Part shown: positions 1-36,028 of the stretch, piece by piece
How positions within the stretch are numbered: the first letter of the stretch is position 1
Layout of the letters: each line of letters begins with the position of its first letter
Source: an archaeon
GTDB taxonomy: Archaea > B1Sed10-29 > JAJRYS01
Length of the DNA stretch: 36,028 nt
Direction: 5' to 3'
NCBI GenBank assembly: GCA_038736665.1
Contig: JAVYMF010000002.1
Coordinates: 1 to 36,028 of the forward strand
Translations under genes and position numbers: made by a program
Notes under the pieces: model-generated
The model's database searches: none
Seen by the model: only the letters and a program-made list of their open reading frames with translations
Told to the model about the DNA's origin: nothing

Positions 1-342
1 TTGGGTTATGCCGAAGACAGCCAGGGAGCATATTGCTATCACTGACGCAAACGCTATCAAGTAAAATGGTAGCTCCGCCGCCAGGAAAAGCCGCAGGAAA
101 AAATATGACAGGGTAACAGACGCTAGCATATTTAGCGCGGCGAATGTGCCGTAGCTTATTTTTCTCCAGAGGAAAGCGAGCAGTATTATTATCGGAACTG
201 CCTGCCAGAAAGCTATCGTCATCATCGAGAATACTGTCATCAGCAGTATGCTCGGTAGCGCGTTTCTGTCGTAGTAATAAGAGTATACGGACGTCGCCGT
301 GGCTATTATGGCGATTAAAGCGGAGAAGAAAGCCTCGTCCAT
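1..342 (-). CDS. Multi-pass membrane protein, partial (runs off the left edge)
   Basis: Not in the ORF track. ATG at 342, open to position 1: MDEAFFSALIAIIATATSVYSYYYDRNALPSILLMTVFSMMTIAFWQAVPIIILLAFLWRK...SLAVFGITQ; about 4 hydrophobic segments; TTTATATA box about 20 nt upstream (363-370). Confidence 0.75.
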   Translation of the reverse strand, partial: MDEAFFSALIAIIATATSVYSYYYDRNALPSILLMTVFSMMTIAFWQAVPIIILLAFLWRKISYGTFAALNMLASVTLSYFFLRLFLAAELPFYLIAFASVIAICSLAVFGITQ

Positions 343-403
343 AAGTTTACGAAAGCAAAGCGTATATAAAAAAGAAAAGGAAGAGCCTCAGGCCAGTTTA
401 AAA

Positions 404-422
404 GCAACTTTTGAAAAGTTGC
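404..422. repeat. Perfect 9-1-9 palindrome GCAACTTTT-G-AAAAGTTGC
   Basis: Directly visible inverted repeat downstream of tRNA-Asn, followed by ATCAAAG. Confidence 0.8.
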
Positions 423-463
423 ATCAAAGCGCTGAAGCTTACGTTTTTTCGCAAAAAAGATAG

Positions 464-537
464 CGCCTCGGGTCGGATTTGAACCGACGGCCTATCGGTT
501 AACAGCCGATCACTCTACCGGACTAAGCTACCGAGGC
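464..537 (-). tRNA. tRNA-Asn(GTT), no intron, CCA not encoded
   Basis: Reverse complement GCCTCGGTAGCTTAGTCCGGTAGAGTGATCGGCTGTTAACCGATAGGCCGTCGGTTCAAATCCGACCCGAGGCG folds as a cloverleaf with anticodon GTT. Confidence 0.97.
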
Positions 538-573
538 ATTGAGAGGTTTTTGTGTTCTTATGTTTTTAAACAA

Positions 574-1854
574 TTAAGGATAATACCTTTCCATCGTTCT
601 CGGGAAAGGAATAGCGTCTTTTATTGATTCCAGCCCGCAGATCCACTGGACGACGCGGTCCGTGCCCATTCCGAAGCCGGCGTGCGGGATAGAACCGTAT
701 CTTCTCGTGTCGAAGTACCACTCGTAGTCTTTCGCATCTTCCCCTTTTTCTTCCAGCGCCTTTTTCATTTCCTCGATGTCGAGGTCGCGTTCCGAGCCTC
801 CTATTACTTCAAAGCCCGTTTCCGGGACGAGCACGTCCAAGCACCGAGCAGTGCGCGGGTCTTTCGGGTCGCGCGGCTTGTAAAAAGCCATTACTTCTTT
901 CGGGTAGTGCGTGACTATAAGGGGTTTGTCGTAGTGCGTCATCAATTGTTTTTCTTCAGGGGTGCGCAGGTCTTTTCCCCACTTGACTTTCATGCCGTCT
1001 TTTTCCAGCAATTTCAAAGCTTCTGTATATGTTATTCGCGGGAATGGCGGTTTTATTTTCTTCAGCTTTTCCGGGTCGCGCCCCAGCTCGCGCAGTTCAG
1101 CCGCGCAGTCTTCCGCGACTTTCTGGCAGATGAAAGAGATCAGTTCTTCGCAGACAGACGCGAGTCCGTCCAGGTCCATCCACGCGGCTTCCATTTCAGT
1201 GTGCCAGTATTCCGTTAGGTGCCTTGAAGTCTTGCTTTTTTCAGCGCGGAAGGACGGAGCCACTGTGTAGATTTTTTCCAGCGAGAATATCATTGCTTCG
1301 GCGTAGAATTGCCATGTCTGCGCGAGCCGCATGGGCTTTCCGAAGTAGTCCACTTGGAACATTTCCAGCCCGCTTTCAGACGTTTTTGTGACAAAAGGAG
1401 CGTGCGTTTCGTAGTAGCCGTGCGAGTCGAAGTATTCATGAATCGCCCTGAATACCCTGCTGCGTATTTTCCAGATATGCGTCATTTTGCGCGAGCGCAC
1501 CCACAAGTGCCGCACGTCCAGCAGGAACTCGTCGCTCTGGTCCTTGGTTATCGGGAACCTTTCCGCCATCTGAATGACGCGGATTGACTCTCCTTTTATT
1601 TCGTATCCTCCTGGAGCGCGCTCGTCTTTTGCAACGACGCCCGTTATTTCAGCGGAAGATTCGATCATAACACTACTGGCTGTTTTGAAATCGCTAGAAT
1701 CTTTTTTGAAAGTGCATTGAATAATTCCGGAAGAGTCGCGCATGACGACGAACGCCGCGTCTTTTCCGGAGCGCTGCCTGTAAACCCATCCACGGATGCT
1801 CACGCTCTTTCCGACGCTTTTCGCGACTTCTGAAATCGGCGTGAACTCCGTCAT
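574..1854 (-). CDS. asnS: Asparagine--tRNA ligase
   Basis: N-terminal OB fold (RGWVYR, RDSSG), motif 2 FRAEKSKTSRHLTEYWHTEMEAAW, EVIGGSER, motif 3 PHAGFGMGTDR, C-terminal PFPR; archaeal AsnRS-type. Confidence 0.9.
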   Translation of the reverse strand: MTEFTPISEVAKSVGKSVSIRGWVYRQRSGKDAAFVVMRDSSGIIQCTFKKDSSDFKTASSVMIESSAEITGVVAKDERAPGGYEIKGESIRVIQMAERFPITKDQSDEFLLDVRHLWVRSRKMTHIWKIRSRVFRAIHEYFDSHGYYETHAPFVTKTSESGLEMFQVDYFGKPMRLAQTWQFYAEAMIFSLEKIYTVAPSFRAEKSKTSRHLTEYWHTEMEAAWMDLDGLASVCEELISFICQKVAEDCAAELRELGRDPEKLKKIKPPFPRITYTEALKLLEKDGMKVKWGKDLRTPEEKQLMTHYDKPLIVTHYPKEVMAFYKPRDPKDPRTARCLDVLVPETGFEVIGGSERDLDIEEMKKALEEKGEDAKDYEWYFDTRRYGSIPHAGFGMGTDRVVQWICGLESIKDAIPFPRTMERYYP

Positions 1855-1906
1855 TTTTTCACCAGCATATTGTTATGAATGCGGTTGTATATAACGATTT
1901 TGTGTG

Positions 1907-2071
1907 ATGCTTGAAAAAGCGGTCGCTGATGAAAGCCTTTACTGCGGCATTTTTCTGGTGCTGACTATGCTTTTCATCCCCTTCAGGAGATTGTTCGCGT
2001 TGCTTTCTTCAGCCATTTTTATCACGGTTATTTCTGCATTGCTGTGTTTAAATACGTTGCTTTCTTATTAA
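1907..2071 (+). CDS. Possible 54-aa hydrophobic small protein
   Basis: ATG 1907 to TAA 2071: MLEKAVADESLYCGIFLVLTMLFIPFRRLFALLSSAIFITVISALLCLNTLLSY; fills the gap and ends 5 nt before the next ATG; below the ORF track cutoff. Confidence 0.35.
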   Translation: MLEKAVADESLYCGIFLVLTMLFIPFRRLFALLSSAIFITVISALLCLNTLLSY

Positions 2072-2076
2072 TTCTT

Positions 2077-2661
2077 ATGGAGTGGGACAAGGAGCAGATA
2101 TCTGACCTGCTGCAGAAAGCCAGCGACGCAAACGTAGACTTTACGCTGACTGACGCGCAGATAGCGGAGTTCATTTCTTTCGACCGTTCTCCCGCGAGCG
2201 ACATCGGTATGAGCGTTATGAAAGGCGTGTCGCGCGTCGTGCGGCAGTACGGGGACAAGCAAGCGCCTTACCGCATCAAGGCTTTCGAGAAGCAGTTCGC
2301 GGAGAACAAGATGGAAGTTTACGTTTTTTCGAATGAGGGCACGCTTTGCGGTAAGGATGTTTTGAATACCATTTATGTGTTTGAAGGAAGCGTTTACAGC
2401 GTTCCTCCTTCTGGCGGGGACTTTGGCGTTGTGCGCGAGAAAGGCGTGAAGACTCTTTCGCTTGCTGATGCGTTCGCTTCTCTTGTCGCGGCGAAGGCAG
2501 AAGCAATGCCTTCGGATTATTCTGTTGTGGAGATGGGTTTCGCTAAGAGTTTTGACGAGATGAATATTCGCGTGCCCCCGTTCCTGAAAAAGTATTTTGA
2601 AAAAAAGAGGCTGTTCATCGAGTCCGACATTTCCTGCAGGGCTGAAGTGAAGTTATTTTAA
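2077..2661 (+). CDS. Stand-alone SepRS C-terminal (anticodon-binding) domain-like protein
   Basis: Blocks LTDAQIAEFISFDRSP, LCGKDVLNTIYVFEGSVYSVPP, EKGVKT-LSLADAFA and KSFDEMNIRV are collinear with my recollection of the SepRS C-terminus (LSDxEIAxMIxIDKxP, LCGPAxxNEIxVxDGNIxGIP, EKGVxTGIRYIDAFA, KSxSDINI); ATG 2077 has TTTAAATA about 25 nt upstream. Confidence 0.7.
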   Translation: MEWDKEQISDLLQKASDANVDFTLTDAQIAEFISFDRSPASDIGMSVMKGVSRVVRQYGDKQAPYRIKAFEKQFAENKMEVYVFSNEGTLCGKDVLNTIYVFEGSVYSVPPSGGDFGVVREKGVKTLSLADAFASLVAAKAEAMPSDYSVVEMGFAKSFDEMNIRVPPFLKKYFEKKRLFIESDISCRAEVKLF

Positions 2662-4545
2662 GCGTATGCTGTCCAGGTTTCTCGGCGCCGTTGCTTCGAC
2701 GCGGAACTTGTATGCTAGCGAGCGCGCGAGGTTCATCGTCTTGTTTTCTTCGCCGTGGACTGTCAATACGCGCTCTGGTTTCGGGGACAGTTTCTTGAAG
2801 TAGCCTAGCAGCTGGTTGAGGTCCGCGTGTCCCGAGAAGCCGTCGATTGACTGAACGCCTGCGTTTATCTTGTATTCCTGCATTTTTCCGTTCGTTTCGA
2901 GTACGACTTCTTTCGCGCCGCGCTGTATTTTTCGTCCGAGTGAGCCTTCGGCTTGGTATCCGGCGAAAATTATTTCGTTCTTCGGGTTTTCGGCTATCAT
3001 TTTGAAGTAGTCAATTACCGGTCCGCCATTCATCATTCCGGCTGGGGCGAGCATCACGCAGCGGCCGTCTTCGGCTATCTGCTGCCTTTGCTTCGGATCC
3101 ACTTCTTGGAATATGTTTGAGTCGAAAGGGGAGTCGTTGTGCAGCATTCTCCGGTGCAGCGAGCGCTTCAGGTACTCCGGGTACGCGGAATGTATTGCGG
3201 ATGCTTCTTTGGTCATGCCGTCCAAGTATACTGGTATGTCCCAGCCGCCGTGTGTTTTCGCATAAGCTTCGATGACCATCATTACTTCTTGGGCACGGCC
3301 TACTGCGAAAGTCGGGATGAGGACCATCCCGTTCTGCTGCGCTACTCTGTGGATTGTGTCTATCAGCATTTTTTCGCCGACGTAACGCGGCTTCTGCACG
3401 TCCTGAGGGCCGCCGTACGTCGATTCTATGATGAGTGTTTCGAGCCTCGGGAACCGCGTTTCTGCCGGGTCGAACAGCTCGGTATAGCCGAACTTGAGGT
3501 CTCCGGTGTACAGGAGGTTGTGGGCGCCAGAGCCTATGTGCATGTGTATCAATGAAGAGCCGATCAAGTGGCCTGCGTTGTGCAGGGTCAATCTTATGTC
3601 CGGGGCTATGTCCGTGACTTCGCCGTATTCTTTGGTTATGCAGTGCTTCACTTCGCTTTTGATCTCTTTTTCCGAGTAAGGCGGCGTTTTCGCGGTTTTT
3701 TCGAGGACGCTGATGTAATCCTTCTGTAAGAGAGTCATTACGTCGCGCGTAGCTGGCGTGCAGTACACAGGTCCTTCGTAGCCGTACTGGTAAAGATACG
3801 GCAAAAAGCCGCTGTGGTCCAGGTGACCATGTGATATGACTACCGCGTCCAGTTCTTCAAGCGAGAAGTCCACTGATGACAGGTAAGGGAAGGCGTTTTC
3901 CGTTGATGCTACGCTTACCCCGCAGTCCATTAGCACTTTGCTTTCAGGAGTTTCCAGGAGTATGCATGAGCGCCCGACTTCGCGCCAGCCGCCGAGTCCT
4001 GTTATTCGTATCCAGTCCGTCGGCTTAGTGTCGCCTCTGTAAATGCGTTTGCCGACGTTCTTGAGGATTTTTTTCCTGTCAGCACTTTCCCGCACGAGCG
4101 TGTCGCGGATGCCTTTCATCATTTTTGACTCTGTCGTGGGCACGCGCAGGAGCTTCGGGCTCCAGCCTGTTTTTTTTGTGATTGTTTTCAGCGTTTCGCC
4201 ACCGGGTCCTATGACCAAGCCAAGTTTTTCTGCTTCGATGTTCACTTCGTTGAAGCTAGTGTCAAAAGAGATGTTTTTGATGCCGGCTTCCGACGGGACG
4301 GTTTCTTCTATTATTTTTTTGGCGTTTTCCGGGTCCGCGAGCATCGTGACGTCTGTCCTGACTATGAATCTTTTCTTGAGTGTTCCGGCAAGTTTTTTGA
4401 TGAGCGTTTCGTCTTCCAGGAATTTCGCTATGTTTTTCGAGTAGATCACTATGTCCGGTCCTTCGAGTTCTACGCTCGCGATTTGGCACTCTTCAGGCAG
4501 TATTTCTCTGATTTGCTTTTCAATGTCTTTGAGGAACTGATTCAA
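2653..4545 (-). CDS. fttA: Beta-CASP ribonuclease aCPSF1 / transcription termination factor FttA
   Basis: Two N-terminal KH domains (VIGPGG), GGWREVGRS, HGHLDH metallo-beta-lactamase motif, ESTYG, FSGHAD, VHGE; likely TTG start at 4545 after GAGGGG; adjacent to psmB as in many archaea. Confidence 0.95.
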   Translation of the reverse strand: MNQFLKDIEKQIREILPEECQIASVELEGPDIVIYSKNIAKFLEDETLIKKLAGTLKKRFIVRTDVTMLADPENAKKIIEETVPSEAGIKNISFDTSFNEVNIEAEKLGLVIGPGGETLKTITKKTGWSPKLLRVPTTESKMMKGIRDTLVRESADRKKILKNVGKRIYRGDTKPTDWIRITGLGGWREVGRSCILLETPESKVLMDCGVSVASTENAFPYLSSVDFSLEELDAVVISHGHLDHSGFLPYLYQYGYEGPVYCTPATRDVMTLLQKDYISVLEKTAKTPPYSEKEIKSEVKHCITKEYGEVTDIAPDIRLTLHNAGHLIGSSLIHMHIGSGAHNLLYTGDLKFGYTELFDPAETRFPRLETLIIESTYGGPQDVQKPRYVGEKMLIDTIHRVAQQNGMVLIPTFAVGRAQEVMMVIEAYAKTHGGWDIPVYLDGMTKEASAIHSAYPEYLKRSLHRRMLHNDSPFDSNIFQEVDPKQRQQIAEDGRCVMLAPAGMMNGGPVIDYFKMIAENPKNEIIFAGYQAEGSLGRKIQRGAKEVVLETNGKMQEYKINAGVQSIDGFSGHADLNQLLGYFKKLSPKPERVLTVHGEENKTMNLARSLAYKFRVEATAPRNLDSIRLK

Positions 4546-4602
4546 AATTGTCCCCTCTTTTTTATCTTTGTTTTTTTTCAAAAGGGTTTTAAACAAGGCG
4601 CT

Positions 4603-5226
4603 TCAAAGCAGGTTTTTAACTTCATCTTCTGTCAGGAACTTCATCCCACGTCTGGTGATCGCGACGACATCAAGCGTTTTTCCACCAGAGTAGATGTCGC
4701 GCTCCTGAGCGGCTTTGACCGCTTTTGCAGCTAGGGGAATGTTTTCCTTCACTGTCTGGTTTTCTTTGTAGCCTGCTTCAAGCACGCCTAAAGCTATGGG
4801 TGAGCCTGATCCTTCGAACGCGATTTTCTGCGGAACGACTGAGCCCATGGCGTCTACAGAGTATAAGCGGGGCTTGGTGTCTATGCCGCCCACTGTCAGC
4901 CCGACGAAGTAAGGCCAGAACTTGTTGTTCTGCAGAATGTTTCCCAGCAGAGTGGCCGCTGCTTCGACGCTCATTTCGCGCCCGCGCTGTATCTCGTAAA
5001 GGGACGCTTCTGCTTTCATTATTTTTATGATTCGCTGGGCATCCGCCACGCTTCCGGCAGTGGTCATTCCGATGTGCGGCTTTATCTCATATACTTTTTG
5101 GAATTCCGCATTGTCCACGAGATTTCCTAGTGTGACTTTCCTGTCAGCCGCTAGTACGACGCCGTCAGAGCAAAGCAGCCCAACGGTAGTAGTTCCTGTC
5201 TTTCGCTGGTTCTCGCAGTTTTCCAT
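4603..5226 (-). CDS. psmB: Proteasome subunit beta
   Basis: Propeptide cleavage site KTG/TTTVG, AADRK, TTAGSVADAQ, GSGS, ERDIYSG. Confidence 0.96.
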   Translation of the reverse strand: MENCENQRKTGTTTVGLLCSDGVVLAADRKVTLGNLVDNAEFQKVYEIKPHIGMTTAGSVADAQRIIKIMKAEASLYEIQRGREMSVEAAATLLGNILQNNKFWPYFVGLTVGGIDTKPRLYSVDAMGSVVPQKIAFEGSGSPIALGVLEAGYKENQTVKENIPLAAKAVKAAQERDIYSGGKTLDVVAITRRGMKFLTEDEVKNLL

Positions 5227-5348
5227 CCAACCATTTCCTGTGTTCAAAATGCAAAAAATAAGTTTTGCAGAATTAAGATAAGCCGGGTGATTATGTTATT
5301 ATTGCGTGTCTTCATATTTAAAGGTTACCGCCGGTTTTTTAAATGCGC

Positions 5349-6008
5349 TCATTGCTGCTCGCTTACGCTGATGTTCTCGGGCTTGAAGTATCTCTTTATC
5401 TCGTTCATCAGGAGCACCTTGCGCGTCTGGAAGCTCTTGGCGTCTGAAGCGCACTTAGGCAGGGTAATTTCAAGATTTTGCCCTATTTTTTTCACTATAG
5501 CCTTTTCTTTGGTTTCAGGGAAGAATCTTTCGAAAAGAGCTTGGACAGCGTCCTCGATTTTCTCGATTTTTTCGTTGACGGTAATTTCGAAAATCAGCGT
5601 TTTTCCGGCAAGCTCGTGGTTGAAGTCCAGGCGAACGCGTCCGCCGCTGACGGACTGTACGCGGACTGGTCTCCCGTCAACTTCAAGCGCCATCCCTGGG
5701 GAGGGGACGATGTTATTATCGGCGAATGGCTTTATTGGGACAAGCTTCACGAGTTCGGGTTTTCTCTCGCCATACGCTTTAGCAGGGGGTATTTCAATGA
5801 TTTTTTTGTCGCCTGTTTTCATTCCTGATAGGGCTTCTTCAAAGCCTTTTATTAGTTGGTTGTCCCCTGTTATCATTAAAGCAGGTTTGTATTCCCGCCC
5901 TCTTACAAGAATACCCTCGCGCTTCGCAGCTTCGGCGTCGTTAGTATCGAATACTGCTCCAGTGTCTTTCTCGCGCCCAGTGTATGTGACCATGTAAAAC
6001 TCAGCCAT
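5349..6008 (-). CDS. FKBP-type peptidyl-prolyl isomerase (SlyD-like, long archaeal type)
   Basis: YTGR...VFDT, LIKGFEEAL, IPPAKAYGER, VSGGRVRLDFNHELAGKTL. Confidence 0.93.
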   Translation of the reverse strand: MAEFYMVTYTGREKDTGAVFDTNDAEAAKREGILVRGREYKPALMITGDNQLIKGFEEALSGMKTGDKKIIEIPPAKAYGERKPELVKLVPIKPFADNNIVPSPGMALEVDGRPVRVQSVSGGRVRLDFNHELAGKTLIFEITVNEKIEKIEDAVQALFERFFPETKEKAIVKKIGQNLEITLPKCASDAKSFQTRKVLLMNEIKRYFKPENISVSEQQ

Positions 6009-6078
6009 TTAGGTTTCCTCCGTTTGATTTCATAAGTATTTAATACGAGTTAGTTCCTTAACAATTCCAGCGGTATGC

Positions 6079-7170
6079 ATGAAGAACTGGATAATGATAC
6101 TCATTGTGTTCGTAATTCTCGTGCTTTCGGTCGGGCCTCTTTCTTATTTTTTTGGGGCTGGCGCCGAGATCAACAGCATTCCTTACAACAATGACAGCGA
6201 CAAAAACCTGCTGTTGTCGCTTTCAGGGAATGCTACTGGAAAAATTATACAAATAATGCCTTATATTTCTTACGTGGGCGTGTCTCAGGCGAACGATGAG
6301 TCGGTGGCGCGCGAAGTTATGTCATACGTGAATTATACGGACAATTACACGCTGCATGTTTCCCTGAACCCTTTCGGGGCAGGATACAGGCACGAGATAT
6401 TCATCCCTCTCAAGAACGAGTCAGATGCTCTTGAAGTGGGCTTTAAGGCGAAGCTGAACCTTGACCCGTTCTTCCAGGATTCTTACACCACAACTTTGGG
6501 CGTCGTTCAACTGGACGACAATTTCACGGCGGCTGGGAGAACGATACGAGCAAGCAATAAGACCGCGGCTGCTGTGCTGCTTTATTCCAGCAAGAAGAAC
6601 CAGCCTGTCAGAATATTCTGTCCTGAGATGACTGTGACGGAAGCAGGAGCACTTGTTGGCTTAGGACAGCTGTGCGCCGACCTGTCCCAAGGATACAAGC
6701 ATGGGCTGTCATTCATGGATTACTTGTTCAACGAGAAAGAGGCGAATAAGACAATGACTTTGAACATTACTCTCATTGATCATGTTGAAATCGACGGTAC
6801 GTTCAAAGGCTTGCTTAATGAAACGCAATTGCGCGATGAAATAGGCCAGGAAATGGCTGTCTATAATCCGAGCAATGAATCAGGCGCCGGAACGATAACG
6901 GTTTACTTATTGGATGTTGAAAACTCGTCGCTGATTTCAGGGGTGCAGGACGCGCTCAAGTCGCATGGCGTGAACGTCACGCGAACGTCGAAAATAGGCG
7001 TCGTTACGGATGTTCCGAAGGAAATCGATTTAAACGGCTCAGTAAAAAGGCTTTACCACATACCCTACTTCACCGTAAGGCTTGGGATGGGCGAAGGTAC
7101 TGGTGAAAAAACATTCACAGCAAAACTAATAACTGTATTCGGCGAAGTCACGGACATAATAGCTTACTGA
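6079..7170 (+). CDS. Hypothetical secreted or membrane-anchored glycoprotein
   Basis: N-terminal hydrophobic signal/anchor; 14 N-X-S/T sequons in 363 aa. Confidence 0.75.
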   Translation: MKNWIMILIVFVILVLSVGPLSYFFGAGAEINSIPYNNDSDKNLLLSLSGNATGKIIQIMPYISYVGVSQANDESVAREVMSYVNYTDNYTLHVSLNPFGAGYRHEIFIPLKNESDALEVGFKAKLNLDPFFQDSYTTTLGVVQLDDNFTAAGRTIRASNKTAAAVLLYSSKKNQPVRIFCPEMTVTEAGALVGLGQLCADLSQGYKHGLSFMDYLFNEKEANKTMTLNITLIDHVEIDGTFKGLLNETQLRDEIGQEMAVYNPSNESGAGTITVYLLDVENSSLISGVQDALKSHGVNVTRTSKIGVVTDVPKEIDLNGSVKRLYHIPYFTVRLGMGEGTGEKTFTAKLITVFGEVTDIIAY

Positions 7171-7490
7171 GTCAGAAGCACTATCGCTTCGGCTATGTCG
7201 CCTTTCGTTTTTCTGAGGGCTTCTTCTGCTTGTTTTTTTGATTTTCCCGTTTTTTCGGCGACAAGCCCGACGTCCTCGCCAGTGAAAGGAACGCTGTCTT
7301 CTTCGCTGATGTCGCCCATCACTTGAAAAGTTTTCTGCCCCTGCACTTCCATCATCGTAACGCGCGGATTGCGGACAATAATCGTCTTTCTGCCTTTGAT
7401 TATTACTTCTTCTGCTTCTATGTCTTCTGATTTCACGCCGAGCTTTTTCATCACTGCGCTCATCTGCTTTGGGTCAATGCCGCCGAACAT
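7164..7490 (-). CDS. nac: Nascent polypeptide-associated complex protein
   Basis: DPKQM...MKKLG, AEEVII, QGQKTFQV, C-terminal UBA-like GDIAEAI. Confidence 0.95.
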   Translation of the reverse strand: MFGGIDPKQMSAVMKKLGVKSEDIEAEEVIIKGRKTIIVRNPRVTMMEVQGQKTFQVMGDISEEDSVPFTGEDVGLVAEKTGKSKKQAEEALRKTKGDIAEAIVLLTQ

Positions 7491-7567
7491 GACAAATCAC
7501 CTTTTTTAACTTTCCCCGCGTTACTTTGTTTATGGATTTTTCTTTTAGGCTGCCGGGCTTTAAAATA

Positions 7568-8134
7568 ATGACAGCAGCGATTTCGCGCGAGAAAGCTATT
7601 GAGCTGTACTTGGCTGACGGAGGGGTCATAAAGTACGAAGGCGACCGCATTGTTTATCCTGACAAGAAGCGGTTGATGAGCCAACTGGAATCAGCGGAGA
7701 AAAAATACAGTTACCTCTCTTCCGTGATAAGCGAGCTTGAAAAGCACTCCAAGAACTACAATTATGACTCGGCGCTGAAAACAATTTCCCGCGCGTTCGA
7801 CCCTGTTTACTGGGAGCATCAGTACAGGAAAAGGACCGACGAGGATTACCGAACCGCGTTCGAGAAAGTCCAGCCTCCGATAGAGCGAATGCACGAGGAA
7901 CGGTGGAAAAACGTCGTTAGGATGTTCGTGCAGGACAAGGAATACCGCGATAGGCTCGTGGAAGCGAAGACGAGCGTGATAAGCACGAGCCCGTCGATGA
8001 AGGACGAGGTTGCGAAAAACCTCGCGGTTACGCGGGAGCTGATCAACGCGCGTCTTAAGAAGCTTAGGAAAGAGAGGTCTTATTTTGAGGAGAAAATCAC
8101 GCTGCTCCGCGCGATGATGGAGTACGTGGAATAG
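7568..8134 (+). CDS. Hypothetical helical/coiled-coil protein
   Basis: Long ORF with typical codon usage; charged heptad-like segments near both ends; ATG 7568 preferred over TTG 7526. Confidence 0.7.
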   Translation: MTAAISREKAIELYLADGGVIKYEGDRIVYPDKKRLMSQLESAEKKYSYLSSVISELEKHSKNYNYDSALKTISRAFDPVYWEHQYRKRTDEDYRTAFEKVQPPIERMHEERWKNVVRMFVQDKEYRDRLVEAKTSVISTSPSMKDEVAKNLAVTRELINARLKKLRKERSYFEEKITLLRAMMEYVE

Positions 8135-8845
8135 TCATTTCTCAAGCGAGAACCTCAGCCGGACAGTGCCTGAGCCTTTGCTTTCATGCCCTGTTATGCG
8201 AATGCAGCCGACTTCGCTCGTGTTTTTCACGTGTGTTCCGGCGCAAGGGCAGACGTCAACTTCTTCAATTACTACGAGGCGGATTGACTTGATCGACTCC
8301 GGCAAGCGCTCGAACAAGCGCCTTCTTTTCTCGTCCACGCGCTGCATCATTTCTTCGCGAGTTACTGTTTCGAAATTAACCGGCGCCGAGGATTTTATTA
8401 CAGCATTGAATTTTTCCTCTATGTTTTTTTGCTTTTCTTCGTTCCACTCGAAAGGTCGGAAGTCTATGCGCGATTCTTCATCGTGAATCTGGTTTCCCGC
8501 GGTTTCTGCACCGTATTCTTCGAGAACGATAGCTGAAAGTATGTGCTGCGCGGTGTGCATCCTCATATGCGCGTAGCGCTTTTCCCAGTCGATGACGCCA
8601 TGCACGCGCGTTCCAGCTGGTAGAGCTCTTTCAACGTAGTGCCTGGATTCTCCTTTTTCTTTTTTTACGGACGTCACGCGGACTCTTTCTCCGTTTTCCA
8701 GAATAAGAACGCCAGTATCTCCAGTTTGTCCTCCGGATTCAGGGTAAAAGGCGCTGTCTTTCAGCAAAACGTAGCCGTTTTCGGACTTCGTTACTTCTGA
8801 GTCAAATTCTTTCAAGTAGCAGTCCTGCAAGTAAAGCTCTGCCAT
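8135..8845 (-). CDS. alaXM: Alanyl-tRNA editing protein AlaX-M
   Basis: FYPESGGQ.GDTG; zinc motifs HTAQH and CAGTH. Confidence 0.93.
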   Translation of the reverse strand: MAELYLQDCYLKEFDSEVTKSENGYVLLKDSAFYPESGGQTGDTGVLILENGERVRVTSVKKEKGESRHYVERALPAGTRVHGVIDWEKRYAHMRMHTAQHILSAIVLEEYGAETAGNQIHDEESRIDFRPFEWNEEKQKNIEEKFNAVIKSSAPVNFETVTREEMMQRVDEKRRRLFERLPESIKSIRLVVIEEVDVCPCAGTHVKNTSEVGCIRITGHESKGSGTVRLRFSLEK

Positions 8846-8893
8846 GAGATATACTTTGGATAAAGAAAATAAAAAAAGAGAGGGGTAACGGCG

Positions 8894-9511
8894 CTACATC
8901 ATGTAAGCCGCAAGAGACGGCATCAAAAGCGCGACTATGACCATCAGCAGGACTGTTATCAGGCCTGTGGTCGTGCCGTAAATCAGCCCCGTGCGTGGTA
9001 GCTTCGTTTTTTCTATGCTGGAGAGCACTTCGTACAGCAGTCCGCTGGCCACTCCGCTGAGCATCGCCGTTCCAAGCGTGCCTATTGCGACAAGCAGCAG
9101 CGCGAACGTCGCGTCAGCCACGGCTCCAGCGACAGCGTTGAAAATCGCTAGAGGAACCATGGCTACTACAATCACTCCGGCGTAAATGCCGAAGAATCCC
9201 ACGGTTTCGTCGAACTTGGCCTTGCCTTTGAAGTTGTTCGCGACGAACCTGAATATTCCTGCGAACAAGAGCAAGCAGATTGCCGCCAGTATAGGGATAA
9301 GAATCAGTGACGACGTCCACAGCATCACGACGTCTTCAGTTCCGGCAAACGTTCCGATTGTTCCAAAGACCACCCCTATGACAAGCGAAAGCAAAACAAC
9401 TGATGTTAAGCCTTCTTTTGTGCCGGGCTTTTCTTTCTGTATCCTTTTGATAGCTTCTGTAGGCTTGAATATCCCGCCGTACCACAGTTTTCCGTATTCG
9501 GTTAATTTCAT
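8894..9511 (-). CDS. Yip1-like multi-pass membrane protein
   Basis: N-terminal IFKPTEAIKRI, five hydrophobic helices, FKGKAKF loop typical of the Yip1 domain. Confidence 0.65.
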   Translation of the reverse strand: MKLTEYGKLWYGGIFKPTEAIKRIQKEKPGTKEGLTSVVLLSLVIGVVFGTIGTFAGTEDVVMLWTSSLILIPILAAICLLLFAGIFRFVANNFKGKAKFDETVGFFGIYAGVIVVAMVPLAIFNAVAGAVADATFALLLVAIGTLGTAMLSGVASGLLYEVLSSIEKTKLPRTGLIYGTTTGLITVLLMVIVALLMPSLAAYMM

Positions 9512-9546
9512 CCTATTACCCCCGGTACTTTCAAATCGTTACTGGC

Positions 9547-10761
9547 TTATATTCCTTTTTCACTGCTCATCTTGCTCTCGACGGCTTTTTTTATCTTGTC
9601 GGCAGGGAACGCGAGTCGGATTAGCGTCGTGTTTCCGCGCACGCCTTTGCTGGACGGCGCCGTGGTTATGAGGCCGAGCATTTCCAGCTCGTTGATGTAT
9701 TCCCTGCACCATCGTGCGCTCCTCGACTCGCATGCGAGCGAGTGGCACAGTTTCTCATATCTCTCGAAAACTTCTCCGGAAAACAGGATTTTCTCGTCGT
9801 GCGAGCCATCGAGGCGCTGGTATTTACCGGCCTCGCTGGTGAGGGTGGCGATGGCGTACAACACTATCTGCTGCTGCTTAGGGAGGGTGTTTATCAGGTC
9901 TAGGACTATCTCTTCTTCGACGCCTTTCCGCGCTTTTTTGATGTGCTCTTCTGTGATTTTTTCAGAGTGTTCTGCGTCGGCGACTTCGCCGGCTTTCAGC
10001 AGCAGTTTCAGCGCGTATCTTGCGTCGCCTGACTCCTGCGCGGCCAGTGCTGCGGCGAAGCCGATGGCAGCGTCGCTTATAGCCCCTTTTTTGTACCCCA
10101 TTTCGGCGCGCTGCTTCAGTATTTCGCGGAGTTGTTCGGCGTTGTAAGGTGCGAACACCATTTCTTCCTCGCATAAAGTTGATTTGCTTCTGGGGTCAAG
10201 CTCTTTTTTGAACATGACGTTGTTTGTGATGCCGATTATTCCGATGTGGCCGCTTTTCAGCTCGTCGTTGGCACGCGTGAGCGTGTACATTAGGTCGTCT
10301 AGGTTCTTGACTTTGTCCAGCTCATCCAGGACTATTACTGTGTTTGTTTTTTTGGAGCTGATGGTTTTCATAGCCTTGTCAAGCAGGTGCTGCAGGGGAA
10401 ATCCGAGGTAGTTTTCGTTAGGGTCGCAGTGCTCGGCAAACTTCAAGACAACCTGGTATTTCGTGTTGCTTATCCTGCAGTTGACGTATACCGCGTCGAC
10501 ATTAGCGTTGTATTTCTCCTTGACCTGCATCAGCCTGTCGAGCACGTGTCGGGTTGTGGCTGTTTTCCCAGTGCCCGTCTTGCCGTAAATGAATAAATTG
10601 CTGTAATTCGTTCCTTTGAGCGCGGGAGCGAGGGTCTTCATTATTTTTTCTATTTCGCGTTCGCGGTGCGGCAGAGTTTCGGGAATGAAATGCGGGCTTA
10701 GCACGTTCCGGTCGGTGAATACGGTGCTCTTCTGCATTTCTTTCTCGAAAATGTCGTCCAT
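9547..10761 (-). CDS. cdc6: Orc1/Cdc6 replication initiator
   Basis: LPHREREI, Walker A GKTGTGKT, Walker B IVLDELD, FAPYNAEQL, GDARYA, C-terminal winged helix; ATG 10761 likely (10803 possible). Confidence 0.96.
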   Translation of the reverse strand: MDDIFEKEMQKSTVFTDRNVLSPHFIPETLPHREREIEKIMKTLAPALKGTNYSNLFIYGKTGTGKTATTRHVLDRLMQVKEKYNANVDAVYVNCRISNTKYQVVLKFAEHCDPNENYLGFPLQHLLDKAMKTISSKKTNTVIVLDELDKVKNLDDLMYTLTRANDELKSGHIGIIGITNNVMFKKELDPRSKSTLCEEEMVFAPYNAEQLREILKQRAEMGYKKGAISDAAIGFAAALAAQESGDARYALKLLLKAGEVADAEHSEKITEEHIKKARKGVEEEIVLDLINTLPKQQQIVLYAIATLTSEAGKYQRLDGSHDEKILFSGEVFERYEKLCHSLACESRSARWCREYINELEMLGLITTAPSSKGVRGNTTLIRLAFPADKIKKAVESKMSSEKGI

Positions 10762-10882
10762 AACGAGCTTCTCCGTTCCCGTTTTCAGATTTTTTCGCAA
10801 CAATATGCTATAAATACAGGAAGCGAGTAATTACTAAATAGTTATAGTGCTTTTTGAATAAAAAACTAGGAGGTAAAACGGA

Positions 10883-11233
10883 ATGGCAGGCATTTTGGAA
10901 AAAATCAAAGGCAAGCAAAGCGTGGACATAGAGGAGTACTTGGACACCCTGGGAATGGAGCAGGACGACCTGATGGTCGAGCACGCTGACATGTGGGTAA
11001 GGCCGTACGCGCTCGAGGACGTCATTGACATCGAGAAAGTCTCGAACGAGCTCCGAAAAGGAAACATGGTTCTGCTTAACATCGAGCCCTTGTTCAAGAA
11101 AAACGCGATAAAGCTCAGGCAGGCGATTTCAGAGCTGAAGGGCACTGTTCACGATATCAACGGCGACATAGCTCGCATAACAGAGCACAAGCTGCTCGTC
11201 ACGCCCGCGAACGTGAAAATAGCCAAGCAGTAA
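10883..11233 (+). CDS. sepF: Cell division protein SepF
   Basis: ELRKGNMVLLNI, GDIARI, LLVTPANVKI; SD AGGAGGT upstream. Confidence 0.88.
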   Translation: MAGILEKIKGKQSVDIEEYLDTLGMEQDDLMVEHADMWVRPYALEDVIDIEKVSNELRKGNMVLLNIEPLFKKNAIKLRQAISELKGTVHDINGDIARITEHKLLVTPANVKIAKQ

Positions 11234-11255
11234 AACCGCCGCGAAGTGCGTCTCA

Positions 11256-12047
11256 ATGATCCTGGAAAATCCTGCGCTCCAGCTGTCGGTAGGGATGCAG
11301 GACATCCTCGACATCCTCGAAAGCACCCTTAAAGAACGCAACTGGACGCACTTCGACGTCGCAAACCTCAAGCTGACGTATGTTCCTTTCTACGTTTTCA
11401 ATTACGACACGCTAGTGGAAAAAAAAGTCGAGAGCGACACTTATTCTCAAGGATTCTCTGGCTTAATGGCAATGAACGCCGTTACCGGAAAGCTTGAGCC
11501 GCTTCTGACTCAGATTTTAAGCGAGCAGCCCGTGAATTATGAGCGCGAGATATCCCACGACCTGCAGTACGAAATGCAGAACCCGGCGATTCTCGGTGAT
11601 GAAGTGAAGGAATCCGCGCGCCTGAAGCTCGCCGGCCAGTTCAACGTAGGCAAGGATTCCATGTCAATCAGCGGCGTGCGCCTAGTTTATTGGCCCATTT
11701 GGAAAGTTTTCGTGACCCTCCCGAACAAGAGAATACAGAAGATGGAAGTCGAGGCAGTTGCAGGATATCCTCTTAACGTTGAAGAAGTGCCGGAGCGCGA
11801 GAAAACGTGGATGGAAGTAACAAGTGAAACTCTCGCAAAACTAAAAACGCCGCAAGGATGGGCCGAGTTAAGTAAGACAGCGATTAAGACGACTGCGGCC
11901 GCTGTTACAAGCGGCGCGAAGAACCAACCGCGCGGCGAGTCGTCCTTGTCAAAGCTAGTCGCCTGGCTTATTCACTCGAAGAACGGGCGCTACGCGCTTA
12001 TAGGAATAATCGCCATCATTGTAATTTTGCTGTTCTGGCAGAAATGA
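11256..12047 (+). CDS. Hypothetical protein with an internal tandem repeat and C-terminal TM anchor
   Basis: Two copies of L.Y.P.(Y/W)...A V.G; C-terminal YALIGIIAIIVILLFW. Confidence 0.8.
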   Translation: MILENPALQLSVGMQDILDILESTLKERNWTHFDVANLKLTYVPFYVFNYDTLVEKKVESDTYSQGFSGLMAMNAVTGKLEPLLTQILSEQPVNYEREISHDLQYEMQNPAILGDEVKESARLKLAGQFNVGKDSMSISGVRLVYWPIWKVFVTLPNKRIQKMEVEAVAGYPLNVEEVPEREKTWMEVTSETLAKLKTPQGWAELSKTAIKTTAAAVTSGAKNQPRGESSLSKLVAWLIHSKNGRYALIGIIAIIVILLFWQK

Positions 12048-12074
12048 TCGTCTTGTCTTGCGCAGGAAAATCTC

Positions 12075-12722
12075 TTAACTGCATTTATCCGTATAGGGGC
12101 AGTATTTGCACATCCATTTTTTGTTTTCGTCCTGCTTTGCCTCGGCATAAGGCATTATCCTTTTTTTAAGAGCTTCGTTGAGTTCTTTGAACCTTTTGAT
12201 AACGCGTTCGGCGTCTTTTTTGTCGTACGTGACTTCGAACGCCTTGGTGCTAAGGTTGGTTTTGTCAACGTACAATATGATGCCCTTATGCACCCCTGAA
12301 GCGTGCATGTAAAACATTAGCTGGCCCTTGTACTGCGGATTCAGGCCTTTCACGTAGCTCGTTTTCGTCGTACTTTTGACTTCCAGGAGGTATTTTTCGT
12401 TTTTTTCTCTGATGAGAATGACGTCGTCAATCCTTCCGGAAATCGTGAAGTCGTTAATGATCATTTTCACTGGTGCTTCGAACTCCAGCAGCTCGACGTT
12501 TTTGTTTTTCTCGGAGCGGAGCACGTCGACTATGAAGTCGTGGATGATGTTCCCGAGCTCGAAAACTTTCGCCAGCTCAGGCTCGGCTTCCACGGGTTCC
12601 ACGTAAGAAAACCATGTCTTGCGCAGGCATCCGCCAACCTCTGAAGGGTAATAGCGCCCGATAGTCTTTTGCCAAGGGTTCTTTTTCAGGTGATTGCTGA
12701 TCATCTCGTCGAAGTCAATCAT
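12075..12722 (-). CDS. Solo Cas4-like PD-(D/E)xK nuclease with Fe-S cysteines
   Basis: PSEVGGCLRK, GNIIH, GRIDD...LEVKS, QLMFY, C-terminal CKYCPYTDKC; no cas genes or array nearby. Confidence 0.85.
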   Translation of the reverse strand: MIDFDEMISNHLKKNPWQKTIGRYYPSEVGGCLRKTWFSYVEPVEAEPELAKVFELGNIIHDFIVDVLRSEKNKNVELLEFEAPVKMIINDFTISGRIDDVILIREKNEKYLLEVKSTTKTSYVKGLNPQYKGQLMFYMHASGVHKGIILYVDKTNLSTKAFEVTYDKKDAERVIKRFKELNEALKKRIMPYAEAKQDENKKWMCKYCPYTDKCS

Positions 12723-12759
12723 AGGATATAATCACTATCTTATGATTATTATTATTTTT

Positions 12760-15700
12760 TCACGCGAAGTCCGCGAGGGTGTACTGCGTTTCTTTTTCAG
12801 GCTCGACGAAGAATATCTCCTCGAGGTCGCGCTCTACTAGTTTTAGGCGCTGCTTCAAATAATCCCCCAGGCCGTATTTCTCGGCGAGCGCCTGCGAGAC
12901 GCTCAAGTATTTCTCTATTCCTCCCTTGTGCACAGTTAGGATTATCTTTCCGCCGCACTTGACGCACTTGCCAATGAGAGGCGGGCGGCGGTAACTCTCG
13001 TTGCAGTCTACGCAGCGGAACGCCTGCTGCCCGAAAGAACGCAGGTTCCCGTAAATGTCGCGCAGGAAATGAAAGTTAATCACGCGCATGGCGACGTCTT
13101 TCTCGTCCACGGCGCGGATTTTTTCCGCAAGCGCGAGCTGCCGCTCGACTTTCTCAGTCATTGTTTTCAGCTGCGCGTACTGCGATTTTGTGGGGCCTTC
13201 GTCTATTCTTGTCGTGTCGAACATGAAGCCCAGGCCGACATTTTCTTCAGGCGTGCCGAGCCTGCGCTTGACTGTTGGGATGTCGAAGTCAGCAGGGTTT
13301 ATCATTTTCTGCGTCGCTTCGTAGAACTCCAGGGGGAAGCAGCTTATTGTCTCTATGTCGTGAGCCTGGTCATCAATCTCCATCGGGTCCAGGCGAACGG
13401 AGAGTATCTGGGGGATGTCTTCAGTTCCCCCTGCCCTCGAGGATATGTATTTCTTGGAAAAGTTGAGCAGAGCGTCCATTAAAAGCATGACAGAGTCCTC
13501 GTCCCCGTCACAGTCGCGCCTACACGCGCAGTGAAAGTATGGATGTGCGTAAAAGCCGCGCGCTTTCGTGAATCCGATGATTCGCCCCAGCGAGCCCGCT
13601 GAAATGTGAGGAGCCATGCCGATGACAAGGTGCCCTATCAGGTCTTCTTTCTTGTTGATGTTATAGTATCTGGGCATACCATAATGCTTTTCAAGCAAGT
13701 CATCGACAAACTTCGAGGCGCGCCAGAGGTAATCGGCGCCGTTTTCAGAGAGCAGTATGTCCTGTGGCCAGATTTCTATTATCTGGTCGTCGCGTTCCAA
13801 TGTTTTTCCGAGGTAATCATGCGTGTATCCGAGTTCTCTCAGCTTTTCGATGCTCGCGCTTATTTCGTAAGGCTTTACGTGCGTTACGGGGATGTTGCTC
13901 GCGTCGAATCTGGCAGTGCCGTCCTTGAACGCGTAAACGCCGTGCTTCGCTCGCAGTATGACTTTTTCCAGAGGCTCAAAGAAATGGTCCGCGTTCACCG
14001 TACCTATCACGCCTTTCATCTTTTCAGGAGCCGTTTCGTTTATCCTGCGCTGGGCTTTTTCGAGTTCTTCTTTCAAGTTGATTACTGTTTTCCTGTAGCC
14101 GATGGGGCGCTTGCCACATTTCGGGCAGTAATCCCCGTCAACTTTCACTCCGCACGCGTCGCACTCTCGCTTGATGGCGGCGCGCGAGCCGCAGTCAGGG
14201 CACTTGTAAGAAAGAAGGTTCTTGCCGCACTTCATGCATTTTAGTTTAGGCAGGTCAAGCACTATTTTTCCTTTCTCGGCAGCCTTGGGTATTGTCCGCG
14301 TTTTTCCGCCGAAGTTGCCGACAGGGAACAGGCCGTGCGGCGCCGGGTTCATCATTCTTTCTTTTGCTTTTTCAGGGCGGCCCATGCGGCAGCCGATGTA
14401 AACAGGCGCCTTGTTCATTACAGGAAAAGGCGCGATTTTGTTTATCAGTTCAAGGGAAGTTTCTGCCGGGATTTTTGAAGCGTCCGCGTCGCTCCTGAGC
14501 GCGAGCGTTTCTTCCAGCGGTTCGATGTCCTCGATTATTATGAATCCGTCTCTCATTTTGTGAGGGATGCACAGCCTTTCAAGGAGCCTTTTTTCCTGGG
14601 ATGCTTCCGTTTTTATTCTGCGCACTTTCTTGCCTTCTAGACCTTCAATGGTTTCCACGGGCGCTTTCTTGAGCCAAGATATCAATGAGATTAGCTCGTT
14701 CTTCGTGAGGTCCGCGTAAAAGTAAGTGTACCGAGGATGCAGGGGTATCTTGTGTTCCTTAGAAATACGGACGGCCTGCTCTGCCGTTATCTCGTTAGGG
14801 TTTTCAAGCACCCCTGCTTTTTTGGCAATCAGCTCCCACCAGTCCTCGCATATGCCGGAAGGGATTAAAGGGTGATTGGCGTTAAGAAAATCACCGTAGC
14901 TCACGAGCATGTCGCCGAGGAAAAGTATTTCGCTTATCTCGTTTCTGACGCTTTTGGCCTTTTCGCTTGTTTCCAGCCGCATTACGTCCCCATTTTTCAG
15001 GCGCACGACAGGAGGCTCGATTGAATCGCACGGCACCACTGCGCATCCTTTTTTAGGCCTCTCCACTTTCAGCTGTGTCGCGATCGCAGTGAACTCGTCC
15101 AAAGCGTACATTGCAGCAGGATGGATCGCGCGCGCGTTTATGCCAGTGTTTCTCGCCCGGCCGTACCTCAGCCTGAAAGCGCCCTGCCTGGAAGGATAAG
15201 CGAATATTGGGCGCCCCCCGATTATGTCTGAAAGATAAGCGTCAATCGGCTTTATTTCTACTCCGCCGCTTTTCTTCACTACTTTAATCATCCCTTCAAG
15301 CCAGTCCCACCCCAGCCCGAGCTTTTTCGAGAACTTCAGCAGCTTAGGTGCTTTTTGCGTTATTGATTCTGCAACCACGAGGCACATTCCGCCGCGCAAG
15401 CAGTTGGTTTTTACGCGTTCAAGGTTTTTGTTGATTGAAACTTCGATCTGCGATGTCTGGTCGCCGTCAACGCAAACAGGGCAGTTTTTAATCGTGTGTC
15501 TTATTTCGTTTTCCGAGGGGAAATACTGCAGCTTTTCGATGTTGTCGTAAATCGTGATTTCTTCGATGTACCTGTCGATTTCTGATTCTGTAGCGCGGTA
15601 GTTCTGCAGACCTAGTTTTTTCCGCGCATAGTCAGCGAGCATTGTCGCGTACCCCCCGGCGGTTCCCCCTGCGGAGGGGGACGCGAAAAAAATGCTCATG

Positions 15701-16089
15701 TACCGCGACCCATCAGGGTTCTTGTTGATTTCCAGGCGGGATATACCTTCAGTTCCAGCGACTACTATCCCTTCAGTGAGCATCGTGATGGCCGTGCGCA
15801 CCGCTTGCTCCGCCAGTTCTATGTCTGTTTTTTTGCCGTATTTTCCGTCCATTATCGAATCCATTATCATCAAGGAAGCCTTGTCGCGGCCGTGCTCTCT
15901 GATAAGTTTTCTTATCTCTTCAGCGCAGCCCTTGGGGCCGACGAGCCCCTCGACGCGGTCAGCGAGGTCTTTGGCTTGCGTTATTTCAACGCTTTCCTCA
16001 GGGTCAAGCCCCTTGGCTCTGGCTCTTTCTGCTATCGCGTAAGCCTCGTCTTTTTTCTCCTGAATTATCCTCTGGCAGTCTTCAATCAT
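12760..16089 (-). CDS. polC: DNA polymerase D large subunit DP2
   Basis: DLADRVEGL, GRPIFAYP, FRLRYGR, RMGRPEKA, catalytic CDGDED, two zinc modules, C-terminal PIP-like QYTLADF; no intein. Confidence 0.98.
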   Translation of the reverse strand: MIEDCQRIIQEKKDEAYAIAERARAKGLDPEESVEITQAKDLADRVEGLVGPKGCAEEIRKLIREHGRDKASLMIMDSIMDGKYGKKTDIELAEQAVRTAITMLTEGIVVAGTEGISRLEINKNPDGSRYMSIFFASPSAGGTAGGYATMLADYARKKLGLQNYRATESEIDRYIEEITIYDNIEKLQYFPSENEIRHTIKNCPVCVDGDQTSQIEVSINKNLERVKTNCLRGGMCLVVAESITQKAPKLLKFSKKLGLGWDWLEGMIKVVKKSGGVEIKPIDAYLSDIIGGRPIFAYPSRQGAFRLRYGRARNTGINARAIHPAAMYALDEFTAIATQLKVERPKKGCAVVPCDSIEPPVVRLKNGDVMRLETSEKAKSVRNEISEILFLGDMLVSYGDFLNANHPLIPSGICEDWWELIAKKAGVLENPNEITAEQAVRISKEHKIPLHPRYTYFYADLTKNELISLISWLKKAPVETIEGLEGKKVRRIKTEASQEKRLLERLCIPHKMRDGFIIIEDIEPLEETLALRSDADASKIPAETSLELINKIAPFPVMNKAPVYIGCRMGRPEKAKERMMNPAPHGLFPVGNFGGKTRTIPKAAEKGKIVLDLPKLKCMKCGKNLLSYKCPDCGSRAAIKRECDACGVKVDGDYCPKCGKRPIGYRKTVINLKEELEKAQRRINETAPEKMKGVIGTVNADHFFEPLEKVILRAKHGVYAFKDGTARFDASNIPVTHVKPYEISASIEKLRELGYTHDYLGKTLERDDQIIEIWPQDILLSENGADYLWRASKFVDDLLEKHYGMPRYYNINKKEDLIGHLVIGMAPHISAGSLGRIIGFTKARGFYAHPYFHCACRRDCDGDEDSVMLLMDALLNFSKKYISSRAGGTEDIPQILSVRLDPMEIDDQAHDIETISCFPLEFYEATQKMINPADFDIPTVKRRLGTPEENVGLGFMFDTTRIDEGPTKSQYAQLKTMTEKVERQLALAEKIRAVDEKDVAMRVINFHFLRDIYGNLRSFGQQAFRCVDCNESYRRPPLIGKCVKCGGKIILTVHKGGIEKYLSVSQALAEKYGLGDYLKQRLKLVERDLEEIFFVEPEKETQYTLADFA

Positions 16090-16943
16090 TTTAACAACCG
16101 AGTTAATTCTTTTTTTATCTTTAAGCCCATAATGTCCTGAGTGGCCTGCGTTTCGCAGATTATAGTAGGTTTAATGCCGTAATCTGCAACGGCCCTGCAG
16201 AACACACTGTAATCCGGGCCCATGCCCATGTCGTACGCCGAGCAGTGCTCTTTCTCGCCCTTTTCACCGAACGTAAGGGAAGAGAAATGGCAGTGCAGCC
16301 TCTCGGCGCTTTTTTTGCCGAGCTCTTTTTCTATTGTTTCGAATATTCTCGTGAAGTCGCGCTCGCTTTTCAATGAGCCGCGGGTTCTCGCGTGATGATG
16401 GGCGAAATCCACGCACAGCTCGATTCTCTTGTGCAACTTGTCAAGTTCTATTAGTTCTTCCAACGACCCTAATGACGACGTTTTGCCGCCTGTTTCCGGG
16501 CAGAAGCGAACGTCAGATTTTTTCGTTTCTTCAATAGCCCTCATCAACCCGTCGGCGCACGCTTTGAAAGCGCGTTTCTCGTCCCCTCCGTAGTAGCCGG
16601 GATGGAACACGACTTTCTCAGCGCCTTCGATGTCAGCGAGTTCCGCCGCCTGAACGAGGCGCCCGACGGACCTCTCGACTATCTTCGGGTCTTTGCTTGT
16701 CAGCACGACGAAGTACGGCGCGTGAATTGACAAGGCTACGTCCGCTTGTTTCGCGTTTTCCCGCAGCAACTCCGCCCTGTCTTTCGGTGTGTTCACACCG
16801 TGCGTCGCTTGGAACTCGTACGCATCCAGACCGATGTCGTGTAACCACAGAGGGCAGTTCATAATTTCTCTTCTGTATTCTGACAAGTAAAAGTTCACAG
16901 GGTTGCCTGCGGTTCCGATGCGTATTCCGTTCAGCTCTTTCAT
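16086..16943 (-). CDS. nfo: Endonuclease IV-family (AP endonuclease 2) TIM-barrel protein
   Basis: SIHAPY, VFHPG, PETGGK, CVDFAH.HAR, LHCHFS, GEKEH, IICE; ATGA overlaps with both DP1 and DP2. Confidence 0.88.
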   Translation of the reverse strand: MKELNGIRIGTAGNPVNFYLSEYRREIMNCPLWLHDIGLDAYEFQATHGVNTPKDRAELLRENAKQADVALSIHAPYFVVLTSKDPKIVERSVGRLVQAAELADIEGAEKVVFHPGYYGGDEKRAFKACADGLMRAIEETKKSDVRFCPETGGKTSSLGSLEELIELDKLHKRIELCVDFAHHHARTRGSLKSERDFTRIFETIEKELGKKSAERLHCHFSSLTFGEKGEKEHCSAYDMGMGPDYSVFCRAVADYGIKPTIICETQATQDIMGLKIKKELTRLLK

Positions 16944-18421
16944 GCTTCCACTTCCTTATCGAAACGAATTACACTGATGCGTCCGTACTTCGTTTCGATA
17001 ACTGGCACGATGCAAGGCGTTGCTTTGTGCCCTTGTTTTATTTGATATTCTGTAAGGGCTTGCCACGTTCCGGCATTTATGCACAACGTTCCCCTGTACT
17101 GCTCGTAAGAATTGTTGTGGCTCTCGCCGCATACAAAAATGTCAGGCACGTCCTCTATAACCATCACGTCGTTCGGCTCAGGCGTTATCGGCTTGCCGCT
17201 GTAAAACGGATGCACGTGCCTGCGTTTCAATAACTCTACCATCATTTTCGCGCCTGCATCGAACTTTGAGTTAGGGATGTTATTTATTATGTCTATGAAG
17301 CACGTTCCGTGGTAAATGAGCACTTTCAGACCGTGCACGTTCACGAGTGCCGGACTGCTTACGAGCGTGACGTTCTTCGTTTCGTACAGTTCAGGCACTA
17401 GCTCGCGAGGGAGGGGCGGTTGCGGGTCAGAGGTTTTCACAGCGTCATGATTTCCCGGCGAGATTATTACTTGTATGTGAGGGGGAATCTGTTTGACGTA
17501 TTCCGTGAACGTCTTGTACTGCTCGAAAATGTCCGTAATTAACAGCTCTTCTTCCTGCTTCGGGTATATCCCTATTCCGTCCACAAGGTCGCCTGCCATG
17601 CAGACATACTTCACTTTCGCTGCTATTTCCCTCTGTTTTTCGTTGCCGCGTTTTCCGTTTATCCATTCTATGAACTGCTCGAAGTTTTTTTTCATGAAAA
17701 GCCTGGAGCCCACGTGAATGTCGGAAATCATCACTATACCTATGTCGTCTTCCGTCGTTTTGACTTCTTTCAGAGGGATATCCGGCTGATGAATGCTTTC
17801 TGCTATGAAGAGCTCGCTTTTTTGAGAGCCTTCTATTGCGATGATTTCGTCCGGCATGATTTTCTCGCAGAAAGAGACGAGCTCGCGGTTGCTCGAAGGG
17901 ACCAGCACGCTCGCGACGCCGGTCGGGTCTTCCGCGCTTATGAACACGTGCCCATTTTTAGTCGTGCGTTTTTCCGTGACCATTACGATTATTTTCACTT
18001 TTTCGCCGCGGTGCTTCTTCAGGTTCTCGACGCTTGTCAATGACAGCTGCCCGCGGTTTGCCAGCATTTTTGATATTTTTTCGTACCTGTTCCTGAAGTG
18101 CGCCACAAAATCGTCGAAAGTGCCTTTGGATGTTTTTCCGCCGTTCAGTCCAGTGATTATGGTCACTTGCGCGGGTATGTTTTTCCACAGAGGCCTGAAG
18201 TCCGGAGACGCGTCTTCTTCGGTTTTTTCTGCCGGCGCTAGCTTGGTCTTTTCCTTGACTTCAAGAGTTCCGGCATCTATTATTGGTTCTTCGCCGACGT
18301 TTGAAAGAGCAGTATGCAGCATTTCGTCCGGATTTTGGGCTTCTTTTATTTTTTTAAGGGCTTATGCAGTGATTATGTACCCTTTTTCCTGCAGTTCTTT
18401 CACGATTTCTTCCGGACTCAT
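16940..18421 (-). CDS. polB: DNA polymerase D small subunit DP1 (in-frame TAA at codon 20; the intact frame restarts at ATG 18322)
   Basis: FRNRY, OB fold with EDPTG, phosphoesterase motifs SDIHVGS, GDLVDGIG, PGNHD, YHG, HVHP; upstream in-frame MSPEEIVKELQEKGYIITA*ALKK with SD-like GAAGTGATC. Confidence 0.92.
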
Positions 18422-18550
18422 CGCTGATCACTTCAGATGCGCCGACAGGCATTGTGCCTTTATCTCGCGAGCGCCATCCTTTTTCCAGGCTGCGTCAGAA
18501 AAAGACTTGTCGAACAGATGATATTTTTTGCGCGGTTTTGAAATAAATAA

Positions 18551-19618
18551 TTATCTTGTTATTTCAAGACTCTTGTACACTTCCAGGAACTCAGAGTGTT
18601 TTTCGAAGTGCTCCCTCAGGGGTTTTATTATCTGGTTAAGCTCTTCGCTTACTGCGTTTTTCAGGTCAGCAGGGTGCAGCTGTCCGAGCGAATAAGCTTT
18701 TTCAAGCTCTTCGAACGAATGGTATTCAGCATTACCGCCGAATTTAGCTGGCCTTTCGACGAACAGCGTTCCTTTCTCGCGGAACACGAAATGCTTCGCG
18801 TAATCTAAGATAGGATTGTTCTCAACGGTTTTTTCAGGGCACCATGCCTTGGCTATTTTCTTGCGTATCTCGTCTTCGCTGTCATGTATAAATATGCATG
18901 TCCAGGGCTTGCTTTTACTCATTTTTGATGCTACGACTTTTTCTTCTTTGCTTCTTCCCCCCACTTCCGGCTCGCCGAGTCCGGGGGCGAGATGGTGGTG
19001 AACTGCAATGGGCTTTTTCCAGCCCATTTTAGGATAGATTTCGCGCGCCAGTACGTGCGCGCTTCTCTGGTCCATTCCTGCGTGCGCTATGTCAGCGCCT
19101 ATCGTGCGGATGTCGACGGCCTGCATCGGAGGGTACAGGAACGACGCTACGTCAAGCTTGTCCTTCTCGGTCCTACCCATTATGGGCAGGCAACGAGTCG
19201 CCCTGTTCATGTTCACGTTCTTCGAGAACTTTATGACGTTCATCCAGAACTCGTCGTTGTTGTGGTACAAGTCCGTGGCATGCACCGTTTTTAGCCCGGG
19301 GCAGAACAAGCGGAAAGCCTCATCGTAGTACTTGCTTGCTTCGACGAGGTTCTCCCATTTTCCCCCGAGCTTGTTGTTTATTAGGCTGTGGAAATGAGCG
19401 AAGTATACTTGGCACTTCACGCCGGCTTTGATGAAGTCGTTTATTTTGTAGCCTGAAAGTATCAGAGAGCCTATGTGCAAGAAGCCAGAAACTTCGTAGC
19501 CGATGTAATGACGGGGATGGTCGTTAGTTTCCAGCAGCTCTTTCAGCTCTTGTTCTACAAGCACCTCTTCCGTAGGCTGCTTTTTTATCAGCGCTATTTT
19601 GGTCGTTACGTCCATCAT
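18551..19618 (-). CDS. tyrS: Tyrosine--tRNA ligase
   Basis: YIGYEVSGFLHIG (HIGH-like), YPPMQAVDI, GMDQR, KMSKS; start overlaps the upstream stop (ATGA). Confidence 0.96.
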   Translation of the reverse strand: MMDVTTKIALIKKQPTEEVLVEQELKELLETNDHPRHYIGYEVSGFLHIGSLILSGYKINDFIKAGVKCQVYFAHFHSLINNKLGGKWENLVEASKYYDEAFRLFCPGLKTVHATDLYHNNDEFWMNVIKFSKNVNMNRATRCLPIMGRTEKDKLDVASFLYPPMQAVDIRTIGADIAHAGMDQRSAHVLAREIYPKMGWKKPIAVHHHLAPGLGEPEVGGRSKEEKVVASKMSKSKPWTCIFIHDSEDEIRKKIAKAWCPEKTVENNPILDYAKHFVFREKGTLFVERPAKFGGNAEYHSFEELEKAYSLGQLHPADLKNAVSEELNQIIKPLREHFEKHSEFLEVYKSLEITR

Positions 19619-19878
19619 TTCATCTCTTCTTTCAAGCGCTCTAGCTCGGACACGATGCTCCAAATAGACGTTCGCACGTGGAACGGCATATTGATGTCGT
19701 TCGAAACGTCTTCAAGGGAGTAAATCGCTGACGCGAGATTGACATTCACGTCCCCGCCTTGGCAGATGCGGTTTTTTGCGTCCTCGACGGTCTTGCGGAT
19801 GTTTCGCGGGACGCTGGTGTCGTCTATTACTGGCTGCATCAAGTCGCATATCTGCTTTATTCTGTCATTAATGTCCAT
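19615..19878 (-). CDS. UPF0147 family protein
   Basis: DTSVPRNIRK, LEDVSNDINMPFHVRTSIW; SD GGTGAG. Confidence 0.9.
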   Translation of the reverse strand: MDINDRIKQICDLMQPVIDDTSVPRNIRKTVEDAKNRICQGGDVNVNLASAIYSLEDVSNDINMPFHVRTSIWSIVSELERLKEEMK

Positions 19879-19937
19879 GCGCTCACCCAAAAACTAGCTC
19901 TCACTATTCTATGGCGACGCTAATATAAAAAAGAGCA

Positions 19938-20858
19938 CTAAAAGAAAAATTTCATTATTTTCGCACGTAGCGACTCGACGTCGTCAGCATTCAGCGCGTT
20001 CACGCTGTAATCCGCGCCATAGTACTCTCCGGCGATGTCTTTTTTCGTTGCCACGACGAACATTCTCGGCTTGAAATCGCGTTCAATCTCGCGTTTCAGC
20101 GCTAGCTGCGCGTCCACGGAGTAGCCGCATGTCTCGCTCGGGTCTATTACGAAAAGAACGTTTTTTGAAAGATATTTGAGCGCCAGCAAAGCGCGCTTTT
20201 CAATCTCGTTACGCTGTTCTATCGGCCTATCCAGCACGCCGGGAGTGTCAACGACCTGCACGTCTGCATACCTATTTTTGACATAGCCTACGAGCAGCTC
20301 TTTCGTTGTAAAAGGATAGGGGGCTGTGGTTATTTTTTTTCCGCTCATCGTTTTTAGTATCTGCGACTTGCCGACGTTCGGGCAGCCGGCTATTATGATA
20401 GTGTCCATGCCCTTGAGTTTAGGAAGGGATGTGATTTCCTTTGAGAAGGACTCTATTGCGTCGAACCTCAGCTTTTTTACCAGCGACGTCATCCTCCCGT
20501 AGAACTCTTTTCGAATTTTGTCGCTTTCAATCCTGTTTTTCGCGTATTTGATGCGCAGGGACAGCTCGTTTTTCAGCTGCTTGAGTATACGCAACGCGGC
20601 TTTGATTTTCTCTGTTTCGCGGTTTTTTTCGCGGACGTCAACCATCGTTTCAACAAGCGCTTTCTCGAACTCGCTCAGTTCGGCGCTTGACATTCTCACG
20701 TAAGAGTTAAGGTAGCTTGCGACTATTGCGTGCGCTGTTTCTACGCGTATTACGTCGAGATCTATGAATTTTTTCTCGTCTTTCTCGTGGGACGTCTTTT
20801 TTGACGCGGCTTTTCGCGCTTCTTTGAAGGCGATTTCCAGGATCTCTTTTGCTTTCAT
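19938..20858 (-). CDS. NOG1-family GTP-binding protein
   Basis: G1 GCPNVGKS, G2 YPFTT, G3 DTPG, RNEIE, DPSETCGY, G4 TKKD. Confidence 0.93.
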   Translation of the reverse strand: MKAKEILEIAFKEARKAASKKTSHEKDEKKFIDLDVIRVETAHAIVASYLNSYVRMSSAELSEFEKALVETMVDVREKNRETEKIKAALRILKQLKNELSLRIKYAKNRIESDKIRKEFYGRMTSLVKKLRFDAIESFSKEITSLPKLKGMDTIIIAGCPNVGKSQILKTMSGKKITTAPYPFTTKELLVGYVKNRYADVQVVDTPGVLDRPIEQRNEIEKRALLALKYLSKNVLFVIDPSETCGYSVDAQLALKREIERDFKPRMFVVATKKDIAGEYYGADYSVNALNADDVESLRAKIMKFFF

Positions 20859-20861
20859 GGT

Positions 20862-21518
20862 TTAAAACCTGTCTATTAATTCTTGTTTTTTTGGCTTGCT
20901 GGCGTACTTGTCTTTTTTGCCGTTTTTCTGCGGGTTCCATATTAGCATATCTATTATGTAAATCTTGTTTTTGTGGGGGTCGTATATTGCGTTGGCCTCT
21001 GTTATATCCCCGAAGGGGTAGAATTCGTTGTGCTCTGCACCTCTTTTTTTTGCTTCTTTTATTATTAGGGCTTTAGTTTTCTCGAACATACTTTGTATTT
21101 TTTTCATGTTCTCAGGCGTGTCTTTCATGAATCTTACGATCGGGCCGTCAATCCGTTGCTCTTCCCACACTATCAGGCTTTCTCCGTTTCTCCCAACGCG
21201 CTTAGTTATTCTTATCGGCTTAGGGACAGGCAGTCCTGCTGAATGCAGGGTTCTTTGGAATTTCAGCCTGCGAACCAAATTGTCAAAAGTTATTGTTCCC
21301 AGCGCATTCTCTCGGCTTTCTTCGTAATGTTTTTCAACTGTTTGTCGCAATGGACTTATTTTGTGGTATACTGCGGTGGCTTCTTCTCCTTTTACTTCTT
21401 CTTTCAATGTCTTAGTGCGCAGTGACGGCGGAATCTCGCCAACCCTTGTGTAAAACTTCATTTTCTTGGACAAACGGCTCTTTTCCCTTCGAGGTTGTTT
21501 TTTCACTCCGACAGTCAT
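20862..21518 (-). CDS. Basic protein-kinase-like (RIO/Kdo-like fold) protein
   Basis: LHSAGLPVPKP, EQRIDG, GDITEANAIY, IYIID correspond to PKL subdomains; Lys/Arg-rich; A/T-richer than neighbours. Confidence 0.55.
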   Translation of the reverse strand: MTVGVKKQPRREKSRLSKKMKFYTRVGEIPPSLRTKTLKEEVKGEEATAVYHKISPLRQTVEKHYEESRENALGTITFDNLVRRLKFQRTLHSAGLPVPKPIRITKRVGRNGESLIVWEEQRIDGPIVRFMKDTPENMKKIQSMFEKTKALIIKEAKKRGAEHNEFYPFGDITEANAIYDPHKNKIYIIDMLIWNPQKNGKKDKYASKPKKQELIDRF

Positions 21519-21591
21519 GCTTGGATTATGCTTTTTGCCTTAAATAACGTTTTATATACTCGTTTCCCGTTAATTGTATGCAGTGATTCGC

Positions 21592-22299
21592 ATGAAATTT
21601 GTTCTTTCATCGTTCTTGGTTGTGCTATTGTCAGCTACGGCGATGTCCGCGTGCTCTGATTACGTGAGCATAGCCGAAAGCAGGCTTATTCCCCCTTACC
21701 CGAATTACTTCGGGGCGGCAGGGGAGTATGTGCACGCCGCTGACTGCTATTACGCCGAAGGAAATATTGGCATCGCTAATTTTTACTACAAGCAGGCCGG
21801 AGACGACTACATTCTCGCGGCAGGCGAGCTAGTTGCTGGCGGCGATTATTACCAGCGCGCGAAATCATACGAGATGGCAGCCGACGCTTACGCGCGAGCA
21901 GGCCTGAAAAACAAGGCCACAGAGTATTACTCAAGAGCCTTGGCAGAGTTCAACAAGCATTATTACACTCAGGAAGCTTCGCTGGTCCAAGGGAAGATTG
22001 ATTCATTGGCAGGAAAACAATCCGCCGAGTTCATAGGAATCATAGGCCTTGTTTCGCTGATGGCTTTGTTTGTAAGCTTTTTCGCGCTTTTGTACATGTT
22101 CGCAACGAAGCTCGAAATAAGAGAGAAGCTGCGCGAGATGAAAGCATCGCGCCCGCCATCGCCCCCTCCGATAGTTAAGAGGAGCGCCGAGCAGTTTCGC
22201 TCGCCCATAATTCCGAAGCGCGAGCCTGAGCCGCGCATTCCGACGGCAAAAGAAAAGATGGCTCAGAAGCTGCGCGAGAAATACATGCCAAAGTATTAA
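21592..22299 (+). CDS. Type I membrane protein with TPR/SNAP-like extracellular helices and a Pro-rich basic tail
   Basis: Signal peptide MKFVLSSFLVVLLSATAMSA, A..Y..AA..Y repeats, TM FIGIIGLVSLMALFVSFFALLYMFA, RPPSPPP tail. Confidence 0.7.
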   Translation: MKFVLSSFLVVLLSATAMSACSDYVSIAESRLIPPYPNYFGAAGEYVHAADCYYAEGNIGIANFYYKQAGDDYILAAGELVAGGDYYQRAKSYEMAADAYARAGLKNKATEYYSRALAEFNKHYYTQEASLVQGKIDSLAGKQSAEFIGIIGLVSLMALFVSFFALLYMFATKLEIREKLREMKASRPPSPPPIVKRSAEQFRSPIIPKREPEPRIPTAKEKMAQKLREKYMPKY

Positions 22300-22325
22300 A
22301 ACCATTGGCATTCAAGGTTAGTAGC

Positions 22326-24020
22326 ATGGACGCTGATTTTGAAATAAAAGACAGGGATTTAGCAGCTCGCATAGGGCGCCTGCGCACTTCGCACGGCTTC
22401 ATGGAAACGCCGACGATTCTTCCGGTGATTAACCCAGGTAAGATGACTGTCAAGCCTTCTGATATGAAGAAGTTTGGGGCAGAGGGAATAATCACGAACT
22501 CGTATATCCTGTGGAAGAACCACCAGGAGGAAGTGCTAGAGCGAGGTGTGCATGAATTCCTCGGATACAGAGGGCCAGTGATGACTGACTCTGGGGCTTT
22601 TCAGCTGATGGAATACGGGGACTTAGAGGTAACTAATGAGGAAATAATCGACTTCCAGAAGAGGATAGGCGTTGACATCGGCGTCATTTTAGACATCCCG
22701 ACGAAAAGCGAGAAATACGATGACGTTGAAAGATGCGTCGACGAAACTATTAAGCGAGCGCGCGAATCGCAGGCTTTAATTAAGGACGACGGAATTCTTT
22801 GGAGCGGGCCAGTGCAGGGAAGCATTCACGATGATTTGCTTAAGCGTTGCGCTAAAGAAATGGCTTCTTTGGACTTCGCCGTCCATCCCATAGGCTCTGT
22901 TGTACCCCTTCTTGTCCAGTACAAGTTCGCGCCGCACATCAAAATAATACGCGCGGCCAAAGAAATCCTGCCCGCAAACCGTCCAGTGCATTTGTTCGGC
23001 GCTGGGCACCCTATGTTTTTCGCTTTCGCAGTCGCACTAGGTGTTGACTTGTTTGACTCTGCGGCGTACGCGCTTTACGCGAAAGACAAACGTTATCTTA
23101 CTCAGTACGGGACGAAGCGTTTTGATGAGCTGACGTACTTGCCTTGCTCTTGCCCAATTTGCTCTACGCATTCATTGAACGAATTTAACGAGCAAAAATT
23201 GGCGATGCACAATCTCTATGTTACGTTTGAGGAGATTCGCACGATAAAACAGGCTATCAGGGATAAGACTCTGTTCGAACTGCTGGAGCAGCGCGCACAC
23301 ACGCATCCTGAAGTGTTTCGGGCGATGGAAGCGTTCGTCAAGGAAACGGCGTACATAAGCAAGTACGACCCGATTACCAAACCACATATGTTCTACTTGT
23401 CAAAATTCTCTAAGCACCGCACGGAGTTCGCTCGCGCTAAAAAACGCATTCTTCCGATAAAATCTCGAACTCAGCCTCTGGAGCTGTTCGGGAGGGTGCC
23501 TATCAGCGTGCTCGAGTGCTATCCGTTCTCGCAGACAGAGGACGGCTCTGAGCAGGAAAAAGAAAAGTCGAAGAACAACTTCGCTAAAATAAGGGACGTT
23601 TCTCTGTACTGGTTTGGTGTAAATATATTCAAGGAAACTGACCGCATACGCGTTTCGCCGAAAACGAAGAAAATTCGCGAGGTTTACGAAGGAGGTCGCG
23701 TAATAGCGTCGTTCCGCGCGAGCGATTTCATGATTCTCCTACATGAAGGCGCGAAAAGGCTGTTCGAGAAGTCGTCCGAAGGCAGGGTCGTTGTTCGCGA
23801 CGACGTTTCGCCGTTTATACGTGACGGAAAATCAGTGTTCGCTAAGCACGTTGTGAAATGCGATAAAAAAATTATTCCAGGTCAGCAGGTTCTCGTCGTT
23901 AGCGAGGGCGGCGATTTGCTCGCTTCTGGCGAGGCTATGATGAACGAGAAAGAAATGAAAGATTTCAAGCGCGGCGTTGCCGTGAGCGTGCGGTGGGGGA
24001 ACAAAGGGGCTAAGAAGTAG
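22326..24020 (+). CDS. tgtA: Archaeosine tRNA-guanine(15) transglycosylase
   Basis: ETPTILPVINP, MTDSGAFQ, HLFGAGHP, DLFDSAAY, CSCPIC zinc site, C-terminal PUA domain. Confidence 0.96.
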   Translation: MDADFEIKDRDLAARIGRLRTSHGFMETPTILPVINPGKMTVKPSDMKKFGAEGIITNSYILWKNHQEEVLERGVHEFLGYRGPVMTDSGAFQLMEYGDLEVTNEEIIDFQKRIGVDIGVILDIPTKSEKYDDVERCVDETIKRARESQALIKDDGILWSGPVQGSIHDDLLKRCAKEMASLDFAVHPIGSVVPLLVQYKFAPHIKIIRAAKEILPANRPVHLFGAGHPMFFAFAVALGVDLFDSAAYALYAKDKRYLTQYGTKRFDELTYLPCSCPICSTHSLNEFNEQKLAMHNLYVTFEEIRTIKQAIRDKTLFELLEQRAHTHPEVFRAMEAFVKETAYISKYDPITKPHMFYLSKFSKHRTEFARAKKRILPIKSRTQPLELFGRVPISVLECYPFSQTEDGSEQEKEKSKNNFAKIRDVSLYWFGVNIFKETDRIRVSPKTKKIREVYEGGRVIASFRASDFMILLHEGAKRLFEKSSEGRVVVRDDVSPFIRDGKSVFAKHVVKCDKKIIPGQQVLVVSEGGDLLASGEAMMNEKEMKDFKRGVAVSVRWGNKGAKK

Positions 24021-24176
24021 GGCTCACGTTATGTATATGGGGCCTTTATAAATATATGCTTTTCTTGGGTTTTGTTTATAAACCGTGTTTTTATACCGTT
24101 TCCGCAGCAAATAATAGTGGGTGGGCCGCACTTTTTTTTAAATTTCCCTCAGCCCGCTTGAGTTGGGGGTGAGCTG

Positions 24177-24491
24177 CTGAACCTTCCGGCAAGCGAAAAA
24201 TATCGGGTCGAACTGAGTCAAGGGAGCTTAGACACTGCGACGACAACGCAGGTCCTAAACGAAAGAAGCAAAAACGCGAAGCTGAAAGACAGGTATGCAG
24301 TCAAGGTTTTTCTAGGAGCCGCGATTGCAGGCGTTTCGCTCTGGTACCTGACGACAGTTTCGAGTCTTTCGTTCGTTGGGCTGGTCGCGGGAAGCGTTCT
24401 TGCGACTGACGCGTTCAACAAGCACGCGAAAGCGGCAAGCGACTTGAAGAAGTTCGACGAGAGCGTGTGGGTTAAGATAGAAGGGGACTAA
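24177..24491 (+). CDS. Small two-TM membrane protein (104 aa, probable CTG start)
   Basis: Not in the ORF track. Frame LNLPASEKYRVELSQG...VFLGAAIAGVSLWYLTTVSSLSFVGLVAGSVLA...WVKIEGD*; SD GGGGGTGA just upstream; T-tract after the stop. Confidence 0.65.
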   Translation: MNLPASEKYRVELSQGSLDTATTTQVLNERSKNAKLKDRYAVKVFLGAAIAGVSLWYLTTVSSLSFVGLVAGSVLATDAFNKHAKAASDLKKFDESVWVKIEGD

Positions 24492-24499
24492 CAATCCCC

Positions 24500-24512
24500 T
24501 TTTTTGTTTTTT
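24500..24512 (+). terminator. Oligo-T archaeal terminator candidate
   Basis: TTTTTTGTTTTTT shortly after TAA 24491, at a convergent junction. Confidence 0.4.
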
Positions 24513-24657
24513 ACATAGTTTCCCAAGAGGCCATTTTTTTCTTCCGTTCCAGTAATGCGTTCAGTTTGCGCTCCAGCTCTATCCTGCCTAAGTGCGATTT
24601 TGTAGCCTCGATTTTTATCTGCAGTTCTTTTATTTCCTCGTCAATGTTTCTTGTCAT
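24511..24657 (-). CDS. 48-aa coiled-coil small protein
   Basis: MTRNIDEEIKELQIKIEATKSHLGRIELERKLNALLERKKKMASWETM; SD GGTGA; 17 nt downstream of trmI. Confidence 0.7.
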   Translation of the reverse strand: MTRNIDEEIKELQIKIEATKSHLGRIELERKLNALLERKKKMASWETM

Positions 24658-24674
24658 ATTATCACCGTGCGCTG

Positions 24675-25391
24675 TCATTTTTTTCTCGCCCAGACGAAAA
24701 AGCCCGGGAATCCTAACAGCCCTTTAACGCGAGCGTACTTTTTAACTATTATCTCCAGAGTGCTTAGCTGTATCGCGCGGATATTCATGAACCCGAGGCG
24801 CTCCATTGTTCGCCACACTGGTTTGATGTCGTCCATTATGGGGGAGTACACTCCGGCGAACCCCCCTTTTTTCAGGGAATAAAACGTTTTTTCAAGCGCT
24901 TTGCTCGGGTTCTGGAGGTCAAGGAATATGACGTCGTAACTATTTTTTTTCAGCTTTGCTTTTGTCACGTCGGCGTTTTTCAGCCGGACGTTTTCGTATC
25001 CTCTTAGGTTCTTCTGTGCGATTTCAAAGAAGCGCTTCTCTGCTTCGAACGAGTCGACGTTCGCCCCGAGCTCAGCCATGAAAAGCGCGTTTCCACCGCT
25101 ACCTGTGCCTGCTTCAAGCACTTTCGCGCCTGGTCGCACACTCAAGAGCGCGCACATCACGCCCGAGTCGTACGGGTAAATTGGGCGGGCGCCCATTTTC
25201 ATCGTTTCAACGCGTTCCAAGAGACTTGTTTCGTACGCGTCGAACTCGTATCCTGAGTGAGTTTTGAGTTTACCAGCACGTTTATTAAAGCCCTTTTGTC
25301 TAATAATTCCGTATTCCGTGTTCTCATTTGTTTCAGGAGAGATGTTCCGGAATATTTTCTTCCCGTTTTTATCTACCAGCAAGGTGTTCAT
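24675..25391 (-). CDS. trmI: tRNA (adenine-N1)-methyltransferase TrmI/GCD14 family
   Basis: ARPIYPYD, VLEAGTGSG, IFLDL, VYSP; ATG 25391 with TTATAA about 23 nt upstream. Confidence 0.85.
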   Translation of the reverse strand: MNTLLVDKNGKKIFRNISPETNENTEYGIIRQKGFNKRAGKLKTHSGYEFDAYETSLLERVETMKMGARPIYPYDSGVMCALLSVRPGAKVLEAGTGSGGNALFMAELGANVDSFEAEKRFFEIAQKNLRGYENVRLKNADVTKAKLKKNSYDVIFLDLQNPSKALEKTFYSLKKGGFAGVYSPIMDDIKPVWRTMERLGFMNIRAIQLSTLEIIVKKYARVKGLLGFPGFFVWARKK

Positions 25392-26396
25392 GTGAATATT
25401 TACTCGTCGAAGCATTATAAACTCTTGCTGATACTGCCAGTGGTAATGCTTTTTGTGTCCTTGTTTTTCGCGGCGCGCGTAGAATACGGCATCGACCTGA
25501 AAGGAGGCATGCTCATAACCGCGCCTTTAGGCTCCAAGGACCTGTCGTCAGCCGATTTGGAGCAGGCGCTATCGTCAAAGTTCGAGCTTGAGGATCTGAA
25601 TGTTCGCAGGATTTCAGGAGGTACGAGCGGGTATTACATAGAAACAACAGGGGAGAAGACTTTATTGAGAGCTTCCAGGGCTATTGAAGCCAAGGATTAC
25701 TCTTCAGTGATTTCCCTGTCGAAAAAGTTCACAGGAGAGCTGTACGTCGGAAACCTTGACCAGGCTGGCCAGGCCGACGCGTATTTCGCCAAAGCGCGCG
25801 AGAACTTCAAAAACGAGCTGACTTCTTACTTGTCAGCCGAATTAGGAGTGGCGCCGAACTCCCTCTCCATCCAAGATATAGGCCCGTCGCTGGGCTCTTT
25901 TTTCATGGGACAGGCCACGACCGCCATAATCATAGCTTTTTTCCTTATTTCATTGCTTGTGTTTTACTACTTCAAGAACATCGTCGTCTCGTTTGCGACT
26001 GTCCAGTCTGCTTTCGTCGACGCTCTGCTCGGCTACGCGGTGCTGGGAATGTTCGGAATACCCTTGTCTATAGTGACTGTCGCCCCCCTCCTGATGCTTA
26101 TCGGCTATTCTGTGGACACTGACGTGATGCTGAGCGACAGGATGATTAAGAGAAAAACAGGCACTCCGGCTGAGCGGGCAGCCGGCGCGATGAAAACAGG
26201 CCTGACAATGTCTCTGACGGCGATTTTCGTGATGCTTTCGCTTCTCGTTGTTTCTTGGTATGCGAACATCACCGTGCTTTACCAGATTTCGCTTATCCTG
26301 GCCATCGGCCTGGCGGGGGACATAATTGCGACGTGGTGCACCAACGCCGTCATAATACTCTGGTACTTGGAAAGAAAAGAGAGGGTTAAAGCATGA
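25392..26396 (+). CDS. secF: Protein translocase subunit SecF
   Basis: GIDLKGG, IGPSLG, LMLIGYSVDTD, six TMs; GTG 25392 after AAGGTG. Confidence 0.92.
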   Translation: MNIYSSKHYKLLLILPVVMLFVSLFFAARVEYGIDLKGGMLITAPLGSKDLSSADLEQALSSKFELEDLNVRRISGGTSGYYIETTGEKTLLRASRAIEAKDYSSVISLSKKFTGELYVGNLDQAGQADAYFAKARENFKNELTSYLSAELGVAPNSLSIQDIGPSLGSFFMGQATTAIIIAFFLISLLVFYYFKNIVVSFATVQSAFVDALLGYAVLGMFGIPLSIVTVAPLLMLIGYSVDTDVMLSDRMIKRKTGTPAERAAGAMKTGLTMSLTAIFVMLSLLVVSWYANITVLYQISLILAIGLAGDIIATWCTNAVIILWYLERKERVKA

Positions 26397-27934
26397 GCAG
26401 CGTCTTGAAAAACAGGAAAGTCATGATTGCCGTCGCGTGCTTCGTGCTGCTTGGGATAGCCCCGCTTGCGTTCAAGGGGCTGCAGTACGGCATGGACTTC
26501 AGCGGAGGGACGCTGATCCAGATCAACCTTGACATGACTAAGAACGAAACAGTAGACTCGCAGACAGTAGTTTCTGTCTTGCAGAACCGCCTTAACTCTT
26601 ACGGCCTTAAGGACGTTTCGATAAAGCCGTGGGGCAATCCTGTTTCGTATATCATCGTTGAAATCGCCGAAACAGACCCGGCGGCTATCAACGAAATCCA
26701 GTCCATCATCGGCCAACAGGGGAAGTTTGAAACGCTGTTCAACTGTAAAGTTGTGCTGTCAGGCAAGGACGTGATTTCCGTGTTGACTGACCCGCAGCAG
26801 GGCTACCGTTTGACTGCGGCGCAGACAGGAGTTCAGTGGTCTGTTCCGTTCCTAGTGTCCGCTGAAGGCGCTGAAGGAATGGCCAAGGAGATTGAAGGGA
26901 AATGCAGCACGCCGCAGGCCGAAAACTGCCCGGAAACGCTTTACATGTTCATTGACAGGCCTGAGAACGCCGTTCTTGTCATTCCTAGCGAAATCGCCAA
27001 CGCCGAGGCGTCGATACCAGAGGGATTGGTCAAATCAGACACAACCGCCAGAAGCGTTCCTCTGGAGGATATCATAAGGAATTCCGACGCCAGTTTCATT
27101 ATAAGCGATTTCGTGACCACCGACGTGCTTAACAAGACGGCAGGCAAGACTGTTATCATCCCCCCGGGCTTCTTTAACGAGTCCGAATTTTCTTCCGCTG
27201 AAAAAGTTGTCGTGAAGCAGAAAATAGGAGATTACTGGGTTGCAGACGCCTTGAACTTGGAGAATATTGTCCACCTGACGCCTGGCGTGACCGCAGGAAA
27301 GCCTATCACGCAGCCTTTAATCACGGGATACGCGCCAACGCAGGAGCAGGCCAAAAAAGAGATGGAGAGGGTCGTGATACTGCTTAAATCAGGAAAACTG
27401 CCTGTCAGCGTTTCAGTGGGCAGCGTTTCTACGATCTCCCCTTCTCTTGGTTCGGAATTCCTGGTGTACAGCGTTTACGCCGGGCTTATCGCGATGGTCG
27501 TGGTTGCCGTGTGCCTGTTTGTCAGGTATAAGAGCCCGAAGGTTACGACGCCGATTCTCATCACGCTTGTTTTTGAGATTACGATGACTCTCGGCATAGC
27601 TTCGCTTATCGGCTGGCAGATGGACCTGCCTTCAGTCGCAGGAATCATCGCCGCGATAGGAACTGGAATAGACGACCAGATAGTCATAGTCGACGAAGTC
27701 CGAAGGAAGGAGCGCGAAGAAGAAGAGGCGGCGAGCATAGCTTCAAAGATAAAAAGGGCGTTTTCTATCGTGTTCATGGCGGCAGGACTGCACATTTTCG
27801 CGATGATTCCCTTGCTTTTCATGGGCCTGGGCGTGCTGAAGGGCTTCGCAATAACGACAATAATCGGCGTTCTCGTTGGCGTACTCATCACGAGGCCGGC
27901 TTACGGCGCAATAGTGGACAGGTTCGCGAAGTAA
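26393..27934 (+). CDS. secD: Protein translocase subunit SecD
   Basis: GMDFSGGT, RLNSYGL, LKSGKLP, ISPSLG, GTGIDDQIVI, GFAITT, TRPAY. Confidence 0.94.
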   Translation: MSSVLKNRKVMIAVACFVLLGIAPLAFKGLQYGMDFSGGTLIQINLDMTKNETVDSQTVVSVLQNRLNSYGLKDVSIKPWGNPVSYIIVEIAETDPAAINEIQSIIGQQGKFETLFNCKVVLSGKDVISVLTDPQQGYRLTAAQTGVQWSVPFLVSAEGAEGMAKEIEGKCSTPQAENCPETLYMFIDRPENAVLVIPSEIANAEASIPEGLVKSDTTARSVPLEDIIRNSDASFIISDFVTTDVLNKTAGKTVIIPPGFFNESEFSSAEKVVVKQKIGDYWVADALNLENIVHLTPGVTAGKPITQPLITGYAPTQEQAKKEMERVVILLKSGKLPVSVSVGSVSTISPSLGSEFLVYSVYAGLIAMVVVAVCLFVRYKSPKVTTPILITLVFEITMTLGIASLIGWQMDLPSVAGIIAAIGTGIDDQIVIVDEVRRKEREEEEAASIASKIKRAFSIVFMAAGLHIFAMIPLLFMGLGVLKGFAITTIIGVLVGVLITRPAYGAIVDRFAK

Positions 27935-28002
27935 ACCGCTACCGGCAATGCTGTATACGCTGAAACGCGGTTTTATAAACTCTTCCTGCTTTTTCATCTT
28001 TC

Positions 28003-28707
28003 ATGAAGAGAATTCAGTCAGGAATTCCTGGGCTGGATGGGCTGATTGAAGGGGGATTTCCGCATCCTTCGTCAATACTCCTTACGGGGCCAACAGGCAG
28101 CGCTAAGACAGTGCTGGGACTGCAGTTTTTGTACAAGGGAGCTTCCGAGCTGAACGAGCCCGGCTTCATGGTGGACATAGCCGGCTATAGCACGACACTG
28201 CAGTGGTATTCTGAAAAGTTCTCGTGGGACATCGCCAAGCTGCAGCAGAAAGGAAAGCTGGTGTTCTCTTCGTACGACCCGATCGATTTCGAGAAGTTCG
28301 AGTTCAGGACTCTTCATTCTGAAATCATCGTCCAGTTGGGAAAAATAATAGACCAGATAGGAGCGAAGCGCGTGGTTATTGACTCAATAACGCCGTTAGG
28401 CCAGTCCATCAACGACCAGGCGAAGTTCCGTACTCTCTTGTATTACTTGTCCCGCGCTTTGAAAGACAAGGGTTGCACGACCCTTTTCATCGCTGAGACG
28501 CGCGGGCAGGATTTGACGCAGTTCGGCGTGGAGCAGCATGTCATGGATGGCGTGCTTGAGATGTCGCTTACGCAAAAGAGCCCCGCAGAAGGCGTGCTGA
28601 GCCACACGATAATGGTCCGCAAGATGCTGGCCACAGAGTTCCCGATAGCGAGATATCTCGTTGATTTCGGCGAAAGCGGCGTTCAGCTGGCAACTGGTTA
28701 TTATTAA
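28003..28707 (+). CDS. KaiC-like / RAD55-family ATPase (degenerate motifs)
   Basis: SGIPGLD.LIEGG, Walker A GPTGSAKT, QFLYKGA, Walker B RVVIDS, DGVLE. Confidence 0.85.
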   Translation: MKRIQSGIPGLDGLIEGGFPHPSSILLTGPTGSAKTVLGLQFLYKGASELNEPGFMVDIAGYSTTLQWYSEKFSWDIAKLQQKGKLVFSSYDPIDFEKFEFRTLHSEIIVQLGKIIDQIGAKRVVIDSITPLGQSINDQAKFRTLLYYLSRALKDKGCTTLFIAETRGQDLTQFGVEQHVMDGVLEMSLTQKSPAEGVLSHTIMVRKMLATEFPIARYLVDFGESGVQLATGYY

Positions 28708-28727
28708 TTCTTCAGTTAAAAAAGCAG

Positions 28728-28800
28728 TAGTCCCGGGCGGATTCGAACCGCCGCCCCTGGATCCAAAGTCCAGGATCCTTAGCCACTAGACGACGGGACT
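28728..28800 (-). tRNA. tRNA-Gln(TTG), no intron, CCA not encoded
   Basis: Reverse complement AGTCCCGTCGTCTAGTGGCTAAGGATCCTGGACTTTGGATCCAGGGGCGGCGGTTCGAATCCGCCCGGGACTA; archaeal A1-U72 pair; TATATAAG about 32 nt upstream. Confidence 0.96.
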
Positions 28801-28891
28801 GTTTTTCGCATTCGCTGGTGCTCACAGCTTTCTTATATACCATCTAACCATACGCCCAGTGGGCTGGGCCCACTAGACGACGGGACTGTTT
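28783..28891. repeat. 22-bp exact direct repeat (28783-28804 and 28870-28891) duplicating the tRNA-Gln 5' end
   Basis: CCACTAGACGACGGGACTGTTT occurs twice, 87 bp apart. Confidence 0.95.
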
Positions 28892-28915
28892 CCGCTGTTA
28901 ATTCTGTCGTTTGCT

Positions 28916-29599
28916 TTATATTAGCGCTCCTATGAGCATTCCGAGTACTGCGCCGACCACAGTGGCCAGCAGGTTTGTCGTTGAGTTCCCCCACCATCCA
29001 CGGTTCTCGAAAACCGCTCCCAAGTAAGAGTCCGCGAAATTACCCAGCATCCCCGCCACGACGGCAATCACCAGCGTCTTGGGCGAAGGGAGAATCGCCA
29101 GCGACACGAGCCCTATGGCGAGTGCAGTCATGAATCCCCAGAAAGTCCCAAAGAGGGATATCGCGCCGTTCATTCCAGTGCGCGCAGGCGAAAAATCCGT
29201 TATCATGACAGGCCGCTCGCGCGACGTCACGCCAATTTCTGACGAAACAGTGTCGGAAGCCGCCGCGGCCATAGCGCCTATGAAGCCGTGGATTCCTGCT
29301 GGCCCACCGAGCACGGCCATGAACATAGCCACTCCGCCGTTTGACATGACGTTTTTCGAACCGCGGATTTTCTGCATGAGCTTCATTTTTTCCTTTCGTT
29401 CTTCCTTGTAGCGGGTTGCTGCGGTCCCTATCACGAAGAAGGCGAGCATCACTGCGAACCAGTACACGTTCTGGGTTATAAATATTATGTAAGTCATCAG
29501 CAGAGCCGAAATCGCTCCCATGAAGTTCAGCGACTTGCTTTCCAGACCGATGACCACTATGAAGAGGGGAAGCGCGTACTGAATCAGGGCCCAGTCCAT
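28916..29599 (-). CDS. DUF92 (TMEM19) family membrane protein
   Basis: RGSKNVMSNG, AASDTVSSEIG, GMNGAISLFG, DSYLGA, N.TTNL. Confidence 0.9.
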   Translation of the reverse strand: MDWALIQYALPLFIVVIGLESKSLNFMGAISALLMTYIIFITQNVYWFAVMLAFFVIGTAATRYKEERKEKMKLMQKIRGSKNVMSNGGVAMFMAVLGGPAGIHGFIGAMAAAASDTVSSEIGVTSRERPVMITDFSPARTGMNGAISLFGTFWGFMTALAIGLVSLAILPSPKTLVIAVVAGMLGNFADSYLGAVFENRGWWGNSTTNLLATVVGAVLGMLIGALI

Positions 29600-29600
29600 T

Positions 29601-30194
29601 TTATTTTCCTCTCACGAACTTGAGCTTTGACACTTCTACGCGCTTTATCGGGCACACGGCTTTTGTTTCCCTGAGTATTTCCGTGGGCGTGGTTCCGAAA
29701 ACGCATTTCTGTATGAGTTCCTCTGCTGTGTTTTCAGGTATTTGCTTCGAGAGGTACTCGTTCATCAGCCTGCGTATCTCGTCTTTCTTTGTGGTGTCCA
29801 CTTTGCGGCCGGTGAAAACGTAAGCTGTCAGGCGTATTTTTTTACCGTCTTTCGTTGTACCATCTTTGATAAGCTTTACTATGCTGCGGTGCCTTCTTAT
29901 GTTCCTGCGAAGATACTCGGAGACGAGCTCGAATCCTTCCAGTGTTGTGTGCGCCGTCTTCCCTTTTACTTCGGTTATCCTAAGCCACATTTTGACGAAC
30001 TGGTGGTTCATATTTCCCGTTATGTCGCGCAGCGGAACGCGGAGCACGCGATTTAGCAGGTTTTTCTCGTCAGAGGCCACTGTTGTGGTTATCTCTTTTT
30101 CTTCGAATACTTTCGGTGCTGCTATTGTGTACCATTCTTTTTTCTTCCACGTGTCGACTGTCTTCCTTTTCTTTATTTTCTTTTCTTCTGCCAT
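29601..30194 (-). CDS. rps3ae: 30S ribosomal protein S3Ae (eS1)
   Basis: DTWKKKEWYTIAAP.VF, TKDG, PIKRVEVSK. Confidence 0.95.
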   Translation of the reverse strand: MAEEKKIKKRKTVDTWKKKEWYTIAAPKVFEEKEITTTVASDEKNLLNRVLRVPLRDITGNMNHQFVKMWLRITEVKGKTAHTTLEGFELVSEYLRRNIRRHRSIVKLIKDGTTKDGKKIRLTAYVFTGRKVDTTKKDEIRRLMNEYLSKQIPENTAEELIQKCVFGTTPTEILRETKAVCPIKRVEVSKLKFVRGK

Positions 30195-30199
30195 GATTA

Positions 30200-30658
30200 T
30201 CACTCTTTGATTAACAGAGCTGCCTCTTCTGGCTTGTAGTGCCAGTCTTTCGGCACGCGTCCTGTTGTTTTGTAGTAGTTTACGAGCCTTTTTATCTTTG
30301 ATTCGGTGAGCTGAAGCCTTCTCGCGTTTATTTTGTCAGCCTTGTTAGAGTCCAAGTGGCGCTTCAGCCTTACAGCTTTCTTGAACAGGTTCATCAGGTC
30401 CTCGGGCCATTTCGGGAGAAGTTTTTCGGCGCTCAGTATTTTCGACACGGATTTTCCAGTGATTGCTTTCACGCTCGGGATGCCGTACTGGTCGCGCAGT
30501 ATTCCGCCAATCTCTGATATTGGCTTTCCTTCTTTGAACAGTTTGACGACCAATTCGTTTATTTCTTCTTTTGAATACTGTATCCATTCCGGCTTCACTT
30601 TTGCAGGTGGCCTTGTAGAGCCGGATTTTCCTTTTTTTCTAGCGTGCATTCTCGCCAT
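30200..30658 (-). CDS. rps15: 30S ribosomal protein S15 (uS15)
   Basis: MARMHARKKGKSGS, LRDQYGIP, PEDL, ESKIKRLVNYY; SD GAGGT before ATG 30658. Confidence 0.97.
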   Translation of the reverse strand: MARMHARKKGKSGSTRPPAKVKPEWIQYSKEEINELVVKLFKEGKPISEIGGILRDQYGIPSVKAITGKSVSKILSAEKLLPKWPEDLMNLFKKAVRLKRHLDSNKADKINARRLQLTESKIKRLVNYYKTTGRVPKDWHYKPEEAALLIKE

Positions 30659-30678
30659 TCTGATACCTCTCTTGTTTT

Positions 30679-30726
30679 TTGCGCGACAGGCTCGGACGTG
30701 TTCCGCATCCGCCCTCATTTGCGCAA
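30679..30726 (-). promoter_or_regulatory. Candidate structured 5' leader of rps15
   Basis: Nested stems TTGCGC/GCGCAA and CGGATG/CGTCCG in a roughly 120-nt leader behind TTTATAAA (about 30794-30801). Confidence 0.45.
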
Positions 30727-30803
30727 TTATGCTGAATAAGGAAACACTCTCTCATTTTTCGATAATCAGCGCTGAATATTGTCATTTGACTGGTTTATAA
30801 ACG

Positions 30804-31403
30804 TTAATGCTCCGCGTAGCGGGCGCGTTTTTCAATTTCTTCTGTTTTTTTCAGCACTTCCCCGTCAGCGTATGCTTTTTTGAAAGCGCCCCATATCTCG
30901 TCAAAGTAGCGCCAGTGGGTTGATTTCAGCATTTTCTTTAGGACGAGCACGTCGACGGCTTTGTCTTCTAGCGAGTGGGAATTGTATGCTAGGCCGAAGT
31001 CTATGAAGTAAAGCTCGCCGCCTGCGTCGATGATGTTTGACGTCGTCAAATCCCCGTGAATCAGCCCCGCGTCGTGAAGGCTGCGCACGGCTTCGCCTAT
31101 TTTCTCGCTCGTCTCGCGTATTTTTTTCCCTTTGTAGAAAGCGTCCCGGACTTTCTCGCCACTAATGTGCTCCATTGTTATGCTCATTTTTTTGTCATTC
31201 ACGTCGAGGATGTAAGGAGTTTTAACGGCGCGCCTCGCCTCTATAAGCATCAGGGCTTCTTTTTTCACGCGCGCGCGGCGGATGCGCTCGTCTATCTCCT
31301 TTATTCTGTATGTTTTTGGTACTCGGCGCTTCTCAACTGCATCTATCCCTAGGTAAGTTGTACGCCATAATTCTGCTTCTGCGCCCTTGTAAATCATTTC
31401 CAT
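30804..31403 (-). CDS. bud32: KEOPS kinase Bud32
   Basis: KGAEA, K.R.PK.YR, IHGDLTTSN, FIDFGL, EDKAVD, RARY. Confidence 0.95.
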   Translation of the reverse strand: MEMIYKGAEAELWRTTYLGIDAVEKRRVPKTYRIKEIDERIRRARVKKEALMLIEARRAVKTPYILDVNDKKMSITMEHISGEKVRDAFYKGKKIRETSEKIGEAVRSLHDAGLIHGDLTTSNIIDAGGELYFIDFGLAYNSHSLEDKAVDVLVLKKMLKSTHWRYFDEIWGAFKKAYADGEVLKKTEEIEKRARYAEH

Positions 31404-31473
31404 AGCCTTATTATACCCCGGTTTGTTTATATTAGTTGGAGTAATTGTTTTCAGAGCAAGGAAGAGGATTAGA

Positions 31474-32262
31474 ATGGTTGTGATGCTTAAGGACGAGTTC
31501 TTGTTTATTTACAAACGATTGAACTCGCCGAAAGACGCAGAGATGTTGCATGAAAGAATGGGTCTGCCGTACGACATGCTTTTCAACGTTTTGGCGAAGA
31601 AGATAACCCGCGAGACTACACGCAATTTTTACAGGGTTAAGGCGAAGTCATCGCATTACCTGCGCCAGTGGAAGCGCGGCGATTCGTTCGTTAAAATTGC
31701 CAAGCAGGAAAATTTTCCACCCGTTCTGATGGCGACGTTTATTTTGGAGAAAGCAGGATTGTCAAAAAAGAGGATAAGGGAGCTCATCAAGAATCCTGAT
31801 CTTTCGCAGGACAAGCGCGTCGCGCGGGAGCTGAAGGCCGCCGAGGAAGAGGATTTTGTGTACTCGCCGAAGTCCACTGAGCACCAGCAAAAAAACGGGA
31901 AACGCTCAGAAGGGGGAATAAAGGAGTGGCTTGACGAAAGAGGCATCAAGTACATGACTGAATACGAGAATCGCGAGCTTGAGCATCACAGGCGCACGCC
32001 AGATTTCCTGCTTGAAAAGCCGTTATTGTGGAACGGGAAGAAACTGCACTGGATTGAGAGCAAGGCTTCGTTCGGAGACGAGAGCGAGATAAAAAGGGAT
32101 TACAAGAAGCAGCTGAGCGATTATGTGAAATTTTTCGGCTACGGTGCAGTGGTTTACTGGTACGGCTACGTGCTGGATCACGGTTTCACCGAAGTGATGG
32201 TTCTGACAAAAGAAGACTTTAAGACAGAGAAAAAAGAGAAGCCTTCTTCTAAGGAATCGTGA
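31474..32262 (+). CDS. C15orf41/CDIN1 (TPD domain) family putative nuclease
   Basis: W..G.SF..IA...FPP, RTPDFLL, WIESKASFG, Q...Y...FG.GAVVYWYG; start 31474 or 31483. Confidence 0.85.
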   Translation: MVVMLKDEFLFIYKRLNSPKDAEMLHERMGLPYDMLFNVLAKKITRETTRNFYRVKAKSSHYLRQWKRGDSFVKIAKQENFPPVLMATFILEKAGLSKKRIRELIKNPDLSQDKRVARELKAAEEEDFVYSPKSTEHQQKNGKRSEGGIKEWLDERGIKYMTEYENRELEHHRRTPDFLLEKPLLWNGKKLHWIESKASFGDESEIKRDYKKQLSDYVKFFGYGAVVYWYGYVLDHGFTEVMVLTKEDFKTEKKEKPSSKES

Positions 32263-32301
32263 AAAAATGGTTAGCCCTGTGCGTTCAGCAGGACGTTGCT
32301 G

Positions 32302-32562
32302 TTATGCCGCTTGTATTTGTTTCAGCAAGTCTTCCCTGTGAATGCCTTCAAGGACGAGCCCTTCGTCCGACTCGTGCACTGTTATTTTTATTTTTTCTTT
32401 CAGGTTGAGTTCTGAGCCGAGGCTTATCAGGAACACTCCGAATGTTGCAAGCAGCACTACGTCCTCTATTCCCAGTTTCCCGTTGAAGAAGCATTGGATT
32501 GCGATGCTTCCGCACAGGGCGCCGAGAGCCTTCAGCAGAGTTTGTGCTGCGAATTTCCCCAC
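32302..32562 (-). CDS. Small two-TM membrane protein
   Basis: Two hydrophobic segments followed by a charged tail; a perfect SD AAGGAGGTG overlaps the GTG; exact start uncertain. Confidence 0.6.
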   Translation of the reverse strand: MGKFAAQTLLKALGALCGSIAIQCFFNGKLGIEDVVLLATFGVFLISLGSELNLKEKIKITVHESDEGLVLEGIHREDLLKQIQAA

Positions 32563-32770
32563 CTCCTTTTTTATACGTATTTTTCAGAGATAATTAGGGG
32601 TCCCAGTTTCCTAACTATCCCGATGTATTATGCCTCCCAAAGAGATAAACCTTCCCAAACAAAAGCACTTTATTTAATAATTTATGAGTGCATTTAAGCA
32701 ATATTCGTTTCTTGTCGTAGTATTTGGCTGAAAATAGTATTTTATATTTGTTCATTCAAATAATTATTGC

Positions 32771-33694
32771 ATGACTGTTTCGCTGTCTGATGTTGACAAG
32801 AGAATCCTTAGTTTTATGATTTACGATGGCGCTCATTTTTCAGAGCATGAGATGGCAAAGCGCCTAAAGCTGAGCCAGACTACTGTAAACTACAACATAC
32901 GCTCTTTGCGCGAGAGAGGAGTTATTCTAGGGTACAAGTACCGAGTCGACCCTGCCAAAGTGGGTTATCCTTTAATGGTGTGGTTTTTCGGGGAGTTCGG
33001 CGAAAAAGTTGACGTCGACAGAATCGTGGCAAAGCTTTTTTCTCACGGCAATATTTTCGACGTTCTTGTCATGACAGGCCATTATGACATAGTTCTGAAA
33101 GCTTATTTCAGAAGTAGGGAGGATATTGACGGCTTGCTGACATGGATAGGCAACGAGCTCAAAGGGCAAGTAAGAAGGATTTCAGCGGCAATAGTCACCA
33201 GTGTCCACAAAATCCACCAGAAACCACCTTGCAAGGACAGCGTTTTTGTTTCAAGGAACGAAAGAATGGTGATGAGCATGAAAATCGCCGACCCCTCACT
33301 TTCAATGAGCGAAATCGCGAAAAAAACAGGAATGCACAGGAACACTGTCGCGTCCTGCTGGAAAAGCCTGTGGGAGAAGAAAGTGCTGCTGAAAAAATCG
33401 CCTATCATAAACCCGGATTATTTTTCGGAATTAGGGATAAGCTTCAAAGCCATTGTCCTCATAGACGCGGTCATCGGCAAGAAAGAAAAAGCCGTAAATT
33501 ACTTGGCTGGCTTAAAAGAAGTGCATGAGCTTACTTCAATTGCTTACGAGAACGACCTTCTTGCGGTAATGAGGGTGGATTCTCTTCACAGCTCTTACAA
33601 GCTTGTCAGAGAAATAAACTCTAAGGATTTCATTTCTGCGACTGAAACGTATCCGGTGTTCGTGTCTTTCACGAAAAACGTCGGGCCTGCGTGA
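32771..33694 (+). CDS. Tandem (double) Lrp/AsnC family transcriptional regulator
   Basis: Two HTH+RAM units: LSDVDKRIL...MAKRLKLSQTTV...GVILGY and SMSEIAKKTGMHRNTV...INP; TGHYDI. Confidence 0.88.
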   Translation: MTVSLSDVDKRILSFMIYDGAHFSEHEMAKRLKLSQTTVNYNIRSLRERGVILGYKYRVDPAKVGYPLMVWFFGEFGEKVDVDRIVAKLFSHGNIFDVLVMTGHYDIVLKAYFRSREDIDGLLTWIGNELKGQVRRISAAIVTSVHKIHQKPPCKDSVFVSRNERMVMSMKIADPSLSMSEIAKKTGMHRNTVASCWKSLWEKKVLLKKSPIINPDYFSELGISFKAIVLIDAVIGKKEKAVNYLAGLKEVHELTSIAYENDLLAVMRVDSLHSSYKLVREINSKDFISATETYPVFVSFTKNVGPA

Positions 33695-34075
33695 TTACGA
33701 CGTCACGCTGAGCTTCACCCTGCTTACATCAGAACAGGTTATGTTTGCGATTATTTTCCCGCTGAAAAACTTTTTCTCGCCTTCACCAAGCGAGCCGATG
33801 GGGATGATTGTTTCCGCAGCAGGGACCCCACTTATTTCAATCACTTCTGCTTTCACAATTACGACTTTTGCTGCCCCGCCGGTGTTCGTGACTGACGCGT
33901 TGAATTCTAGCCGGCACTTGTTGTCAGGCATGGTGCTTTTTATTCCTGTCTGCTCTGAGAACTCGAACTTTGGTTTTTCATTGATATCCGGAAGCTGGAT
34001 TTTCACGAACGAGCCAATTACAACTATTACTATGAGCGCCGCCATCAAAATGAGTATTTTCTCATATTGCTTCAT
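33695..34075 (-). CDS. Membrane-anchored Ig-like (CARDB/FxLYD-like) small protein
   Basis: N-terminal TM, VTNTGG and LGEGEKK beta-sandwich motifs, two Cys; ATG 34075. Confidence 0.6.
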   Translation of the reverse strand: MKQYEKILILMAALIVIVVIGSFVKIQLPDINEKPKFEFSEQTGIKSTMPDNKCRLEFNASVTNTGGAAKVVIVKAEVIEISGVPAAETIIPIGSLGEGEKKFFSGKIIANITCSDVSRVKLSVTS

Positions 34076-34109
34076 GAGAGAGTAATACGAAAGGAAGGTA
34101 TAAAAAGCA

Positions 34110-35051
34110 TTACCACTCGACTTCATCCGTGCGCCAGCGCGGCCTTATATCCAAAGAGGTTTTAGGCTTTTTCTGCGCGAGCACGCCCGTCCAAGCTATC
34201 ATAAGTCCGTTGTCTCCGCACACGCTAGCTTCTGGCACAAAGAAATCCGCGCCGTGCGTTTCAGCCATTTCTTTCATCATTTTCTGCAGGCGCTTGCTTT
34301 GGGCTACCCCCCCGCTTAGCATCACTTCTTTTTTTTCCGTGTGAGCTAGGGCGCGTTCAGTGACTTCAGTGAGCATAGAATAAACGGTTTCCTGAAAGGA
34401 GTAGCACAGGTCTTCTTTGAGTGCGTTTTGCTTCAGCGCGGAAGTGACAATACCTGAGAACGTCAAATCCATGCCTTTCACAGTATACGGGAGTTCGACG
34501 TATTTTTTTCCGTTGAGCGCGAGAGCTTCTACTTTCGGACCGCCAGGCATTTCCAGGCCTATGCCGCGCGCGAACTTGTCAATCGCGTTCCCGATCCCTA
34601 TGTCTAGGGTCTCCCCGTACACCCTATACCTGCCGTTCTCATATCCTGCGATTTGAGTGTTCCCTCCTGAGACGTACACATTCAGAGGATCCTCCATTTT
34701 CCCGAGAAGCCTGCCTATTTCAATGTGGGCAACGCAGTGGTTCACGCTTATTAACGGCTTGCCCAGCGTTTTGGCGAACCTCAAGCCGGCTGATAAGCAA
34801 GGCGGAAGCCCAGGTCCCGTGGAGACAGCAACCAAGTCAACTTCCTGCATTTTGACGCCGGCCTTTTCCAGGGCTTTCTGCAGGACTTCAGGCGCTACTT
34901 TCGTGTGATGCTTCGCCGACTCGGCAGGAATTATGCCATACCCCTCAGGCGCTTTGTAAATGTCGCGTTCGTTCGCGTAAAAGCGCCCGCTGTCGTCTAT
35001 TATCCCCACCCCGAAAGTGTGGGCGGTCGTTTCAATTCCTAAGCATATCAT
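34110..35051 (-). CDS. kae1: tRNA N6-adenosine threonylcarbamoyltransferase Kae1
   Basis: LGIETTAHT, GPGLPPCL, NHCVAHIE, VSGGNT, GETLDIGIGN, DNGLMIA, WRTDEV. Confidence 0.97.
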   Translation of the reverse strand: MICLGIETTAHTFGVGIIDDSGRFYANERDIYKAPEGYGIIPAESAKHHTKVAPEVLQKALEKAGVKMQEVDLVAVSTGPGLPPCLSAGLRFAKTLGKPLISVNHCVAHIEIGRLLGKMEDPLNVYVSGGNTQIAGYENGRYRVYGETLDIGIGNAIDKFARGIGLEMPGGPKVEALALNGKKYVELPYTVKGMDLTFSGIVTSALKQNALKEDLCYSFQETVYSMLTEVTERALAHTEKKEVMLSGGVAQSKRLQKMMKEMAETHGADFFVPEASVCGDNGLMIAWTGVLAQKKPKTSLDIRPRWRTDEVEW

Positions 35052-35055
35052 TTTT

Positions 35056-35571
35056 TCACGCTGAGAAAATGAGCATTACAAGCACGAGGTTGTATGCCAA
35101 GTGAGCTGTTGACGGGACTATTAGGTTTTTCGAGCGACTGTAAGCCACGCCGAGCACGGCTCCCAAGAAGAAAGCCCCAATCATTTCGGCTATTGAGCCG
35201 TATATTATGTGGAAGTAAGCGAAAATGAAAGAGGCGAAAATGATGTTTGTTTTGCGCTGCAGGTAACCCCTGAAAAAAATTTCTTCAACTATTGAGCCCA
35301 TGACCACCACGGCGAGTATTTGAAACGCGCCCGCGCTTTTGATTGTCTCGGGCACCTTTGCGACGTCGCTTTCCATCCCGAGAGAATAAAAAAAAGCACC
35401 TATTGCAGCTGATATTACAAGCATGGCGCCGGCGTAAAGCACGCCGGTGGCCAGCGCTTTTTGCATGTTTGTTTCGGCGAACCCCAACTTTTGCGTTATG
35501 TTTTTCGTGCTTTTCTGGCTTAGCAGCACCGCTGCGAGCATGAGAGCGTACAGCATGATTGACGCGTACAT
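35056..35571 (-). CDS. CPBP family intramembrane glutamic endopeptidase
   Basis: EEIFFRG, FAYFH, AHLAYN motifs; multiple TMs. Confidence 0.88.
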   Translation of the reverse strand: MYASIMLYALMLAAVLLSQKSTKNITQKLGFAETNMQKALATGVLYAGAMLVISAAIGAFFYSLGMESDVAKVPETIKSAGAFQILAVVVMGSIVEEIFFRGYLQRKTNIIFASFIFAYFHIIYGSIAEMIGAFFLGAVLGVAYSRSKNLIVPSTAHLAYNLVLVMLIFSA

Positions 35572-35718
35572 TTATTTTTTCCACCTTGTGTAACCGCATT
35601 TTCCGCAGTGGAACCTGTTTTCGTGTTCTGCCATGAGCACGCCTTCTCCGCATTTCGGGCATGACTGGTTTTTCCTTCGCACTTTTCCGTCCTTAACTTC
35701 GTATGACTTGCTGGTCAT
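35572..35718 (-). CDS. rps27ae: 30S ribosomal protein S27ae (eS31)
   Basis: Not in the ORF track. MTSKSYEVKDGKVRRKNQSCPKCGEGVLMAEHENRFHCGKCGYTRWKK. Confidence 0.96.
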   Translation of the reverse strand: MTSKSYEVKDGKVRRKNQSCPKCGEGVLMAEHENRFHCGKCGYTRWKK

Positions 35719-35722
35719 TCAA

Positions 35723-36028
35723 TCACTCTTCTTTTATTTCTTTTTTTGCTTCTGCAGCCGCTTTTTTTTCTTCTTTCGTGGGCTTCGTTTCTCCTGCTAT
35801 TTCAGCAATGCCTGTTGTTTCCACGCCAGATTTTTTAAGCTTCGGCTTTGTCTCATATTTCTTCTTCTCGTCCGGGCTCTTGTAAACTTTTACGTAGCAC
35901 ACGGACTCGCGCTTGCCGTATTCCTGGTTTATCTTGTCCAGGAGTATGTTTTCTTCCGGGGTCTGCAGCTCGCCTGCGAGCGCTTTTGTTATCTCTTTCC
36001 TGTCAGGGGTTGCGCCGTAATCCCTTAC
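35723..36028 (-). CDS. rps24e: 30S ribosomal protein S24e, partial (5' end beyond the window)
   Basis: VRDYGATPDRKEI...INQEYGKRESVCYVKVY...YE with a K/E/A-rich tail; directly upstream of rps27ae. Confidence 0.9.
   Translation of the reverse strand, partial: VRDYGATPDRKEITKALAGELQTPEENILLDKINQEYGKRESVCYVKVYKSPDEKKKYETKPKLKKSGVETTGIAEIAGETKPTKEEKKAAAEAKKEIKEE

Follow-up and report, generated by a model that had tools for sequence, protein, structure and literature searches.

SepRS reads the anticodon of tRNA-Cys in cis through its anticodon-binding domain (ABD; PMC2330236). Small homologs reduced to this domain were reported by Mukai, Amikura, Fu, Söll and Crnković in 2022 (Front Genet; PMC8762117), and these are the closest described counterparts of the protein studied here. 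Section 3.3.2 of that paper places them in the 'pISA35 group' of Micrarchaeota, divergent from asnS, in hosts reported to possess a full set of synthetases; it gives two examples and assigns them no function. Sections 3.3.1–3.3.2 also describe degenerate full-length SepRS-like proteins in the Alv-FOS5 group of Micrarchaeota and in Thermoplasmata, and a changed amino-acid specificity was suggested for the latter. The Discussion closes by asking what role the non-canonical SepRS homologs play. In a literature search for experiments on a SepRS ABD that stands alone, only this survey came up (PMC8762117). AlaX is, like the ABD-only protein, a synthetase-derived domain that stands alone; it acts enzymatically, editing mischarged tRNA, whereas the ABD derives from a domain without known catalytic activity. 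In bacterial PylRS, the N-terminal domain that binds tRNA is encoded as the free-standing PylSn, so that here too a tRNA-binding domain of a synthetase is a separate small protein. However, PylSn partners a separately encoded catalytic PylSc, whereas the ABD-only protein has no catalytic partner, and the two folds are unrelated.

The gene described here lies in a window of 36,028 nt (the whole stretch of DNA analysed) from a 0.55-Mb DPANN MAG (G000). This genome is 87% complete, and its named relatives are titled Micrarchaeota. The features of the locus are collected in Table 1. A preliminary description of this DNA held that no stand-alone version of the domain had been described. This does not hold, as Mukai et al. 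report it with its asnS linkage included (PMC8762117). Two contigs named in that paper carry orthologs: L051 on Ga0190313_1000005 is 49% identical over residues 1–193, and L052 on Ga0190313_1000511 is 41% identical over residues 6–191. Both contigs have the same gene order as the source locus. The 194-aa protein is almost certainly orthologous to the published small homologs and, being likewise ABD-only and divergent from asnS, differs from them in no essential respect. What is new relative to 2022 is a 31-genome series, the confinement of genuine SepRS to genomes with SepCysS, the forms of reduction, the selection on the gene, and the loss of GPVF and of the residues that we take to read G34.

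Table 1. Coordinates of the features at the locus (window numbering).
Feature	Position	Strand	Basis or remark
Gene for 194-aa ABD-only SepRS homolog	2077..2661	+	ORF, ATG 2077, TAA 2659-2661
asnS, divergent neighbour	574..1854	-	NF003037 461.7 bits (cut-off 414)
fttA/aCPSF1, convergent neighbour	2653..4596	-	TIGR03675 846.5 bits; PF17214
tRNA-Asn(GUU)	463..537	-	just downstream of asnS
TATA-box-like element TTTAAATA	2047..2054	+	sequence; kept in L049 and L032
Divergent intergenic region common to asnS and ABD-only gene	1855..2076	no strand	
Palindrome ATCCCCT-TC-AGGAGAT	1976-1991		within asnS/ABD-only gene intergenic region
AlaXM-like gene	8138-8845		same window
Residues 1-20, N-terminal helix (MEWDKEQISDLLQKA...)	2077..2136	+	helix 5-17 in AlphaFold model
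Residues 21-194, ABD core	2137..2658	+	superposition on A. fulgidus SepRS 355-534; HMMER
S85-N86-E87, replacing E418-x-E420 loop of A. fulgidus SepRS	2329..2337	+	alignments to 2du3, 2du5; motif table
V109, equivalent of Ile444	2401..2403	+	alignment, AlphaFold model, PMC5424206
N163	2563..2565	+	sole residue invariant in all 72 aligned SepRS-type ABDs
E182-S186 (ESDIS), replacing (R/K)GPVF of working SepRS	2620..2634	+	alignment; motif table

Homology and fold identify the 194-aa protein as the SepRS ABD. The profile TIGR00470 matches it with an E-value of 3.5e-16, residues 21–178 falling on profile positions 348–515 of 533, and the score of 58.8 bits stays below the equivalog cut-off of the profile (380.65 bits). 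A phmmer comparison with 2du5_A gave an E-value of 2.2e-9, HMMER putting query residues 21–177 on chain residues 354–515. The Pfam model SepRS_C (PF18006), which has 31 positions only, scored 18.2 bits over residues 97–126 (E = 0.0025), below its gathering cut-off of 26.9. The four sequence blocks named in the preliminary description are present in the translation and align to SepRS in order. The AlphaFold model obtained with a 72-row alignment has a pLDDT of 96.8 and a pTM of 0.91; the alignment included full-length SepRS, and AlphaFold itself has seen SepRS structures. It supersedes a run with three near-identical sequences, which was unusable (pLDDT 31.5). Foldseek recognized the ABD fold with an E-value of 1.7e-17, and all eight of its matches at E ≤ 0.001 were SepRS chains. 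In a VIA search against 48,161 chains, A. fulgidus SepRS (2du3_A) was found with Z = 23.8 and the next fold with Z = 6.0. Residues 22–194 of the model superpose on residues 355–534 of A. fulgidus SepRS with 1.5 Å over 172 residues. The sequence identity to SepRS is about 20–22%, and N163, G123, E142, P39 and G44 are common to both. Profile and structure comparisons thus bear out the free-standing SepRS ABD without a catalytic domain that had been claimed for this gene. A feature search of the ESM Atlas with the 194-aa protein gave no usable match, and its structural rows are meaningless because the structure model that the Atlas provides has a poor quality (pTM 0.21).

The class II core with motif 2 (R-R-E) and motif 3 (GxGxER) is absent from the ORF, and the protein almost certainly lacks aminoacylation activity. 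Extending the six-frame TIGR00470 match back to position 1966 gave no gain in score (58.6 versus 58.8 bits), and the upstream frame carries stop codons in two relatives (L049 and L032). We therefore agree with the earlier view that neither a class II domain nor a remnant of one lies upstream. A candidate remnant of the SepRS 'HPL' helix in the upstream frame ('...HPLQEIV...') was rejected: it is a translated intergenic palindrome that adds no score and is interrupted by the same stops. In hhalign, residues 1–18 match, start to start, the N-terminus of 26 full-length SepRS or SepRS-like proteins with a modest P of 0.0035, and alignment A2 concurs in placing the N-terminal helix on the SepRS N-terminus. 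Alignment A3 and the superposition on 2du3_B instead place it at the helix around residue 39, and hmmsearch with a 20-column N-terminal profile gave no significant match. Residues 1–20 probably descend from the N-terminal helix of the ancestral SepRS, but their placement is ambiguous. The 210-aa protein P0011 is likewise built of an N-terminal helix and an ABD. We lean towards an origin of the ABD-only gene by internal deletion. An in-frame deletion would have taken out the insertion domain along with the class II core, leaving the original start codon, the short N-terminal helix and a complete ABD.

We surveyed 31 genomes of the phylum. A SepRS-type homolog is present in 20 of them and missing from 11. 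Two proteins exceed the sepS cut-off, with 465 and 473 bits; these are the genuine SepRS, and they come from the only two genomes with SepCysS. None of the 18 other carriers has SepCysS. CysRS matches occur in all 18: 17 exceed the cysS cut-off, and that of G002 is a 152-bit fragment below it. The homologs of these 18 genomes are full-length proteins devoid of catalytic motifs, 383–388-aa forms, or ABD-only forms. Neither motif 2 nor motif 3 is kept in any of the 10 non-genuine proteins that have the core region. The ABD-only forms make up one clade (SH-aLRT 99). The degenerate proteins of the Alv-FOS5 group and Thermoplasmata are, like them, SepRS descendants unpaired with SepCysS; they retain the whole chain, whereas the ABD-only protein has lost the entire core (PMC8762117). 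In the source genome, CysRS (454.6 bits) is encoded, as is a tRNA-Cys with a GCA anticodon, G37 and U73, and a Trm5-type methyltransferase is present. AsnRS, PheRS alpha and TyrRS, the other synthetases checked, were seen there as well. SepCysS gave no match above 32 bits in this 87% complete genome.

Apart from the catalytic core and the SepCysS partner, the 194-aa protein differs from SepRS in the parts that face the anticodon. The acidic pair E418/E420, which we take to be the G34 readers of SepRS, is replaced, and the loop is two residues shorter than in A. fulgidus SepRS. The GPVF tail is lost in all eight ABD-only rows. Both substitutions, SNE for E-x-E and ESDIS for GPVF, had been read off by eye earlier and are confirmed by alignment. 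The structure 2du5 is titled as an E418N/E420N mutant; a search of the open literature for text on Glu418/Glu420 found none. With the pair replaced, the loop shortened and the tail lost, the protein is unlikely to read GCA in the way SepRS does. Ile444 was proposed to help recognize m1G37 (Mukai 2017; PMC5424206). In the alignment, V109 is the hydrophobic counterpart of Ile444, and this putative m1G37-recognizing element is retained. The helix 114–122 beside V109 is kept in the AlphaFold model.

Taken as a whole, we think it reasonably probable that SepRS was reduced stepwise to a non-catalytic binder of the tRNA anticodon arm. In Micrarchaeota that make Cys-tRNA via CysRS and have lost SepCysS, the SepRS gene would have been reduced step by step, with the ABD-only gene as the end product. 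Members of such a series are found inside one phylum, from genuine SepRS with SepCysS through full-length proteins devoid of catalytic motifs and proteins of about 388 aa down to the ABD-only form of about 194 aa. By analogy with the SepRS domain, the function retained may be binding of the tRNA anticodon arm, which we put forward tentatively. The protein would bind the arm and serve as a non-catalytic trans factor, such as one that retains a tRNA or passes it on. The likeliest ligand would be tRNA-Cys or another G37 tRNA. Base specificity would be relaxed or changed, because neither the E418/E420 pair nor the GPVF tail remains. The preliminary description had offered a free-standing tRNA- or RNA-binding module of altered specificity. 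The module is indeed free-standing, and altered specificity is plausible because the anticodon-reading motifs have changed, while tRNA binding stays conjectural. The altered reading head recurs in the ABD-only family and in dead full-length forms of other families: its loop is shortened and carries 'GTLCGKD', x-A-N replaces D-I-N, and the GPVF tail is missing. It is conceivable, if doubtful, that the dead SepRS descendants of the phylum are a conserved non-enzymatic tRNA factor serving translation in CysRS-only, genome-reduced archaea. Instead of GCA, their altered reading head would then recognize another feature of the anticodon loop, m1G37 being one example. Descendants of synthetase domains that stand alone reveal how translation machinery is dismantled and reused, and the smallest member of the series marks the minimal part kept by selection. 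Binding tests are practical because the protein is small, is predicted to fold confidently and is likely easy to express. Binding of tRNA with a new specificity would make it a rare natural reuse of a synthetase anticodon reader without the enzyme, possibly of interest for SepRS engineering in genetic-code expansion. If nothing is bound, it would be a slowly dying remnant of little interest.

The domain could instead have lost RNA binding and become a protein-binding adaptor, which would serve another protein of translation or RNA processing as its scaffold or regulatory subunit. Pseudo-enzymes often persist as subunits, and many relatives still carry full-length forms that are catalytically dead. 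The missing anticodon-reading motifs and the acidic nature of the protein (pI 5.1) point in the same direction. However, no partner is indicated, the neighbours vary by family (asnS and fttA versus KaiC-like and DUF92), and the sole known role of the SepRS ABD fold is tRNA binding. When the genes around the dead full-length homologs were annotated, no functional partner common to them emerged. We consider an adaptor unlikely.

The start codons of asnS and the ABD-only gene are 222 nt apart, close to the 220 nt estimated earlier, and fttA overlaps the 3' end of the ORF by 9 bp. The gene has its own ATG and a TATA-box-like element, much as previously noted. The centre of TTTAAATA lies about 27 nt upstream of the ATG, and this distance is the same in L049 and L032. 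Judged by sequence, TTTAAATA is a predicted promoter element, and its closeness to the ATG suggests a leaderless transcript. RNA sequencing runs were sought, and none were listed. The palindrome is retained in two relatives with both arms altered, is placed between two TATA-like boxes in three loci, and is missing where the asnS spacer of relatives is just 53–60 bp. Surveying the stand-alone homologs and their surroundings, as had been proposed, showed intact orthologs in the same asnS/fttA slot throughout the family: the gene is divergent from asnS in 5/5 genomes and in 4/4 metagenome loci. In the sister family, the 383–388-aa forms fill this slot. Both neighbours are present in four of the five carriers; the fifth locus is truncated by the end of its contig, with fttA as the sole neighbour in view. 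In two other families, the homolog lies between a KaiC-like gene and DUF92 (4/4 loci). The psmB-fttA-asnS block occurs without the ABD gene in relatives; three of them have 102 bp, 37 bp and 740 bp, respectively, between fttA and asnS, and the 37-bp spacing belongs to a homolog-free genome of the sister family. The block is older than the ABD gene. The gene is dispensable in close relatives, because the 11 genomes without a homolog include one of the sister family.

A trans factor for AsnRS or FttA had been suggested, and only gene order points there. In the AsnRS version of this idea, the protein would assist or regulate AsnRS or tRNA-Asn specifically and in trans, and the shared divergent promoter region would provide co-regulation. 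The divergent arrangement throughout the family and in 4/5 sister-family carriers, the tRNA-Asn that follows asnS, and the palindrome between TATA-like boxes speak for it, and Mukai et al. also pointed out the asnS link (PMC8762117). Against this, the older block exists without the gene, the homolog is located elsewhere in the two other families, and AsnRS holds its own intact OB-fold anticodon domain. In addition, tRNA-Asn should carry t6A37 and not m1G37. A complex prediction with AsnRS (10-row alignment) and the ABD-only protein (8-row alignment), run without controls, scored 0.00 and gave no verdict; it counts neither for nor against this role. Such a helper is improbable.

The ABD-only gene is intact across five genera, with ORFs of 192–197 aa in 5/5 genomes of the family and in 4/4 metagenome loci, and 32 columns are invariant among eight orthologs. 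Against L049, dN is 0.30–0.35 for the ABD-only gene, on a par with 0.32–0.38 for the N-terminal part of asnS; only dN is compared, with no usable dN/dS, because synonymous sites are saturated (NG86 failed, and the ML dS was about 26). The gene is very probably maintained by purifying selection. Identity between relatives is 41–49% for the ABD-only protein, 60–72% for AsnRS and 75–77% for FttA, so that it changes faster than its neighbours. This faster change, the absence from 11 of the 31 genomes and the degraded SepRS motifs would suit a non-functional relic en route to loss. A relic is nevertheless very improbable, given an intact frame of near-constant length across the genera despite saturated synonymous sites, the invariant columns, the confident fold prediction and genomes of just 0.55–0.7 Mb. 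Small genomes tend to shed useless DNA.

Split synthetases such as PylSn/PylSc exist, but the split SepRS also proposed earlier, in which the catalytic half would have a gene of its own, has next to no chance of being correct: a search of the source genome for the sepS core, pscS and cysS found cysS but neither SepCysS nor a SepRS core (at 87% completeness this absence is not absolute), SepCysS is absent from all ABD-only genomes, the sole other TIGR00470 match in the source genome is PheRS alpha (480 bits, pheS), and in each of four other ABD-only genomes the sole second match is a frame of 496–502 aa in a PheRS-alpha-like range of the profile.

The TIGR00470 model of SepRS (NCBIfam) matches residues 21–178 of the encoded protein over profile positions 348–515 of 533 (E=3.5e-16); since the protein covers no more than the tail of this profile, its score of 58.8 bits falls far under the family cut-off of 380.65. 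Pfam SepRS_C, a model of 31 positions, gave 18.2 bits, under its threshold of 26.9. The significant phmmer matches among PDB sequences were SepRS chains only, the top one being 2du5_A (E=2.2e-9; query 21–177 on chain 354–515). AlphaFold prediction from three close sequences gave a pLDDT of 31.5. With a 72-row alignment that included full-length SepRS proteins, the pLDDT was 96.8 and the pTM 0.91, SepRS structures having been part of the AlphaFold training. A Foldseek search of the PDB with this model returned eight matches at E≤0.001, all SepRS chains (top 2du3_A, E=1.7e-17, TM 0.84). An independent aligner run on 48,161 representative chains superposed model residues 22–194 on 355–534 of 2du3_A (Z=23.8, rmsd 1.5 Å, 172 residues), and the runner-up was an unrelated lectin (Z=6.0). 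By these two comparisons, the 194-residue protein is predicted to be a complete SepRS anticodon-binding domain (ABD) plus approximately 20 N-terminal residues, and the modeled fold is confined to SepRS within the PDB. The profile and structure searches thus bear out the stand-alone SepRS ABD of the preliminary description, and every detail it gave of the gene held, among them the replacement of E-x-E by SNE and of GPVF by ESDIS; its interpretation is supported in part. The upstream element TTTAAATA and its spacing fit an archaeal promoter with a leaderless transcript.

Features of the window discussed in the text
Feature	Position	Strand	Remark
tRNA-Asn(GUU)	463–537	-	just downstream of asnS
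asnS	574–1854	-	divergent neighbor of the ABD-only gene
Palindrome	1976–1991		intergenic (1855–2076)
TATA-like element	2047–2054		~27 nt 5' of ATG; same spacing kept in two relatives
ABD-only gene	2077–2661	+	ORF, 194 codons + TAA stop
fttA/aCPSF1	2653–4596	-	archaeal termination nuclease; convergent, 9-bp overlap with the ABD-only ORF
ORF	6079–7167	+	
ORF	7526–8131	+	
AlaXM-like gene	8138–8845	-	236 aa
ORF	11256–12044	+	
ORF	20865–21518	-	
ORF	21574–22296	+	
KaiC-like ATPase (+), tRNA-Gln (-), DUF92 (-), ribosomal S3Ae (-), S15 (-)	28003–30718		block

Homologs of the SepRS C-terminal ABD are reported from two Micrarchaeota 'pISA35-group' bins in section 3.3.2 of Mukai, Amikura, Fu, Söll and Crnković (Front Genet 2022, PMC8762117), who suggest that they support other aminoacylation systems and, in the Discussion, call their function an open question. 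A metagenome scan with the ABD-only alignment found four loci, two of them on contigs named in that paper, Ga0190313_1000005 and Ga0190313_1000511; these proteins are 49% and 41% identical, respectively, to the window's protein over nearly the full length. In all four loci asnS flanks the gene, and in the three of sufficient length fttA lies on the opposite side. These matches make the window's gene one more member of the group described in 2022, and the initial statement that no stand-alone version had been described was wrong. A literature search found no experimental work on stand-alone SepRS ABD proteins. What is added here is a reduction series tied to the loss of SepCysS (the partner enzyme), together with evidence that the gene is under selection and a minimal domain amenable to testing.

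We surveyed 31 genomes of the phylum and sorted the homologs by ORF length and TIGR00470 score. A SepRS-type homolog is present in 20 genomes; it is missing from 11, so the function is dispensable in relatives.

SepRS-type homologs in the surveyed genomes
Family	Genomes	Length	TIGR00470
f7, same order	G015, G016	531, 524 aa	473, 465 bits, above cut-off
f10–f12, same class	8	461–542 aa where complete	105–329 bits
f2, sister family, same order	5 of 6	383–388 aa where complete	39–99 bits
f1, the window's family	5 of 5, incl. the window's genome	192–197 aa	46–73 bits, ABD only

Of the 31 genomes, only the two f7 members encode SepCysS (545 and 549 bits), where its gene shares a contig with sepS and cysS; the remaining 29 lack it. 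A CysRS turned up in 28, and the three in which it was missed are 61–85% complete. Motifs 2 and 3 are both intact in the f7 proteins. None of the ten non-genuine proteins with a core region in the survey genomes keeps motif 2 (R-R-E) or GxGxER, and one keeps the E-R of motif 3 alone. Neither the insertion domain nor the first helix is present in the f2 forms. As judged from this distribution, loss of SepCysS goes hand in hand with catalytic inactivation of SepRS, of which the ABD persists. The stand-alone form itself is found in all five f1 genomes and at the four metagenome loci. A search of 1.84 billion representative proteins gave 60 matches, including further intermediates of 320–432 aa. 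The eight ABD-only rows come out as a single clade (SH-aLRT 99) in a tree built from the ABD region. This clade lies within a 24-row group (96) that also holds the f2 forms, genuine f7 SepRS and intermediates, apart from the f10–f12 forms and the SepRS of other organisms.

Two long matches, P0021 (1160 aa) and P0035 (769 aa), are hit by the ABD profile in many short, separate pieces, 14 and 8 respectively (profile 86–140, 111–150); they look repetitive and were excluded from the alignments. In one genuine-SepRS relative (locus L061, G016:C3:11000–21500), cysS, an MBL-fold gene, SepCysS, a class III aminotransferase, a GNAT acetyltransferase, sepS and a ThiF-family gene lie within ~10 kb; direct and indirect Cys-tRNA routes therefore coexist in this genome. 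Among the dead SepRS-like proteins, the one at locus L036 (G022:C26:71000–78166; 329 bits) is the least degenerate. It has canonical ABD motifs and broken motifs 2 and 3, and its gene is transcribed divergently from an operon that comprises a PALP (cysteine-synthase-like) gene, a LAGLIDADG gene and cysS.

In one multiple alignment, the first 18 residues (MEWDKEQISDLLQKASDA) line up, start against start, with full-length SepRS and SepRS-like proteins at their N-terminus (MWDPEEI...), and a profile–profile comparison with 26 N-termini gave a start-to-start match (P=0.0035). P0011 (210 aa, from the 60 matches) has the same architecture as the window's protein, the SepRS N-terminal helix being joined straight to the ABD. 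Together, these suggest an in-frame internal deletion that would have removed residues ~20 to ~345 of the ancestor and retained the start codon and promoter. In conflict with this, a larger alignment sets residues 1–18 under the 'HPL' helix (~residues 37–51), and the superposition on 2du3_B begins at residue 39. The superposition on 2du3_A leaves the N-terminal helix unaligned.

The E418/E420 pair of SepRS, which Fukunaga and Yokoyama reportedly found in 2007 to read G34, is replaced in the ABD-only protein, and the loop is two residues shorter in the alignments. The title of PDB entry 2du5 describes mutation of this pair to change anticodon use. In SepRS, according to PMC2330236 and PDB titles, the ABD binds the tRNA-Cys anticodon in cis, and the identity elements comprise G34, C35, A36 and U73, with G37 in addition for SepRS. 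The GPVF tail is lost in all eight ABD-only rows and in most dead forms. V109 occupies the position of Ile444, and the neighboring helix is retained (alignment and AlphaFold model); Ile444 is proposed for m1G37 recognition in Mukai 2017 (PMC5424206). An intermediate of 391 aa, P0012, has lost motif 2 and still has canonical ABD motifs, so in its lineage catalysis was lost first and the change in the reading head came later. The ABD-only protein keeps the ABD fold, the catalytic domain and the SepCysS pathway are absent, and the gene is under selection. We tentatively propose that the protein still serves to bind, without catalysis, the anticodon arm of a tRNA, probably tRNA-Cys or another tRNA with G37, its base specificity having become relaxed or changed. 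A role as a protein adaptor is conceivable, though unlikely.

The preliminary description also proposed a trans factor for AsnRS or FttA, and the adjacency itself recurs: all five f1 loci have the gene and asnS back to back, transcribed divergently, and in four the gene converges on fttA, directly or with a gap, the fifth stopping at a contig end. Four f2 genomes carry the 383–388-aa gene between asnS and fttA (the fifth f2 locus, at a contig end, shows fttA only). However, the psmB-fttA-asnS block also exists without an ABD gene: the fttA-asnS gap is 102 bp in G016, 37 bp in G005 (which belongs to f2 and has no homolog) and 740 bp in G015, where it holds an unrelated small membrane ORF. In the four f10/f11 loci examined (L037–L040), the dead full-length gene instead lies between a KaiC-like ATPase gene and DUF92-S3Ae, a slot occupied by tRNA-Gln in the window. 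The proximity to asnS thus seems to reflect gene order passed down from an ancestor and not a functional link, which weakens both trans-factor ideas; a helper specific to AsnRS or tRNA-Asn is improbable.

Between two divergent TATA-like boxes lies a palindrome, ATCCCCT-TC-AGGAGAT, which is kept in relatives' loci L049 (ATCCCCTTGAGGGGAT) and L032 (GCCCCTTGCGGGGC) with changes on both arms and is missing where the asnS/ABD-gene spacer is only 53–60 bp. It may be a binding site for a regulator common to the two genes. Two tRNA genes stand beside their own synthetase genes, tRNA-Asn/asnS in the window and tRNA-Cys/cysS on contig C20 of the same genome.

The frame is intact (192–197 codons) in five f1 genera and the four metagenome loci, some of which possibly represent the same organisms as the genomes. 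The protein is 41–49% identical to its orthologs, and the flanking proteins are more conserved (AsnRS 60–72%, FttA 75–77%, PsmB 57–60%); 32 columns are invariant among eight orthologs. Against L049, the closest relative with DNA (60–61% identical), synonymous sites are saturated, and dN is 0.30–0.35, the same as in the N-terminal portion of asnS (0.32–0.38). Judged by these comparisons, the gene is under purifying selection, weaker than that on core translation genes, and a non-functional relic is very improbable.

The genome search in the window's assembly (552,856 bases, 50 contigs, 87% complete) found CysRS (454.6 bits, above the curated cut-off) and a Trm5-type methyltransferase (112 bits); a profile search for SepCysS gave a top score of 32 bits, and the sole other TIGR00470 match was PheRS alpha (480 bits for pheS). 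The four other f1 genomes each hold the ABD gene and one 496–502-aa open frame, PheRS-alpha-like by TIGR00470 profile range alone, and nothing more that matches this model. The window's genome thus has no SepRS core, and as far as these incomplete assemblies allow, the idea that the ABD is one half of a split SepRS is rejected, its chance being negligible. The intron-containing tRNA-Cys gene (GCA, G37, U73; C20:5307–5403), directly upstream of cysS, was read as tRNA-Leu(CAG) by ARAGORN without intron mode.

Five window ORFs of 202–363 aa (listed in the table) have no Pfam family at E≤1e-5, and the 363-aa ORF has no NCBIfam match either. The window holds a second synthetase-derived stand-alone domain, a free-standing AlaXM-like alanyl-tRNA editing protein (NF040865, 265.5 bits against a cut-off of 300; Pfam tRNA_SAD).
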